Below, piece after piece: positions 1-64,000 of a stretch of DNA of 64,000 nt. The stretch covers positions 99,506 to 163,505 of the forward strand of contig JAFGDE010000015.1 of NCBI GenBank assembly GCA_016932255.1, given 5' to 3'. The position numbers and the translations under genes were made by a program. The notes below the pieces were generated by a model, which was not told the DNA's origin, did not search any database, and saw nothing but the letters and a program-made list of their open reading frames with translations. Every line of letters starts with the position of its first letter. Position 1 is the stretch's first letter. This stretch comes from Candidatus Saganbacteria bacterium. GTDB lineage: Bacteria; Margulisbacteria; WOR-1; O2-12-FULL-45-9.

Positions 1-565
1 AGCCGGCATCGACCACGGCCTTCACGTAGGGCGCACGCCAGTGCTCCTTAGGCACGTCAAAGAAAACATCCTCTGTCAGAGCAGGAATGCTGAGCTTTTT
101 AATGCGGGCCAGCCAGGTAGCCAGTTCCCCCCTGGTGATAGGATTGCCGGGATAAAAATTATCATCGGGATAACCCTCGATGAAACCAAGGCTGGAAAGA
201 TAGACGATCTGCTGTCTGGCCCAGTGCTTCTTGCCTTCATAGAGCGTTTCAATGTCAGGATAGCTCTTCAAGCCGAGGATGCGGACCTGCTTGTCAAACA
301 CCTGGCCATAGGCATCGACGGCGCGGACATCGACATAATTTTTACCGCGCCGCAGCACCAGGCCGCAGGCAAAGGACCCGTCAGGCTGAAGCTGCAGCTG
401 CTGGCCGTTGACTGTCAAGCGGCTGACATCCTTGGCAACACCCTTGAGCATGACGACTTTTTCAAAGGCAACGCCCTTGTCCTTTGGCTCATAAATAAAG
501 ATGCCGGCGGAGGCAACCGATGAAAGCAAGAGAAAGCAAAGCGCTAAAACGCTTGTCCGTTTCAT
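1..565 (-). CDS. S-layer homology (SLH) domain protein with Ig-like N-terminal region, partial (runs off window start)
   Basis: Manual translation from ATG at 565: MKRTSVLALCFLLLSSVASAG (signal peptide)...HWARQQIVYLSSLGFIEGYPDDNFYPGNPITRGELATWL...FFDVPKEHWRAPYV, which are SLH repeats. Missing from the ORF track because it is truncated. Confidence 0.85.
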   Translation of the reverse strand, partial: MKRTSVLALCFLLLSSVASAGIFIYEPKDKGVAFEKVVMLKGVAKDVSRLTVNGQQLQLQPDGSFACGLVLRRGKNYVDVRAVDAYGQVFDKQVRILGLKSYPDIETLYEGKKHWARQQIVYLSSLGFIEGYPDDNFYPGNPITRGELATWLARIKKLSIPALTEDVFFDVPKEHWRAPYVKAVVDAG

Positions 566-651
566 TTTGTGGTTATTTTAACACACCCGAACACGGTTGC
601 AAACGCTTTAGTTGCTGAGCTGCGGTAAATTTGCTATATTATATAACTGAA

Positions 652-2892
652 ATGTTTCTCAAATTGCTCATCTTGCGCGGTTTCAAGACTTTCGCTGACA
701 CGACCGAGATCGAGTTCTCGCCCGAGGACAGGATCACGGCCATTGTCGGGCCCAACGGCTGCGGCAAAAGCAACTTGATGGACGCCACCCGCTGGGTCCT
801 GGGCGAGGACAATCCCCGGGAGTTACGCGTTGCCAGTCTGGCCAACATTATCTTCTCCGGCACAGCCGCCCGCAAGGCCCTGTCGCTGGCCGAGGTCAGC
901 ATGATCTTTGACAATGCCGCCGGCAAGCTCAGTCTGCCTTTTGCCGAGGTGGGCATCAAACGCCGCACCTTCCGGGAGGGCGAAAGCGAATTCTCCATCA
1001 ACAAGAACCAGTGCCGCCTGAAGGACATCAAGGACCTGCTGCTTGACACCGGCCTTGGCGAGAGCACTTATTCCATCATTACCCAGGGCCGGGTCGACGC
1101 GATACTGTCCAGCAAAGGCGAGGATCGCCGCGCGGTCTTTGAGGAGGCCGCCGGCATCAACAAGTACAAGACCAGAAAGCACTCGGCCGAGAAGAAACTG
1201 ATCGCAGCCGAGCAGAATATCCTAAGGATCAGCGACCTTAAGATAGAAGTGGCCGAACATTTGATCACCCTGGAGGAGCAGGCCAGAGCGGCCAGGGAAT
1301 ATCTGGCACTCCAGGAACAGGTCAGGAACATGGATATCGGCTTGAGCAAAAAATTGCTGATCAACATCCTGGAAAAGCGCAATGAGCTTTTCGCTCAGCT
1401 GGAAAAGGTCAGGCAGGAATCACAGCAGAAAAAGGAGGCCGAGGCCAGGGACGAGGGCGAGCTGCACCAGCTCAAGGAACAACAGGGCCGGCTGGAGCAG
1501 GAGATCGATGAAATCATGGTCAAGCTGGATAAAGAAAAAGACCAGCTCCGCGATATTGAGCTTGACCGCCGCTTCACCCAGAGCGAGCATGGGCGTGAAG
1601 AACGAGCCCTAGCTGAACTTGCCGTCCGCCAGACGGACGTCTTCAATAAGATCAACGAACTCAAGGCAGCCATTACCAAAGAATGCGCCGGCCTTGATTT
1701 CAGCAATCTGCCCTGCCCTGAAGATCTTAGCCGGCTCGTAGCCGAGACCAAGGTCCTTGTCGAACGGCTGGCCGCGATCCTGGCCTTTTTAGGCAAGACC
1801 AATTCTCTTGATCTGATCATCGGCCGCTCGCCGGACAAAGAAGAAGCCTACAAAATGAAGCTGGAGATGATGGAGGAAGAGGCCCGGCGACTGGAACAGG
1901 AAAAGGACCGCGTCAGCTTTGCGGCGCAAGCCCATTCTTCCCAGCTGGCCGGATTGAATCAAAAGGCAAAACAGGCCCGTGCCGCCCAGTCATCCCTTGA
2001 CCTGATCAACACCAAACGCGAAGCCAAGTCCGCTCTGGCCCGACAGATCGCCGAACTTGAGGAGAAATTGCGCCAGGAAGACCAGGTCGAACGCCGGTCG
2101 CTGAGCGAAGAAACAGGCATCGAGATCGCCCTGGCTAAGCTTGAGGGCGAAATGAGCGGTATCCGTGAACGCCTCTCTCTTGAATACAATTTGTCCCTTG
2201 AGGAACTGGAAAAAATGCCGCAGGAGATCGAGAACGTCACCCAGGCCAGGCGGGCCATTGAATCAGGCCGCGGCCGTTTACGCGCCCTGGAACCGGTCAA
2301 TCTGCTGGCGATCGATGAGTTTGAAAGAGAGAAAGAACGCCTTTCGTTCATTGAAGCCCAGTTGGCCGACCTCAATGCGGCCCGCGACAACCTGCAAAGT
2401 CTGATCACTGAACTGGACCTAAAGGCCGAGCAGACCTTTATCGAAACGATGGACCGTCTTTCCGAGATCTTTTCTGAGACCTTTTCGAAACTGTTCGCCG
2501 GCGGCGAAGCCAGGATCTCCCTGGCAACCGGTGTGCCGGCGCTGGAGGCCGAGGTCGAGATCTCCGTCAGGCCCAATGGCCGCAAGTGGCTTCCCCTGCC
2601 CCAGCTCTCCGGCGGCGAACGCTCCCTTTCAGCGATCGCCATACTCTTTTCTCTGCTGAAGATCAGGCCCAGCCCTTTCTGTTTCATGGACGAGGTCGAT
2701 GCTGCTCTAGATGACGCGAATATCGGGCGTTTTGCCGAGATGCTCAAGGACTTCTCGAGCCAGACCCAGATCATCGTCATTACCCATAACAAACGCACCA
2801 TGGCCGTAGCTGACAGCATCTATGGCGTGACCATGGAAGAACCGGGAGTGTCTAAGGTCATTTCCATGAAATTGACCGAGGCTGCCGCATGA
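652..2892 (+). CDS. smc: SMC-family chromosome segregation ATPase, short (746 aa), apparently without a hinge
   Basis: GFKTF, Walker A GPNGCGKSN, IITQG Q-loop, FEEAAGI, LSGGE signature, Walker B/D-loop FMDEVDAALD, IVITH; coiled coils in between. ATG at 652 preferred. Confidence 0.9.
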   Translation: MFLKLLILRGFKTFADTTEIEFSPEDRITAIVGPNGCGKSNLMDATRWVLGEDNPRELRVASLANIIFSGTAARKALSLAEVSMIFDNAAGKLSLPFAEVGIKRRTFREGESEFSINKNQCRLKDIKDLLLDTGLGESTYSIITQGRVDAILSSKGEDRRAVFEEAAGINKYKTRKHSAEKKLIAAEQNILRISDLKIEVAEHLITLEEQARAAREYLALQEQVRNMDIGLSKKLLINILEKRNELFAQLEKVRQESQQKKEAEARDEGELHQLKEQQGRLEQEIDEIMVKLDKEKDQLRDIELDRRFTQSEHGREERALAELAVRQTDVFNKINELKAAITKECAGLDFSNLPCPEDLSRLVAETKVLVERLAAILAFLGKTNSLDLIIGRSPDKEEAYKMKLEMMEEEARRLEQEKDRVSFAAQAHSSQLAGLNQKAKQARAAQSSLDLINTKREAKSALARQIAELEEKLRQEDQVERRSLSEETGIEIALAKLEGEMSGIRERLSLEYNLSLEELEKMPQEIENVTQARRAIESGRGRLRALEPVNLLAIDEFEREKERLSFIEAQLADLNAARDNLQSLITELDLKAEQTFIETMDRLSEIFSETFSKLFAGGEARISLATGVPALEAEVEISVRPNGRKWLPLPQLSGGERSLSAIAILFSLLKIRPSPFCFMDEVDAALDDANIGRFAEMLKDFSSQTQIIVITHNKRTMAVADSIYGVTMEEPGVSKVISMKLTEAAA

Positions 2893-5609
2893 TCGGACGA
2901 TCGTTAGCTTTAGTTTGCCTGGCAGTGGGAGCCTGCTGCCTGCTGCTTGCCCCTGTTCAGGCGCAACAGCATCCTCAAGCCCTTTGGTCGCAGTACGGCA
3001 TTGTCATTAACGACACGCCGGGCAATACTCCGCAGGAAAAACCGCAAATATTCAGCGACGGCTACAGCGGCTATATTATTGTCTGGGAGGACGGCCGCAG
3101 CGGTTACTACGATATTTACACGCAGAAGATCGATGAATCCGGCCGCGCCCTTTGGTCAAAGAAAGGGATCCCGGTCTGTGAATGTCCAGGCAACCAGAAT
3201 TTTCCTCACGCTGTCGGCGACGGGGCCGGCGGGTTATTTGCCGTCTGGCAGGATTACCGCAGCGGCGCTTCCGATATCTATGCTCAGCATATCAATTATC
3301 AGGGCAAGACGCTCTGGGGCGAGAAAGGCAAGTTGGTTTGCGGCGCACCGGCCGGCCAGTTCGCTCCACAGGCAGCCGCAGACGGCTCAGGCGGTGTGAT
3401 TATCGTCTGGCATGATTACCGCAGCGGCACCGGAGAGGATATTTACGCTCAAAGGCTTGATAACAACGGCGAAGCCGTCTGGGCCAATGACGGCGCGCCT
3501 GTCTCACTGGCCAAGGGCACGCAATGGTATCCCAAGCTCGTTTCTGACGGCAGCGGCGGGGCCCTTATTACTTGGTCAGACGGCCGCAACGGCGCCAGCA
3601 ACAATGATATTTACATCCAATACCTGAACGCCAGCGGACAGCCTCTTTGGGAAAAAGATGGGATCGCGCTTTGCGCGGCGGAACGCAATCAGGAAAAGCC
3701 CGTTATCATGGCTGTCACCGAAGAGCGGGCAATCAGCGGCGCTGTTATTGCCTGGCAGGATGAGCGCCACCGCAACACCGATGTCTACGCCCAGAAGATC
3801 GACCTGAGCGGCCACGTACAATGGGCCCAGGATGGGGTGGCGGTCTGCCTTTTCCCTTACACCCAGCAGAATATCCAGCTTTCACCCGACGGTTCGGGTG
3901 GGGCCATTTTAGCTTGGGAAGACCAGCGTGAGGAAAAAAGCGACATTTATGTCCAGCGTATCTACAGCAGCGGACAGACCGCCTGGTCAGAGAACGGCCG
4001 GCCGGTCTGCCGCGCTTTTGGCGAGCAAAAAGCGCCGGCGATCACCAAGCTGGTTTCGGAAGACTGGATCATCGTTTGGGAGGATGAACAACCGGGCCGC
4101 CGCAAGTACGACATTTTCGCGCAGAAGATCAATAGCTCCGGCACCCCGCTGTGGGACCCCCGAGGTCTGCCGCTGGTCTCGGCCCGGCAGCGGCAAGGCG
4201 CGCCGGCGACCACCACAACACCTAAAGGCAATGTTGTCGTTGCCTGGGAAGATGCTCGGGAAGGCAACTACGATATTTATGCCCAGAAGGTCTCCACCGA
4301 CGGCGAAACGCTCTGGACAGATCAAGGCGTCGAGGTCTGTGCCGCCATCGGCTCAGTCGTCCAGCAGAACGTTCAGCTGACGCTTACTGGCAAGGGTGAG
4401 ATCATTCTGGTCTTTGAGGATGGGCGGCACGGTTATTTCAATATTTACGCTCAGAAGATCTCAAAGGCCGGAGCCCTGGCCTGGGACAAGCACGGTATTG
4501 CGGTGGCAAAAGTGGCCGCCAATCAGGCTAAACCGTGCGTGGTACCCGACGGCAGCGGCGGCGCTTATGTCGCCTGGGAGGATCAAAGGATAGAGAACCT
4601 GCCCAGCATCAGGCTCCAGCGTCTTAGCAGTCAGGGAAAACATCTTTGGGAAAGCAGTCTGCCGGTCGCCAAGGTCAAAGCCCGGCAGACAGATCCGCTT
4701 ATGGTCCCTGACGGGGCCGGCGGGGCGATCATCGCCTGGCAGGACGGCCGGGACATTCTCAGTCTGACCGATCTGTATGTCCAGCGCGTCAATGCCAAAG
4801 GCCAGCTGCTCTGGGGAGAAAAAGGCAAGATCGCCGCCGCGGCCAACGGCGAACAGATCGAAGCGGACATGATCTCCGACGGCGCAGGCGGCGTCATTTT
4901 AACCTGGACGGACTACCGCCGCGGTGACCGCAATCCAGACATCTATGCCCAGCGCCTCAATGCTAAAGGTGCGCCGCTTTGGCAGGAAGACGGTGTTCTG
5001 GTCTGCGGCGCACCGGATGTCCAACGCACCCCCAAACTGATCAGCGATGATCAGGGCGGCGTCATTATCTCCTGGACGGACAAAGGCGGGGGCAGTTATG
5101 ATATCTACGCCCAGCGGATCGATAAAGACGGCCAGCCGCTCTGGATGACCGACGGCATCCCCATCAATCAGATGAGCCGGACCCAACAGAACGCCAGCTT
5201 CGGCAATAAACGGGTGCTGGTCTGGGAAGATTATCGCTATGGCAATTGGGATATTTTTGCCTCAGCCATTTCGCCGGCCGGGAAATTGCTTTGGAACAAT
5301 GACGGTGTCCCGGTTGTTAACCTACCCCACACCCAGTATGCGCCCCAGATAATTCCCTGGAAGAATAACAGCGTACTGATAGCCTGGGAAGACTACCGCA
5401 CCGGCCAGTACTACGAGATATATGTTCAGCGCTTGAACAGTGAGGGCGAGCCTTTATTTGAAGAGAACGGCATGAAGGTCAGATCGCGCGACGGCGGCAG
5501 AGCCCCCAAGATAATCGCTGCGCCCAATGACGACAGCTTCTATGTTTTCTGGGAAGATTATACCGACGGCGGCAAAGCCATCTACGGCCAGCGCTATCTG
5601 CTTTATTGA
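2889..5609 (+). CDS. Secreted beta-propeller-type repeat protein (DGxGGxxxxWxDxR...DIYAQ repeats)
   Basis: Signal peptide; about 14-15 repeats of ~60 aa (DGSGGAIIAWQDxR...DIYAQRLxxxGxxLW); ATGA overlap with smc. Confidence 0.75.
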   Translation: MIGRSLALVCLAVGACCLLLAPVQAQQHPQALWSQYGIVINDTPGNTPQEKPQIFSDGYSGYIIVWEDGRSGYYDIYTQKIDESGRALWSKKGIPVCECPGNQNFPHAVGDGAGGLFAVWQDYRSGASDIYAQHINYQGKTLWGEKGKLVCGAPAGQFAPQAAADGSGGVIIVWHDYRSGTGEDIYAQRLDNNGEAVWANDGAPVSLAKGTQWYPKLVSDGSGGALITWSDGRNGASNNDIYIQYLNASGQPLWEKDGIALCAAERNQEKPVIMAVTEERAISGAVIAWQDERHRNTDVYAQKIDLSGHVQWAQDGVAVCLFPYTQQNIQLSPDGSGGAILAWEDQREEKSDIYVQRIYSSGQTAWSENGRPVCRAFGEQKAPAITKLVSEDWIIVWEDEQPGRRKYDIFAQKINSSGTPLWDPRGLPLVSARQRQGAPATTTTPKGNVVVAWEDAREGNYDIYAQKVSTDGETLWTDQGVEVCAAIGSVVQQNVQLTLTGKGEIILVFEDGRHGYFNIYAQKISKAGALAWDKHGIAVAKVAANQAKPCVVPDGSGGAYVAWEDQRIENLPSIRLQRLSSQGKHLWESSLPVAKVKARQTDPLMVPDGAGGAIIAWQDGRDILSLTDLYVQRVNAKGQLLWGEKGKIAAAANGEQIEADMISDGAGGVILTWTDYRRGDRNPDIYAQRLNAKGAPLWQEDGVLVCGAPDVQRTPKLISDDQGGVIISWTDKGGGSYDIYAQRIDKDGQPLWMTDGIPINQMSRTQQNASFGNKRVLVWEDYRYGNWDIFASAISPAGKLLWNNDGVPVVNLPHTQYAPQIIPWKNNSVLIAWEDYRTGQYYEIYVQRLNSEGEPLFEENGMKVRSRDGGRAPKIIAAPNDDSFYVFWEDYTDGGKAIYGQRYLLY

Positions 5610-6806
5610 TCAAAGCCGGCTGGCTTTTTTCTTCAGTTCCCCGGCCTTATCGGTCTTTTCCCACGGTAAATCCAGGTCCGGCCGGCCAAAGTGGCCGTAG
5701 GCCGCGACCTGCCGGTAGAGCGGCCGGCGCAGCTTCAGGTGTTTGATGATCAGGCCCGGCCGCAGGTCAAAATTCTCCTCAACCAGATCGGCGATCTTGG
5801 CATCAGGGATCTGGCCTGTCCCGAAACTATCGACCATGATCGACAGCGGACGGGCAATGCCGATCGCGTAGGCCAACTGGACCTCGCACTTGCTGGCCAG
5901 CCCGGCAGACACTATGTTCTTGGCCACCCAGCGTGCGGCGTAAGTTCCGGAACGGTCCACTTTGGTGGGATCTTTTCCGGAGAACGCGCCGCCGCCGTGG
6001 CGGGAGTAGCCGCCATAGGTATCAACGATGATCTTGCGGCCGGTCACGCCGGTATCGCCCTGCGGACCGCCGATGACGAACCTGCCGGTAGGATTAACAT
6101 AATACTTGATGTTATCATCGACCAGCTCTGCCGGCAACGTGGGCAGGATGACCCGCTCAAGGACATCTTTTTTCAGGTCTTCCATCCTGGTGTCAGGCGC
6201 ATGCTGGGCCGCGATCAGGACCGTATGGACCCTGGCCGGCTTGCCATCGTTATATTCGATCGTGACCTGTGATTTACCGTCAGGCCGCAAATATGACAAC
6301 TCGCCGGTTTTGCGCACTTCAGCCAGCTTCTTGGCCAGTCTGTGTGACAGTGAGATCGGCAAGGGCATTAATTCCGGGGTTTCATCGCAGGCAAAGCCGA
6401 ACATCAAACCCTGATCGCCGGCCCCCAGCTTTTCCAGGTCTTCCTTGACCACTTCGCCATCCTTGATCTCCTTGGCCGTGTCAACGCCGCGGGCAATGTC
6501 CTTGGACTGGCCCTGGATCGCCACCATCACGCCGCAGGTCTCATAATCAAAACCATACTTGGCCCTGGTATAGCCGACCTCCTTGATAGTCTGGCGCACG
6601 ATCTGCGGGATCTCGACATAACAGCCGGTGGTGACCTCGCCGGCCACGATACAGGTGCCGTTGGTCACCAGGGCTTCGACCGCCACGCGGCCGTGAGGGT
6701 CCTTGTCCATGATAGCGTCAAGGATGGAATCAGAGATCTGGTCGCAAACTTTATCAGGATGGCCTTCGGTAACTGACTCAGAGGTAAACAAATGGGTCTT
6801 CTTCAT
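5610..6806 (-). CDS. metK: S-adenosylmethionine synthetase
   Basis: [19 protein letters not shown] and [16 protein letters not shown] motifs. Confidence 0.98.
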
Positions 6807-6880
6807 CTTTTCTCCTCCCTCTTACGAGCGGACCGGATACTTTCAATGATTTTCGGTCAACGCTATTTAATTATATGATA

Positions 6881-6909
6881 AGTATAATGACCCGGCGAGA
6901 ATATGTCAA
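6881..6909 (-). promoter_or_regulatory. sigma70-type promoter of metK
   Basis: Minus strand reads TTGACA-N17-TATACT. Confidence 0.75.
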
Positions 6910-6911
6910 CT

Positions 6912-8024
6912 TTAAGGGCCGACATATTTTAAGATCGTGCCGTTATCGCCCACGATTCTGCCGGTTAAACCTCCCGGCGCATAAAGGCCGTTCAAGCTCA
7001 CGCCTGTGCCGCTATCCTGAGTGATCCAGGTGACGCCGGCATTGGTGGTCTTGTAGATCTGTCCGCCTGACCCGGCCACGACTAAAGCCGATGACTGTAC
7101 GGCAATAGAGTTAATAGTGCCAAATGCGCCCGGGATGGTGATGGCGGTCCAATTACTGCCGTTATCAGTTGTCCTGATCACTTTGCCGCCGGCGCCGATC
7201 CAGCCGTTGCCGCTGCCGTCAAAAACTACTGTTCCAAAAGACTCGCCGCTGACCGGACTGGTGACCTGAGCCCAATTGGCCCCTCCGTCAGTTGTCTTAA
7301 TGATCGATGACGATTTCCCGACGATCCAGCCGGTCGTGTCGTTCAGAAAATAAACTCCCTGCAGGTCCTGGTGCACAGCGGTGGTCTGCGTGTCCCAGGA
7401 TGTGCCGCCATTGGTCGTCTTACGAATAGTAAAACTGTTCCCGACTGCCCAGCCGGTACTGGAGTTAATAAAATTCAAGTCATTCAGCTGCGAGCTGGCT
7501 CCGGCATTCTGGTTGCTCCAGCTACTGCCGCCGTTAATCGTTTTAATGATCGTCCCGGAACTGCCCACGGCCCAGCCAACTGATGAAGTGACGAATTGCA
7601 CCGCATAAAGCGCCTCGGTCGTGCCGCTGGTCTGACCGGCCCAACTGCTGGTATATTTCAAGACCGTGCCGCTAGCACCTACGGCCCAGCCGTTGCTGAA
7701 ATCGATAAAATGAATGCCATACAGGTCTTCGCTCGTCCCGCTGGTCTCCGGCGTCCAAATGGTTGAGGTCGTGGTTGATGTTGTAGTCGTGCTCGTGGTC
7801 AAAGGAACGGTTGAAGTCGTGCTGGCTGAGGTCGTACTGGTTGATCCACCTGTCGTTGTAGAAGTGCTGACAAGAGTGGTCGAACTGCCTGAAGTAGTCG
7901 TTGCAGTAATTGTTGTCGTTGGATTGTTGACCTTAGCGCAACCGCCGGACTGGCCGATAAAAAAGACCGTGCAGACCAACAAAGCCAAGCCTAACGTTCC
8001 TAAAACGATCAGATGTTTGTGCAT
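6912..8024 (-). CDS. Exported YCF48/BNR-repeat beta-propeller protein with Thr/Ser-rich linker (possible lipoprotein)
   Basis: Hydrophobic N-terminus with GGC; long poly-Thr stalk; repeats GWAVGxxGTIxKTxxGGxxW. Confidence 0.8.
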   Translation of the reverse strand: MHKHLIVLGTLGLALLVCTVFFIGQSGGCAKVNNPTTTITATTTSGSSTTLVSTSTTTGGSTSTTSASTTSTVPLTTSTTTTSTTTSTIWTPETSGTSEDLYGIHFIDFSNGWAVGASGTVLKYTSSWAGQTSGTTEALYAVQFVTSSVGWAVGSSGTIIKTINGGSSWSNQNAGASSQLNDLNFINSSTGWAVGNSFTIRKTTNGGTSWDTQTTAVHQDLQGVYFLNDTTGWIVGKSSSIIKTTDGGANWAQVTSPVSGESFGTVVFDGSGNGWIGAGGKVIRTTDNGSNWTAITIPGAFGTINSIAVQSSALVVAGSGGQIYKTTNAGVTWITQDSGTGVSLNGLYAPGGLTGRIVGDNGTILKYVGP

Positions 8025-8058
8025 ATCAGTTTGCTGAGTTTAACTGCAAGGGCCAGCC

Positions 8059-9960
8059 ATGTCAACATATGATAGAATAGTCTGCGTGACAAACAGGACC
8101 AGGTCCATTAAATATGCAATAGGTGCCCTGATCTTCCTGGGCACGCTGGCGATATATCTCCTGACCCTTTGCCCGACAGTGCCGCCTCGCGACAGCGGAG
8201 AGCTAATCACGGCCGCCTACACTCTGGGGATCACACATCCACCTGGCTATCCAGTTTACACGGTACTCGGCAAATTATTTACCTATATACCATGGGGCAA
8301 TATTGCCTGGCGGGTCAATTTCATGTCCGCGGTCTTTGCTTCGGCAACCGTTACCTTGCTCTATTATCTGGTACTGGAGCTGACCGGCAGCCTTCCGGCA
8401 GCTACTTTGAGCGCCTTAAGCCTGGCCTTTGCCCCCTTCTTCTGGTCCCTGGCCCTGGTGGCGGAAGTCTTTCAGCTCAACGCCTTTTTCACTATCTTGA
8501 ACATTTATTTGCTGTGGCTCTGGTCGCAAAAAAGAGACTTTAAACTTTTAGCTGCCTTTGCTTTCATCTGGGGACTGAGTTTCAGCCACCACCATACCAC
8601 TGCCCTGCTGGGTCCAGGCTTTCTCTATATTATCCTAGTCACTGACTGGCGGGTGCTGACAAAACTAAAGAACTGGGCGATACTAGCAGGTTGTTTCCTG
8701 GTCGGGCTCATACCATATATATATCTGCCGCTGCGCTCGCTGGCCAATCCGTACATCGACTGGGGTGACCCGCAAACAACAGAAAGGTTCCTTGATGTTG
8801 TGCTGCGGCGCCAATTCGGTTCAATGCGCCTTGATCCTGCTCTGCCGCAAGCCGCCTACACCCTCGAGATGATAATGGCCAATCTCAAGGTCTATTTCGG
8901 CTGGCTGATCAAGCAGTTCACCATTGTTGGCTTTATCCTCGGTCTGACCGGAACGGTCATTGCTTATTTTAAGGATAAGAAACTGTTCTTTTTCAATCTG
9001 CTATTGTTCCTTTTCTCCGGCCTTATCTTCGTTCTTCTAGCCGCTTATCCTTTTCACGTCAAGACCTATCAGCTTTACTGCGGCACCATCTTGCGGCGTT
9101 TTATGCTGCCGTCTTTCATTGTCTTTGCGATCTGGCTCGGCCTGGCAGCTGCCGCTATCATCAACTGGCGGCCGGACAAACGCGTCAGCCTGGCTCTGGG
9201 GGGGACTTTCCTGCTCATCCCGGCCTTTGTCCTGGCCATTAACTTCAAGACCGTTGACATGAGCCGTTATTATTATGTTGAGGACTTGATCAATAATATA
9301 TTAAGATCGGCCAAGCCAAACTCGATCATCTTTGCTAACGCCGACACATCGCTTTTCAGCCTCTGGTACATGCAGGGGGTGGAGGGGAAGCGTCCCGACA
9401 TACGTATCATCAGTTCCACCCCGCAAAAATGGCGGGCTGAGCGCATCATGCGCGAAGCGCCCGGGCTAATGGGTTTCAAGCAACAGCCGACCGAAGAAGA
9501 GATCCAGGCCAGGATAGCCTCCTATCCCAATGGCTTTGTTTTCTTCCATGACCTGATCAGAAGGAATGCCGCAAAAATGGACATCTACACCGACCTGGAC
9601 GATTCCAAGACCTTCGGCCCGATGTTCGACTATCTGGCGCCCAACGGCTTGTTGTACAAGTTCCTAAGCACCAAGGACACGAAAGCTAAACTTACCCAAC
9701 TAAAAACCACTTATCATCTCTGGGACGACTATAAATACACCGTGCCGCTCAGCACGATCAACATGAACGATTATTCGGCCAGGGAACTGTTGACTTTTTA
9801 CGCGGAAGGGCATAATTTTGCCGGTCTGGTCTATGTCTTTAACCGGGACTATTCTGAAGCTGTCAAGGAATTCAACAAAGCTCTGGCGCTTTATCCCAAT
9901 TACCCCTCAGCCATGATCAATTTGCAGAAACTTCATTCTCTGAAACAGCGGGCTAATTAA
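8059..9960 (+). CDS. DUF2723/TMEM260-like (GT117) membrane glycosyltransferase with C-terminal TPR
   Basis: RDSGELITAAYTLGITHPPGYP motif, AEVF, HHHT, YIYLPLRS..P..DWG; many TM helices; terminal TPR (AVKEFNKALALYPNY). The start may be GTG 8086. Confidence 0.85.
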   Translation: MSTYDRIVCVTNRTRSIKYAIGALIFLGTLAIYLLTLCPTVPPRDSGELITAAYTLGITHPPGYPVYTVLGKLFTYIPWGNIAWRVNFMSAVFASATVTLLYYLVLELTGSLPAATLSALSLAFAPFFWSLALVAEVFQLNAFFTILNIYLLWLWSQKRDFKLLAAFAFIWGLSFSHHHTTALLGPGFLYIILVTDWRVLTKLKNWAILAGCFLVGLIPYIYLPLRSLANPYIDWGDPQTTERFLDVVLRRQFGSMRLDPALPQAAYTLEMIMANLKVYFGWLIKQFTIVGFILGLTGTVIAYFKDKKLFFFNLLLFLFSGLIFVLLAAYPFHVKTYQLYCGTILRRFMLPSFIVFAIWLGLAAAAIINWRPDKRVSLALGGTFLLIPAFVLAINFKTVDMSRYYYVEDLINNILRSAKPNSIIFANADTSLFSLWYMQGVEGKRPDIRIISSTPQKWRAERIMREAPGLMGFKQQPTEEEIQARIASYPNGFVFFHDLIRRNAAKMDIYTDLDDSKTFGPMFDYLAPNGLLYKFLSTKDTKAKLTQLKTTYHLWDDYKYTVPLSTINMNDYSARELLTFYAEGHNFAGLVYVFNRDYSEAVKEFNKALALYPNYPSAMINLQKLHSLKQRAN

Positions 9961-9987
9961 AAAGGAGCGGGGAAACCCGCTCCTTTT
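9961..9987. terminator. Bidirectional rho-independent terminator
   Basis: AAAGGAGCGGG-GAAA-CCCGCTCCTTTT between convergent genes. Confidence 0.85.
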
Positions 9988-10013
9988 AGAGAAACAAAGG
10001 CTAAATTAATACA

Positions 10014-11456
10014 TTATGGTCCGACATATTTGAGCGCTGTGCCGTTGGCGCCGACCGCCCAGCCTTCGGTCGAATCATAGAAATGCATGTCCCAAAGCGT
10101 AGCTGTCGTGCCGGTCCCTTGGACCTCCCAGGAAGCGCCGGCATTGGTTGTATAGAGGACCAACCCATTCTCGCCGCAGACCCAGCCGGTCTGGTCATCC
10201 AGGAAATGCAGGCCGTAGAGGTTGTTGGTCGTTCCGGTCGCGACCTGGGTCCAGGTAGCCGCACCGCCATCCCCGGCATTGGTCGAACGCAGGACCAGTC
10301 CGCCATCACCCACGATCCAGCCGTCATACGGCTGCGGCACATGGACATCATTGAGCGTTGCGGTCACCCCGCTGGTCTGGGAGACCCAGGTCCCTCCGCC
10401 AGTCGAGAACTTTATTGTGCCGTTCGGCCCGACCGCCCAGCAGTAATTGGAGTACGAAAACCCGAAAAGATCCTCGGTCGTGCCGCTGGCCTCCCTGGTC
10501 CAATTGGAGCCACCGTTCGTTGTCGCTAAGATCGTCCCGTTAGCCCCGACCGCCCAACCTTGAGCCGGTGAGCTGTCCTTAAATGCCACCGCGTAAAGGG
10601 CTTCTGACGTTATGCTTGTAGCCGTTCCCAGGCTGCTGTAATTCGTCGTGGCCAGGAAGGTGCCAACGTCACCCACTACTGTCGTACGGTGATTGGCCCC
10701 GCCATCGTCAGCATAATCAATATCGAACAGGGCATTGCTGGTTGAAGGGGACCAATCCGACCACATCCCTATAGTGGTTGTTGAATACCGCACTGCCACA
10801 CCACCACCGCCTACCGCATAGGCGCACCCGGGGGAATATACATCAATGCCCCAAAGGTCAACGGTCGTAGTGCTGTCATAGCTCTTCCAGAGCGTTGAGG
10901 TGGTCGTGCCGGTCGTTGTCGTGGTGCTAGTGGTAGAAACGGTCGTAGAAGTTGACGTCGTTGTTACGCTCGTTGTCGTGGTGCTTGTCGTCGTCGTGGC
11001 CGGCGGCTGGAGCGAAAAGCTCCAGATACGGGTAGTCACGATATTGCCGAAGATATCCTTAAGGTTAGGAGTACCGATGATATCAACGTTGTTACCTGAA
11101 GCCATTGCTTTAAGGCCAGAAGCCGACAGGCCGGACCAACCTGCGACCGAGACCGAAAGCGTCTTATTGCTGTTGGACCAGGCGATAGAATTGACAGAAG
11201 GCGTTCCAGCATTGTGGTCCGCGCCGAATGTCAGGTATGTGCCGAAAAGATTACCGGCTGTGATCCCGGCCGTATCGATCGGATAATCAAAATTGGCGGT
11301 CAGTACTCCATCCGGCGATACATTCGTGGAGCCCACGGCCGGGCTCTGGCTTTTCAGCACCGGCACCGAAATATCATTCGCCTCTTCGCAGCCGGACAGA
11401 GCCAACCCAAAAGCGACCAGGCCAAGACACATTAACCAAACTATCTTTTTGTTCAT
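10014..11456 (-). CDS. Lipoprotein with Ig-like (Big_5-type) domain, Thr-rich linker and YCF48-like propeller
   Basis: Lipobox LSGC; SPAVGSTNV...ANFDYPID Ig-like pattern; poly-Thr; GWAVGANGT repeats; ends in KYVGP like its paralogue at 6912-8024. Confidence 0.8.
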   Translation of the reverse strand: MNKKIVWLMCLGLVAFGLALSGCEEANDISVPVLKSQSPAVGSTNVSPDGVLTANFDYPIDTAGITAGNLFGTYLTFGADHNAGTPSVNSIAWSNSNKTLSVSVAGWSGLSASGLKAMASGNNVDIIGTPNLKDIFGNIVTTRIWSFSLQPPATTTTSTTTTSVTTTSTSTTVSTTSTTTTTGTTTSTLWKSYDSTTTVDLWGIDVYSPGCAYAVGGGGVAVRYSTTTIGMWSDWSPSTSNALFDIDYADDGGANHRTTVVGDVGTFLATTNYSSLGTATSITSEALYAVAFKDSSPAQGWAVGANGTILATTNGGSNWTREASGTTEDLFGFSYSNYCWAVGPNGTIKFSTGGGTWVSQTSGVTATLNDVHVPQPYDGWIVGDGGLVLRSTNAGDGGAATWTQVATGTTNNLYGLHFLDDQTGWVCGENGLVLYTTNAGASWEVQGTGTTATLWDMHFYDSTEGWAVGANGTALKYVGP

Positions 11457-11542
11457 CCTAAACCTCCCAAGGGAAAAATCCAAATAAGAGTATACCAAAC
11501 TAATTTGCTATGTCAACCAAATGGCTATATAATATAATATTA

Positions 11543-11965
11543 ATGGGCGACCTGAGCGAACATTTTAACAACAAGGATTTTGCCTGCCGCTGCAACGTCT
11601 GCCAGGGAGAATACAAGATACACCTGGGCCTGGTCGGGGCGCTGGAGCAAATCGGCGGGAATTTCCGTAAAAAGGTCAGGATCGATTCCGCTTTCTGGTG
11701 CGACGATTACCACGAGAAGCAGAATAAACCCAAACGCAGCTTTCACACCAAGGGCAAGGCCGTCCACATCCATATTGACGGCGTTACCCCGCAGGATCTT
11801 TTCAAGTATTGCGAAACGGTCCCTGAATTGCGCGGCCTGGTCTTTTATCCCAAAGAGCCTTTCATACATATTGATACCCGTCCCGGCGACCCGGTCCGGC
11901 TGGTCAAGGAAGGCAACAATTACAATCCCCTGACGCCTGAAAAAAGAGCCAAGTACGGGTTTTAA
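11543..11965 (+). CDS. Peptidase M15A/YcbK-like protein
   Basis: LSEHF..DFACRC, SFHTKGKAV, FIHIDTR motifs. Confidence 0.8.
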   Translation: MGDLSEHFNNKDFACRCNVCQGEYKIHLGLVGALEQIGGNFRKKVRIDSAFWCDDYHEKQNKPKRSFHTKGKAVHIHIDGVTPQDLFKYCETVPELRGLVFYPKEPFIHIDTRPGDPVRLVKEGNNYNPLTPEKRAKYGF

Positions 11966-11968
11966 ACC

Positions 11969-12880
11969 GTGCAAAATCCGAAATCCTCAGCCGACGGCGG
12001 ACAAAATCAGAAAAAAGACCGGATCACTCAGTTCTTAGGCCATCTGAAGACCGAGCGGAACTATTCACCACACACCCTGAGCAACTACCAGCGCGACCTG
12101 AATTTTCTGCTGGAGTTTATCGGCCAGAGGCAGATTGACCGCTCTGTTGCCCGGGAGTATCTTCTGGCCCTGGAAAAGAAACGCTATTCCAGGCGCTCCA
12201 TTGCCAGGAAATTGTCCTCAGCCAGGTCGTTCTTTCGGTTCCTTGCCAGAGAGAAGTTTATAGACCAGAATCCTTTTGAGAATCTGCTTACGCCAAAACT
12301 GCCGAAGAAACTGCCCAATTTCCTCTACCCCGAAGAGCTGACCGGCCTGTTCAATGCGCCTGGCCTGAAGACCGCACAGGGTCTGCGCGACAGAGCGATC
12401 CTTGAGATCCTCTACGGCACAGGCCTGCGCGTGACAGAAATAAAGAGAATGAACCTGGGGGACATTGATTTTGATGAGGGGGAGATCAAGGTCCTGGGCA
12501 AAGGTTCGAAAGAGCGCATAGTCCTGTTCGGCTCTCATGCCCGGCAGGCGCTGCAAAACTACTTCAAACACGGGCGGCCCGAACTGGCCTTGGGCAAAAA
12601 GACCCCGGTCGTATTCCTCAACCGCCGGGGGACGCGGCTGACCACCAGATCGATCGAACGCATGATCAGCCGCTGTGCCGGCCTGGCCGGACTGAACAAA
12701 AAGGTCACTCCGCATACTTTGCGCCATTCCTTTGCCACTCATCTGCTCTCAGGGGGCGCTGACCTGCGTATGGTCCAGGAACTGCTGGGCCACGTTTCGC
12801 TGTCCACAACCCAGGTTTACACCCATATCACCAAGGAACGCCTCAAAGAGGTCTATGATTCAGCCCATCCCAGGGCCTGA
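11969..12880 (+). CDS. xerC: Tyrosine recombinase XerC/XerD family
   Basis: N-terminal SAM-like domain (YSPHTLSNYQRDL); catalytic R-K-H-R-H-Y (GLRVTE, GKGSKER, HTLRHSFATH, LGH, TQVY). Confidence 0.88.
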   Translation: MQNPKSSADGGQNQKKDRITQFLGHLKTERNYSPHTLSNYQRDLNFLLEFIGQRQIDRSVAREYLLALEKKRYSRRSIARKLSSARSFFRFLAREKFIDQNPFENLLTPKLPKKLPNFLYPEELTGLFNAPGLKTAQGLRDRAILEILYGTGLRVTEIKRMNLGDIDFDEGEIKVLGKGSKERIVLFGSHARQALQNYFKHGRPELALGKKTPVVFLNRRGTRLTTRSIERMISRCAGLAGLNKKVTPHTLRHSFATHLLSGGADLRMVQELLGHVSLSTTQVYTHITKERLKEVYDSAHPRA

Positions 12881-12942
12881 CTGCCGTCAGGCAGGCAAAT
12901 CGTTGACCCGGTCCCTGAAATCCAGTATAATAGGCCCTTGTT

Positions 12943-13374
12943 GTGAAAATCGACCTTACGGAATTGCTGCAAAAGGTCGGTAACGAGGCTGATCTGGCAG
13001 AGGAGATCACAGTTTCCTGGCCTGAAGACAGCCTGACCTTGACCAAGCCGATAAGGCTCGATCTGCATCTGGTCAATACCGGCAGTTCGGTGCTTTTGAC
13101 CGGCCGGGCAGAGACCGAAGCTGAGCTGGAATGCTCCAGGTGCTTGAAGAAGTACCGCGTGCCTCTGGCCGCTGACCTGGAAGAGGAGTTCACTCTTGAT
13201 CCGGTCAGGCAGGGAGCCGGCGAAACAGAGTTGCATGCTGAAGATTTCGCTTCGCCGATTGACCCGGATAACAGTATCGATCTGGCCGAGATCATTAGAC
13301 AGGATCTGCTGCTGGCTTTGCCGATCAAAACACTCTGCCAGCAGAACTGTCAGGGAATAAAAGGAGAAGAATAG
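12943..13374 (+). CDS. YceD/DUF177 family protein
   Basis: ECSRCL and LCQQNCQG motifs; lies directly upstream of rpmF. Confidence 0.9.
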   Translation: MKIDLTELLQKVGNEADLAEEITVSWPEDSLTLTKPIRLDLHLVNTGSSVLLTGRAETEAELECSRCLKKYRVPLAADLEEEFTLDPVRQGAGETELHAEDFASPIDPDNSIDLAEIIRQDLLLALPIKTLCQQNCQGIKGEE

Positions 13375-13377
13375 ACC

Positions 13378-13590
13378 ATGCCAATGCCAAAAAAGCGCCA
13401 TTCTAACGTTCGCCAGGGTAAACGCCGCGCTTCAAACTATACTCTGAGCGCAGCCAGCACCAGCCGCTGTTCTGCCTGCGGTTCCCCGATCCTGCCCCAC
13501 CACGCCTGCCCTACCTGCGGTAATTATAAAGGCCGTCAGGCGATCAAGATCAAGGCCGAGAAAAAGAAGGGGAAAAAGGAGCAAGAGTAA
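13378..13590 (+). CDS. rpmF: 50S ribosomal protein L32
   Basis: MPKKRHS, CxxC...PHHACPTCGNYKG. Confidence 0.95.
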   Translation: MPMPKKRHSNVRQGKRRASNYTLSAASTSRCSACGSPILPHHACPTCGNYKGRQAIKIKAEKKKGKKEQE

Positions 13591-14571
13591 GTGATCAGGA
13601 TCGCACTCGATGCGATGGGCGGAGATTTTGCTCCAGCCGAGATAGTCAAAGGAGCGGTCCAGGCCAGCCGAGAGCTAGCGGCCGAAATCATGCTTGTAGG
13701 CAACCCCGATCAGATCGGCCGGGAGCTCAAGAAATACAAGGATAAGGGCAAGTTGCCCATTGTCTCGGCTTCTGAAGTCATCACCATGAACGATCACCCG
13801 GTCCAGGCAGTTAAAAGCAAAAAAGACGCTTCGGTCAACGTAGCCGTAGCCCTGGTCAAAGACGGCAAAGCCGACGCTGTGGTCTCTGCAGGCAACACAG
13901 GCGCTCTGATGGCCGCAGCTCTGTTCAAGCTCGGCCGCTTGCCTGGTATTGAGCGGCCGGCGATCGCGACCGAATTCCCCCTGCCCTCAGGCAAAGTCCT
14001 GCTGCTTGATATGGGCGCCAACGCCGACTGCAAGCCGAAACACCTGGAACAGTTCGGGGTCATGGGCAGTCTTTACGCTAAACACGTCATGCATATTGCC
14101 AATCCCCGGGTCGGTCTGCTCAATATTGGGGAAGAAAAAGAAAAAGGCAACGAACTGACCAGGGAAACCTGGCCGCTGCTCAAACAGGCGCCGATCAACT
14201 TTATCGGCAATATTGAATCAAAAGAGATCCTGCAGGGCAATGTTGATGTTATCGTTTGTGACGGGTTCACCGGCAATTTAATCCTCAAGTTCGGGGAAAG
14301 TCTTGGGGTCTCCGTCTTTCAAATGCTCAAAGCCGAGCTGTCGCGGGGCATTTTGAACAAGATCGGCCTGGCCTTTCTGCTGCCATCTCTGCTCAGGATC
14401 AGGAAAAAGGTCACTTATGATGAATACGGCGGCGCGCCGCTGCTGGGCATTGCCGGCACCGTCTTTAAAGCCCACGGCCGGGCCAAAGCTGCCGCGATCA
14501 AGAACGCCATACGCGAATCAGTGGAAGCGGTCAGCAGCGACATGGCAGCAAAACTGAAAGAGAACTTATGA
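13591..14571 (+). CDS. plsX: Phosphate acyltransferase PlsX
   Basis: IALDAMGGDFAP, SAGNTGA, VIVCDGFTGN. Confidence 0.97.
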   Translation: MIRIALDAMGGDFAPAEIVKGAVQASRELAAEIMLVGNPDQIGRELKKYKDKGKLPIVSASEVITMNDHPVQAVKSKKDASVNVAVALVKDGKADAVVSAGNTGALMAAALFKLGRLPGIERPAIATEFPLPSGKVLLLDMGANADCKPKHLEQFGVMGSLYAKHVMHIANPRVGLLNIGEEKEKGNELTRETWPLLKQAPINFIGNIESKEILQGNVDVIVCDGFTGNLILKFGESLGVSVFQMLKAELSRGILNKIGLAFLLPSLLRIRKKVTYDEYGGAPLLGIAGTVFKAHGRAKAAAIKNAIRESVEAVSSDMAAKLKENL

Positions 14572-14612
14572 CCCCTCGGCATCGGTCGGGGTCATGGCAA
14601 GGAAATCAAACT

Positions 14613-15596
14613 ATGAAAGCAAAAATAATCGGCGTCGGTTCCTGCGTCCCGGATAAGATCGTGACCAATGACGACGTGGCCAAGATCGTTGAGACCAATG
14701 ATGAATGGATCAGAACGCGCACCGGTATCCAGGCAAGACGGGTCTCGGACGCCAGCACTGCAACGTCCGATCTGGCCATTGTCGCTGCGGAAAAAGCCCT
14801 CAAGGCCTCCGGTCTAAAAGCCGCAGACCTTGATCTGATCATTGTTGGCACGACCTCTCCGGACTACCTTTTCCCTTCGGTCGGCTGCCTGCTGCAGAAT
14901 AAACTGGGAGCGATGCGCGCCGCAGCCTTTGATGTTTCTGCCGCCTGCTCCGGTTTCAATTACGCCCTGACCGTGGCATCCAACTTTATTAATAACGGGG
15001 CTTATCGCAATATTCTGGTGGTTGGAGCCGATACCCTGACCAAATACCTTGACTGGTCTGACCGCGGCACCTGCATTCTGTTCGGTGACGGAGCTGGCGC
15101 GGTCGTGTTGACCGCGACCGATAGCGGCGCCGGCATCCTGGCCAGCTGGCTCAAGGCCGAAGGCGACCTTGGTCATCATCTGATAATGCGCGGAGCCGGT
15201 TCCCGCGACCCGGAGTTAAAAGGAAAACATGGCCGCTTCATGACCATGGACGGCAAGGATGTTTTCAAGTTCGCGGTCAGGGTGCTGGAGGAATCGATCA
15301 GGGCTGTCCTGGATAAAACCGGCCTCAAGGTCGAAGATATCAATCTACTCATACCGCATCAGGCCAATGTCAGGATAATCGACCATGTGAGCAAGAAAAT
15401 GGGATTGCCAAATGATAAGGTTTATGTTAATCTCCAGAAGTACGGAAACACCTCAGCCGCCTCAATCCCCCTAGCATTAGATGAAGCGCTGGCTGATGGT
15501 AAGATAAAGAACGGCGATATGATCGTCCTGTCCGGGTTCGGCGCCGGCCTGACCTGCGGGGCGAATCTTATTAAATGGGAGGATAGCAATGCTTGA
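14613..15596 (+). CDS. fabH: 3-oxoacyl-ACP synthase III
   Basis: AACSGF, PHQAN, GNTSAAS; start ATG 14613 after a short palindrome. Confidence 0.97.
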   Translation: MKAKIIGVGSCVPDKIVTNDDVAKIVETNDEWIRTRTGIQARRVSDASTATSDLAIVAAEKALKASGLKAADLDLIIVGTTSPDYLFPSVGCLLQNKLGAMRAAAFDVSAACSGFNYALTVASNFINNGAYRNILVVGADTLTKYLDWSDRGTCILFGDGAGAVVLTATDSGAGILASWLKAEGDLGHHLIMRGAGSRDPELKGKHGRFMTMDGKDVFKFAVRVLEESIRAVLDKTGLKVEDINLLIPHQANVRIIDHVSKKMGLPNDKVYVNLQKYGNTSAASIPLALDEALADGKIKNGDMIVLSGFGAGLTCGANLIKWEDSNA

Positions 15597-16752
15597 TTAT
15601 CAGCTGACCGAAGAACAACAAATGATCAAGGATTTGGTCAGGAAAGTGACTTTGGAAAAGGTTCTGTCCAAACGCGAGGAATGGGACGAGAAAGGCGAAT
15701 TCCCCTGGGAAGCGATGAAAGCTTACGCTGACGCGGACCTGTGCGGTCTTTATATTCCTGAGGAATTGGGCGGTTTTGGCCAAAGCGTTTTCAACTTCTG
15801 CCTGGCGACCGAAGAGGTCAGCCGGGTTTGCGGCGGCGTTGGCGTGACCTTTGCCGCGTCAGCCCTGGGGTCCACCCCGATCCTGTTATTCGGCACTGAC
15901 GAACAAAAGAAAAAGTATATGCCAGATATCGCGGCCGGTAAAAGGCTGGCGGCTTTCGGCCTGACCGAGGCCAATGCCGGCTCTGATGCCGGCGGCATGG
16001 AAACAACCGCTAAAAAAGAGGGCGACTACTACATTATTAATGGCACTAAGCAGTGGATCACCAACGGCGGGGAAGCCGAGGTTTACACTCTCTTTGCCAT
16101 GACCGACAAGAAGAAAGGATCCCGCGGCGCTTCCTGTTTTATCGTTGAGAAAGGCACGCCGGGTTTTACTTTCGGCAAGAAAGAGAACAAGATGGGTATC
16201 CGTTGCTCTGCCACCCGTGAGCTTGTCTTCCAGGACTGTAAAGCCCACAAAAGCCAGCTGCTGGGCAAAGAGGGGCAAGGGTTCATAATCGCAATGAAGA
16301 CGCTGGACCTTACTCGTCCGGGCATTGGCGCCCAGGCGGTAGGTATTGCCCAGGGCGCGATCGATGAAGCAACTAAATACGCCCGGGAGCGTATCCAGTT
16401 TGGCAAACCTATTGCTGCGCTTCAGGCAATACAGCATATGTTGGCTGACATGTCAACCCAGACCGAAGCCGCCCGTGGCCTGGTCTACTCTGTAGCCCGG
16501 ATGATCGATGCCGGAGCCAAGGACTACACCCTGCCCGCTTCTCAAGCCAAATTGTTCGCTTCTGACACGGCCATGAAAGTTACCATTGATGCCATCCAGA
16601 TCCTGGGCGGCTACGGCTACATGAAGGAATATCCGGTCGAAAAAATGGCGCGCGACGCCAAGATAACCCAGATCTATGAAGGCACCAACCAGATCCAGCG
16701 TAACCAGATCGCTTTAGCCATGATCAAGGAAAGCGCCAAGAAGAAGAAATGA
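15589..16752 (+). CDS. Acyl-CoA dehydrogenase (butyryl-CoA dehydrogenase-like)
   Basis: AFGLTEANAGSDA, GTKQWITNG, QILGGYGY, IYEGTNQIQR; overlaps fabH by 8 nt. Confidence 0.95.
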   Translation: MLDYQLTEEQQMIKDLVRKVTLEKVLSKREEWDEKGEFPWEAMKAYADADLCGLYIPEELGGFGQSVFNFCLATEEVSRVCGGVGVTFAASALGSTPILLFGTDEQKKKYMPDIAAGKRLAAFGLTEANAGSDAGGMETTAKKEGDYYIINGTKQWITNGGEAEVYTLFAMTDKKKGSRGASCFIVEKGTPGFTFGKKENKMGIRCSATRELVFQDCKAHKSQLLGKEGQGFIIAMKTLDLTRPGIGAQAVGIAQGAIDEATKYARERIQFGKPIAALQAIQHMLADMSTQTEAARGLVYSVARMIDAGAKDYTLPASQAKLFASDTAMKVTIDAIQILGGYGYMKEYPVEKMARDAKITQIYEGTNQIQRNQIALAMIKESAKKKK

Positions 16753-17531
16753 ACTTCATAGTCTGCATTAAACAGGTCCCGGAAACGACCGAGGTTAAGA
16801 TCAATCCGGAGACCAACACCCTGATCCGCGAGGGCGTCCCCTCGGTGGTCAACCCTTTTGATGAGAATGCGGTCGAGGCCGCGCTCAAACTGAAAGAGAA
16901 GCACGGCGGCAAGGTAACGGCTATTACCATGGGGCCGCCGCAAGCTGCCGAAGCCCTGAGAACCTGTCTGGCCATGGGGGTTGATGAGGTGATACTGGTT
17001 TCTGATCGCGCTTTTGCCGGTTCTGACACCTGGGCCACTTCCTATGCCCTGTCCCAAACGATCAAAAAACTGGGTGAATACGATCTGATCATCTGCGGCA
17101 AGCAGGCTATTGACGGCGACACCGCCCAGGTCGGCCCGGGCATTGCCGAATGGCTGGGACTGCCCCAGGTGACCTTTGCGGTCAAAATAGAGGTCGAAGG
17201 AAAGACCGCCAAGGTCGAGCGCCTGCTTGAAGAGGTTAACGAAGTCGTTGAAACACCCCTGCCGGCAGTGCTGACCGTAGTCAAGCAGATCAATGAACCC
17301 CGCATGCCTTCGCTCAAGGGCATGATGAAAGCCAAAAAAGCTGAGATCAAATCCCTTAAAGCCGAAGATATCAACGGTGATCCGAAAAACCTCGGCTTAA
17401 ACGGCTCGCCGACTCAAGTGGTCAAGATTTTTTCTCCGCCGCCTAAAGGTGGCGGAGAAAAACTGGACGGCGAAGCAGCCGAGATCGTCGATAAACTCGT
17501 GTCCAAGATCCGGGAGAGGAAGATTATTTGA
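16749..17531 (+). CDS. etfB: Electron transfer flavoprotein beta subunit
   Basis: VCIKQVP, AGSDTWAT, GKQAIDGDTAQVGP. Confidence 0.96.
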   Translation: MNFIVCIKQVPETTEVKINPETNTLIREGVPSVVNPFDENAVEAALKLKEKHGGKVTAITMGPPQAAEALRTCLAMGVDEVILVSDRAFAGSDTWATSYALSQTIKKLGEYDLIICGKQAIDGDTAQVGPGIAEWLGLPQVTFAVKIEVEGKTAKVERLLEEVNEVVETPLPAVLTVVKQINEPRMPSLKGMMKAKKAEIKSLKAEDINGDPKNLGLNGSPTQVVKIFSPPPKGGGEKLDGEAAEIVDKLVSKIRERKII

Positions 17532-18745
17532 TGAGCATCAAGGTCATTGCTGATAATTGCACCGGTTGCACGCTCTGCGTTAAAGCTTGCGGCTTCAACG
17601 CCATTGAGATGAAGGACCGTCCGGACAGCAAGAAAAAGCTGGCGGTCATCGACCTGGACAAGTGCACCCTCTGCGGCGCCTGCGTTTCCGCTTGTAAGTC
17701 CAAGGCCATCGAGATCAAGGTTGAAAAAGAATCAAGCAAGGATCTGTCGCATTACAAAGGTGTTTGGGTCTTTGCCGAACAGCGCGAAGGCAAGATCCAG
17801 CCGGTGGCCTATGAATTGTTGGGTGAAGGCAGGAAGCTGGCCCAGGACCTGGGCACTGATCTTTCTGCCGTGCTCTGCGGCGGCGAGGACATTGAAGAAG
17901 AAGTCGAGCATTTGTTCGCTTACGGCGCGGACAAGGTTTATTTACTGCACCACGACGAGCTGAAAGACTATAAATCCCTGCCCTACACCCGGGCGGTCTC
18001 TGAGGTCCTGACCAAGTACAAGCCTGAGGTCTTTCTGCTGGGCGCGACCACCATGGGCCGCGATCTGGCCGCCCGGTTGGCTATCCGCATTGGCGCCGGC
18101 TTGACAGCCGACTGCACCGGCCTGTCCATAGACAAGACCAAGAAGATCCTTCAGCAGACGCGGCCGGCTTTTGGCGGCAATATTATGGCCACCATCATCT
18201 CGCCTAATAACCGGCCGCAAATGGCCACGGTCCGTCCCAAGGTCTTCAAGAAACCGGACCGCCAGGAAGGCCGCAAAGGCGAGCTGGTCAAGTTCTCTCC
18301 AGCTATTAACCCGGAAGACCTGGTCGTCAAACTGCTTGAAGTGATCAAGGACGAGAGCATCAAGGTCAATCTGGCGGAAGCAGAGATAATCGTCTCCGGC
18401 GGCCGCGGCATCGGCGAGGCCAAGAACTTCAAGCTGATCGAAGACCTGGCCAAGGTCCTGGGCGGCGCGGTTGGCGCCTCGCGCGCGACCGTTGACGCGG
18501 GCTGGATCTCAGCCCATCATCAGGTCGGCCAAACCGGCAAGACCGTTGCGCCGAAACTCTATATTGCCTGCGGTATTTCCGGCAAGATCCAGCATCTGGT
18601 CGGCATGCAGTCGTCGGACACGATAGTGGCGATCAACAAAGATCCGGACGCTCCGATCTTCAAGGTCGCTACTTACGGCATCGTTGGGGATCTGTTCGAA
18701 TACGTTCCCCTTTTGACCAAGAAGATACAGGAGCTCAGAGGCTAA
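17531..18745 (+). CDS. etfA: Electron transfer flavoprotein alpha subunit with N-terminal 2[4Fe-4S] ferredoxin domain
   Basis: CTGCTLCVKAC and CTLCGACVSAC at the N-terminus; GLTADCT, RPAFGG, QVGQTGK, GISGKIQH. Confidence 0.95.
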   Translation: MSIKVIADNCTGCTLCVKACGFNAIEMKDRPDSKKKLAVIDLDKCTLCGACVSACKSKAIEIKVEKESSKDLSHYKGVWVFAEQREGKIQPVAYELLGEGRKLAQDLGTDLSAVLCGGEDIEEEVEHLFAYGADKVYLLHHDELKDYKSLPYTRAVSEVLTKYKPEVFLLGATTMGRDLAARLAIRIGAGLTADCTGLSIDKTKKILQQTRPAFGGNIMATIISPNNRPQMATVRPKVFKKPDRQEGRKGELVKFSPAINPEDLVVKLLEVIKDESIKVNLAEAEIIVSGGRGIGEAKNFKLIEDLAKVLGGAVGASRATVDAGWISAHHQVGQTGKTVAPKLYIACGISGKIQHLVGMQSSDTIVAINKDPDAPIFKVATYGIVGDLFEYVPLLTKKIQELRG

Positions 18746-18830
18746 CGAGCTTCGGCGCTGAAAGCGTCGGTTCTTGCCTGCGGTCAGGAACTGACGGTTT
18801 CACATTGCCAAATAAATAAGGGGAAAGATA

Positions 18831-19700
18831 ATGGACACGGCCTTTGTGTTTCCCGGCCAGGGCTCGCAGAGCGTTGGCATGGGCAAAGACCTGGCAGAGA
18901 GCTATCTTGACCAGGCCAACGATGTGCTGGGCTTTGACCTGAAGAAGCTCTGCTTCGAAGGCCCGGAAGAAGCACTTAAACGCACGGATATCACCCAACC
19001 GGCCATACTGACGGTCAGCATCGCTGCCTTTTATCGCCTCTCGTCCTACGTCCCTCGTCCCTCGTTTTTCGCTGGCCACAGCCTGGGCGAGTTTTCCGCC
19101 CTGGTCGCCGCCTCCGCCCTCTCCTTTAACGACGCGGTCAGACTTGTCCATCTCAGAGGGAAATTCATGCAGGAAGCCGTGCCAATGGGCCAGGGAGCCA
19201 TGGCCGCGATTATCGGCGGCGATAACGGCAAGATCAAAGAGATCTGTCAGTCTGTCGGCAATGTCTGGCCGGCTAATTTCAATTCTCCTGGTCAGGTCGT
19301 TATTTCCGGTAAAAAGGAAGCGGTCGAGACCGCCGGCAACAAGATCAAGGAAGCCGGCGCCAAAAGAGTGATCCCCCTGGCTGTTTCCGCGCCTTTCCAC
19401 TGCCCGCTGATGCAGCCTGCCGCAGACAAGCTTAAAGCTGAACTGGACAAAATCGAGATCAAAGACGCCCAAATACCGGTCGTGGCCAATGTCACGGCCG
19501 AAGCTGTGACCGAAGGGGCCAAGATCAGGGAACTGCTGGTCAAACAGGTGACCAGCCCGGTCCTGTGGGAAGCTTCGATCAAAAATATGATCGGTAACGG
19601 CATTAATAACTTTATTGAGGTCGGCTCAGGCTCGGTCCTGGCCGGTCTGATCAAGAAGATCGACCGGTCCGTTGAAGTTAAATCATTTTTAAATATTTGA
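18831..19700 (+). CDS. fabD: Malonyl-CoA-ACP transacylase
   Basis: FPGQGSQ, GHSLGE, SAPFH. Confidence 0.97.
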   Translation: MDTAFVFPGQGSQSVGMGKDLAESYLDQANDVLGFDLKKLCFEGPEEALKRTDITQPAILTVSIAAFYRLSSYVPRPSFFAGHSLGEFSALVAASALSFNDAVRLVHLRGKFMQEAVPMGQGAMAAIIGGDNGKIKEICQSVGNVWPANFNSPGQVVISGKKEAVETAGNKIKEAGAKRVIPLAVSAPFHCPLMQPAADKLKAELDKIEIKDAQIPVVANVTAEAVTEGAKIRELLVKQVTSPVLWEASIKNMIGNGINNFIEVGSGSVLAGLIKKIDRSVEVKSFLNI

Positions 19701-19796
19701 TCCCCACAATGAATTGTGGGGAATTATTCCGCAGATTTTAATCTGCGGTGTTAAAGGTTGAAGCTGAGGAACCGCGACGTTCAGTCGCTGGTTCCG
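19701..19796. repeat. Cluster of three short intergenic palindromes (REP-like)
   Basis: TCCCCACAAT-GA-ATTGTGGGGA; CCGCAGATT-TT-AATCTGCGG; GGAACCGCGAC...GTCGCTGGTTCC. Confidence 0.6.
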
Positions 19797-19814
19797 AAAA
19801 AACGGAGGAAGAAC

Positions 19815-20561
19815 ATGCAATTGAAAGGTAAGGTCGCCTTAGTTACCGGCTCAGCCCAGGGTATCGGCAAAGCTATCGCCGTGGCCCTGGCCAAGGCCGG
19901 CGCTAATATCATCATTTCCGACATCAACCTGGAGCTGGCCAACAAGACCGCTGAGGAGATCAAGGCGCTGGGCGTAAAGACCATGTCGGTCAAGCTCAAT
20001 GTTGCCGACGCTACCGAGGCCGAAGAAGTGGTCAAACAGGCCAAAGAAGCCATGGGCCAGATCGATATCCTGGTCAACAATGCCGGTATCACCCGCGACA
20101 CCCTCTTTATACGAATGAAGAAAGAAGATTGGGACCTGGTGCTCAACATCAACCTGAACGGCGTTTTCAATATGTGCAAGGCGGTCGTGCCACTGATGAT
20201 GAAACAGCGTTTTGGCCGGATCATTAATATCGCTTCCATTGTCGGCGAAATGGGCAATTTCGGCCAGGCCAATTACGCCGCGTCCAAAGCCGGCGTGATC
20301 GGGCTGACCAAGACTCTGGCACGCGAGACCGCTCCGCGCGGCATCACGGTCAACGCTATCGCTCCGGGCTTTATTCAAACAGCAATGACTGATAAAATAC
20401 CAGAGGAAGTAAAACAGAAAATGATGGCACAAATCCCGATGGCCAAACTGGGCCAGCCCGAGGACGTGGCCAATGCCTGTCTCTTTCTGGCCAGCGAAGC
20501 CGCGGCTTATATTACCGGCCAGGTGATCAATGTTAACGGCGGCATGTTGATGAACACTTAG
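19815..20561 (+). CDS. fabG: 3-oxoacyl-ACP reductase
   Basis: TGSAQGIG, NNAGITRD, YAASK; SD GGAGG before ATG 19815. Confidence 0.97.
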   Translation: MQLKGKVALVTGSAQGIGKAIAVALAKAGANIIISDINLELANKTAEEIKALGVKTMSVKLNVADATEAEEVVKQAKEAMGQIDILVNNAGITRDTLFIRMKKEDWDLVLNINLNGVFNMCKAVVPLMMKQRFGRIINIASIVGEMGNFGQANYAASKAGVIGLTKTLARETAPRGITVNAIAPGFIQTAMTDKIPEEVKQKMMAQIPMAKLGQPEDVANACLFLASEAAAYITGQVINVNGGMLMNT

Positions 20562-20623
20562 TAGTCCGTAGGCTGTAGTCAGTAGCCTGTTTTCCTGCCT
20601 ATTGCCTACTGGCTACGGTCTAC
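20561..20623. repeat. Inverted heptamer-repeat element
   Basis: GTAGTCC GTAGGCT GTAGTCA GTAGCCT ... CCTATTG CCTACTG GCTACGG TCTAC. Confidence 0.55.
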
Positions 20624-20641
20624 AAAAAAGGAGGTGAAACA

Positions 20642-20887
20642 ATGGACGAGAATCAAGTTTTCGAACAGGTAAAGAAAGTTGTTGTTGAACAGCTGGGGGT
20701 CAATGAGTCCGAGATCACGCGCGAGGCTTCCTTTGTGGACGATCTGGGCGCTGATTCCCTGGATACGGTCGAGCTCGTCATGGCCCTGGAGGAATCTTTC
20801 GGCACCGAGATCCCGGATGAGGACGCTGAAAAGATCAAGACGATCGGCGACACCGTGAGCTATATCCTGTCCCATAGCAAAAAGTAA
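20642..20887 (+). CDS. acpP: Acyl carrier protein
   Basis: [18 protein letters not shown]. Confidence 0.98.
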
Positions 20888-20892
20888 TAATA

Positions 20893-21852
20893 ATGCGATT
20901 ACCGGAACTTCAAATAGCTGATCTCGTGGCCAAGGTCCCCATTATCCAGGGGGGCATGGCCGTGCGTATCTCCACCGGGGCTCTGGCTGGTGCTGTGGCC
21001 GCTGCAGGCGGCATCGGCGTCATCGGCGCTTCAGGGATGACGTTTGAGGAACTGGCAAATGAGATCCGGTTGGCCCGGGCTAAAGCCCAAGGCGGCATTA
21101 TAGGCATTAACATCATGTTCGCAGCCAGGGAATTTTGGGGGATCGTTAAAACAGCGATCAAGGAAAAAATTGACCTCGTCTTTACCGGGGCTGGTTTTTC
21201 CCGAGATATCTTCAAGGTCGGCCAAGATAACGATACCCCCATTGTTCCCATAGTTTCTTCCGCCCGCCTGGCCCAGACCTCGACCCGCTGCGGCGCAGCC
21301 GCTATCGTGGTCGAGGGCAAGGAAGCCGGCGGGCATCTGGGCACAGACCGGCCAATCCGCGAGATATTGCCCGAGGTCAGGCAGGTGACTGACCTGCCGG
21401 TCATTGCCGCCGGCGGCATAACCACCGGGGCGGATATCGTGGAGATGTTCAAGCTGGGAGCCAATGGCGTGCAGATCGCCACCAGGTTCGTCCTGTCAGA
21501 AGAATGCAACGCAGCCCTGCCCTATAAACAACGCTATCAAACTGCCAGGCAAGAGGATATCGTTACGATCTCCTCGCCTGTCGGACTGCCCGGCCGGGCG
21601 ATCAAAACTCCTTTTGTGGAAAAGATCCTGAGCAAGACAGCCCCCAAACCTGTCGGCTGTGATTTCTGCCTTAAACACTGTTCTCTGGAATACTGCATCA
21701 TCCAGGCGCTGATCAACTCTCAGAATGGGGACATCGATAACGGCGTCGTCTTTTCCGGAGAGAACGTCTGGAAGATCAAGGACAAGAGCATCAGACCGGC
21801 TGCGGAGATCGTTAAAGAACTTGCCAAAGAAGCTGAGGAGGTTCAAGTATGA
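20893..21852 (+). CDS. Nitronate monooxygenase/FabK-family flavoprotein, FabX/UfaA-like with Cys cluster
   Basis: PIIQGGMAVRIS, EAGGH, IAAGGI; C-terminal CDFCLKHCSLEYC; located in the FAS operon. Confidence 0.8.
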   Translation: MRLPELQIADLVAKVPIIQGGMAVRISTGALAGAVAAAGGIGVIGASGMTFEELANEIRLARAKAQGGIIGINIMFAAREFWGIVKTAIKEKIDLVFTGAGFSRDIFKVGQDNDTPIVPIVSSARLAQTSTRCGAAAIVVEGKEAGGHLGTDRPIREILPEVRQVTDLPVIAAGGITTGADIVEMFKLGANGVQIATRFVLSEECNAALPYKQRYQTARQEDIVTISSPVGLPGRAIKTPFVEKILSKTAPKPVGCDFCLKHCSLEYCIIQALINSQNGDIDNGVVFSGENVWKIKDKSIRPAAEIVKELAKEAEEVQV

Positions 21853-23090
21853 CTCGAGTCGTAATTACCGGCATGGGCGTTGTAAGTCCCATTGGCATCG
21901 GCCTGGAAAAATTCTGGCAGAGCCTGGCCGTCGGCCAGGGCGGGATCGGCAATATTACTGCCTTTGACGCCGGCGCTTTTTCTTCCCAGGTCGCCGGCGA
22001 AGTCAATGATTTTGATCCTAACGATTACTTTGATAAAAAAGAGGCCCGCCGCCTGGTCCGCTTCATCCAGTTCGCCGTGGCCGCCTCACAGATGGCCCTG
22101 ACGGACGCCGCTTTAACGATAGATGAGAGCAATGCCGGTGATATCGGCGTTTTGATCGGTTCCGGTATCGGCGGCATCAGTTTTCTGGAAGAACAGGCCA
22201 GGATCTTGCAGGAAAAAGGTCCGGACAAGCTCAGTCCTTTTACCGTGCCTTACATGATCACTGATATGGCTGCGGGTTACGTTTCGATCAAGACCGGGGC
22301 CAAGGGCCCAAACTCCTGCGTGGTGACGGCCTGCGCTACCGGGACTCACGCGATCGGCGACGCTTATAAGATCATTCAGCGCGGCGCAGCCAAGATGATG
22401 ATCGCCGGCGGCGCTGAAGCCTCGATCACTCCGCTGGGGGTGGGCAGTTTTTGCGCTGCCCGGGCCCTGACTACCACACATAACGCTGAACCAGCCGTGG
22501 CCAGCCGGCCTTTTGATAAGACCCGCGACGGCTTTGTCATCGGCGAAGGCGCGGGCACTGTTATCTTAGAGGACCTGGAACACGCCAGGGCCCGGGGCGC
22601 CAAGATCCACGGCGAGATCGTGGGCTACGGCATGAGCGGCGACGCCAGTCATATTACTGCCCCGGCACCCGGCGGCGAAGGCGCGGTTAGGGCCATCCGG
22701 GCTGCGTTCAAGGATGCTGATCTCGGCCCGGCCGATATCGACTATATAAATGCCCACGGTACTTCGACCGTACTGAATGATAAATATGAGACCATGGCCT
22801 TAAAAACGGCTTTTAGCGACAGGGCTAAAAATGTGCCTGTCAGTTCGACCAAATCCATGACCGGCCATCTCCTTGGGGCGACCGGCGCGGTCGAATTGAT
22901 CGCTTCCATTCTGGCCATCCACAATTCCAAGATCCCGCCAACGATCAATTATCACGAACCCGACCCAGATTGTGATCTGGACTATGTGCCGAACAAAGCC
23001 AGGGACAAGGATATCAGGACTGTGATGTCAAATTCGTTCGGTTTTGGCGGTCACAACGCCATCCTGATAGTTAAAAAGTACCAGGCATAA
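21849..23090 (+). CDS. fabF: 3-oxoacyl-ACP synthase II
   Basis: TACATG, NAHGTST, GHLLGA, NSFGFGGHN. Confidence 0.97.
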   Translation: MTRVVITGMGVVSPIGIGLEKFWQSLAVGQGGIGNITAFDAGAFSSQVAGEVNDFDPNDYFDKKEARRLVRFIQFAVAASQMALTDAALTIDESNAGDIGVLIGSGIGGISFLEEQARILQEKGPDKLSPFTVPYMITDMAAGYVSIKTGAKGPNSCVVTACATGTHAIGDAYKIIQRGAAKMMIAGGAEASITPLGVGSFCAARALTTTHNAEPAVASRPFDKTRDGFVIGEGAGTVILEDLEHARARGAKIHGEIVGYGMSGDASHITAPAPGGEGAVRAIRAAFKDADLGPADIDYINAHGTSTVLNDKYETMALKTAFSDRAKNVPVSSTKSMTGHLLGATGAVELIASILAIHNSKIPPTINYHEPDPDCDLDYVPNKARDKDIRTVMSNSFGFGGHNAILIVKKYQA

Positions 23091-23117
23091 TTCGGCCCCT
23101 GTGTTATAATAGGGCTA

Positions 23118-26100
23118 ATGAAAAAGTTCCTGAAATTATTATTTCCGGCGCTTTTGATTTTATTCTTTGCCGGTCAGGTCCCGGCCCAGCAGGGAACCTA
23201 TCCCCAACTTGATATCTCCGGTTTTAAGAAATGGGAATATAAAAAAGTTGACGTCAAGCCTTCCAGTAATTATTTTTCCGGCCTGACCCAGCTGGGCGGT
23301 TATTACCCGACCTTCACCGGCGGCCCGTGGCAGGAAAGACTCCAGTTGCGGATCATCGGCCAGCTGTCCGAGAACCTTTCTGTCACATATGATCTTGAAC
23401 AACAGCCGGAAACGCCGGACCGCTATGATGTTAAGGTCAAATATTATAACAACGAATTGACCTTTGGTGATTTCACGGCCAATTTTACCGGCAACGAGTT
23501 CGCCTCCGCCTCAAAGTTCTTGAACGGCGTGATGCTGACAGCTAAAGACGGCTGGTATGACGTCATTGCCGTGCCCTCGGCCAAGCTCAAGAGCCAAACC
23601 CAGGCCCTGACGTCGCAGACAGGCAATAATACTAAAGGCCCTTACAATCTCGGCCACGGCTCGATCGTCGAGGGTTCTGAGAGCATCGAGCTTAATGATG
23701 TTCAGCTGATCCGCAATGTCGACTATACGATCGATTATTTCGAGGGCAAGGTCACGTTCAATCGCATTCTGACCGAAGCCGATACGTTCAAATATACTTT
23801 TGAATATACCAACATTCTTGATCTGTTCTTCCCTTCCCTGTCCAAGCGTGATTTTTTCGGCTTCCAGTCGCGCTTCACGATCGATCCCGATGAATTCGGC
23901 CGGCCGCCGGTAGTGCCTGAACCTGTAATTGAATCTGCTCAGGACACTTTCCCGACCAGCGGCAGCCCGGAACCCGAAGTACTGGAGGCAGAAGCATCAG
24001 GGCAGTATCAGCTTCAGCACGTCCCGGTTGTCAATTTCTCCGAGAAACTGACATTTATGGGCACTGAATTGCGCAAGAACGAGGATTATATCATCCGCTA
24101 TACCAAAGGCGAGATCAAGCTGTTGACCCGTTTTCTGCCGACAAGCAATGAGGTCCTGGTCGTGGAATACGATTATTACGTGACCTCTGAGGAAACAGAG
24201 GCTATCCTGGGCATTGGCGCCCGCGGTCCGTATAAGTTCGCCCATAACAATATCGTGCCGGAAAGCGAGCGGATCGAGGTCGACGGCAAGCTGTTCGTCA
24301 GGGACCTGGACTATACGATAAATAATGCTAAGGGCGAGATCGCCTTTGGCGTGGTCATCGGCCCAACCTCACAGATCAAAGCCCGCTATCGCTTCAATGT
24401 ATTGGCCCTGCCGGAAACTCTTCCGTCAAAATTCCCCAAGGAGCTGATCCTTGGCATGACTTACCTCAAGGAGTCGGCAAAGAAAAGTTCCGGCACGGCA
24501 ACGACGTCGCTGATCGAAAGCGTCAGCGGCCAGGATATTATAAACAATAATTATCACATTTATCTGCAGAACCGGCCGGTCGTGCCGAGCAGTGAAGGGG
24601 GCACCCTGATCGTCAAGGTCGACGGCGTGCAGCTGACCGCTGAGGTCGATTATGCCGTGCCGAGCACAGAGGTCAATGCCGGCACCGGCGATATTGAGGT
24701 CGTGCCGCCGGCTACCCTGGCCTATATCAATGACCGCGATGACCCGACCGATGGTTACGGCACAGGCACGATCAAGATCCTTAATCCTGCGACCATCATA
24801 GCGACCAGCTCGGTCACGGTCACTTACAGTTATTCTAAGAGCATCGTCGGCAAATATTCCGGGGTGGGCGACGGGACCAGGGGCCCTTATTATCTGCGCA
24901 ACATCAGAAATATCGTACCGGGGTCAGAGACCGTCCAGGTCTGGGAACAGGGATCCTCGATCATCACGACCTATACCCGCAACTCCAGCTTTGACGCGGA
25001 TGCCGGCGCAACAGGCTATTCCATCAATTATAACGCCGACAACCCTTCGATCACTTTCAATGATGATCTGGGCACGACCAAGAACTTCCAGATCATCTAC
25101 CAGTATGTGCCGCCGAGTTCGGCCGGCAGCGACGACATCTCACAATCGGTCTTCGGTTTTGACGGCAAGTACAAGATCGGTGATATTTTCAACATCGAGA
25201 CCGCCTATGCGAAAAGCGAAACGGACCAGGTCTTTGTCGCCGAGACAAAATACGAGGATTTCTTCGGCAACGGCACCAAGAACTACGCCCTGTCCTCGCC
25301 CAAAGAGATCATTGAAGGCAGTGAAAAGATCTCCGTTAACAACAACCTGCTTAACAAGGATATCGATTATTTTATCAGCTACTCGGCGCCGGGCCAGATC
25401 ACTTTCTATTACATTACGCCGACCACTTTGGACGCGATCTCGGTCGAATACAAATACCAGTCACAGAGCGGCATCGTTGTGGGCCAAAAGGTCAAGACCG
25501 ATTCCGCCTATAAACTCTCGGCCGAGACAAAGCTGTTCGGCGACAAACTTACCATCGGCGGCAGCACCAAACAGATCGGCTTTGATTTCACGCCCATGGG
25601 CAGCACTTCTATCGGCCTGGGCTCCCGTTATAAATCATATAACGTCAAGTACCTGCCCGGCGAAGGCTGGCACGACCTGAGCACAAACTATTCATATATC
25701 GAGAACATCACGCCTATCGGCACCACCCGCGATCGTTTCCAGCGGAGTTTTGACAATTCCGTCTCGCTGGGCCTGAACCCGGCACAGGTGGCCAGGCTTG
25801 ATTTTTCTTACCGCGATTACCGCACAATGGACGACACGAACATATTGACGCCGACCCACAGCGGCGACACAAAACAGAACTCCTACGCCGTCAGCCTGAC
25901 ACCGACGGAATGGAGCTATGGCGTTCTCACCTTTAATCAGAAATATGACCTTAAGAAAACCTTTTCCGAACAGGACTCTGAGCGCGACAGCAACAATTAC
26001 CAGAAATCGACCATTGATTACTCGCATGCCAATGGCCAGCTGAAGTTCACTGACCGCGTCGGGCTGGGCTATGATTTCCAGTTTAGTGAACCGAAAACGA

Positions 26101-27218
26101 TCGCGCTTAAAAGCTCGACCATTGAAGCCACGGCCGAGGCGACAAAATCACTGACGCGCTCGATAGATAATTCCTATACCGTATCGCTTGACCTGACTCC
26201 CAGCTTTCTGGAAAAATGGACCGCGCGTGTCAGCCTGCTCGACCATAAAGGAGAGACTTTGATCAAGGAGTATGCCCCGACTTCAGAGGTCAATACCACA
26301 AAGAACGAGACCTACCACATGGACCTGGTGCCTTTCTCTCAGCTGACCATGGCCCTGGACCATAACCGCCAGGAAAGGTCAACAGTCGTTATCGGCGGGG
26401 TCAACCCCAGGACCGAACGCAGCTCGGCCAATGTGCGTTATGTGCCCTTCTCCTGGCTGTCCGGCGGCTGGAACGGCTCACAAAGCGAATCGATCCCTGA
26501 GTCCGGGGCAAATTACAAGACCACCGGCCGGGCCCACGCCTATAATGCCGGCTGGACGCCTATTTCACACAACCTGTTCAAGCTGTCCTCAACGTTCAAC
26601 CTGAGCAATACTTTGCAGACCGCCCCTTCCGGCACCCATGAAGGCATTGCGACGGAAACCAATACCTTCGGCCAGAACTACACGGTCAATATCCTGCCGC
26701 ATCCCAACGTCCCGCTGACGCTGGGTTATGCCCTGGAGAATTACCACAATAAGAACGATCATCCGGTGGCCGCCAGCAAGATAGACACCGAGACCGAGAA
26801 TTCAACCGCTAATGCCGGCATCTCATTTACTCCGATCCCGGCCTTGACGCTCAGCTCAAATTACAACATCAAGACCACCCGGGTGATCAATGATCTCAAA
26901 GTCTCGCCCGAAGCCCTCACCAAGACGGTCCTTGACAGCAAGGTTGTTTATCAGCTCTTCAGCTGGGGGACGCTTGTCTATGACCGCCAGGACGAGGATA
27001 ACCACGGCGAGGTCCAGGCCGGTTCCGTGGCCGCTCTCAATATCCTGAAAGTGACCGAGACCCTGAGCCTTAATATCACCCTGCCTGTTGATAACCCGGT
27101 GCTGTCCAGCTTTGTTTTCATCGCTTCGGTCAAATCAGTCGATTACAAGAACCGCAATAATCCTTCAGATAACTTCAAGGCGGCTTTGACCACCTTCGAA
27201 GGCAGTTTGAACTTCTGA
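23118..27218 (+). CDS. Very large outer-membrane protein with SprA-like repeated beta domains and C-terminal beta-barrel
   Basis: Signal peptide; repeated GSE.I...L.R..DY.I.Y..G.I.F units; amphipathic strands in the C-terminal half; ends FEGSLNF (beta-signal-like). Confidence 0.6.
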   Translation: MKKFLKLLFPALLILFFAGQVPAQQGTYPQLDISGFKKWEYKKVDVKPSSNYFSGLTQLGGYYPTFTGGPWQERLQLRIIGQLSENLSVTYDLEQQPETPDRYDVKVKYYNNELTFGDFTANFTGNEFASASKFLNGVMLTAKDGWYDVIAVPSAKLKSQTQALTSQTGNNTKGPYNLGHGSIVEGSESIELNDVQLIRNVDYTIDYFEGKVTFNRILTEADTFKYTFEYTNILDLFFPSLSKRDFFGFQSRFTIDPDEFGRPPVVPEPVIESAQDTFPTSGSPEPEVLEAEASGQYQLQHVPVVNFSEKLTFMGTELRKNEDYIIRYTKGEIKLLTRFLPTSNEVLVVEYDYYVTSEETEAILGIGARGPYKFAHNNIVPESERIEVDGKLFVRDLDYTINNAKGEIAFGVVIGPTSQIKARYRFNVLALPETLPSKFPKELILGMTYLKESAKKSSGTATTSLIESVSGQDIINNNYHIYLQNRPVVPSSEGGTLIVKVDGVQLTAEVDYAVPSTEVNAGTGDIEVVPPATLAYINDRDDPTDGYGTGTIKILNPATIIATSSVTVTYSYSKSIVGKYSGVGDGTRGPYYLRNIRNIVPGSETVQVWEQGSSIITTYTRNSSFDADAGATGYSINYNADNPSITFNDDLGTTKNFQIIYQYVPPSSAGSDDISQSVFGFDGKYKIGDIFNIETAYAKSETDQVFVAETKYEDFFGNGTKNYALSSPKEIIEGSEKISVNNNLLNKDIDYFISYSAPGQITFYYITPTTLDAISVEYKYQSQSGIVVGQKVKTDSAYKLSAETKLFGDKLTIGGSTKQIGFDFTPMGSTSIGLGSRYKSYNVKYLPGEGWHDLSTNYSYIENITPIGTTRDRFQRSFDNSVSLGLNPAQVARLDFSYRDYRTMDDTNILTPTHSGDTKQNSYAVSLTPTEWSYGVLTFNQKYDLKKTFSEQDSERDSNNYQKSTIDYSHANGQLKFTDRVGLGYDFQFSEPKTIALKSSTIEATAEATKSLTRSIDNSYTVSLDLTPSFLEKWTARVSLLDHKGETLIKEYAPTSEVNTTKNETYHMDLVPFSQLTMALDHNRQERSTVVIGGVNPRTERSSANVRYVPFSWLSGGWNGSQSESIPESGANYKTTGRAHAYNAGWTPISHNLFKLSSTFNLSNTLQTAPSGTHEGIATETNTFGQNYTVNILPHPNVPLTLGYALENYHNKNDHPVAASKIDTETENSTANAGISFTPIPALTLSSNYNIKTTRVINDLKVSPEALTKTVLDSKVVYQLFSWGTLVYDRQDEDNHGEVQAGSVAALNILKVTETLSLNITLPVDNPVLSSFVFIASVKSVDYKNRNNPSDNFKAALTTFEGSLNF

Positions 27219-27225
27219 GGAGAAC

Positions 27226-29418
27226 CTAGTTGAGGATTATCAGCTTGCCGCGGGCCAGCGGTTTATTGTCAGCGACTATCTGGTAGAGATAAACCCCGTT
27301 CTCTACAGGCTGACCGGAAGCCGCCCTGCCGTTCCAGGTCGGCGCGTTGGCCCCGGATTTGCCGCCGCTATCACCCGCAGCGTACGTGTTTTGCCAGACC
27401 AGCTTGCCGCTCAGATCAAAGACATATATCCTGACCTGGAAGTTGCTCGAAAGGACATAATTGAAGCTGACCTCTCCGGTCAGGCTGCGGTCAAAGGGAT
27501 TGGGCAGGCCAAATGTCAGCGGCAGGCCGGGCTGCGGCTCGACCGATTTATTGCTTGAACCGCCCGGCTGGATATCGATCACTATGCTTTCACGGCTGAT
27601 GTTGCCGATCTTATCGTAGACCGTCAACCTCAGTGTATAATCACCGTTCAGTCCAGATGTCTCCCAGCTGCCGAGTATGCCGCCCGGGACCGGAACATAC
27701 GCCTGCTTGATCGTTTCGTACGTCGTCGGGACGGCACCCTGGCCATACTCCAAGATATAACGATCGATATACTGGTCCTCAGCAGTGCCCAGGATCGTCA
27801 AAGCGCCGGCGACACTGGCGCCGTTCGCCGGATAATATATCGAGGCTTCCGGGGTCGTATTGTCGACAAAAACAGAAACCTGGGCTTCTTCCGTAGCCGA
27901 ACCAACAGAAGAAACTTCGAGCCGGATCTCATACGCGCCGTTAAGCCCGGCCGTCTCCCAGGTGCCGAGCTGCCCGCTTTCAACGCTTGCGCTAGTGCTC
28001 TCGATTGTAGCCACCAGGGCGCCTGCCTGCCTCGCTTCCAGAATATAACTGGTGAAATCCCAGCCCGCGGCCGAACCGGTCACGGCAACCTTGCCGCTGA
28101 CATATGTGTTGTCAGCCGGAGAAGTTATGCGCGCAACCACGCCTGCGATCGCCAAATAGGCGTTGACGCGTTTGCCGATCGGCTGATCGGTCGAAATAAC
28201 GTCAGCCTCAGTGGTGATCTTGTCCATTATTTCCCGAACGTTATAGGATGGGTTAGCGGCTTTGACCAAGGCAGCCAAGCCTGCCACAAAAGGCGAGGAA
28301 TATGAAGTGCCGTTGTGGGTCCCGTAAGCATTGCTGCGCTCCGTGGACCAGATACCTGTGCCTGCAGCACAGCAATCGACCCAGGTGCCATAATTGGATG
28401 CTGGGGTCTTGCCGGTGGCCGGGTCAATACCGGTCCAAATGGCGCGCTGATCGCTCGAATCGACCGCACCCACCGCCAGCACCGTTGAAAGATAGGCCGG
28501 ATAGGTCGGATCACTGACATTGCCGTTGCCTGCCGCAGCAACCAGGACGATCCCGTCGTTATACGCATCCTGACAGCGGCTTTGGAGCGAAGCATCAGCG
28601 GCATATTGGCCAAAACTCATGTTGATCACGTCAACGTTCTTGGCCCTCGCCCAAGCGATCCCCTGCAAGATGTCAGTCATATATCCGTCACCATGGCTGT
28701 CCAGCACCTTGATCGGCAGGAGCTGGCAGGCCCAATCAATGCCGGCAATACCCTTGCCGTTGTTCGTTGTCGCGCCGATAACGCCGCAGACCGTCGTGCC
28801 GTGAGAAGCTGAATGGTCATCCATCGGATCGGGCCCTTCTGGATCAACAAATCTATAGGCATCCGCCACATTAACACGGCCAACCAGGTCCTCATGGTTA
28901 TAATCGCAGCCTGTATCAAGCACGGCTACTGTTACGCTGTTAGTGCCCGTGGTCCTATCCCAGGCCAGCGGACAATCGATATTGGTCAGGCCATACTGGT
29001 CATTGGCTAAAAAACGCGGGTCGTTCGGGGTGGTAATAAAAGCATGGACGATCGAATCAGCCGCTGCGGAACGCACATTGCTGTCGCGGCGAAAATCATT
29101 TGCCACTTGTTCCGGATCTTCTGTTTCCGGGAAAATAAGGACATATTCATCGGCCAGCTCGGTCCATTCCGGCTTGATCTCCAGGGCTTTGGAGTAAAGC
29201 TGTTCGATGCGATAGATCTTGTGTTTAGTATTAAGCGCCTGGACGGAAGCAGCTGAAACATTGGCCGCTTGGACAGAAGAAGCGCTCAGGCCTTTGGGCA
29301 GGGCAACAACGCCAGGCTTGAATTTAACCATGATCCTGTCGGGAGCATATTCGGCAAAGGCCGTGGAAGCAAAAAAGAGGGGTAAAAGCAGGCCCAGGGC
29401 CCAAACTTTCCTTCGCAT
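27226..29418 (-). CDS. Secreted S8 (subtilisin-like) serine peptidase with Ig-like repeats and FlgD/T9SS-like C-terminal domain
   Basis: Catalytic triad VAVLDTG / HGTTVCG / GTSYSSP; C-terminal PNPF...IYVFDLSG...WNG...NGVYLY...GKLIILN. Confidence 0.9.
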   Translation of the reverse strand: MRRKVWALGLLLPLFFASTAFAEYAPDRIMVKFKPGVVALPKGLSASSVQAANVSAASVQALNTKHKIYRIEQLYSKALEIKPEWTELADEYVLIFPETEDPEQVANDFRRDSNVRSAAADSIVHAFITTPNDPRFLANDQYGLTNIDCPLAWDRTTGTNSVTVAVLDTGCDYNHEDLVGRVNVADAYRFVDPEGPDPMDDHSASHGTTVCGVIGATTNNGKGIAGIDWACQLLPIKVLDSHGDGYMTDILQGIAWARAKNVDVINMSFGQYAADASLQSRCQDAYNDGIVLVAAAGNGNVSDPTYPAYLSTVLAVGAVDSSDQRAIWTGIDPATGKTPASNYGTWVDCCAAGTGIWSTERSNAYGTHNGTSYSSPFVAGLAALVKAANPSYNVREIMDKITTEADVISTDQPIGKRVNAYLAIAGVVARITSPADNTYVSGKVAVTGSAAGWDFTSYILEARQAGALVATIESTSASVESGQLGTWETAGLNGAYEIRLEVSSVGSATEEAQVSVFVDNTTPEASIYYPANGASVAGALTILGTAEDQYIDRYILEYGQGAVPTTYETIKQAYVPVPGGILGSWETSGLNGDYTLRLTVYDKIGNISRESIVIDIQPGGSSNKSVEPQPGLPLTFGLPNPFDRSLTGEVSFNYVLSSNFQVRIYVFDLSGKLVWQNTYAAGDSGGKSGANAPTWNGRAASGQPVENGVYLYQIVADNKPLARGKLIILN

Positions 29419-29462
29419 GATGGTTGAAGTATATCATGGATTAGGAGTATAATAAACCCGCT

Positions 29463-30659
29463 ATGAAAAATTTGACCGAACGCGGCAAAGAAGTTCTCTC
29501 CCCCGTATTGGGCCGCTACTTCGCTGATTTTGAGGTCGACAAAGGCGAGGGATGCTACCTTTTTGGGCTGGACGGGAAAAAATATCTGGACTTTTCCTCA
29601 GGTATTGCTGTCTGTGTTATCGGCCATGCTCATCCCAATGTCGTGGCCGCGGCACAGGCCCAGACAGCCAAGCTGATCCATATCTGCATCGGCATTGCCA
29701 GCTATGAACCATACATAAAACTGGCCGAAGAACTGGCAGAAATCGCGCCGTTCAAAGATGCCCAGGTCTTCCTTTGCCAGAGCGGTTCCGAAGCGGTCGA
29801 AGCCGCGATCAAACTGGCCCGTTATTCCTCAAAAAAGACCGGCCTGGCCGCTCTGCGCGGCGGCTTTCACGGCCGCACCCTGGGCGCCCTGTCACTGACG
29901 ACCTCAAAGATGAAATACCGTGACGGCTACGAGCCGCTGGTCCCGGACGTTCACATCGTTGATCCTGACCTGGCCAAGATCGAACAGTTGTTCAAGCAAG
30001 GCGGCATCGCCGGCATTATCCTGGAGCCGATCACCGGCGAGGGCGGCTACAGAGTCCAGTCCAAAGAATTGATCCAGGGCATCCGCAAATTATGCGATAA
30101 ATATAATGTGCTGCTGATCGCGGATGAGATCCAGAGCGGGTTCGGCCGCACGGGCAAGTGGTTCGCCATTGAGCACTTTGGCGTAATACCTGATATTATA
30201 TGTATGGCCAAGGGGATCGCCTCGGGCTTTCCTCTGGGCGGCATCATGGCCCCGGCCGCGCTCATGGCCAAATGGTCCCCCGGTTCCCACGGCGGCACTT
30301 ACGGCGGCAATCCTGTCTGCTGTGCCGCAGCCATTGCCACGATCAAAACGATCAAACAGGAAAAACTGATCGACAAAGCAGCTGAATCCGGCCGCTATCT
30401 GAGCAGCAAGCTTAAAGAACTTCAGGCCGCTCAACCAAAGATCAAGGAAGTCCGCGGCCTTGGACTGATGATCGGGGTCGATTTTGGCGAGTCGAATATG
30501 GTCAAGAAGGTCATCAATGAATGTCTGGCCAACGGCCTGGTCATTATCCCAACGGGCGCTGACGGCACGGTCATCCGTTTTATCCCGCCGCTGATCGTTT
30601 CCCGGGAAGAGATCGACAAGGCCTTGAAAATCTTCGCCCAGGCTGTCTCACATGCCTGA
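29463..30659 (+). CDS. Class III PLP aminotransferase (ArgD/GabT-like)
   Basis: [47 protein letters not shown]. Confidence 0.93.
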
Positions 30660-31161
30660 ATACCTGAACCTTGACGAGCTGCTGGATATCACCCGCAGGA
30701 AAAAAGATCCTGCCTTTATTCTCATTCTCGACGGTATCGAGGATCCCCATAATTTTGGCGCCATTCTTCGCTCGGCCGAAGCCTCCGGGGTCCATGGCGT
30801 TGTTATCCGCAAGAAACGCCAGGTCCAAGTGACCGAGACCGTGGCCAAGGTCTCAACGGGCGCTGCCGACCTGGTAGCCATCGCCCGGGTAGCCAACATC
30901 GCCGAGACCATCAGTCGCCTGCAGGATGCCGGAATCGTCGTGATAGGTGTTGAAATAGACGGTAAAAGGTTATATAATGAACCTGACCTGAAACAGCCGA
31001 CGGCGATCGTCATCGGCAGCGAAGGTTTCGGGATGTCCCGCCTGGTCAAGGAAAGATGCGACGAGATCGTTCGCATCCCGATGCACGGCGAGATCAACTC
31101 GCTTAACGCATCAGTGGCCACGGGCATAATGCTGTACGAAGTGCTCCGACAAAGGAGGTGA
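30652..31161 (+). CDS. rlmB: SpoU/TrmH RNA 2'-O-methyltransferase, RlmB-like (catalytic domain only)
   Basis: LDGIEDPHNFGAILRS, IGSEGFG, SLNASVA; only 169 aa. Confidence 0.8.
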   Translation: MPEYLNLDELLDITRRKKDPAFILILDGIEDPHNFGAILRSAEASGVHGVVIRKKRQVQVTETVAKVSTGAADLVAIARVANIAETISRLQDAGIVVIGVEIDGKRLYNEPDLKQPTAIVIGSEGFGMSRLVKERCDEIVRIPMHGEINSLNASVATGIMLYEVLRQRR

Positions 31162-31167
31162 AATGGT

Positions 31168-31293
31168 ATGGCAGAGAAAGTTCTAAAGTGTGGCATCAAG
31201 AAACAGAAAGGTTACCTGTATTTCATTGACAAGAAAGGTGACATTTCTCGCGCTAAGATGGCTCGCGGCAGGAAGAAAAAGAAACGCCGCTAA
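31168..31293 (+). CDS. Small basic protein (41 aa)
   Basis: MAEKVLKCGIKKQKGYLYFIDKKGDISRAKMARGRKKKKRR after SD AGGAGGTG and followed by a terminator-like hairpin; not in the ORF track. Confidence 0.75.
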   Translation: MAEKVLKCGIKKQKGYLYFIDKKGDISRAKMARGRKKKKRR

Positions 31294-31302
31294 TGGTCCT
31301 AA

Positions 31303-31357
31303 TGGTTGCGGTTGCGGATCCGTAGAGTCGTTACGGGTCTCGTAACCGCAACCTTTT
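31303..31357 (+). terminator. Long hairpin with T-tract after the small basic protein gene
   Basis: GGTTGCGGTTGCGGATCCGTA...TACGGGTCTCGTAACCGCAACC-TTTT. Confidence 0.6.
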
Positions 31358-31411
31358 ATTGGCGCCCTTCCCTCTCCGCTGATGAAGGAGCAGGCACAGG
31401 GCGCTTCGTGC

Positions 31412-31497
31412 GGAGAGGTAGCGAAGTGGTCAAACGCATCTGACTGTAAATCAGACGGCTTACGCCTTCGAAGGTTCAAATCCTTCCCTCTCCACCA
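31412..31497 (+). tRNA. tRNA-Tyr(GTA)
   Basis: GGAGAGG acceptor, anticodon arm TCTGA-CTGTAAA-TCAGA, long variable arm, GGTTCAAATCC T-arm, encoded CCA. Confidence 0.97.
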
Positions 31498-31555
31498 CCC
31501 ACTCTTCCTCAAGTACTTCAAACAGACAACAGATCGATCTCTTTTCTGAAAACCT

Positions 31556-31727
31556 GGATTCAAACCCGGGAAAAGATGGGAGGCTCCATCGAATCCGCTA
31601 CAGGCGGATGAGATGGAGGGAAGAAAAACGGAAGTTTTTCTTCCGGGGGATCAGGAAGCGAAGCGACCGTTAAGGGGGCGCAGCCCCCTTAAGGAGTCAG
31701 CCGCAGGCTGACGACGGGTTCTAATCC
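31556..31727. repeat. Structured ~175-nt element, copy 1 (terminal inverted repeats resemble the tRNA T-arm)
   Basis: GGATTCAAACCC...GGGTTCTAATCC ends with internal hairpins; near-identical to 33828-34002. Confidence 0.85.
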
Positions 31728-32171
31728 TTCCCTCTCCATTCTCCCTCGCTCTCGCTTCGCTCGTAGCTTCGGAGAATTAACCATTTATTATCTCTAGGTT
31801 CAAATTTATACTACGTAGTAACGCCAAAGGCGGACGAATAAAATGAGGCCGCAAGAGGGTAGTCCCTAGCGAACAGAGTGAGCCGAGGGGCTTCCTTCTC
31901 CATATATTTATCCCCACTTTTGCTACAATTTCACTAATTATGCTAATTTTGGGAGTGGAAACTTCGTGCGATCAACAAATCCCCACACCAACTTATTAAG
32001 CAAGCTATCATTTACTGATTGGGTATTCTTTTAATAAAGAAAGACTCTTCTTTTACTAACAACCATTATCAACAAGTTGGTGCGGGGACAAACACACCAG
32101 GAGATTTTTGGTTTAAAAGCACTACATTTGATCTTGCGGCAACTGGTAACAGTGTTTTGTGTTAGAACTTT

Positions 32172-32939
32172 TTATCCTTTGTTCTCCTGGATTAATTCCA
32201 CAAAGTCACTTCTTCTATATTGTAAAGCGTGACCAATATCATTTGCAGTGGCAAGTTGTTCCGCTGAATATTCTTTTATACTAATCACTTCTTCGCCGCT
32301 GCCACTAAGCTGAAAAGCTTCGATTTCTTCAGGCGTTACTTTTATTGTAAACAAAGTAAAGAAAAGAGAAAAGCCTTTCTTTGGCATATGGAATTGTGTT
32401 CTGGGAATAAGACGATCCGGATCAATGTCAGCACCAAGCTCTTCGCTAATTTCCCTCTTAGCAGTGATTTCGGCCATCTCATAAGTTATTTTCCCGGAAC
32501 TATCCCTGGCATCAGCTAGATCTTGGGCATTCATCGATCCAGAAGACAGAGCAAAGACCCCTTTCATATCCTGGGCACCTTTACCTCTTTCAAATAAGAC
32601 CAGGTTACCACTTTCCGAATTTATCATGGCAATGAGGGCAACGGCGAATACGCCGCCCAAGCTTCTTTCAGGTTTTGGCACAACCCCTTCGATGACGCCA
32701 TTTTCATCAACCTTAATAAGCAATTCATTTTTAAACCATCCTGGAAATTTAGCGTCCAAAATCTGAAATCTTTGAGCCCGAGTTGTTTTCAATAACTTTT
32801 CATAAATTGTATCCAGCCTGCCTCCAGGTAAACTAGTGAACTGGCGAAGTTTTTTGCTGGTTCCTTCTGGAAGTAATTTCATGGCTCTATGGGTATTAAC
32901 ATAAACAAATTTCACAATAGATGAAACAGTCCCACTCAT
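32172..32939 (-). CDS. NUDIX-fold protein (orphan cassette gene)
   Basis: SGSM...TAKREISEELG Nudix box with an insertion; SD GGAGG upstream. Confidence 0.7.
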   Translation of the reverse strand: MSGTVSSIVKFVYVNTHRAMKLLPEGTSKKLRQFTSLPGGRLDTIYEKLLKTTRAQRFQILDAKFPGWFKNELLIKVDENGVIEGVVPKPERSLGGVFAVALIAMINSESGNLVLFERGKGAQDMKGVFALSSGSMNAQDLADARDSSGKITYEMAEITAKREISEELGADIDPDRLIPRTQFHMPKKGFSLFFTLFTIKVTPEEIEAFQLSGSGEEVISIKEYSAEQLATANDIGHALQYRRSDFVELIQENKG

Positions 32940-33827
32940 TATTATTCCCTCCTAGCTTCTGCTATATAAAATTTGATGGGTTTCACTCCCCACCATATGG
33001 ACATAGGCTCAGGCTTCGCCTTCGCGCTGACCCCACCTATGTCCAGACATATATCTTTCGACACATTTTGGCAAAATTTCATTTTATTTGTAACTATTCA
33101 GGTCCTTTTAGTGTCTTTGCGTCTTAGCGGCAAATAAAAATAGCCGCAAAGGCGTTAAGGCGCAAAGTTTCGCAAAGGGATCCATAAGGACAGAAGTACT
33201 CGAGACCTGAATATTTACCCTTTTCTTATAATTATTGGAAATGATCTGGAACATGGTATACCCAAGGATTTAACAAAATCATTTTATAAAGGTAGTATAC
33301 TTTCTTTATGAATATAGGAGTATTGCTGTGCTTATACTAAGTATCGAAACTTCATGCGATTCAAGAACACATCAGCGATTTTTTTAGCTTAATCACAGGA
33401 TATTTTGATTTGGGAAGAGAATAAAGAATAAAAAGGCACATCGAAAAGTGGCATTTAATTCGAAAGAGGCATAGAAGTCTCTATATTGGATTCCGAGAGC
33501 GGCGAGCCTTGCCTGCCGGCAGGCGGGGCCGCCTCCGGCCCGCTGCGCGACCCTGCGGCGGAAGATCAGTTTTCGTTGGAGGGGAAAGATGCGGCGACTT
33601 TTCGGCACCTAGCGGCGCCTCAAAGTCGCCGCTCCAACGCAATGGTTTGCGGTAAAAATAAAATGGCTCGAGCCTGTGCCTCGGATTTTTATAGGCACAG
33701 GATCAGGCACAGGAGAAGGAACCCCGAGATGATTGAGGAACTACAGGTTCTAATCCTTCCCTCTCCACCACTAACTCTCCTGTTGATCATTATCCCAAAC
33801 AATTAATCAGGTCTTACCTGACCATCA

Positions 33828-34002
33828 AGATTCGAACCCGGGAAAAGATGGGAGGCTCCGCCGAGTCCTGAGCTTGTCGAAGGACGAGGTGGAGGGAAGA
33901 AAAACAGTAGTTTTTCTTCCGGGGGATCAGGGAGCAGAGCGACCGTTAAGGGGGCATAGCCCCCTTAAGGAGTCCGCCGCAGGCAGCCGAGGGTTAGAAT
34001 CC
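33828..34002. repeat. Structured ~175-nt element, copy 2
   Basis: AGATTCGAACCCGGGAAAAGATGGGAGGCTCC...GGGTTAGAATCC; same stems as copy 1 with different loops. Confidence 0.85.
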
Positions 34003-34046
34003 TTGCCTGACAGCAGTCAAAGCAGACAGAAAAAGTTCAATAGAGT

Positions 34047-34781
34047 CTAAGCCCCAACATCCTGAACAAGAATAATTGAAGTGGTTATGTACCGATGCTG
34101 AGGTCCACCGCCTCTACCACAATCACCATTTGTAAGATCATACCTACGGTATTTGCCTTTTTCTACCGTTTCTGTCCAACAGTACATCCCACGTCCTGGT
34201 ATTAAGCCTTTAACTTGTTCGAGTTCCGTTAGGGTTGGAACCCTGAATTTCCCGCCGGACATAGCACTTAACCGGTTAGCAAATTGCCTAGCATCAAGTA
34301 AACTGACACGAGAAATCTCATGCCCTGACTCTGAACGAGAAAGGAGTTCCTGGAGTTCTTTTGCACCATCACCTTTTATTTCAACTCCCTTCATAACCTC
34401 CCTAAACAATCCAATTGTGACCAAATCATTCATAATGCTTACCTCGTCAGAAATAGGAATCATTCCAGGGAGTTCTATTGTAAACTCCCGAGCAGCGGCT
34501 GCTTGAGAACTCTTATCAATTTCTGCTGCTAGCGCATCAATTTGCCCCACGCTCTTTCCAATCATAGAAGCTGCATTTAACTCAACACCAAGGGGCGTAA
34601 AGAACCTCACGTCAATATCTTTTACAGCCGAAAACTCCTCGAACTTTCTGATCACGTCTATCGCCCTAGTTCCACATTCATTTCTCCCTCTGACCTCTAT
34701 CGCCAAAGCTCTTCCGCGATAATTTACATCCCTTGACACTTGTTGGGCCACTGTTAACCTTCTTGCTCCTGTAATTACCAC
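34047..34781 (-). CDS. Hypothetical protein with degenerate FGE-sulfatase (SUMF1/CLec-like) C-terminal domain
   Basis: VTIGLF...VSLLDARQFANRLS...FRVPTLTE...CWTE resembles the FGE-type VT..Y..VSW.DA..F..WLS...RLPTEAE..EW pattern. Confidence 0.55.
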   Translation of the reverse strand: MVITGARRLTVAQQVSRDVNYRGRALAIEVRGRNECGTRAIDVIRKFEEFSAVKDIDVRFFTPLGVELNAASMIGKSVGQIDALAAEIDKSSQAAAAREFTIELPGMIPISDEVSIMNDLVTIGLFREVMKGVEIKGDGAKELQELLSRSESGHEISRVSLLDARQFANRLSAMSGGKFRVPTLTELEQVKGLIPGRGMYCWTETVEKGKYRRYDLTNGDCGRGGGPQHRYITTSIILVQDVGA

Positions 34782-35005
34782 TTTTCATCTACCTCCTAAT
34801 AGGATATGTTCTATTGAACCATAATGAAACATTTACCAAACATATACCGCAGTATTTTTTGCAAATTTCATAATTTTAAAAATATTTAACTTTATTAAAT
34901 TGTTTATCGCCATTATATTGTGGTTCAGAAGGCGCAAAGGACTAATCCTTCTCTCTCCACCACCATCTTTAAACCCCGCCCCCCTTCATATATAATGCTT
35001 ACACC

Positions 35006-36058
35006 ATGGCCCAACATCTTGATTACGGCTTTGATCACTACAAAAAAGGCCTGCATCTTAAAAAATCGAGCCTGACGCCTTGCCGGGTCATTGCCCAGTA
35101 CAATTATATTTATGACCTGGCCGCACCGCATGGAGTGGTCTCAGGCGAATGCTCCGGCAAACTGCTCTATGCCAATGAACTATTGCCGGTAGTCGGCGAT
35201 TGGGTCCTGGCCGAGGCAATGAACGACCTGGCGATCATCCATGAGATCCTGCCCCGCAAGAGCGCGATCTCGCGCAAAGCCGCGGGCCGCGCGGTCAGCG
35301 AACAGGTGCTGGCCGCTAATCTTGACGCCTTGGGCATAGTTACCGCCCTGGACAATAACTACAACCGCAACCGGGTCGAGCGCTTCATTGCCTTAGCGCT
35401 GCAGAACAATATCGAACCAATCCTGATCTTCAATAAAACGGATGTTTGTCCGGACCTGGAAAAGACCAAAGAAGAAGTGGCCCGGCACTTTAACAGTTAT
35501 CGCTCATATTTCATCAGCCTGGTCAGCCGGGAAGGCTTACCCCTGCTGCAGAAAGAGGTCCTGGTCCCCCATCAAACGATCGCCCTGGTCGGCTCTTCCG
35601 GCGTGGGCAAATCGACCCTGATCAATTATCTGCTAAAGGAAGAGGTTATCCCGACCAACGCGGTCAGGCAAAAAGACCAGCGGGGACGGCACACTACGAC
35701 CAGCCGCAATCTTTATCTGCTCAAGAACAAGGCCATGGTCATTGATAATCCAGGTATCAGGGAATTGGGCCTGTGGCAGGCGGACAAAGGCCTGGCCCGC
35801 GTTTTTTCAGAACTTGAGCAGCTCGCTGCTCAATGCCGCTACCCTGACTGCCAGCATCTTTCAGAGCCCGGCTGTGCCGTGCTGAAAGCAGTAGCCTCAG
35901 GCGAGCTGGCTCAAGAGCAATATGATAACTATATCAAACTGCGCAAAGAGAACGAGTTCCTGAAAAGAAAAACCGATAAAAGCCAGGCCGCAAATACTAA
36001 GAAACGCTGGAAAAGCATCTCAAAAGAGATCAAGAGGATCTATAAGAACAAACACTAG
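35006..36058 (+). CDS. rsgA: Ribosome small subunit-dependent GTPase A
   Basis: PVVGDW, NKTD, GSSGVGKST, GRHTTT, DNPG, CxxxxCxHxxEPGC zinc finger. Confidence 0.95.
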   Translation: MAQHLDYGFDHYKKGLHLKKSSLTPCRVIAQYNYIYDLAAPHGVVSGECSGKLLYANELLPVVGDWVLAEAMNDLAIIHEILPRKSAISRKAAGRAVSEQVLAANLDALGIVTALDNNYNRNRVERFIALALQNNIEPILIFNKTDVCPDLEKTKEEVARHFNSYRSYFISLVSREGLPLLQKEVLVPHQTIALVGSSGVGKSTLINYLLKEEVIPTNAVRQKDQRGRHTTTSRNLYLLKNKAMVIDNPGIRELGLWQADKGLARVFSELEQLAAQCRYPDCQHLSEPGCAVLKAVASGELAQEQYDNYIKLRKENEFLKRKTDKSQAANTKKRWKSISKEIKRIYKNKH

Positions 36059-36116
36059 TGCCGTTTTCTGACGGAACCTGTTACAATACAAGCAAATAAA
36101 CTCGGAAGGACATATT

Positions 36117-36860
36117 ATGATCTGGTTATATACAATTATCTCCGTACTGATCGTCAGCTTGATCTCTTTTGTCGGCGTACTTGGCCTGGCCCTGAGGAAA
36201 AACCTTTTACAGAATATTCTCCACCTTCTGGTCAGCCTGTCGGCCGGCGCGCTGATGGGAGGGGTTTTCTTCCACCTTATCCCGGAAGCTTCGGAGAAAA
36301 TAGGTTTTAGCGTTAACCTGGCTGTCTATATCCTGAGCGGCATCCTCCTCTTCTTCATGCTGGAAAAACTTATCTGCTGGCGCCATTGCCACATCGTAAC
36401 GTCGGAGGAACACCCCCATCCGTTCGCTTTCATGAACCTGATCGGTGACGCGCTGCATAACTTTATCGATGGTATGATCATTGCCGGCACTTATCTGGTA
36501 AGTATCCCGCTGGGTATTTCGACCACTCTGGCGGTCATTTTCCATGAGATCCCGCAGGAGATCGGCGACTTCGGCGTGCTCGTTCACGGCGGTTTCGGCC
36601 GGCTCAAGGCCCTGATGCTTAATTTTGCCTCAGCCCTGACCGCTGTACTGGGGGCACTGGTCATCCTGGCCCTGAATATTGAAGTAGAAACGATCGGTCA
36701 AGTCCTTGTCCCGCTGACCGCCGGCGGCTTTCTCTACATAGCCACTTCAGACCTTATTCCTGAACTGCGCAAAGATATCAAGCCTTTGAACTCCCTGCTC
36801 CAGCTGATCTTCATCATTATCGGCCTGGGGATCATGTATCTGCTAACCTTGCGCGGCTGA
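36117..36860 (+). CDS. ZIP family metal transporter
   Basis: HNFIDG and HEIPQEIGDF motifs; His-rich loop. Confidence 0.92.
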   Translation: MIWLYTIISVLIVSLISFVGVLGLALRKNLLQNILHLLVSLSAGALMGGVFFHLIPEASEKIGFSVNLAVYILSGILLFFMLEKLICWRHCHIVTSEEHPHPFAFMNLIGDALHNFIDGMIIAGTYLVSIPLGISTTLAVIFHEIPQEIGDFGVLVHGGFGRLKALMLNFASALTAVLGALVILALNIEVETIGQVLVPLTAGGFLYIATSDLIPELRKDIKPLNSLLQLIFIIIGLGIMYLLTLRG

Positions 36861-36865
36861 GTAAT

Positions 36866-36905
36866 TGTTACGTTTTTGTTACAAATATTTCGCTGATTTG
36901 TCATA
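36866..36905 (+). promoter_or_regulatory. Pho box-like direct repeats upstream of phoB
   Basis: GTTAC (36867), GTTAC (36878), GTCAT (36900) on an 11-bp period, followed by TGTTATAAT. Confidence 0.7.
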
Positions 36906-36931
36906 ATTCAGTGTTATAATTTCTCCTGTAA

Positions 36932-37618
36932 ATGGACAGCATATTAATAATAGAGGACGAAAAGGACATTGTTGAGGCCATAGAATACAACCTCAAAAAG
37001 GCCGGCTTTAAGGTCTATAAGGCTTATGACGGCAAGACAGGCCTCAAACAAGCCAAAGAGCGCTCCCCCAGCCTGGTTCTGCTTGATCTGATGCTGCCGG
37101 GCATGGACGGCCTGGACGTGTGCAAGAACCTGAAAAAGAGCGAGACCACAGCCGGGACTCCCGTCGTCATGCTGACCGCCAAGAGCAGTGAAGTCGACAA
37201 AGTCCTGGGCCTGGAGATCGGCGCCGACGATTACATCACCAAACCTTTCAGCATGAGAGAACTGCTTGCCAGGATCAAAGCGATACTCAAGCGCTATGGC
37301 TGGCGGGAAAAGGACCTGCCTCAAGCAGTGATCAAGTTCCCTGAACTCGAGATCGACATAGACAGACATGAGGTCAAGGCTTCCGGCAAGCTGGTGGAGC
37401 TGACGGCCAAGGAATTTGCCCTGCTGCGCTATCTGGCCGAGAACAAAGGCAAGGCGATCTCTAGAGAGCGCCTGCTGGACACGGTCTGGGGCATTGAGGT
37501 CGCGATCGAAACAAGGACCGTTGACGTGCACATCAAACGCCTGCGCGAAAAGATCGGCAAGAAAGCCAGCAAATATATACAGACCCTGCGCGGGGTCGGT
37601 TATAAGTTCAAGGAATAA
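36932..37618 (+). CDS. phoB: OmpR-family response regulator, PhoB/PhoP-like
   Basis: Receiver domain (LLDLMLPG, KPF) plus winged helix (RTVDVHIKRLREK, RGVGY); phosphate-uptake context. Confidence 0.85.
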   Translation: MDSILIIEDEKDIVEAIEYNLKKAGFKVYKAYDGKTGLKQAKERSPSLVLLDLMLPGMDGLDVCKNLKKSETTAGTPVVMLTAKSSEVDKVLGLEIGADDYITKPFSMRELLARIKAILKRYGWREKDLPQAVIKFPELEIDIDRHEVKASGKLVELTAKEFALLRYLAENKGKAISRERLLDTVWGIEVAIETRTVDVHIKRLREKIGKKASKYIQTLRGVGYKFKE

Positions 37619-39405
37619 TGTTCAAGAACATTCAAAGCGCGCTGGTCGCTTCATTCTTCGGCCTGGTCTTCATAACACTAGTGGTCTTTGCCCTGATCGC
37701 CACGCCAAGCATCCGCTCTACAACGGTCCACTACATCAGCGAAGAGATCGCCAAAGAACTTGCTCTCTCCCAGGCCGATTTCGTTCAGCTGCTCGAAACA
37801 GGGGCATCATCAAGGCAGTTGCGGGCGTTGACCGAACATGTAGCCCAATTGGCCCAATGCCGGGTCACGCTGATCTCAGATAACGGTCGGGTCCTGGCCG
37901 ATTCCGCGACCACGCCCAATGAACTGCAAAAGCTTGAGAATCACGGTCAAAGGCCGGAGATCGTAATGTCCCGCACAGAACGTTTCGGCTTGGCCCTGCG
38001 CAAAAGCGAGACCCTGGACCAGAACCTGATCTACGTTGCCAAATCCATCAGATCGCGCGCCGGGCAGCCTCTGGGCTATCTCCGGTTCGCCGTCCCCTCC
38101 ACCCACGCTGTTGACCTGGTCATCAAGATACACAAAGCCATGGCCATCGCGCTTGCCTTCGCACTGTTGACCGCGATCTGCCTCAGCATTATCTTCGCCC
38201 GGGCATATTCGGTACCGATAGCCAGGCTGGCCAACATTTCACACAGAATCGCCATGGGCGATTTCTCCCAGCGGATCAAGGACCGCTCAAGATTTGAGAT
38301 CGGCCAGTTAGAGGCGGCAGTAGACACAATGAGCCAGCGACTGGCCGAGACTTTTGAAAAACTGACCCTGGAACGAGGGCAGATGTCCGCGATCCTTTCA
38401 GGCATGGCTGAAGGCGTCCTGGCGGTCGACCAGGACGGACGGCTTATCCTGATCAATCCGGTCGTTGAAGATATCTTCGGCATCGTGGAGCCGGAAGCGA
38501 TCGGTAAAACGGCCCAGAGCGCCTTGCACAACGCGGCGATCGCCAGTCTCGTCCAGCAAGCACTTAGCTTTCTGCGAACAGTCAAAAAAGAACTGCAGTT
38601 GAGCCGACACAACGCGGAGGAGACATTCCTGGCCCAGGCCAGCCCGATCCGCAATGACCAGGGAAAACTGCTCGGCTCTGTCTGTGTTCTTTATAACATA
38701 AGTGAATTGCGTCGTCTCGAGAAGCACCGATCCGAATTTGTGGCTAATGTTTCACACGAATTAAAAACTCCGCTGACGGCCATAAGGAATTATGTTGAAA
38801 CTCTGGCCGGCGGAGCGGTCAACGAAAAAGAGCTCGCCCGGGATTTCCTGAACAAGATCGAAAAACATGCCATTAATCTTTCGCGACTGATCGATGACAT
38901 CCTGGAGATCTCCCAGCTCGAGGCTAAAAAGGACCTTGGGCCGTTCATCCGGCTTGATCTAGCCGACATCATCAAGCGCGCTATTGAAACCATATCTGAA
39001 AAGGCCAAAAAGAAATCGATCGTCATCAGCGTGGAATGCTCGGACGGCGACGCATATGTCCTGGGCATCGAAGAGCACATCTACCGTGCCGCCCTGAACC
39101 TGCTTGATAACGCCGTCAGCTATACCGAATCCGGCGGGCAGATCGAGGTCTTTTGTCTCAGACAGGGCAGCAAGGTGAAGCTGGCGGTCGCTGACACCGG
39201 CATCGGGATCCCGGCCGATGAACAGGAGCGTATTTTTGAGCGTTTCTATCGCGTCGATAAAGCCCGCTCCAGGGAGCTGGGGGGCACCGGCCTGGGCTTA
39301 TCGATCGTCAAACATGTCATGAACACCCACAATGGCAGTATCGAGGTAAATAGCGTTATCGGACAAGGCTCCACTTTCACCCTGGTCTTTCCCTCGGCTG
39401 ACTGA
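37618..39405 (+). CDS. phoR: Sensor histidine kinase, PhoR-like
   Basis: 2 TM, HAMP, PAS, FVANVSHELKTPL, FERFYRVDKARSRELGGTGLGL. Confidence 0.88.
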   Translation: MFKNIQSALVASFFGLVFITLVVFALIATPSIRSTTVHYISEEIAKELALSQADFVQLLETGASSRQLRALTEHVAQLAQCRVTLISDNGRVLADSATTPNELQKLENHGQRPEIVMSRTERFGLALRKSETLDQNLIYVAKSIRSRAGQPLGYLRFAVPSTHAVDLVIKIHKAMAIALAFALLTAICLSIIFARAYSVPIARLANISHRIAMGDFSQRIKDRSRFEIGQLEAAVDTMSQRLAETFEKLTLERGQMSAILSGMAEGVLAVDQDGRLILINPVVEDIFGIVEPEAIGKTAQSALHNAAIASLVQQALSFLRTVKKELQLSRHNAEETFLAQASPIRNDQGKLLGSVCVLYNISELRRLEKHRSEFVANVSHELKTPLTAIRNYVETLAGGAVNEKELARDFLNKIEKHAINLSRLIDDILEISQLEAKKDLGPFIRLDLADIIKRAIETISEKAKKKSIVISVECSDGDAYVLGIEEHIYRAALNLLDNAVSYTESGGQIEVFCLRQGSKVKLAVADTGIGIPADEQERIFERFYRVDKARSRELGGTGLGLSIVKHVMNTHNGSIEVNSVIGQGSTFTLVFPSAD

Positions 39406-39420
39406 TCTTTCCCCAGTTTT

Positions 39421-39458
39421 TTTACGCCAGCGTTACTTTTGCTTCATCATCCTGTTAC
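39421..39458 (+). promoter_or_regulatory. Pho box-like repeats upstream of the porin gene
   Basis: TTTAC/GTTAC/TTCAT/GTTAC at 39421, 39432, 39443 and 39454 (11-bp period). Confidence 0.65.
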
Positions 39459-39492
39459 TTTTTCATATTATTCTCAAAGCCAGGAGGTCGCC

Positions 39493-40530
39493 ATGAAAAA
39501 ATATCTTCTGGCCGCAGCGTTATTGATCGTTATATCATCATCGGGCATTGCCTCTGCAGCGCCGGGGACAAAAACTCCCTTGATCCAGGGCCGCGCCTAT
39601 ATCTACTGGCAAAACGATCTCTCCGGCAACACAGCGGACCGTTTTGATATCAACCGCCTTTATCTTGATCTTAAGCACGATCTGGACGCAGATGCTGCCG
39701 TGCGAGTCACAACAGATATCGCCAGAGAGACCTATGACCAGGATTCCGGCAGTGCCGCTGACACCAGACTGCACGTTTACCTCAAATACGCCTATGTGGA
39801 ACTGAATGAACTGGATAAGCGCCTGCCATTTATCGGTCTGCGGACAATAAGACTGGGCCAATCAGCCACCCACTGGATAGATTTTATGCAAAAATACTGG
39901 CAGTTCAGGTACGTGGCCAAGACTTTGACCGATGAGAACAGCTTCTTCCACTCTGCTGATATGGGGCTAGTCTTTCTGGGGCGAATCGATCTTGATCGTT
40001 CGCTGTTTTACGGAGACAATAGCCTTTCTTATCAAGCCACGCTGATGAACGGAGAAGGGTATAAAGAAGGCGAGCTCAACCCAGGGAAAGATGTCGCCCT
40101 GCGCCTGGCTTTCTCATCTCGCAACGAGGCGACCGGGCAACAATTCACCCTGGCTGGCGGGGCCTTGATCGAAGACCTGCGGGCTTTTGAGTCAGTTGCC
40201 CCTGAGCCGGCCACCAAACTTACTGTCATGGCAGCCTATCAACTGCCCCAGCCTGCCCGGCTGCTCCTTTTCATTGAATACGCGAACCAGCTGTCGAGTC
40301 CGGTCGGCGGCACCAGCCTGGGCGGACAGATCGGCCTGGGCCCGCAGCTTAATTTATTTGTCCGGGTCGACCGTTTCCGCCAAGTGACGGGCCAACAGGA
40401 TCTTCAGGTGGTCGGCCTTGAATATCCCTGGGGCAAAGACCTGAAGCTGGCACTTGATTACCAAAGGGAAGTACATGACGGACAAGCCGCTGCCCAACTC
40501 CTTTCTTTGCATGCGCAGGTCAATTGGTGA
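39493..40530 (+). CDS. Outer-membrane porin, phosphate-selective porin-like
   Basis: Signal peptide; FDINRLYL...VRVTTD...YLKYAYV; terminal W; Pho-box context. Confidence 0.7.
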   Translation: MKKYLLAAALLIVISSSGIASAAPGTKTPLIQGRAYIYWQNDLSGNTADRFDINRLYLDLKHDLDADAAVRVTTDIARETYDQDSGSAADTRLHVYLKYAYVELNELDKRLPFIGLRTIRLGQSATHWIDFMQKYWQFRYVAKTLTDENSFFHSADMGLVFLGRIDLDRSLFYGDNSLSYQATLMNGEGYKEGELNPGKDVALRLAFSSRNEATGQQFTLAGGALIEDLRAFESVAPEPATKLTVMAAYQLPQPARLLLFIEYANQLSSPVGGTSLGGQIGLGPQLNLFVRVDRFRQVTGQQDLQVVGLEYPWGKDLKLALDYQREVHDGQAAAQLLSLHAQVNW

Positions 40531-40536
40531 ATATTA

Positions 40537-40563
40537 GTAACATAAATGTTACATGGCGGTCAT
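40537..40563 (+). promoter_or_regulatory. Pho box-like repeats upstream of the first Na/Pi cotransporter
   Basis: GTAAC/GTTAC/GTCAT at 40537, 40548 and 40559. Confidence 0.7.
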
Positions 40564-40606
40564 CAGGGCATAATATTTAAATTATAAGATTGTTCTGGAG
40601 TTAAAA

Positions 40607-42277
40607 ATGACAAACAACATTATCTTCGGAGTTTTGGGCGGCCTGGGCCTATTCCTCTTCGGCATGAAGAACATGTCTGAAGGCCTGCAAAAGATAGCCG
40701 GCCAGGGCATGCGCAAGATACTGGAACTGCTGACCAAAACGACCATTGCCGGGGTCGCGGTCGGCGCGGCGGTCACCGCTATCATCCAGAGCAGTTCGGC
40801 CACGACCGTGATGCTGATCGGGTTCGTCCAGGCCGGCCTGATGACGCTGAAACAGTCAATTGGCGTTGTTTACGGCGCCAACATCGGCACGACCATTACC
40901 GCCCAGATCATTGCTTTCAAGATCCATAAATACGCCCTGCCCGCTATCGGTCTGGGCGTTTTCCTTTACTTCTTCTTTCCTAAAAGAAAGCTTAAGCACT
41001 TTGGACAGATCCTGCTTGGTTTTGGCATGCTCTTCTTCGGACTGGCCATTATGTCGGAGGTCTTTATTCCGCTCAAACAAAGCCCCGAGTTCCGTCAATT
41101 GTTCGTTCTGTTCAGCCGCAACCCCCTGTTGGCAGTGCTGACCGGCACAGCCCTGACCATGATCGTACAGAGCAGCTCAGCAACGGTCGGCATCACCATG
41201 GCCCTGGCCGGAGCCGGCCTGCTCGATTTCGTCACGGCCTTTGCTGTTGTTCTGGGCGACAATATCGGCACGACCATCACCGCCCAGCTGGCCGCGCTCA
41301 ACGGCAACATCACGGCCAAGCGCACAGCCTGGGCTCACACCCTTTTCAACCTGTTCGGCGCCGGGTACATGCTGCTCCTGCTCAATGTCCGGATCGACGG
41401 GCAGCCGGTCTTCCTGCATTTCATTAACTTGATCACGCCGGGCAATGCTTTTGCTGGAGAGAATATCGAACGGGCCGTGGCCAACAGCCACTCGCTCTTT
41501 AATATCTTCAACTGCATTATCTTTATCCCTCTGGCCGGGGTGATGGCTTTTGCCGTCACAAAACTTGTCCGGGGAGAGGTGGAGGTAATCGAGCACGGCA
41601 CAAAATACCTTGACGACCGCATGCTGGTCACGCCGGAGATCGCTATCGGCCAGGCCAAGAAAGAGATCAGCCGCATGGCCGGATACGCCAAGGACCAGCT
41701 CAACATGTCGATCGAGGCCGTATTCGTCAAAAAACACCGCGAGCGCGAAAGGCTGTTCGAGAAGATCAAGCGGCGGGAGGAAGCGGTCAACTTGTTGGAG
41801 AGAGAGATCTCATCTTTCCTGGTCCGCATCGATCAGGAATCGATCACCGAGCAATTGGCCAAGACCACCGCAGCCTACCTCCACTTGATACATGATATCG
41901 AACGCATCGGCGATATTTCCGAGAACATCGTTGACCTGGTCGTGCTCAAAGAGGAAGAGAACATCAAGTTCTCGGAAACAGGCAGCGCCGAGGTCAGGAC
42001 GCTGAGCCAGCTGGTCGATAAGGCCATGGACAGGTCCTTCCGGGCATTTGATCAATGGAACAAGCAATTAGCCGAAGAGGCGATCGAACTTGAAGGCAGG
42101 ATCGACGCGACGGAACAGCTTTACCGCGACAACCATATATTCCGCTGCGGCCAGGCGACCTGCGACCCAAAAGCCGGGATAGTCTTCCTCGATATCCTGA
42201 GCAATCTGGAGCGAGCCGGCGACCATTTGCACAATATCGCCCAGAAGATCCTGGAATTGAACTCCTTCGACACTTAA
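40607..42277 (+). CDS. Na/Pi cotransporter family protein with PhoU domains (copy 1)
   Basis: Two QSSSA motifs, GANIGTT/GDNIGTT, C-terminal ERIGD PhoU repeats. Confidence 0.93.
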   Translation: MTNNIIFGVLGGLGLFLFGMKNMSEGLQKIAGQGMRKILELLTKTTIAGVAVGAAVTAIIQSSSATTVMLIGFVQAGLMTLKQSIGVVYGANIGTTITAQIIAFKIHKYALPAIGLGVFLYFFFPKRKLKHFGQILLGFGMLFFGLAIMSEVFIPLKQSPEFRQLFVLFSRNPLLAVLTGTALTMIVQSSSATVGITMALAGAGLLDFVTAFAVVLGDNIGTTITAQLAALNGNITAKRTAWAHTLFNLFGAGYMLLLLNVRIDGQPVFLHFINLITPGNAFAGENIERAVANSHSLFNIFNCIIFIPLAGVMAFAVTKLVRGEVEVIEHGTKYLDDRMLVTPEIAIGQAKKEISRMAGYAKDQLNMSIEAVFVKKHRERERLFEKIKRREEAVNLLEREISSFLVRIDQESITEQLAKTTAAYLHLIHDIERIGDISENIVDLVVLKEEENIKFSETGSAEVRTLSQLVDKAMDRSFRAFDQWNKQLAEEAIELEGRIDATEQLYRDNHIFRCGQATCDPKAGIVFLDILSNLERAGDHLHNIAQKILELNSFDT

Positions 42278-42357
42278 GGGGCCGCACAGCCCTCATTTAA
42301 AAACCTTTATGTTTCTGTTATAATGCTGCTGGATCGATTGTCTGGAAAGCATTATCT

Positions 42358-44028
42358 ATGACTGACAACATATTATTCGGCGTGATCGGCGGCCTCGGCT
42401 TATTCCTTTTCGGCATGCACATCATGTCCGAAGGCCTGCAGAAAATAGCCGGCCGCAGCATGCGCAGGATCCTGGAAATGCTGACCAAGACAACCATCGG
42501 CGGCATTGCGGTCGGTGCGGCGGTCACCGCTATCATCCAGAGCAGCTCAGCTCCCACCGTCATGCTGATCGGCTTTGTCCAGGCCGGTCTAATGACCCTG
42601 AGACAATCCATCGGCGTTATTCTCGGCGCCAATATTGGCACGACTATCACCGCGCAGATAATCGCCTTTAAGATCCATCAATATGCCCTGCCCTGCATCG
42701 GCCTGGGAGTGCTGCTGAACTTCTTCATTCCCAGAAAGACCTTCAAGTATTTCGGTCAGTTCTTGCTCGGCTTTGGCATGCTATTTTTCGGCCTGGCCAT
42801 TATGACAAGTGTGTTCGAGCCGTTGAAAACCTCGCCTGAATTCCAGCAGCTGTTCGTCACCTTCAGCAAGAACCCCCTGCTGGCCCTGCTGACCGGCATG
42901 GTCCTGACCATGATCATTCAGAGCAGCTCGGCCACTGTCGGCATCACCATGGCCCTAGCCGGCGTCGGTCTGCTTGATTTTGTCACGGCCTTTGCCGTCA
43001 TATTGGGTGATAATATCGGCACGACCATCACCGCTCAGCTGGCCGCCCTGAACGCTAATATAACGGCCAAGCGGACTGCCTGGGCCCACACGCTCTTTAA
43101 GGTTTTTGGCGCTGCTTATATGCTCGCTTTATTGGGCATTCAAATCAACGGAAAACCCGCCTTCCTGTATTTTGTGGACCTGATCACCCCTGGCAATGTC
43201 TGGGCAGGCCAGAATATAGAGCGGCATGTCGCCAACACGCATACAATATTCAACGTGCTCAACTGCCTGATCTTCATGCCGCTGGCCGGTTTTATGGTTT
43301 TCATCGTGACCAAGCTTGTCAGGGGCGAGGTCGAGGTCATTGAGCACGGCACAAAATACCTTGATGAGCGGATGCTGGTCACACCGGAGATCGCCATCGG
43401 CCAGGCAAAAAAGGAGATCAGCCGCATGGCTCATTACGCCAAGGAACAGTTAAGCATGTCGGTTGAATCGATCTTTGCCAAAAATAGTCGTGAAAGAGAG
43501 CAATTATTCGAAAAGATCAAGCGCCGCGAGGAAGCCGTAAATTTACTCGAGCGAGAGATCGCTTCTTTCCTGATCCACATCGACCAACAGGCGATCACGG
43601 AAGAATTGGCCAGAACAACGGCTGCCTACCTTCACCTGATACATGATATCGAGCGCATCGGCGATATTTCCGAGAATATCGTTGACCTGGTCAAGCTCAA
43701 AGAGGAGGAGAATATCAAGTTCTCTGACACCGGAAGTAAAGAAGTGACGACCTTAAGCAAGCTGGTCGAAAACGCGATTAATAAGACTATTCGGGCTTTC
43801 GAAGAATGGAATCGACAGCTGGCCGAGGAGGCGATCGAGTTGGAAGGCAAGATCGACGCCACTGAACAGCTTTATCGCGACAATCATATTAGCCGCTGCG
43901 GCAAAGCCGAATGTGATCCCAAGGCAGGCATAGTCTTCCTGGATATCCTCAGCAATCTGGAGCGCGTCGGCGACCACGCCAATAATATCGCGCAAAAGAT
44001 CCTGGAACTAAATTCCTTCGGTAGTTAA
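42358..44028 (+). CDS. Na/Pi cotransporter family protein with PhoU domains (copy 2, tandem paralogue)
   Basis: Same length (556 aa) and motifs as copy 1. Confidence 0.93.
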   Translation: MTDNILFGVIGGLGLFLFGMHIMSEGLQKIAGRSMRRILEMLTKTTIGGIAVGAAVTAIIQSSSAPTVMLIGFVQAGLMTLRQSIGVILGANIGTTITAQIIAFKIHQYALPCIGLGVLLNFFIPRKTFKYFGQFLLGFGMLFFGLAIMTSVFEPLKTSPEFQQLFVTFSKNPLLALLTGMVLTMIIQSSSATVGITMALAGVGLLDFVTAFAVILGDNIGTTITAQLAALNANITAKRTAWAHTLFKVFGAAYMLALLGIQINGKPAFLYFVDLITPGNVWAGQNIERHVANTHTIFNVLNCLIFMPLAGFMVFIVTKLVRGEVEVIEHGTKYLDERMLVTPEIAIGQAKKEISRMAHYAKEQLSMSVESIFAKNSREREQLFEKIKRREEAVNLLEREIASFLIHIDQQAITEELARTTAAYLHLIHDIERIGDISENIVDLVKLKEEENIKFSDTGSKEVTTLSKLVENAINKTIRAFEEWNRQLAEEAIELEGKIDATEQLYRDNHISRCGKAECDPKAGIVFLDILSNLERVGDHANNIAQKILELNSFGS

Positions 44029-44031
44029 GCC

Positions 44032-44661
44032 TTACTTACTGGCGATCCTAAGACTGAGGTCGTTCTTGGTGCGGGCGCCATATTGATGAAAAGGCACTGA
44101 GGTCCAGGTAAAAATGCTTTTTTGCCAGCTCTGTTTGTTAAGTTTGCCGCCAGGGCTTTTTGTGGCCAGCACTGCCCTCTGTTCAGCCAGCTCTTTTTCG
44201 ATCGAGACCGCGGTGATCTGGTCCAGGGCATAACGCATGTTCTCATAATAATGCTGATAGGGTGGCACGCCCTTATACACATAGATCAGGTCCTTGATAT
44301 CACCTGTCTTGCGGAACTTTTTGTAATAAGAGGTTGTGCCGATCAGCTTGGAGGTCTCATAGATGTTCTCCCAGATCGAGGTAAAGCCGGTCTTACAGCT
44401 ATTATATCCGGTCAGGTTCTTGGTCCCCAGGGGATAGCGTTTGCCATAGGAACTTTCTGCTCCGGCAATGGCCACATAAAGGCGGTAATCCAGGCCGAAT
44501 TTATCAGCACAATAAAGTATCTCTTGCTCATGGCCGCGCAGCGGGCTCCAGGGATAACGGTCAAGGAATTTCTTCAGCTTGACCGCGCGCAGATCTTTAG
44601 CCACAACCATTGTAGTGGCCAAAAGAAACGCGCACGCCACTAATAGCGTCTTTTTAAACAT
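44032..44661 (-). CDS. Secreted lysozyme-like (glucosaminidase-type) domain protein
   Basis: Signal peptide; SPL...ADKFGLDYRLYVAIAGAESSYGK...NLTG motif. Confidence 0.65.
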   Translation of the reverse strand: MFKKTLLVACAFLLATTMVVAKDLRAVKLKKFLDRYPWSPLRGHEQEILYCADKFGLDYRLYVAIAGAESSYGKRYPLGTKNLTGYNSCKTGFTSIWENIYETSKLIGTTSYYKKFRKTGDIKDLIYVYKGVPPYQHYYENMRYALDQITAVSIEKELAEQRAVLATKSPGGKLNKQSWQKSIFTWTSVPFHQYGARTKNDLSLRIASK

Positions 44662-44701
44662 AATTATCTGTTCTCCAGCAAGAAGGCATTACGAGGTCGC
44701 A

Positions 44702-44947
44702 TTATAGACTGATGTATTCCCACTCTTCGTTGATATTATTATAACATAAACTGCCACAATAATTATCGTCAAGGTCAAAAAAATCATATCTGGACAAGGT
44801 TGAGTTGTAGGTCGGGTATCCTTTGATCTTATAGGTAATATAAAAGGCATCCCACTCCGTCGGGGAATCAACATAATCGCATTGCGCTAGCACCGGAACC
44901 GTCAGCCAGCTAAATAACAGACCTAGCAATAAGAATTTTCTGATCAT
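44702..44947 (-). CDS. Small secreted hypothetical protein
   Basis: Signal peptide MIRKFLLLGLLFSWLTVPVLA; 81 aa. Confidence 0.55.
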   Translation of the reverse strand: MIRKFLLLGLLFSWLTVPVLAQCDYVDSPTEWDAFYITYKIKGYPTYNSTLSRYDFFDLDDNYCGSLCYNNINEEWEYISL

Positions 44948-45047
44948 TGATCCACCCGGGTATTCTTCCTGATTTAGAGGGCCGGATTTCAGCCAATGGC
45001 AATATTACTTGATTAGGCCTTTAACCAGCTTGTATAATCAAAAGACC

Positions 45048-45611
45048 ATGAAAAAGATCGTGCTGGCTTCCGCTTCGCCAAGGAGACGGCAATTGCTTAA
45101 GAAAATAGCCCGCTCGGTCACGGTTTCGCCCAGTCGTGTCGACGAAACAAGGATCAAGGCCCAAAGTCCTGAAACCTTTGCGGTCAAAGCCGCGCTGGCC
45201 AAAGCCAGGGACATGGCCAAACACTTTAAGAAAGCCCTGATCATCGGCGCGGACACGATCGTTGTTCTGGGCCAAAAGATCCTGGGCAAGCCTAAAGATA
45301 AGCAACATGCTCTCAAGATGCTAAAAAGCCTGAGCGGCCGCACCCATAAGGTCATTACAGGCATCTGCGTTATCGATTCAGCGACCGGGAAGGCCGCAGC
45401 TGATTTTGTCGTCACCAAGGTCAAGATGAAGAAAGTCCCGCTTAAGGAGATCCAGGCTTATGTTGAGAGCGGCCGGCCGCTGGACAAGGCCGGCGCTTAC
45501 GGCATCCAGGAGATCGAAGAGATCTTTATCGACAGGATCGAGGGTGACTATGATAATGTTGTCGGCCTGCCGGTCCTGCGGCTCAAGGAATTGCTCGATA
45601 GCCTGAAATAA
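45048..45611 (+). CDS. maf: Maf-family nucleoside triphosphate pyrophosphatase
   Basis: LASASPRRRQLL, GADTIV, DKAGAYGIQ, NVVGLP. Confidence 0.95.
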   Translation: MKKIVLASASPRRRQLLKKIARSVTVSPSRVDETRIKAQSPETFAVKAALAKARDMAKHFKKALIIGADTIVVLGQKILGKPKDKQHALKMLKSLSGRTHKVITGICVIDSATGKAAADFVVTKVKMKKVPLKEIQAYVESGRPLDKAGAYGIQEIEEIFIDRIEGDYDNVVGLPVLRLKELLDSLK

Positions 45612-45660
45612 TATCTCCATTTATCTTGGCTCAAAAGCACAAATCAAGTAAAATAAGACC

Positions 45661-47364
45661 ATGAGCCAGAGCATAAACATCCTGCCTGAAGACCTGATCA
45701 ATAAAATCGCAGCCGGTGAGGTCATCGAACGGCCGGCCTCAGTGGTTAAGGAATTGATCGAGAACGCGATCGACGCCAAGGCTTCCAGGATCAAGGTCGA
45801 GATACAGCAGGCCGGCAGAAAATTGATCCGTGTCAGCGATAACGGCGCAGGCATGAGCAAAGCAGACCTGCAGCTGGCGGTCGAGCGTCACGCGACCTCC
45901 AAGCTCAGCGACCTGAACGATCTTTTTAACATCAAGAGCCTGGGTTTCCGGGGCGAGGCCCTGCCCTCGATCGCCAGTGTTTCGATCATGGAACTGATCA
46001 GCCGGGAAAGCAGCAGCTCAAGCGGCACAGAGCTCAGGCTGGAAGGCGGCAAACGCATTGACCTTGAGGACTTCGGCAGCCCGACTGGAACCAGTGTAAC
46101 GGTCAAAGACCTGTTCTTTAATACTCCGGCCCGCAAGAAGTTCCTTAAATCTCCGGCCACGGAAATGGGCCACATCGGCGACATTGTGGCCAAGTACGCC
46201 CTGGCCAGGCCAGAGATCGCTTTTGAACTTGTTTCAGACGGGAAACCCCTGCTCTCTTCGCCAGGTTCGGGCAAACTGGCGGACGCGGTCATTGCGATCT
46301 ACGGCATTGACCTGCTCAAGAACCTGATCGAAAGCGAGCAGACCTTTAAGAACATCAAGGTCGCCGGCCTGATCAGCCGCCCCACTCTGACGCGGCTGGA
46401 CCGCAGTTATGAGACCTTCTTTGTCAACGGACGCTATGTTAAGAACTTTTTATTGAACAAGGCGTTGGAACAAGCCTACCGCACCCTGATCCCGAACAAT
46501 CGTTTTCCAGCGGCGGTTATTTTTCTGGAGATCGATCCCAAACACATCGATGTTAACGTGCATCCGACCAAAAAAGAGATCAAGTTCAGCCGGACCCAAG
46601 AGGTCATGGATGCGGTCAGGGAATTCGGCCGCACAGCTTTAAGCAAGGTCGTTGAGGCTCCCCTGCCGCCGGCAACAGAGGACAGCTGGACCCCGCCGGC
46701 TGAAGGCCGCTGGCAGGCGGCCATGGCTGACGCCCTGTTTCCCGAAGGCTTGTCAACTGAAGAGATAAAACATTTTGAAGCAGATCGATCCTTGCCCATC
46801 CAGCCGGTCTATCAGCATAATAATACTTATATTATTTGCAAGGACGGACCGGACCTTGTGTTGATCGACCAGCACGCTGCTCATGAGCGGGTCCTCTATG
46901 ACCAGCTAAGCGAAAAATCAGGCGAGCCCGGCAGTCAGCCGCTGCTTTCACCTGAAACCCTTGAGTTCACGGCCACAGAGTTCTCAACACTTCAGGAGAA
47001 CATCGCTTATTTGCAGGAGCTTGGTTTTGATGCAGAAGAGTTCGGCAACAATTCTTTTCGAATAAGATCGTTCCCGTCAACTTTGAGCAACAGGCCGGCC
47101 AAAGAACTGCTGCTTGATATTGCTGTGGAACTGCAACAGTTGGGCAAATCAGCCCAACTTGAGGCCAAACAGGAGAATATTAGAAAACTGATCGCCTGCC
47201 ACAGCGCGATCAAGGCCGGCGATAAATTGAGCTTTGCAGAAATGCATCAATTGATCGCCCAGCTGCTGAAGACGGAAAATCCCCTGACCTGCCCGCACGG
47301 CCGGCCCACCATGATCAGATTGACGCTTGCAGAATTTGAAAAACGCTTTAAAAGAAGCGGCTAG
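45661..47364 (+). CDS. mutL: DNA mismatch repair endonuclease MutL
   Basis: IAAGEVIERP, GFRGEAL, DQHAAHER, CPHGRP. Confidence 0.97.
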   Translation: MSQSINILPEDLINKIAAGEVIERPASVVKELIENAIDAKASRIKVEIQQAGRKLIRVSDNGAGMSKADLQLAVERHATSKLSDLNDLFNIKSLGFRGEALPSIASVSIMELISRESSSSSGTELRLEGGKRIDLEDFGSPTGTSVTVKDLFFNTPARKKFLKSPATEMGHIGDIVAKYALARPEIAFELVSDGKPLLSSPGSGKLADAVIAIYGIDLLKNLIESEQTFKNIKVAGLISRPTLTRLDRSYETFFVNGRYVKNFLLNKALEQAYRTLIPNNRFPAAVIFLEIDPKHIDVNVHPTKKEIKFSRTQEVMDAVREFGRTALSKVVEAPLPPATEDSWTPPAEGRWQAAMADALFPEGLSTEEIKHFEADRSLPIQPVYQHNNTYIICKDGPDLVLIDQHAAHERVLYDQLSEKSGEPGSQPLLSPETLEFTATEFSTLQENIAYLQELGFDAEEFGNNSFRIRSFPSTLSNRPAKELLLDIAVELQQLGKSAQLEAKQENIRKLIACHSAIKAGDKLSFAEMHQLIAQLLKTENPLTCPHGRPTMIRLTLAEFEKRFKRSG

Positions 47365-47888
47365 AACAGCAACCTGCTTTTGCTATAACACGACGGAGCA
47401 GTCCTCAGGATCTGGCCAATCCTTTGCTGCAATGGACCATCTTCAATTCTGGATAAATGACGCAGTATCTTTTGCGCTTGAGCTCTAAGGGGATAGAGCA
47501 CTTCCACGAACTCGGTCTCTCTGCCGTTATAATTCTCAAACAGGGTCATGCCGCCAAGTTTTTTATCGTTCAGATATGCCGCCAGCTCAGTTACCGCGGC
47601 ATCATGAAAAGCTTCCTGGCGCAGGATAATGGCCTCGGCCAGCGGCTGCAAGGCCCTGGGCCCTTTCACCACCAAAGCAATAAGGCCTTTTAATGAAAGC
47701 CTGCCGGATAAAAAACGGTCCTCAAGATTACGCTCAACAGCTCGTTCCAAGTTGAACGTACGCGGCATGGAGACCATCAAACGTGCCAAGCCCCAGGCAC
47801 TGGTGTGCTGGCTGTGCAAACGGGTCTCGCGGCTGCGCAGTAGATTGATCGGCCGCCAGAAAGCTGTTTTAAAACTTGATATTTTCAT
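47361..47888 (-). CDS. Orphan hypothetical protein
   Basis: 175-aa ORF filling the mutL-topA gap, preceded by the TGAAA-N-CCGAAA motif. Confidence 0.6.
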   Translation of the reverse strand: MKISSFKTAFWRPINLLRSRETRLHSQHTSAWGLARLMVSMPRTFNLERAVERNLEDRFLSGRLSLKGLIALVVKGPRALQPLAEAIILRQEAFHDAAVTELAAYLNDKKLGGMTLFENYNGRETEFVEVLYPLRAQAQKILRHLSRIEDGPLQQRIGQILRTAPSCYSKSRLLF

Positions 47889-47941
47889 GATACTTTTCTT
47901 TCGGCCGTTCAGCTGACGGATTTCAGTGTCGGGATTGAGAC

Positions 47942-48070
47942 GGTTTGGGTTCTAGGTTCTGGGTTCTGGCATATAAATTAATAGATTCATTTAATTATAT
48001 TAGAGTAGTAAAAAAATATGATCATAGGATCCAGGGCCACAGAACCTAGTACCTAGAACCCAGAACCTGG
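47942..48070. repeat. Inverted heptamer repeats flanking an AT-rich core
   Basis: GGTTCTA GGTTCTG GGTTCTG ... CAGAACC TAGTACC TAGAACC CAGAACC. Confidence 0.7.
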
Positions 48071-48098
48071 CAGGCTGGTAATGAAATTGCTTTGAAAT

Positions 48099-48127
48099 TT
48101 GACAGATATTTGCCTGTCTGATAGACT
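48099..48127 (+). promoter_or_regulatory. sigma70 promoter of topA
   Basis: TTGACA-N17-TAGACT. Confidence 0.65.
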
Positions 48128-48151
48128 CGCTATGTTCCGGGAGGTAAAATT

Positions 48152-50326
48152 TTGGCTAAAAAACTTGTAATTGTTGAGTCACCGGCCAAGGCCAGGACCT
48201 TGAAAAAGTTCCTGGGTCAGGGTTTTGAAGTTGCTGCCTGCGGCGGACATGTCCGCGATCTGCCGCCAAAATCCCTTGGCGTAAAAATAGACCAGGATTT
48301 CTCGCCCAGCTACAAGATCATCAAGGGCAAGGAAAAGATCATCAAAGACCTCAAGAAGTCGGCGGCCAAGGCTGAGATCATTTTCCTGGCGCCCGATCCC
48401 GACCGCGAAGGCGAAGCTATTGCCTGGCACCTGATGACGATCCTTGACGGCGACGATAAGGTCAAGCGCATCGAATTCCATGAAATCACCAAGGAAGCCG
48501 TGACCAGCGCGGTCAAACATCCGCGCAAGATCGACATGGCCCGGGTCAATGCCCAGCAAGCTCGCCGCATCCTCGACCGTTTGGTCGGCTACAAGCTCAG
48601 TCCTCTGCTCTGGAAAAAGGTCAGAAAAGGCCTGTCCGCCGGACGGGTGCAGTCAGTAGCCGTGCGCCTGATCTGCGAGCGCGAAGAAAAGATCCAGGCT
48701 TTCAAGGCCGAGGAATATTGGGATATCATCGCCAAGCTCAGTAATGAGGAAAAAGCCGAGTTCACGGCCAGGCTGGCAGCCAAAGGCGATGAACCCCTCG
48801 GTGTCCGGCCCAAAGAAAAAGGCAGGGCCATCGGCTCGGAAGCCGAAGCAAAACAAATACTTAAAGAACTTGAAGGCGCCAGCTTTTCCATCTCTGAGAT
48901 CAAGAAAAAGGAACAGCAGCGCCACGCTCCTCCGCCCTTTATCACCAGCACCCTGCAGCAGGAAGCTGCCCGCAAGCTTGGTTTTTCAGCCAAGAAGACA
49001 ATGATGCTGGCGCAAAAACTCTACGAGGGCGTCGATCTCAAGGGCGAAGGCCGCGTCGGTCTTATCACTTATATGCGAACTGATTCCGTGCGCATTGCCC
49101 ATGAAGCTGAAGACGCGGTCCGCGAACATATCGCCGCTAATTTCGGCAAAGAATACCTGCCGGAAATACCTCAGCGTTATAAAAAGAAGAAACAGGCCCA
49201 GGACGCTCACGAAGCCATCCGGCCGACCTCGGTCAAACGCCAGCCTGACAGCATCAAGGACAGCCTGAAACCTGACGAGTTCAGGCTCTACGACCTGATC
49301 TGGAAGCGTTTTGTTGCCTGCCAGATGAACTCCGCGGTCTTTGACCAGACATCCATCGATATCAACGCGGGCGAATACCGCTTCCGCGCGACCGGTTCCG
49401 TGCTCAAGTTCGACGGTTTCATCAAGGTCTATTTGGAAAGCGAAGATGACGACGAAGAAAAGGAGATGGCCGGCACCTTGCCCCTGCTCAAGGATAACGA
49501 AGTCATCAGCTTGATCGAGCTCAAGCCGGAGCAGCATTTCACCCAGCCGCCGCCGCGATATAATGAGGCGTCCCTGGTCAAGGAACTGGAAAAACGCGGC
49601 ATCGGCCGGCCATCGACCTACGCGCCGATCATGTCGACCATCCAGGACCGCGGCTATGTGGAAAAAGAAGGCAAGGCGCTCAAGCCCACCGAGATCGGCA
49701 CGACGGTCAATGGCTTGCTGGTCAAGCATTTCCCGCGCATCATGGACATCAAGTTCACCGCCCACATGGAGGACGACTTGGACGATATAGTGGCCGAGAA
49801 GATGGAGTGGGTCAAGGCGCTCGAGGAATTCTACGAACCTTTTGCCCAGAACCTGGCCAAAGCCGAGGTCAAGATGGAAAAGGTCAAGAAAGAGATCAAG
49901 ACCAACGAGGTCTGCCCTGACTGCGGCAAGCCCCTGGTCATCAGGCAGGGCCGCTACGGCGATTTCATGGCTTGTTCCGGTTATCCCAAGTGCAAGTTCA
50001 CCAAAGCGCTGCCCGGCGAAGAGCCCGAGGCCCCGGCAGATGAGGTCTGTGACAAGTGCGGCAGCAAGATGGTTCTCAAGCACAGCCGCTACGGCAGTTT
50101 CCTGGCTTGCTCCGCTTATCCCAAGTGCAAGAATATCAAGCCGATCCTGAAACGCATCGGCGCCCAGTGCCCTAAATGCGGCGGCGACCTGGTCGAGCGC
50201 CGCACCCGCCGGCGCAGGCTTTTCTACGGCTGCATCAATTATCCAAGATGCGATTATGCCACCTGGCAGCGGCCGGGCACGGAGAAGCCGAAGAAAAAGG
50301 ACAAGCAGGAGGATAGTGATGCTTAG
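48152..50326 (+). CDS. topA: DNA topoisomerase I
   Basis: LVIVESPAK, DPDREGE, SAGRVQS, ITYMRTDS, three C4 zinc ribbons; TTG start after GGAGG. Confidence 0.98.
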   Translation: MAKKLVIVESPAKARTLKKFLGQGFEVAACGGHVRDLPPKSLGVKIDQDFSPSYKIIKGKEKIIKDLKKSAAKAEIIFLAPDPDREGEAIAWHLMTILDGDDKVKRIEFHEITKEAVTSAVKHPRKIDMARVNAQQARRILDRLVGYKLSPLLWKKVRKGLSAGRVQSVAVRLICEREEKIQAFKAEEYWDIIAKLSNEEKAEFTARLAAKGDEPLGVRPKEKGRAIGSEAEAKQILKELEGASFSISEIKKKEQQRHAPPPFITSTLQQEAARKLGFSAKKTMMLAQKLYEGVDLKGEGRVGLITYMRTDSVRIAHEAEDAVREHIAANFGKEYLPEIPQRYKKKKQAQDAHEAIRPTSVKRQPDSIKDSLKPDEFRLYDLIWKRFVACQMNSAVFDQTSIDINAGEYRFRATGSVLKFDGFIKVYLESEDDDEEKEMAGTLPLLKDNEVISLIELKPEQHFTQPPPRYNEASLVKELEKRGIGRPSTYAPIMSTIQDRGYVEKEGKALKPTEIGTTVNGLLVKHFPRIMDIKFTAHMEDDLDDIVAEKMEWVKALEEFYEPFAQNLAKAEVKMEKVKKEIKTNEVCPDCGKPLVIRQGRYGDFMACSGYPKCKFTKALPGEEPEAPADEVCDKCGSKMVLKHSRYGSFLACSAYPKCKNIKPILKRIGAQCPKCGGDLVERRTRRRRLFYGCINYPRCDYATWQRPGTEKPKKKDKQEDSDA

Positions 50327-50420
50327 AGAGTTCTTTACCCGCAACATCGGCCTCAAGGCCCTGGCCCTGGTCCTGGCCATCGTCCTCTGGGCCATTGCCC
50401 GCTATTGGGTCATTCGCTAA
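50319..50420 (+). CDS. 33-aa single-TM peptide resembling the CdaR/YbbR N-terminal anchor
   Basis: MLREFFTRNIGLKALALVLAIVLWAIARYWVIR, preceded by GGAGG and overlapping the topA stop. Confidence 0.6.
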   Translation: MLREFFTRNIGLKALALVLAIVLWAIARYWVIR

Positions 50421-50439
50421 GCCGGGAACAAGGCGGTTT

Positions 50440-51291
50440 ATGATGAAGATCATCAAATATCCCCGGCAGATGCACGCCTTTGCCGAACAGCAAAAGGCCG
50501 CCAACAGGACCATCGGCTTTGTGCCGACCATGGGCTACCTTCATGAAGGGCATCTTTCCCTGATCGAGTCAGCTTCGGCTCAAAGCGATGTGGTCATTGT
50601 CAGTATTTTCGTCAACCCGCTCCAGTTCGGGCCTAAAGAGGACCTGAAGCGCTATCCCCGAGATCTGGGCCGCGATAAAAAACTGCTGCGCAATTTTGAT
50701 ATCGCTGCGCTCTTTGTCCCAACGGTCGGCCAAATGTACCCGGAAAAGCCACTGACCTTTGTTGAGGTGCCGGATCTGGGGCAAAAGCTCTGCGGCAGAA
50801 CGCGGCCGGGCCACTTCAGGGGCGTGGCCACTGTGGTCAATAAATTTTTTAACATCGTGGCGCCTGACCTGGCCTTTTTCGGCGAAAAAGATTTCCAGCA
50901 GCTGACCATCATCAAGCGGATGGTCGCCGACCTTAATCTGCCGGTCAGGATCGTCGGCTGCCCGACCGTGCGCGAGCCTGACGGAGTGGCCATGAGCTCG
51001 CGCAACGCTTATCTTTTAAAAGAGGAAAGGGCCCAGGCGGTCGCTCTTTATCAAACGCTTCGCCTGGCTGCCGCAGAGATCAGGCACGGGATAAAGCAGG
51101 TGGCCGCGTTGAAACAACGCTTGCGCCGTTTTCTTCGGGGTTTTCCCAAAGTACGGCTTGATTACCTGGAGGTCGTCGACCCGGTGAGCCTTGAGCCGAA
51201 AAGCTCGCTTAAGGGGGAGAGCCTGATCGCTGTTGCGGCCTATCTTGGCCAGACCCGTCTGATCGATAATTGCCTGGTCGGCCGCAGATGA
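50440..51291 (+). CDS. panC: Pantoate-beta-alanine ligase
   Basis: FVPTMGYLHEGH, RPGHFRGV, FGEKDFQQ, AMSSRN, RLIDN. Confidence 0.96.
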   Translation: MMKIIKYPRQMHAFAEQQKAANRTIGFVPTMGYLHEGHLSLIESASAQSDVVIVSIFVNPLQFGPKEDLKRYPRDLGRDKKLLRNFDIAALFVPTVGQMYPEKPLTFVEVPDLGQKLCGRTRPGHFRGVATVVNKFFNIVAPDLAFFGEKDFQQLTIIKRMVADLNLPVRIVGCPTVREPDGVAMSSRNAYLLKEERAQAVALYQTLRLAAAEIRHGIKQVAALKQRLRRFLRGFPKVRLDYLEVVDPVSLEPKSSLKGESLIAVAAYLGQTRLIDNCLVGRR

Positions 51292-51659
51292 AACAGCCGG
51301 GTTTTACCCTGATAGAATTGGTCGTTGTGCTCAGCCTGGTCGGCCTGCTCTCGATCGTCAGCCTGCGGCCGCTGCACGGCTGGTTGTCCCAGGTCAATCT
51401 GACCGCGGCAGCCCATCTCATCGCGGCCGAGCTGCAAGCCCTGCGCTCCGAAGCTGCCGCCGGGCATGAAACCAAGGTCTTTGAGCCGGCCGCTCTCGCT
51501 CTGCCCAAAGGCATCAGACTAAGCGGCAGCCAGCAATTGTCTTTTTCAGCCACAGGCTTCCCTCCGCCCGGCGGTTCAGGTACACTAATAGCAGAGAACT
51601 CATATGGCAAGCAGAAAAAAGTCATCCTGTCCTCAAGCGGCAGGGTCCGCATCGAATAA
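51288..51659 (+). CDS. Type IV pilin/pseudopilin (FimT/GspH-like)
   Basis: G|FTLIEL prepilin cleavage motif; C-terminal GRVR. Confidence 0.85.
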   Translation: MKQPGFTLIELVVVLSLVGLLSIVSLRPLHGWLSQVNLTAAAHLIAAELQALRSEAAAGHETKVFEPAALALPKGIRLSGSQQLSFSATGFPPPGGSGTLIAENSYGKQKKVILSSSGRVRIE

Positions 51660-51996
51660 GGCCGGTTTTACTATTATCGAATTACTGGTCGCTGCCGGCT
51701 TGTTCATTGTCTGCCTCGGCACCTTCAGTTATCTGCTGCGCAGCAGCGCCGCATCAATAGCCGATTCACGCCAGCTGGCCAGAGCGGTCTATGAACTTCA
51801 GGCCGAATCTGAAGAATTGCAGGAAGTCCCCTTTGCCAGTCTTTGTTTTCTTAACGGCCGCCGCTTTGCCGGTGGAGCCGGCAAGATCAGCGTAACCCAG
51901 GCGCTGGCCGATCTGGTCGAGGTCAGGCTGGAGCTTGTCTGGCATGAGAACAAGGTGCCGCTCAGGCTTTACACCTTGAGGAGCAATTACAAATGA
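51604..51996 (+). CDS. Minor pilin (PilV/GspI-like)
   Basis: KAG|FTIIELLV motif. Confidence 0.8.
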   Translation: MASRKKSSCPQAAGSASNKAGFTIIELLVAAGLFIVCLGTFSYLLRSSAASIADSRQLARAVYELQAESEELQEVPFASLCFLNGRRFAGGAGKISVTQALADLVEVRLELVWHENKVPLRLYTLRSNYK

Positions 51997-52415
51997 GACC
52001 GAGGCTTCGGGGCTTTACCTTGATAGAGATGATCATTGCCTTCACTCTCTTGGCGATGGTCATGGGCGGCATTTTTCACGCGGCAAGCGTTGAGCTGGCG
52101 TTCTGGCAACGTGTTGCTCTGGCCAGCACCAGGCAACAGGCTGTTGACCACTGCCTGGGCAGCATCGTCCGCGACATCCACTCTGCCGGCGAGATAATCT
52201 TCTCCGCTACGGGCGACGAGCTTATCCTGCTCGCCGGTCCTGATCGTATCGAGTATTCCCTTAACAGCGGCAAGCTCTGCCGCAAGAAGAACGGCCGGGC
52301 CGCTTATCTGACGGATGTCGGTCAGGTCGGTCAGTTCAGTGTTTCCTATCCAAGCACGCGCCGGATAGAGTTCATGCTGGATGAATATATCGGCCAGGCG
52401 GCGCTGAGGAACTGA
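51993..52415 (+). CDS. Minor pilin (PilW/GspJ-like)
   Basis: RG|FTLIEMII motif. Confidence 0.82.
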   Translation: MRPRLRGFTLIEMIIAFTLLAMVMGGIFHAASVELAFWQRVALASTRQQAVDHCLGSIVRDIHSAGEIIFSATGDELILLAGPDRIEYSLNSGKLCRKKNGRAAYLTDVGQVGQFSVSYPSTRRIEFMLDEYIGQAALRN

Positions 52416-52416
52416 T

Positions 52417-52830
52417 ATGAAAAAAGGCTTTGCCCTCATGACCAGTATAATGATAATTTCCGCCTCATTGGTCTTGTGTGCATTATTGGTCAAAGTGGTC
52501 TATAATTGTCATGTTAGCGTTAATGCGGCGCTGGACCGGCAACTGGCCTTCAGTCTGGCGGAGGCCGGTCTGGAAAAGGGCAAGGTCGAACTGAGCCATA
52601 ACCCGGCCTGGTACACTGACCAGCCGTATTTCCGTCCGGACAACGCTGAATGGCTGATCAAGTACGCCATCGGTCAGGAGAACTCCCTGGGCGACGGCCA
52701 TTTCAAGGTGATCAGGGAAAAAGGGCGTGATGCGCTTTATTCGGTCGGCTGTCAGGGCCGGGGGGCCGTGGTCCTGAAGCTTGTTTTCAGCAATTCGCCA
52801 TTCGAGACCCTTGCCTGGCAGGAATTATAG
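52417..52830 (+). CDS. Minor pilin (PilX/GspK-like, lacks Glu5)
   Basis: KKG|FALM..., A.SLAEAGLE motif. Confidence 0.75.
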   Translation: MKKGFALMTSIMIISASLVLCALLVKVVYNCHVSVNAALDRQLAFSLAEAGLEKGKVELSHNPAWYTDQPYFRPDNAEWLIKYAIGQENSLGDGHFKVIREKGRDALYSVGCQGRGAVVLKLVFSNSPFETLAWQEL

Positions 52831-52846
52831 ACACCGGAGGTAAAAA

Positions 52847-53209
52847 ATGACGAACTATCTGTTTTTATCGACTTCGATCATACTGGCGACCATGGGGCAG
52901 CTCTTGATGAAAAGGGGTATGATGAGCTTTGGCGCATTTCCTGTCAGCCAGCTGTTGAGCAAGATCATTCCCATGTTCTTGAATCCTTACGTCTTTGTCG
53001 GCCTGGCCTGCTTCGGCGCCAGCGCTGTCACCTGGCTGGTCGTCCTCTCGCGCATGGAGCTCAGCCTGGTCTATCCCATGGTCAGCGTGGCTTACGTCAT
53101 CGTAGCCCTGGTCTCCTGGATCTTTTTCAAAGAAAACTTGACCCTGGTGCGCTGGCTGGGGATACTGGTGATCATGGTCGGGGTTTTCCTGATCTCGCGG
53201 ACGTCCTAA
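52847..53209 (+). CDS. EamA/SMR-type small transporter (ArnE/F-like)
   Basis: 4 TM; GQLLMK, LSRMELSLVYP, FFKE. Confidence 0.85.
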   Translation: MTNYLFLSTSIILATMGQLLMKRGMMSFGAFPVSQLLSKIIPMFLNPYVFVGLACFGASAVTWLVVLSRMELSLVYPMVSVAYVIVALVSWIFFKENLTLVRWLGILVIMVGVFLISRTS

Positions 53210-53215
53210 GCCGCC

Positions 53216-53704
53216 TCAATCCTTCTTGTAATATTTGGTGAAGTCCTCGGGCTTCATGTTCTGGATAAAATCCTTGAATTTTTTGGTCTCATCCGCGTCT
53301 TTTTCCGCGTTGACCAGCTTGGCTTGCATCATCACGACCTCAGAAACAAAGATCGGCAGATGAGCCCGCACTGCCAGGGCAATGGCGTCTGAGGGACGGG
53401 CGTCGATCTTCATGATCTTTTTATCCTTTTCGCATTCGATCACCGCGTAAAAGGTGCCTTCCTTGACCTCATTGACGATCACGCGCTGCAGGGTTCCGCC
53501 CAGCTTTTCAATAAAATCAAGCAGCAGGTCGTGTGTCATCGGCCGGGGCGGTTTGACGTTCTGGAGCTCCATGGCAATGGCGGCAGCCTCAAAAATGCCT
53601 ATCCAGATCGGCAGGAAGTTCAGTTCCTCTTCATCGCGCAACAGGACTAAGGGTGATAGGTTACGGGGATCAAAGCCCAGACCCCCGACCTGCATCTGGA
53701 TCAT
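53216..53704 (-). CDS. Bifunctional nuclease family (DUF151) protein
   Basis: LPIWIG..EA, RPMTHDL, DARPSDAIALA. Confidence 0.93.
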   Translation of the reverse strand: MIQMQVGGLGFDPRNLSPLVLLRDEEELNFLPIWIGIFEAAAIAMELQNVKPPRPMTHDLLLDFIEKLGGTLQRVIVNEVKEGTFYAVIECEKDKKIMKIDARPSDAIALAVRAHLPIFVSEVVMMQAKLVNAEKDADETKKFKDFIQNMKPEDFTKYYKKD

Positions 53705-54051
53705 GCGGTTTTAACGACCTCCAGCAGTTGCTTAAAATCAGCAGGATGGTTGGCCGCCAGATCCGCCAGAGAGCGGCGGTCCAGTTCGATCTTTTTCTTT
53801 TTAAGCCCGGCCATGAACCGGCTGTAACTTAAGCCAGCCTGGCGCACAGCCGCGTTGATCCTGACGATCCAGAGCCGGCGCATGGCCGATTTCTTCTGGC
53901 GCCGGCCGCGGGTGGCATGTCTCTTAGCCTTAACGATCGCCTGCTTGCGCCGGCGCAGCTGAGTGCGCAGCCCGCCGCGGAATCCCTTGGCCCTCTTTAA
54001 CTGTTTACGCTTCTTCTTCCTGGCAACATTGCCTCGTTTTACCCTGACCAT
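53701..54051 (-). CDS. rplT: 50S ribosomal protein L20
   Basis: MVRVKRG, RRLWIVRINAA, YSRFM. Confidence 0.96.
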   Translation of the reverse strand: MVRVKRGNVARKKKRKQLKRAKGFRGGLRTQLRRRKQAIVKAKRHATRGRRQKKSAMRRLWIVRINAAVRQAGLSYSRFMAGLKKKKIELDRRSLADLAANHPADFKQLLEVVKTA

Positions 54052-54057
54052 GGATTT

Positions 54058-54255
54058 CTAGCCTCCTGGCAGCATGTCCCTGACGCGGGCAATGTCGCTC
54101 TTGGCGACCTGGCCGACCTGGCGCAGGGAGCGCTTTTTCTTTTTTGATTTTGACTCAAGGATATGTCTGGTCTTGGCGTGGCGGCGCATGACCTTGCCTT
54201 TCTTGGTCAACCTGAACCTCTTGGCCGCCGCGCGTCTTGTCTTGACTTTTGGCAT
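54058..54255 (-). CDS. rpmI: 50S ribosomal protein L35
   Basis: [14 protein letters not shown]. Confidence 0.96.
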
Positions 54256-54264
54256 TACTGTCTC

Positions 54265-54768
54265 CTATTTCGGTGAAACGATCACCACAAAATTCTTGCC
54301 GAATCTCTTTGGCTTGGCCTCGGCTTTGCCCAGGTCGCCGAGCGCCTCGATCATACGTTCCATGACCTTCATGCCCAGATCGACATGGGCCATTTCACGG
54401 CCGCGGAAGAACATCGATAACTTGACCTGGTTCTTTTCTTCCAGGAATTCCCGCGCTTTTCTCAGCCTGACCTCAAAATCATGCTGGGCGATCTTGGGAG
54501 AAAGCTTTACCTCTTTCAGCCCGCCGCCGCGCTGCGATTTTCGCGCTTCCTTTTCCTTTTTACTCTGCTCGTACTTGAGTTTGCCGTGGTCAGCAATGCG
54601 GCAGACAGGCGGTTGAGCCCCTGGCGAGACCAGAACAAGGTCAAGTCCCCGTTCGCGAGCCAGCTTCAAAGCATCCTGGGTCGGTAAAACCCCTAACTGC
54701 TTGCCCTCCTCATCCACTACCCTGACTTCCCGGCCGCGGATACGTTCGTTAATTATGAAATTCTTAAT
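54265..54768 (-). CDS. infC: Translation initiation factor IF-3 (AUU start)
   Basis: In-frame ATT at 54768 after SD GGGGGT gives IKNFIINERIRGREVRVVDEEG, then LDLVLV..PPVCRI. Confidence 0.93.
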   Translation of the reverse strand: MKNFIINERIRGREVRVVDEEGKQLGVLPTQDALKLARERGLDLVLVSPGAQPPVCRIADHGKLKYEQSKKEKEARKSQRGGGLKEVKLSPKIAQHDFEVRLRKAREFLEEKNQVKLSMFFRGREMAHVDLGMKVMERMIEALGDLGKAEAKPKRFGKNFVVIVSPK

Positions 54769-54804
54769 ACGTGCTCTACCCCCAAAGGTTAATTATACTA
54801 CAAA

Positions 54805-56526
54805 TCAGGCCTTACTGTCTATATCACGACGTAATTTAGCGAGGAGTTCAGCGGTCTTTTCAGCGCCCAGGTCGCCTTCGCTCCGGTGCCTGACCGCGAC
54901 CTGGCCGGCGTCTGCCTCATTATCGCCCACGATCAGCATATAAGGGATCTTTTCCAGCTGGGCATCCCGGATCTTGGCGCCGATCTTTTCCTTGCGCTGG
55001 TCAACTTCGACCCGGATCCCGGCCTGGCGCAGCTCAGCCGCTACCTTTTCAGCATAGTTATTATGACGGTCGGATATCGGCAGGACCTTGGCCTGGACCG
55101 GCGCCAGCCAGAGCGGGAATGCTCCGGCATAATGCTCGATCAATGCCCCTAAAAATCGCTCTAAACTGCCCAGAACCGCACGATGGACCATGACCGGCGT
55201 CTGTTTTGTGCCGTCAGCAGCTGTGTAGTTCAAGGCAAAGCGCTGTGGCAGGTTGAAATCGACCTGCACGGTCGGCCCCTGCCAGGTGCGGCCCAGCGCG
55301 TCCTTGAGCTTGATATCGATCTTTGGCCCGTAGAACACCCCGGCGCCAGGATCGATCTCAAACGGCATTTTCTTGTGTTTGAGGGCTTTTTTTAGTATTT
55401 CTGTAGCTTTATCCCAGTTCTCTTCTGTGCCGGCGAATTTTTCCGGCCGAGTCGACAGGTTGACTTCATATTCGAACTTAAAGGTCTTCATGACAAAGTC
55501 AATGAATTCCAGCACAGAAACGATCTCTTCTTCCAGCTGGTCCAGGCGGCAGAAGATATGAGCATCATCCTGGGTAAAGCCACGCACGCGCAGCAGGCCA
55601 TGAAGCACGCCGGACTTTTCGTAACGGTAGACCGTGCCGAACTCGAACATGCGCACCGGCAGGTCGCGATAGCTCATCAATTTGCGCTTGTAGATCAGGA
55701 TATGGCCCGGACAGTTCATCGGCTTGACCACATAGTCCTGCTCATCGATCTGCATGAAGTACATGTTTTCACGGTAATAATTGGTATGGCCCGAGGTGTT
55801 CCACAGGTCGATCTTGGCAATGTGCGGGATAGCGACCATCTCGTAGCCGCGCTTGAGGTTCTCCTGGCGCATAAAATCCTCGATCAGGTAGCGCACCATC
55901 GCGCCTTTTGGGTGATAATAAACAAAGCCCGCGCCGGCCTCTTCATGCATGGAGAACAGGTCAAGCTCTTTGCCCAACTTGCGGTGATCGCGTTTTTTAG
56001 CTTCTTCCAGGCTGGTGAGATAATTATCAAGGTCCTCTTTGCTGGCCCAGGCCGTGCCGTAGATGCGCTGCATCATGGGATTGGTCTCAATGCCGTGCCA
56101 ATAGGCGCCGGCAATGGACAAGAGCTTAAAAGCCTTGATCTCCTTGGTGTAGCGCACGTGCGGTCCGCGGCAGAGGTCGATAAAATCGCCGTGCTTGTAA
56201 AAAGTGACCATTTTGTCAGGGATCTCGTGCAGTATCTCGATCTTGTACTTTTCCTCGCGCTCTTCCAGGAACTGGGCCGCCTCTTCCTTGGTCATCTCGA
56301 TCTTTTCGAACTTGGCGTTGGACTTGATGATCTCTTTCATTTTTTTCTCGATCTTGGGCAGGTCTTCAGAAGTGATTTGCTCGGGCATGTCAAAGTCATA
56401 GTAGAACCCGTTCTCGATCGACGGGCCGATGCCGAGCTTAACTCCCGGGAATAGCTCGACAACTGCCTGAGCCATAATGTGGGAGGCGGAATGTCTTAAT
56501 GTTTCGAGGTCAGCCTTTTTCGTCAT
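54805..56526 (-). CDS. thrS: Threonine--tRNA ligase (no N-terminal TGS domain)
   Basis: RHSASH, DLCRGPH, KPMNCPGH, FYGPKID, HRAVLGSLERF. Confidence 0.98.
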   Translation of the reverse strand: MTKKADLETLRHSASHIMAQAVVELFPGVKLGIGPSIENGFYYDFDMPEQITSEDLPKIEKKMKEIIKSNAKFEKIEMTKEEAAQFLEEREEKYKIEILHEIPDKMVTFYKHGDFIDLCRGPHVRYTKEIKAFKLLSIAGAYWHGIETNPMMQRIYGTAWASKEDLDNYLTSLEEAKKRDHRKLGKELDLFSMHEEAGAGFVYYHPKGAMVRYLIEDFMRQENLKRGYEMVAIPHIAKIDLWNTSGHTNYYRENMYFMQIDEQDYVVKPMNCPGHILIYKRKLMSYRDLPVRMFEFGTVYRYEKSGVLHGLLRVRGFTQDDAHIFCRLDQLEEEIVSVLEFIDFVMKTFKFEYEVNLSTRPEKFAGTEENWDKATEILKKALKHKKMPFEIDPGAGVFYGPKIDIKLKDALGRTWQGPTVQVDFNLPQRFALNYTAADGTKQTPVMVHRAVLGSLERFLGALIEHYAGAFPLWLAPVQAKVLPISDRHNNYAEKVAAELRQAGIRVEVDQRKEKIGAKIRDAQLEKIPYMLIVGDNEADAGQVAVRHRSEGDLGAEKTAELLAKLRRDIDSKA

Positions 56527-56554
56527 GAAATCAGTATATCATAGAGGTTAAAGC

Positions 56555-57703
56555 TTAGCCAGAGGCCGCGGCTTGCTCCCTCGCCCATTTATCAGCAGCC
56601 AAAATGTCTTCTAGGGTAGGATTTTCCTTGTTCTCATGGCGCTCCATGACCATTTTGATCCGCTGCGGCAGCTGGGCGAAATTGAGCTTGCCTTTGAAGA
56701 ACAGCTTGATCACTTCCTCATTAGCCGCGTTGAGCACCGCTGGCAGCGTGCCCTTTTTCTTGCCCGCTTCATAAGCATAATCCAGACAGGGAAATTTTTG
56801 TTTATCTGGCTGTAGGAATTCAAGCTTGGACAATTTTGCCAAACTCAGAGTGTTCCAGTGGTTCTTGGCCCGGGTCTGTTCCAGCAACGCATATTGGATC
56901 GGGATGCGCATGTCCGGCGCGCCCAGCTGGGCCTTGACCGAGCCGTCAATGAATTCAACAAAGGAATGAATGATGCTTTGCGGGTGAATGATAACCTCGA
57001 TCTGGGAGTAATCTAGGCCAAAGAGATAATGGGCTTCCATCACTTCAAAGCCTTTGTTCATCAGCGTGGCCGAGTCAATGGTGATCTTGGGCCCCATTTT
57101 CCAGGTCGGGTGTTTCAAGGCTTCCTTGGCGGTAAGCGTGGCGAATTTTTCCACGGGGGTTTTGATGAACGGACCGCCGGACGCGGTCAGCACGATCTTC
57201 TTGACCGTTTTCATATCCTCACCAGCCAGGCACTGGGCAATAGCGCTGTGCTCGGAGTCGATCGGGAAAACCTTTACGCCTGCGGTCTTGACCTCTTTCA
57301 TAAAGACCTCGCCTGCCGCGACCAGGACTTCTTTGGTCGCCAGGGCAATGTCCTTTTTAAGCTTAACCGCTTCGAGCACCGCGGTCAGGGCCAGCGCGCC
57401 GGGGATGGCAACAACAACTGTTTTGGCTGTCGGCTCGGTCGCGACTTTCATTAATCCTTCAGGACCAGACAGAACTTCGGCCTTAACGCCAGCCAGCTTG
57501 GCTTCAACCTGTTGTTTAACAGTGTCATTCTCGACTGAAACGATCTTGGGCTGGAATTTCTTGACCTGTTCAACGATCAGGTCAACTTCGTCCTTGGCCG
57601 CGATGGCCGTGACCGTTAAACTGCTGGGGAAGATCGAAACGACCTCTAAGGACTGCTTGCCGATGGAGCCGGTCGAGCCGAGGACAGCAATGCCTTTCTT
57701 CAT
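56555..57703 (-). CDS. dxr: 1-deoxy-D-xylulose 5-phosphate reductoisomerase
   Basis: LGSTGSIG, PIDSEH, TASGGPF, WKMGPKITIDSATLMNKG. Confidence 0.97.
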   Translation of the reverse strand: MKKGIAVLGSTGSIGKQSLEVVSIFPSSLTVTAIAAKDEVDLIVEQVKKFQPKIVSVENDTVKQQVEAKLAGVKAEVLSGPEGLMKVATEPTAKTVVVAIPGALALTAVLEAVKLKKDIALATKEVLVAAGEVFMKEVKTAGVKVFPIDSEHSAIAQCLAGEDMKTVKKIVLTASGGPFIKTPVEKFATLTAKEALKHPTWKMGPKITIDSATLMNKGFEVMEAHYLFGLDYSQIEVIIHPQSIIHSFVEFIDGSVKAQLGAPDMRIPIQYALLEQTRAKNHWNTLSLAKLSKLEFLQPDKQKFPCLDYAYEAGKKKGTLPAVLNAANEEVIKLFFKGKLNFAQLPQRIKMVMERHENKENPTLEDILAADKWAREQAAASG

Positions 57704-57756
57704 GGTGTGCCTATTATACAATAGATGTTATAATACTGCCAACGAGGTGATGCTTC

Positions 57757-59619
57757 ATGAAAAAAGCACTTAAATGGACTGCGATCGTCGTGGCTGTATT
57801 GGTAGTTCTGCTGATCGGCGCTGCCGTTGCCCTGCCCTTTGTTCTGCCGCTGGATAAGATCAAGGATATCGCCACAGAGAAGATCTCAACCGCCATTAAC
57901 CGCGAGGTCAAGGTCGAAAGCGTATCGTTCAACATCTTCTCTGGCATTGAACTAAAAGGCCTGTCCGTTAGCAACAGCCCGGGCTTTGCCAAAGAGCCGT
58001 TCGTGAGAGCTGACGCGATCGCCCTGCGCTACGCCTTCTGGCCTTTGTTCAAACGACAGGTGATCGTCAAAGAGGTCCGGCTGGTCAAGCCGGAGATATT
58101 GATCGAGAAAAGCCGTTCCGGCGAGTTCAATTTCTCGGACATGACCAAAAGCAAAGGGAGAAGTAGCCGGGAGCCGGTAGCCAGTAGCCAGGAAAAAGAC
58201 AAAGGGACGGATTTTTCTTTAATTGTTGACACCTTCTCGATCCGCAACGCCAAGATCACTTACGTTGATTATTCGGCCAACTCAAAAATTGGCATCAAGG
58301 ACGCTGACCTGACCGTTTCCGGCATCACGCTGGCATTGCTCAAACCGATCGGTATTGATTTTTCCGCTACAGCGGACTACAAGGGACAGGATGTCCCAGT
58401 TTCGCTCTCAACCAGTGTTAAGCTCGATCTGGCCAACCAGGCTATCGAACTGCCGGACCTGTCCCTAGGCGTGGCCGGAGAAAAAGCCGCGGTTTCAGCC
58501 AAGGTCTCAAAGCTAAATGCCGGCCCATGGGTCGACTTTACTATTTCGGCCAAGAAGTTCGAGATCGATCCCCTGCTGGCCATCTTTACCGCTGGCGCCG
58601 CTACCCCGCCCCAAGAAAAAGAGAAGCTGCCGCGCGGCGCGCTGACAAAAATGATCAACAAGGTGACCGCCTCAATCCCGGCCAAGTTCAGGATTAACGG
58701 CAAGATCGACATCGGCAATCTCAAATTCCTCAATTTTGAGGTCGATAAAGCCGATCTTGACCTTTCGCTCGTCAATAAAGTTGTTGCAACTACTATCAGG
58801 GAAGTCAGGTTCTATGACGGCTCACTTTCCGGCAATGCCCGCGTCAACCTCAACGCGCCTGGCTTGAGCTATAACGCTGAGCTGAAGCTGGCCGGCTTCA
58901 ATGCCCATCCGTTCTCCAACGCAATAATCGAAGCCTTTTTGACCAAACTTGATAATTATAAGGACCTGGTGGACAAGGTTTACGGTTTGCTCGATCTTTC
59001 AGTTTCTCTTTCCGGCGCAGGGGTCGAAGTTCCTGATATCATGGCTAATGCTAATGCCAAAGGGTCTTTAGAGCTCAAGAACGGGGAACTGAAACGGTTA
59101 AAGACCCTTGAGATGGTCGCGGACAAGATCAAGGCTCCGGCCCTGAAGGATGACCTGAAGCTCTCTGAGCTGACCGCAGACTTCACCTTCAAGGACCAGG
59201 TGGTCAATATCCAGCAACTCCATTTGGTCAGCAAGGAACTTAAGGTCAATTTCAAGGGGGGCATCGACCTGGGCTGGCTTAAGTTCGTTTCCGGCAACCG
59301 GTTGACCCTGAAGGCCTCGCCTAGCGCGACCAAAGGCGTTGGCCAGGAATATGAACTGTTCCGCGACCAGGACGGCTGGCTCGAGGCGACCTTTGAATTG
59401 AGCGGCGACTTAAAAAAGCCCATCCCTGCTCCGGTCCTGGAAAAACCACTGGAACGGGCCACAGAAAAGGTCAAAATGAAGATCGAGGCTAAGACCGTCG
59501 AGATCAAGCAGGAAGCTGAAAAAAAGGCTGAAGAAGAAAAACAGCGCCTGGCTGATGAAGCTAAGAAAAAGGCCGAAGAAGAGGCTAAGAAGCAGCTCCA
59601 GAACATCATTAAATTTTAG
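57757..59619 (+). CDS. AsmA family protein
   Basis: N-terminal TM anchor, AsmA-like beta-taco repeats, charged C-terminal tail. Confidence 0.82.
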   Translation: MKKALKWTAIVVAVLVVLLIGAAVALPFVLPLDKIKDIATEKISTAINREVKVESVSFNIFSGIELKGLSVSNSPGFAKEPFVRADAIALRYAFWPLFKRQVIVKEVRLVKPEILIEKSRSGEFNFSDMTKSKGRSSREPVASSQEKDKGTDFSLIVDTFSIRNAKITYVDYSANSKIGIKDADLTVSGITLALLKPIGIDFSATADYKGQDVPVSLSTSVKLDLANQAIELPDLSLGVAGEKAAVSAKVSKLNAGPWVDFTISAKKFEIDPLLAIFTAGAATPPQEKEKLPRGALTKMINKVTASIPAKFRINGKIDIGNLKFLNFEVDKADLDLSLVNKVVATTIREVRFYDGSLSGNARVNLNAPGLSYNAELKLAGFNAHPFSNAIIEAFLTKLDNYKDLVDKVYGLLDLSVSLSGAGVEVPDIMANANAKGSLELKNGELKRLKTLEMVADKIKAPALKDDLKLSELTADFTFKDQVVNIQQLHLVSKELKVNFKGGIDLGWLKFVSGNRLTLKASPSATKGVGQEYELFRDQDGWLEATFELSGDLKKPIPAPVLEKPLERATEKVKMKIEAKTVEIKQEAEKKAEEEKQRLADEAKKKAEEEAKKQLQNIIKF

Positions 59620-59646
59620 CCCAATTAAGCCAAAACATGCTGCATC

Positions 59647-59672
59647 AGGGGCCCTTAACCGGGCCCCTTTTT
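59647..59672 (+). terminator. Rho-independent terminator
   Basis: AGGGGCCC-TTAACC-GGGCCCCT-TTTT. Confidence 0.75.
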
Positions 59673-59736
59673 CCTGCCTTTTTCCGCAAGTTTTCCCCCT
59701 CAAAATCCGATATATATAGTAGAGGGTGAAAGAAAT

Positions 59737-60090
59737 ATGAAAAAATCCATTGTAATTATTCTAGTCTCATTATTGGTGGCCGGCTCAGCCGCAGCTTTCA
59801 TCATCCCAGGGGAATCTGCCTGCGAGGCCGCGGAAACCGGACAGCTGAACATCCCGGTCAAACAACTGCACTCAGCCCCGGATGAGAATTCTACCGTTGT
59901 TTATGACATCCCCATCACCGTAGAACTGCTGGAAGTCGGCGCTGACGGCAACTGGCACAAGGTCAAGATCTCCTATGCCATCGGCCCGTTCAGCTATACA
60001 TATGTCGGCTGGACCTATATCCCGGTCGCCAAGATCCTGGCTGAACGGGAAGCCAAGGAATTGGCCGCATTATTGGAAGAGCCCCAGTAA
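59737..60090 (+). CDS. Secreted SH3b-like domain protein
   Basis: Signal peptide; LHSAPDENS...WHKVKI...GW pattern. Confidence 0.6.
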   Translation: MKKSIVIILVSLLVAGSAAAFIIPGESACEAAETGQLNIPVKQLHSAPDENSTVVYDIPITVELLEVGADGNWHKVKISYAIGPFSYTYVGWTYIPVAKILAEREAKELAALLEEPQ

Positions 60091-60176
60091 AAACCCTAAA
60101 AACAACAATATCTGCTTGCCTCTAAAATAGGGGCTTGCTATAATCCTCCTAGCATAAGCGTAAAGGAGGATTTTTC

Positions 60177-60341
60177 ATGTTAGGCAAGCTCATTAAGGTC
60201 CTTATCGGCCTCGCTCTGATCGCCCTCGGTGCCTGGACGATCTATCTCTGGTGGGCGGACCTCCTGACCCTGATCCGCGGCGGCATCGGCCTGGTCCTCA
60301 TCCTGCTGGGCCTGATCGCCTTTGCCCTGGTCGCTGATTGA
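60177..60341 (+). CDS. Small 2-TM membrane protein (54 aa)
   Basis: MLGKLIKVLIGLALIALGAWTIYLWWADLLTLIRGGIGLVLILLGLIAFALVAD with SD AGGAGG; not in the ORF track. Confidence 0.75.
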   Translation: MLGKLIKVLIGLALIALGAWTIYLWWADLLTLIRGGIGLVLILLGLIAFALVAD

Positions 60342-60383
60342 TCAGTCCCAAAATTGCCTGAAAAGGAGGTGAAATGAAACATC

Positions 60384-60623
60384 ATGGATATGGTCAAACA
60401 GATCTTCACTGTTAAATCCCTGAGCCTCGGTTGGTCCATTTTCTGGCGCGTCTTTATCGCCGCGCTGGTCAACGGGATCGCCGTGGCCATCGTAATGTAC
60501 ATCGCCGGTTTACTGGGTGACGCTGTCTCCGGCATTATCGGCATTGTGGCCGCCATCTACACCCTGCTGTTCCAGTTTATGGCGCTGGGTTGGGCCGCCC
60601 AAAGGATCAAGGACAAGATCTAA
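60384..60623 (+). CDS. Small membrane protein
   Basis: 79 aa, two hydrophobic helices, SD GGAGGTG upstream. Confidence 0.7.
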   Translation: MDMVKQIFTVKSLSLGWSIFWRVFIAALVNGIAVAIVMYIAGLLGDAVSGIIGIVAAIYTLLFQFMALGWAAQRIKDKI

Positions 60624-60641
60624 GCTTAAATCATTTCCTTC

Positions 60642-60680
60642 AGGCTCCTTCAACCATCTGCGTTGAAGGAGCCTTTTCTT
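60642..60680 (+). terminator. Rho-independent terminator
   Basis: AGGCTCCTTCAAC-CATCTGC-GTTGAAGGAGCCT-TTT. Confidence 0.8.
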
Positions 60681-60700
60681 TGTGCTAAAATGCGCAGGCT

Positions 60701-61213
60701 ATGAAAGATGAATTAAAACAGCTGCTCAAAGAGACCGGCGCGGTCAAGTTCGGCGACTTTACTCTGGCCTCAGGGAAAAAGAGCGATTTCTATGTTGACT
60801 GCCGCAAGGTCACCCTTCACCCCAAGGGCGCTAAATTGATCGGCAAATTGATCCTGGAGAAGATCAAGGGCTTGAAAGTGGAGGCGGTCGGCGGGCTCAC
60901 CCTGGGCGCGGACCCGATCATCGGCGCGGTCATCACCCTGAGCGATCTCCCCGGTTTTATCGTCCGGAAAAAAGCCAAAGAGCACGGCACTCAGCAAAGG
61001 ATCGAAGGTTTGATCCAAAAGGGCTGGAATGTTCTGATAGTTGAAGACGTAGCGACCACAGGCGCTTCAGCGCTGCAGGCTATTGAAGCGGCTGAGGCCG
61101 CCGGAGCCCAGGTGGTCAAAGTGATCTCAGTGGTCGACCGCGAAGAAGGAGCAGCTGAGACCCTTAGATCATACGCTTTTGAGCCGCTGCTGAAAAAGGC
61201 CGAACTTCTTTAA
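60701..61213 (+). CDS. pyrE: Orotate phosphoribosyltransferase
   Basis: FTLASGKKS, RKKAKEHG, VEDVATTG. Confidence 0.95.
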   Translation: MKDELKQLLKETGAVKFGDFTLASGKKSDFYVDCRKVTLHPKGAKLIGKLILEKIKGLKVEAVGGLTLGADPIIGAVITLSDLPGFIVRKKAKEHGTQQRIEGLIQKGWNVLIVEDVATTGASALQAIEAAEAAGAQVVKVISVVDREEGAAETLRSYAFEPLLKKAELL

Positions 61214-61920
61214 TCTCTTCCTTTAGGACCTTTCCAAGCTGGCACAAAGATCGTCTGGCCGATCGTGTTCAGGGTATGCCTCATATCAATGAACGTCCGC
61301 TGCATCTCCACCAGATCAGTTCTTGGGCTGGTTGCCAGGCCGATGATCTTTGAACTCGTAAAAATAGTGGTCTGCAGCCGCTCGCCGGAGATCGCCGCTG
61401 TGCGCAAATTACCCTTGTTGGCCGCCGGGATATTAGTATCTTCGCGCTCATCAATGCGGCCGTAAAGGATGCCTCGCCGGCCGTCCGCAGCCGGGCTGGA
61501 AACAGCGATCAACGAACCGTTGACGGTCAGGGCAAGCAAGCCATCCGCCTGGCTGGTCGCCAGATAATTTATCGACTGGAAGCCAAGTTCCTGGCTGAAA
61601 GACTCAAAAGCTTCGCGCTGGGCCAGCCAGTTCATGGCCATATCCTCGCGGAAGGCCTCCAGGGTGCGCCCAGCGCCCTTGGTCGGAAAGGCGCTGTCAG
61701 CCATAGCGATGACCGCTGCCCGGTATTCTGTTGGGACCATATCCAAAAAGGTGGGGCACCTTAGCTGCTGGCGGAGCTGCCTGACTTGCTCGATAAAATG
61801 AGCCGCCCTGTCCCCGGCCGTCATCCTGTTTGTCTGCGGCCGGCGTGCCAAAGCATTAGGCGGCGTAACGGCTTGTCTCGAACCCAATAAAGCGATGCTT
61901 AAAGTGACTAATGATTTCAT
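61210..61920 (-). CDS. Orphan hypothetical protein
   Basis: 236-aa ORF with SD AGGAGG, preceded by the TGAAA-N-TCGAAATATATA motif. Confidence 0.7.
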   Translation of the reverse strand: MKSLVTLSIALLGSRQAVTPPNALARRPQTNRMTAGDRAAHFIEQVRQLRQQLRCPTFLDMVPTEYRAAVIAMADSAFPTKGAGRTLEAFREDMAMNWLAQREAFESFSQELGFQSINYLATSQADGLLALTVNGSLIAVSSPAADGRRGILYGRIDEREDTNIPAANKGNLRTAAISGERLQTTIFTSSKIIGLATSPRTDLVEMQRTFIDMRHTLNTIGQTIFVPAWKGPKGRD

Positions 61921-62062
61921 TATTTCCTCCTTCGATCTGGTCGATCCGGGAATGCGCTATATATATTTCGACAAATTTCGCCCAAAATTTCATCCTCATC
62001 TGTACAAAATGCGGCCTGATTTGATATAATAGGTACCTCTTGGTGCTTTAACGTGTTAAGCT

Positions 62063-62135
62063 GCCCGTGTAGCTCAGCTGGTAGAGCATTTCCATGGTAA
62101 GGAAAAGGTCGCCGGTTCAAATCCGGCCGCGGGCT
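62063..62135 (+). tRNA. tRNA-Thr(GGT)
   Basis: GCCCGTG acceptor, TTTCC-ATGGTAA-GGAAA anticodon arm, GCCGG-TTCAAAT-CCGGC T-arm; CCA not encoded. Confidence 0.95.
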
Positions 62136-62159
62136 TATTGACCAAACAGACAGGTTGAC

Positions 62160-62267
62160 AAAGTCGCCGGTTCTCCCGACGGTCATTACAATACGATAAT
62201 TATGGAATCGTCGGGATCCCGATCGCCGCTCATAGCGGCGCATCGGGAAAATCCGGCCGCGGGCTTA
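62160..62267 (+). repeat. Duplicated tRNA-Thr 3' half interrupted in the T-loop by two palindromes
   Basis: AAAGTCGCCGGTTC [TCCCGAC...GTCGGGA TCCCGAT...ATCGGGA] AAATCCGGCCGCGGGCTTA. Confidence 0.8.
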
Positions 62268-62278
62268 GTCTTATACCC

Positions 62279-62308
62279 TTGACAACCTGTCCCGGTGTTC
62301 TGTATAAT
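62279..62308 (+). promoter_or_regulatory. sigma70 promoter of tuf
   Basis: TTGACA-N18-TATAAT. Confidence 0.7.
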
Positions 62309-62361
62309 AAGCAGTCTGCCGCTAAATCCAACGGTCGAGCAAAAATTTAGGAGGTAATGAA

Positions 62362-63549
62362 ATGGCAAGGGAAAAATTTGAGAGAAAGAAACCGCACTTG
62401 AACATAGGTACGATCGGGCACGTGGACCATGGCAAGACCACGCTGACCTCAGCGATCACCAAGTACCTGTCGACCAAGGGCATGGCCAAGGCCAAAGCCT
62501 TTGATGAGATCGACGCGGCCCCTGAAGAAAAGGCCCGCGGCATCACGATCGCTATCGCCCACGTTGAATATGAAACAGACAAACGCCACTACGCTCACAT
62601 TGACTGTCCGGGACACGCGGACTATGTTAAGAACATGGTCATCGGCGCGGCCCAGATGGACGGCGCTATCCTGGTCGTGTCCGCGGCTGACGGCCCGATG
62701 CCTCAGACCCGCGAGCATATCCTGCTGGCCCGCCAGGTCAACGTGCCAGCCATTGTTGTTTTCCTGAACAAATGCGACATGGTTGACGATCCTGAGTTGA
62801 TCGACCTGGTTGAGGTCGAGACCCGCGACCTGCTTAAAAAGTACGAGTTCCCGGGCGACGACCTGCCGGTCGTTAGAGGGTCCGCTCTCAAGGCCATGGA
62901 AGACCCGGCCAGCGACTGGGGCAAGAAGATCGGCGAGCTGATGGATGCCGTTGACAAGTACATCCCTGAGCCGCAGCGCCCTCTGGACAAGCCTTTCCTG
63001 ATGTCGGTTGAGGACGTCTTCTCGATCACCGGCCGCGGCACCGTGGGTACCGGCAGGATCGAGCGCGGCAAGGTCAAGGTCGGCGAAGAGATCGAGGTTA
63101 TCGGCCTTGGCGCCCACAAGAAGTCCGTTGTTACCGGCGTGGAAATGTTCCGCAAGACCCTGGACGAGGGTCTGGCCGGCGATAACGTTGGCTTGTTGCT
63201 GCGCGGCATTGAAAAGGAAGAGCTCAAGCGCGGCATGGTCCTGGCCAAGCCCGGATCCATCAAGCCGCACAAGAAGTTCACCGCCCAGGTATACGTCCTG
63301 ACCAAGGAAGAGGGCGGCCGCCATACCCCGTTCTTCCCTGGCTATAAACCGCAGTTTTTCATCGGCACCATCGACGTCACCGGCGAGATCAAGCTGCCGG
63401 AGAAGGTCGAAATGGTCATGCCGGGCGATAACATCAACATGGACGTTGAGTTGATCATCCCTGTCGCGGTCGAAGAAGGTATGCGCTTCGCTATCCGCGA
63501 AGGCGGCCGCACCGTCGGCGCCGGAGCCGTTGCCAAGATCATTGAATAA
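62362..63549 (+). CDS. tuf: Elongation factor Tu
   Basis: [34 protein letters not shown]. Confidence 0.99.
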
Positions 63550-63573
63550 TAGTCCCGTTCCTTAAGCAATTAA

Positions 63574-63602
63574 AAAGAAGCCCGCCTCTAGCGGGCTTCT
63601 TT
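63574..63602 (+). terminator. Rho-independent terminator of tuf
   Basis: AAAGAAGCCCGC-CTCTA-GCGGGCTTCTTT. Confidence 0.85.
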
Positions 63603-63621
63603 GTTATAATATAAGTAATAT

Positions 63622-64000
63622 ATGAAGGCCCTGCTTAAACTGCTTTGGATCATTGCTCTACTCCTTTTTCTGACCTCGGTCAGCATGGTCATTTATGACT
63701 TTGCCCGGACCAGGGAAGCCTTTCCTCCCGGCGCTTATATAGCCGGCGTTGATGTTTCCTTGTTGACCAGACAGGAAGCGGCCAAGAAGCTTAAGGACCG
63801 CCCGTTGACCCATCTGTTCGCTTCAGCTATCACTCTGGAAAGCGATAAACAGATCTTCACTTTCAAACCGGATGAACTCGGCATACACGTGCTTTATGGT
63901 GATACCGTCGACAAAGCCTTTAAACTCGCCCATCAGGGCAGTTATATCGATCAGCTGCGCTCTCGTGTTGATAATGGGCAGGTCAACGCGCCCCTGGTGC
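63622..64000 (+). CDS. Membrane-anchored peptidoglycan-binding (PG_binding_4; VanW or L,D-transpeptidase type) protein, partial
   Basis: Manual translation: MKALLKLLWIIALLLFL...GAYIAGVDVSLLTRQEA...ELGI; runs off the window end. Confidence 0.7.
   Translation, partial: MKALLKLLWIIALLLFLTSVSMVIYDFARTREAFPPGAYIAGVDVSLLTRQEAAKKLKDRPLTHLFASAITLESDKQIFTFKPDELGIHVLYGDTVDKAFKLAHQGSYIDQLRSRVDNGQVNAPLV

Follow-up and report, generated by a model that had tools for sequence, protein, structure and literature searches.

The question raised by this locus is why the 3′ end of a tRNA-Tyr gene is repeated downstream of the gene itself, in company with a folded element that occurs twice and two solitary genes. 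In the window, i.e., the whole stretch of 64,000 nucleotides that was analysed, from the genome of an uncultured member of the Saganbacteria (WOR-1, Margulisbacteria), the functional tRNA-Tyr(GTA) gene lies on the plus strand at 31412–31497 (ARAGORN; 67.8 bits for Rfam tRNA). Direct repeats of its 3′ end are found at 31716–31749, 33745–33778 and 34937–34970. The 16-nt core of the repeat, AATCCTTCCCTCTCCA, is present four times in the 64-kb window when up to two mismatches are allowed, compared with 0.07 copies expected by chance, and none of 100 shuffles of the window reached four copies; the full 1.67-Mb assembly contains six matches, four of them inside the window. With such numbers the repeats reported in the initial annotation are real, and the partial repeat that it placed at 33991–34004 is a degenerate copy of the tRNA 3′ end (GGGTTAGAATCCTTGCC). 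The array unit that it described does occur twice, and consists of a 3′ end, a 64-nt spacer, the folded element, a second 3′ end and one minus-strand gene.

Reading along the plus strand, the tRNA-Tyr gene has a native-type T-loop (TTCAAAT) and an encoded CCA at its end, followed by element-type spacer sequence; the tRNA-Tyr genes of six relatives terminate in ...CTCTCCA followed by T, with no CCA. Spacer A (31498–31561, 64 nt), which can be aligned weakly with spacer B, leads to the first folded element, module A (31562–31716), and this is closed by a tRNA-Tyr 3′-end copy, R′A (31717–31740), which carries the T-loop variant TTCTAAT, lacks the CCA and continues into a T-rich trailer that is native-like by comparison with the relatives. 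The second unit begins with R_B (33745–33770; repeat identity 91%), a copy with T-loop TTCTAAT and CCA, and continues with spacer B (33771–33833), module B (33834–33990) and the degenerate copy R′B (33991–34010), all on the plus strand. The stretch ~33712–33770, including R_B, resembles a tRNA-Tyr pseudogene that has lost its interior, and 31386–31400 is repeated in the 15 nt upstream. The last copy, R#5 (34937–34962, plus strand), is of the CTAAT variant with CCA and sits directly upstream of the promoter region of rsgA (35006–36058).

The two modules are clearly copies of one structured element, as had been proposed: 31540–31596 and 33812–33868 are 81% identical, 31606–31717 and 33882–33993 are 88% identical, and both modules fold better than shuffled sequences (z = −5.3 for module A and −5.6 for module B; 0 of 200 shuffles in each case). 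A covariance model, R1, was built for the core, and matches 31562–31696 in module A with 130.3 bits and 33834–33972 in module B with 130.5 bits; a variable hairpin follows in each (31697–31713 in module A). The conserved core of ~135 nt comprises at least three covarying helices and conserved junctions. Covariation in the helices is strong, with 96.5% of the cells paired as opposed to 57–61% when the partners are slid, and with double changes in 19 of 29 pairs, a level that none of 500 shuffles attained. The variable hairpins in P1, P3 and P5 may be nested palindromes. In all likelihood the core functions as a structured RNA encoded by the tRNA strand. An Rfam search of the region (E up to 1) gave a score above the gathering threshold only for the tRNA, and none for the core; the other four matches are weak, far under the cut-off, and are located at or next to the tRNA, or within the NUDIX-like gene described below, e.g., an sX4 match of 25 bits against a cut-off of 70 that spans the tRNA to 31588. 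At six further loci, the Rfam matches were confined to tRNA, a single group I intron and U6, the last of these weak. The core family is undescribed, with no Rfam family and no known function.

R1 was searched over 65 genomes of the class and 146 Margulisbacteria genomes. It has 21 matches in 15 of the class genomes, four of them in the present genome, and matches in 19 of the 146 Margulisbacteria genomes; it also confirms all 14 metagenome pattern matches. In the family to which the present genome belongs, none of the 15 other genomes has a match to the core. Genomes carry one to four copies at different tRNAs. The end of a tRNA or tmRNA gene lies 27–69 nt upstream on the same strand at 14 of the 21 genome matches, and 12–161 nt upstream at 12 of the 14 metagenome loci. 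The sequence that follows the core repeats 8–37 nt of the 3′ end of the same tRNA, and at 12 of 14 loci the repeat is 14 nt or longer. The suggestion to look for the element beside other tRNAs was therefore fruitful: at least nine tRNA/tmRNA targets are represented, i.e., Tyr, Glu-CTC, Glu-TTC, Gln, Ala-GGC, Gly-GCC, Gly-TCC, Gly-CCC and tmRNA.

An orthologous locus with and without the module identifies it as an insertion. In genome G041, tRNA-Glu(TTC) directly abuts a TPP riboswitch, and five metagenome contigs have the module and a duplicated GATTCCCCGTGGGGCTAT between the same two features; the empty site that the initial annotation advised seeking thus exists, together with its filled counterpart. 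The termini of the tRNA genes carry a further mark. The tRNA-Tyr gene in the window has the CCA and R′A does not, and the reverse holds at tRNA-Ala (G031, L098 and L102) and at tmRNA (G041), where the gene lacks the CCA and the downstream fragment has it; the uninterrupted tRNA-Ala(GGC) and tmRNA genes of the present genome end in CCA. Judged from these termini, the tRNA end is replaced at module loci, as in tRNA-integrated islands. The tRNA-Tyr gene (CAAAT, CCA) and R′A (CTAAT, no CCA) look like reciprocal recombinants, the proposed parents being a native site and a CTAAT-with-CCA type of the kind seen in R_B and R#5. Excision or circular junctions of the inserts were not seen in the contigs of the source sample.

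The two genes between the repeats were the basis for comparing the locus to an integron, with single-gene cassettes that would be captured serially at the tRNA and an attC-like role for the folded element. One is a 255-aa ORF on the minus strand (32172–32939) in low-GC DNA (0.36–0.44, compared with ~0.53 for the genome), whose assignment as NUDIX survives only as weak similarity, to the MutT family, since its Pfam NUDIX match (E = 1e-3, 19.6 bits) is below the cut-off of 21.1 bits; it is present in no other of the 65 class genomes. The other, a 244-aa ORF on the minus strand (34047–34781), had been called FGE-like, but has no Pfam, NCBIfam or PADLOC match. Its C-terminal domain comes from a multi-copy family of the class and is present in 23 of the 65 genomes; a homologue in G006 (41% identity over 181 aa) lies ~1.2 kb downstream of tRNA-Tyr. 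The occurrence of two units with one minus-strand gene each, and of 17–18-nt motifs common to the upstream regions of both genes, speaks for such a platform. Promoter-like sites, such as the motif ascribed to each gene, are no commoner in the region than in shuffles (5 compared with 6.0). The module copies checked elsewhere carry no genes: those on contig C24 of G000 and in G031, G041 and G020 have only two tRNA 3′-end copies with nothing coding between them, as do 11 of the 12 metagenome loci that have a tRNA, so that the supposed tie between the element and variable genes is lost. Furthermore, the module is a multi-helix junction and not the single imperfect hairpin of an attC site, both genes sit past its tRNA-like end, one of them flanked by a recombinase remnant, and neither an adjacent intI-type integrase gene nor an attI- or Pc-like platform was found at the locus. 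Because the copies elsewhere lack associated genes and the repeats have recombinase-bearing origins, the integron reading is not supported, and we regard it as extremely unlikely. What remains of the idea of serial addition is a series of site-specific events at the tRNA 3′ end, and the content downstream of tRNA-Tyr does differ among relatives, as had been anticipated.

The recombinase remnant, ~65 aa of the C-terminus of a large serine recombinase, was detected with tblastn at 33471–33671 on the plus strand. It is 64% identical over 67 aa to the recombinase of locus L149 (E = 2e-16) and 54% identical over 65 aa to the tRNA-Tyr-linked recombinase of G013 (E = 1e-8). Only the extreme C-terminal tail survives; the Resolvase, Recombinase and zinc-ribbon domains, all present in the intact homologue in G040, are absent. 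The stump overlaps a 144-nt repeat with a second copy (89.6% identity, blastn) at the end of contig C22 beside a tRNA-Leu. Because of this stump, the statement that the array has no local integrase is only partly true: an intact gene is absent, but a remnant of one is present.

Homologues of the large serine recombinase were found with one query in 40 of the 65 class genomes. Among the best 20 recombinase loci, 19 genes are convergent with and abut a tRNA gene, their last codons reading antisense through the tRNA, and these loci cover 11 tRNA species, Tyr three times. A GCGAAC-type motif is conserved 11–17 nt past the tRNA, and the left edge of the module at locus L095 has such a motif at the same distance. 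At the tRNA-Tyr genes of relatives stand intact recombinases, of the tyrosine integrase type in G032 and of the large serine type in G013, G011 and G059; with the remnant in the array they trace the repeats to recombinase-bearing elements, an outcome of the kind that the initial annotation had named as counting against its model. Two contigs of the present assembly, C22 and C23, end within such recombinase 3′ ends next to tRNAs, and therefore islands of this kind exist in the genome but are unassembled; since three contigs of this MAG break within such islands, the assembly process itself can make a genome look as if it lacked an integrase. In the assembly (~90% complete), there is no match for the Resolvase domain. 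The two genes matching PF00589, both ~300–326 aa and with Xer-like scores, lie on C16 and at C25:111825–112343, the latter corresponding to window positions ~12320–12838, 19 kb from the array; none falls within 31300–35100.

Taken together, the locus is probably a tRNA-Tyr integration hotspot, with two non-autonomous, gene-less miniature inserts (minis) and decayed islets of other insertions. Several site-specific insertions at the tRNA 3′ end would have accreted, and their products would mostly have decayed. What had been described as a 175-nt element would be the whole payload of an insert of ~170–250 bp, made up of a short spacer and the multi-hairpin core, and flanked by the regenerated tRNA 3′ end (R) on its left and, on its right, by the segment from the T-loop to the discriminator in a second copy (R′). 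This corresponds to the attL/attR anatomy of a tRNA-integrated island from which the genes are absent, and the interval between R and R′ of the minis indeed contains no integrase gene (0 ORFs). The NUDIX-like gene and the 244-aa ORF would be remnants of other islets at the hotspot and not cassettes recruited by the module.

We infer that a site-specific recombinase acting in trans moves the minis; the large serine recombinase family, which abuts tRNA 3′ ends across the class and has left its stump in the array, is the best candidate. A recombinase gene adjoining a mini was found at none of the copies: searches with tblastn for tyrosine recombinases in ~221 kb of flanks around ~35 copies gave matches only in G031 (14 kb off) and G040 (3.5 kb off), and the flanks of the f46 loci gave none. 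Close homologues of the serine recombinase occur in about 6 of the 15 module-positive genomes, and the co-occurrence of recombinase and module is not tight. Y1 transposases do occur, but their distribution shows no association with the module (10 of 15 genomes that have it and 31 of 50 that do not). In G040, a 12.7-kb recombinase island has the core near its far end, and ahead of the module there lies another tRNA-like fragment, which has diverged; the island therefore probably landed on a pre-existing mini, and does not prove a link between recombinase and minis. The attR-side fragment of this island bears a loose likeness to the tRNA, whereas the minis match it exactly over 14–37 nt, so the minis may be moved by some other recombinase, e.g., a tyrosine integrase as in G032. 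Two further points weigh against the hotspot reading: a circle of ~200 bp is a doubtful recombination substrate, and the order of site types, with the native-right R′A second and CCA-type copies further out, misfits simple serial integration.

Could the minis instead be immobile scars, i.e., the two ends (spacer and core) of an island whose interior was deleted in situ? Decay that keeps attL and attR and loses the recombination genes is the route to CIMEs documented in the excerpted text of PMC5704250, spacers at one orthologous locus vary from 12 to 78 nt through indels, G040 carries a complete island in which the core lies close to the far end, and the GCGAAC-type motif shared by the left edge of the core and the recombinase-side island end could promote such deletions. 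Deletion in situ is nevertheless unlikely in view of the identical end-points at the at least nine tRNA/tmRNA genes, the lack of anything coding between spacer and core at the 26 of 35 copies with an upstream tRNA, and the tandem mini in G054; the G040 arrangement is better read as accretion onto a pre-existing mini, and the recombinase islands in module-negative genomes such as G013 and G011 have no R1 match. A host-serving RNA, in which the core is transcribed behind or together with the tRNA as a trailer, processing or regulatory RNA, includes the tRNA-like segment and has spread incidentally, would accord with the strong covariation, the excess of G-U over A-C on the tRNA strand (22 to 7), the mostly GNRA loop of P2 and the invariant, purine-rich joining regions. 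The module is also always on the tRNA strand where an upstream tRNA/tmRNA exists, remains intact at the orthologous locus while the spacer decays, and is flanked in G129 by sequences forming a perfect 14-bp acceptor/T-stem minihelix that ends in GCCA. We consider a host function quite unlikely, given the patchy distribution, the differing tRNAs and copy numbers, the empty orthologous site, the retention of the module B core with a decayed tRNA-like tail, and an acceptor-5′ complement in only ~2 copies.

Alternatively, the tail could be a target-site duplication, as with casposases, or a 3′ guide on an RNA scaffold of the TnpB, Cas12k or CAST kind that homes to tRNA genes. The layout invites this idea, with a scaffold followed by 14–23 nt equal to the tRNA end, a target 12–78 bp upstream and the T-loop as a constant adjacent motif; one element lineage is found at Glu-CTC, Glu-TTC, Gln and an intron-containing tRNA, and two loci in G054 have otherwise identical modules whose tails each carry the T-loop variant of their own tRNA. 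Target copying is very unlikely, however, as TnpB, IS110, Cas1 and reverse transcriptase (PF07282, PF01548, PF01867 and PF00078) have no match in the ~90%-complete assembly, the repeat length is variable, module B persists without a matching tail, and the CCA swap replaces the tRNA terminus and trailer, which is not expected from insertion downstream of an intact target. A bolder form of the hotspot reading, in which the core is a functional RNA and the only thing carried by the smallest tRNA-integrating mobile element yet seen, with the tail and closing helix helping to choose or regulate the target, seems improbable. It would amount to a protein-less "mobile RNA gene" riding on host or island recombinases, and the tail and T-arm-like closing helix could then explain the spread to at least nine tRNA/tmRNA genes.

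Compared with known systems, the hotspot with its minis has several partial relatives. Integron cassettes pair a folded, orientation-specific attC with single genes and are acquired serially and site-specifically; the module differs in having no intI, attI or Pc, no single bulged hairpin and normally no gene, and in being tied to tRNA 3′ ends. Like MITEs and REP-type repeats, the minis are small, non-coding, structured and without an enzyme of their own, but their ends are att-like and tRNA-specific instead of transposon-type inverted ends with short duplications. CIMEs are decayed ICEs or IMEs of Firmicutes on the kilobase scale. According to the excerpted account in PMC5704250, they keep attL and attR and lack recombination genes, as do the minis, new elements enter a resident element's att site, and accretion yields arrays at a tRNA 3′ end in which the elements stand in tandem and are mostly decayed; the minis differ from the CIMEs described there in forming a uniform, putatively mobilised ~135-nt module at many tRNAs in an uncultured phylum. 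In islands of the Islander type, as outlined in PMC4383910, the element restores the split target gene, and the regenerated gene and a displaced 3′ fragment mark the ends; the minis share with them these direct-orientation end fragments and tmRNA among the targets, and differ from the islands outlined there in their size of 170–250 bp, the absence of an integrase and other genes, and a structured core as sole content. The tycheposons of Prochlorococcus, in the excerpted text of bioRxiv 10.1101/2020.12.28.424599, form islands seeded at tRNA/tmRNA genes of streamlined genomes, with older elements pushed outward and with scattered partial tRNAs and fragmented integrases; they carry an integrase and cargo, and a gene-less structured mini is not described in that text. 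Mycobacteriophage Ms6, as described in PMC1762012, has attP and attB in the T-loop of tRNA-Ala with a 26-bp core from the T-arm to the 3′ end, and when the attP core is edited, integration shifts to other tRNA-Ala genes. This sets a precedent for the movement of a single element family between tRNAs, although Ms6 brings its own tyrosine integrase in a phage-sized element. With members at 11 tRNA species, the serine recombinases would form a series of naturally retargeted integrases, which may be of interest for enzyme mining. The locus offers a clean case, in a candidate phylum that has received hardly any study and has streamlined genomes of 1–2 Mb, of islands that are seeded at tRNA genes and grow by accretion, parallel to the Prochlorococcus tycheposons and streptococcal CIMEs, to which it adds an undescribed family of gene-less miniature inserts with a strongly covarying core.

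The tRNA-Tyr(GTA) gene at 31412–31497, identified by ARAGORN and Rfam, is followed in direct orientation by copies of its own 3' end at 31716–31749, 33745–33778 and 34937–34970, and by a fifth, degenerate copy near 33991–34010. A 16-nt core of this end is matched four times in the 64-kb window at up to two mismatches, where 0.07 matches are expected, and the recurrence of tRNA-Tyr 3' ends reported in the initial annotation is thereby borne out. The same holds for the structured element said to occur twice (31540–31745 and 33812–34010; mutual identity 81–88%), both copies of which fold far better than shuffled sequence (z −5.3 and −5.6). After each copy, a single minus-strand ORF lies within low-GC DNA. 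The labels given to these genes are weak: the NUDIX match stays under the Pfam cut-off and the second, 'FGE-like' ORF lacks any family match, and a promoter scan finds no excess over chance of the promoter-like motifs assigned to them. The NUDIX-like ORF occurs in one of the 65 class genomes; the 244-aa ORF is a member of a multi-copy domain family present in 23 of them, with one member near tRNA-Tyr in the relative G006.

Relatives share the gene order upstream (aminotransferase, SpoU methylase and small ORF, then tRNA-Tyr); downstream the content differs in every relative examined. A very basic 42-aa ORF just 3' of the SpoU-type methylase gene (31165–31294, plus strand) holds the same position in the loci of eight relatives (tblastn, 70–96% identity over 27 aa) and has no Pfam or NCBIfam match. 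Two relatives' loci differ in their own ways: in G006 (L085, contig C30), tRNA-Tyr is directly followed by a gene with an HPFxxGNGR-like motif, recognized by eye and presumably Fic-type, and then by a homologue of the 244-aa ORF; in G023 (L090, contig C38), extra partial tRNA-Tyr copies lie at 437–493, 762–821 and 1869–1928, two of them 5' parts upstream of the tRNA-Tyr gene; integration at the 3' end alone does not produce such copies.

The element belongs to a family whose conserved folded core, here called the module, spans ~135 nt; the window copies are modules A and B. No Rfam family accounts for it at E values up to 1 over positions 30500–36000 and six related loci. The window's own genome (G000) carries two further copies: that on contig C24 follows tRNA-Gln, and that on contig C27 is 130 nt away from the contig's end. 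A covariance model of the core (R1), built from 11 copies, finds it in 15 of 65 class genomes and 19 of 146 phylum genomes, only one more family being added outside the class. Among 185,579 species genomes, a pattern scan returns 7 stretches, all from class genomes already found, and the matching contigs are labelled candidate division WOR-1 or Margulisiibacteriota. From metagenomes the scan returns 14 stretches, some of them near-duplicates of one another or of genome loci, and the covariance model confirms 14 of 14.

The module is closely linked to tRNA genes. A search for it beside other tRNAs, as suggested in the initial annotation, shows that most copies, 14 of the 21 genome hits and 12 of the 14 from metagenomes, have a same-strand tRNA or tmRNA gene ending 12–161 nt upstream of the core; these genes comprise Tyr, Glu-CTC, Glu-TTC, Gln, Ala-GGC, three Gly isoacceptors and tmRNA. 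The remaining seven genome hits comprise window module B, two copies at contig starts, three without a tRNA within 200 nt, and one behind a tRNA that is split by a group I intron (L067:1073–1309, G033:C10; Rfam, 104 bits) and was for this reason missed by ARAGORN. Immediately 3' of the core stands a copy of the upstream tRNA's 3' end that begins in the T-loop region and reaches the discriminator base, with an exact shared run of 8–37 nt.

The core comprises three helices with strong covariation among 30 distinct sequences. Pairing is kept in 96.5% of cells compared with 57–61% when the partners are slid, none of 500 shuffles matches it, and 19 of 29 base pairs show double changes, although the alignment was fitted to the covariance model and is thus biased in favour of structure. 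On the tRNA strand G-U pairs outnumber A-C mismatches 22 to 7, GNRA predominates in the P2 loop, and the purine-rich joining strands hardly vary. Taken together, these features point to a single-stranded structure on the tRNA strand, most likely RNA, and a host-serving RNA is among the explanations weighed below. In the window modules, variable GC-rich palindromic hairpins at the tips or joints of the module (P1, P3 and P5 positions; e.g., 31697–31713 and 33973–33990) differ between the copies. A closing helix that joins the left edge of the module to the beginning of its tRNA-like tail can be drawn in most copies, with weak z values against shuffles (−3.3 to +2.1); it was left out of the RNA structure because att-site dyad symmetry, or the nearly palindromic T-loop, explains it equally well. 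One module behind tRNA-Gln in the second Margulisbacteria family (L121, G129:C15, reverse strand, ~5010–5175) has a perfect closing helix of 14 bp, in which a copy of the acceptor-5' and T-stem-5' strands pairs with the tRNA-like tail, ending GCCA; the whole forms a tRNA minihelix whose T-loop contains the module.

At tRNA-Glu(TTC), the module can be seen to have been inserted behind the tRNA. Five metagenome contigs of one locus carry tRNA-Glu(TTC), spacer, module, tRNA-end copy, TPP riboswitch and thiamine gene, the spacer ranging from 12 to 78 nt through indels and the core remaining intact with compensatory changes; in G041 the site is empty, and the tRNA directly adjoins the riboswitch. 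Comparison of termini shows that the tRNA's own end has been exchanged as well. In six relatives tRNA-Tyr ends in CTCTCCA followed by T; the window gene ends in CTCTCCACCA, and the T-rich, native-like continuation is found instead behind R'A, the copy following module A. The tRNA-Ala and tmRNA loci show the opposite terminus pattern; the uninterrupted tRNA-Ala(GGC) and tmRNA genes of G000 encode CCA, a 'native' state carried over from one genome to others. The tRNA-Tyr gene (T-loop CAAAT, with CCA) and R'A (CTAAT, no CCA) look like reciprocal products of the native site and a CTAAT-with-CCA type, which is seen in R_B and R#5, the copies before module B and before rsgA.

The G000 assembly (89.9% complete) encodes two Xer-like tyrosine recombinases and has no match for serine resolvase (Resolvase), TnpB, IS110, Cas1 or reverse transcriptase, absences which, like every such count here, rest on incomplete MAGs. 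In the flanks of ~35 module copies, tyrosine recombinases occur in G031 and G040 only. These are Phage_integrase–AAA ATPase fusions of 485–491 aa (L052:15525–17000 and L137:10919–12376, respectively; mutual identity 60%) that match 490–501-aa open frames elsewhere in G031, G032 and G040; 'recombinase-in-trio' elements considered for these two genomes were dropped, since Pfam shows one such fusion amid unrelated genes. Y1 (IS200/RAYT-type) transposases, considered as movers, are present in 41 of 65 genomes without association to the module.

Large serine recombinases of the class are repeatedly located against tRNA 3' ends. In G040, a 12.7-kb island lies between tRNA-Glu(CTC) and a module that carries a 19-nt copy of that tRNA's end; the island's first gene encodes a 508-aa large serine recombinase (L137:3263–4789) whose last codons overlap the tRNA antisense. 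Of the 65 class genomes, 40 have homologues of it. Among the best 20 loci (L138–L157), the gene is convergent with and adjoins a tRNA gene in 19, with eleven tRNA species among them and three cases of Tyr, two in G000's own family; in the 20th, an antisense recombinase-3' remnant comes after a tRNA-Tyr. A GCGAAC-type motif lies 11–17 nt past the tRNA in all 20 (13 by regular expression, 7 by eye). The coding sequence for the C-terminal tail (e.g., RGIEP) runs antisense across the tRNA T-arm. In G000, tblastn detects C-terminal stumps at window 33471–33671 (E 2e-16), in the last part of C22 next to tRNA-Leu (E 4e-18) and where C23 begins, and we conclude from these that such islands exist in the organism, unassembled, and that one has decayed within the array. 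The statement that the array has no local integrase thus holds for an intact gene and fails for this remnant. Three G000 contigs end inside the recombinase-3'/tRNA-trailer repeat beside tRNAs (C22:149940–150110, C23:9–107, C24:131046–131131), so that islands at tRNA-Leu(TAG), tRNA-Met and elsewhere are probably absent from the MAG. A second recombinase type uses these sites: G032 carries a classical 14-kb island at tRNA-Tyr (L089, C1:27600–46000), with a 391-aa tyrosine integrase adjoining the tRNA and a 51-nt tRNA 3' repeat at the far end. Its proteins, the integrase included, give no tblastn match below E 0.04 in window 31300–35100.

We somewhat favour the reading that the minis, gene-less inserts of spacer and core between a regenerated tRNA 3' end and a second copy of it, are att-bounded elements without autonomy that a site-specific recombinase moves in trans, the core being their payload. 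Crossover would take place at the tRNA 3' end or close to it. The integron model of the initial annotation, in which single-gene cassettes are added serially at the tRNA, has in its favour that the window unit, with one minus-strand gene each time, occurs twice, but is considered very unlikely; its expectation that the element is linked to variable genes elsewhere fails at the copies checked. In G000 C24, G031, G041 and G020, and in 11 of the 12 metagenome loci with a tRNA, there are just two tRNA-end copies and no gene between them; in L101 a third copy is part of a pseudo-tRNA, and G054 has a tandem mini at a contig end. The tRNA-Tyr locus of the window is therefore an exception. We infer that it opens with tRNA-Tyr and mini A, made up of spacer, core and R'A. 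Next come a decayed islet, which holds the NUDIX-like gene together with an inverted recombinase stump, and a gutted copy of tRNA-Tyr whose end is R_B. Mini B, its tail decayed, precedes the islet of the 244-aa gene, and R#5 and rsgA complete the series. The native-right site R'A is positioned at odds with simple serial integration at a single site. Among sequencing runs, the stretch is present in the probable source sample alone, as contigs; these cover it in part and show no excision or circular junctions, which speaks neither for nor against excision or expression.

Other rivals, all rated less likely than the favoured reading, bear on the mini itself. Were the minis scars of deletion in situ, larger islands such as that of G040 would be their natural source; there, a second diverged tRNA-like fragment lies 56 nt before the module, and the island is for this reason read as an accretion onto a tRNA already bearing a mini and is not taken to show that the module is part of the recombinase island. 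Neither IMG/VR viral contigs, scanned for the pattern, nor phage records, searched by blastn in distant mode, contain a match, so no viral parent for the module was found. A host-serving RNA would agree with the conserved fold, and has to be set against the empty site in G041. Target-copying or guide-type insertion would be in line with the tRNA-end copy 3' of each core; the exchange of the tRNA's own terminus speaks against it.

Within the limited literature searched on Saganbacteria tRNAs and integrases and on miniature integrase-less tRNA elements, no such minis are described. Related processes are known. In phage Ms6, experimental editing of the att core retargets integration between tRNAs (PMC1762012), and both CIMEs (PMC5704250) and tycheposon islands (bioRxiv 10.1101/2020.12.28.424599) are reported to accrete and decay at tRNA sites. 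Compared with tRNA-integrated islands, as defined for Islander (PMC4383910), the minis have a like anatomy, but measure only 170–250 bp.
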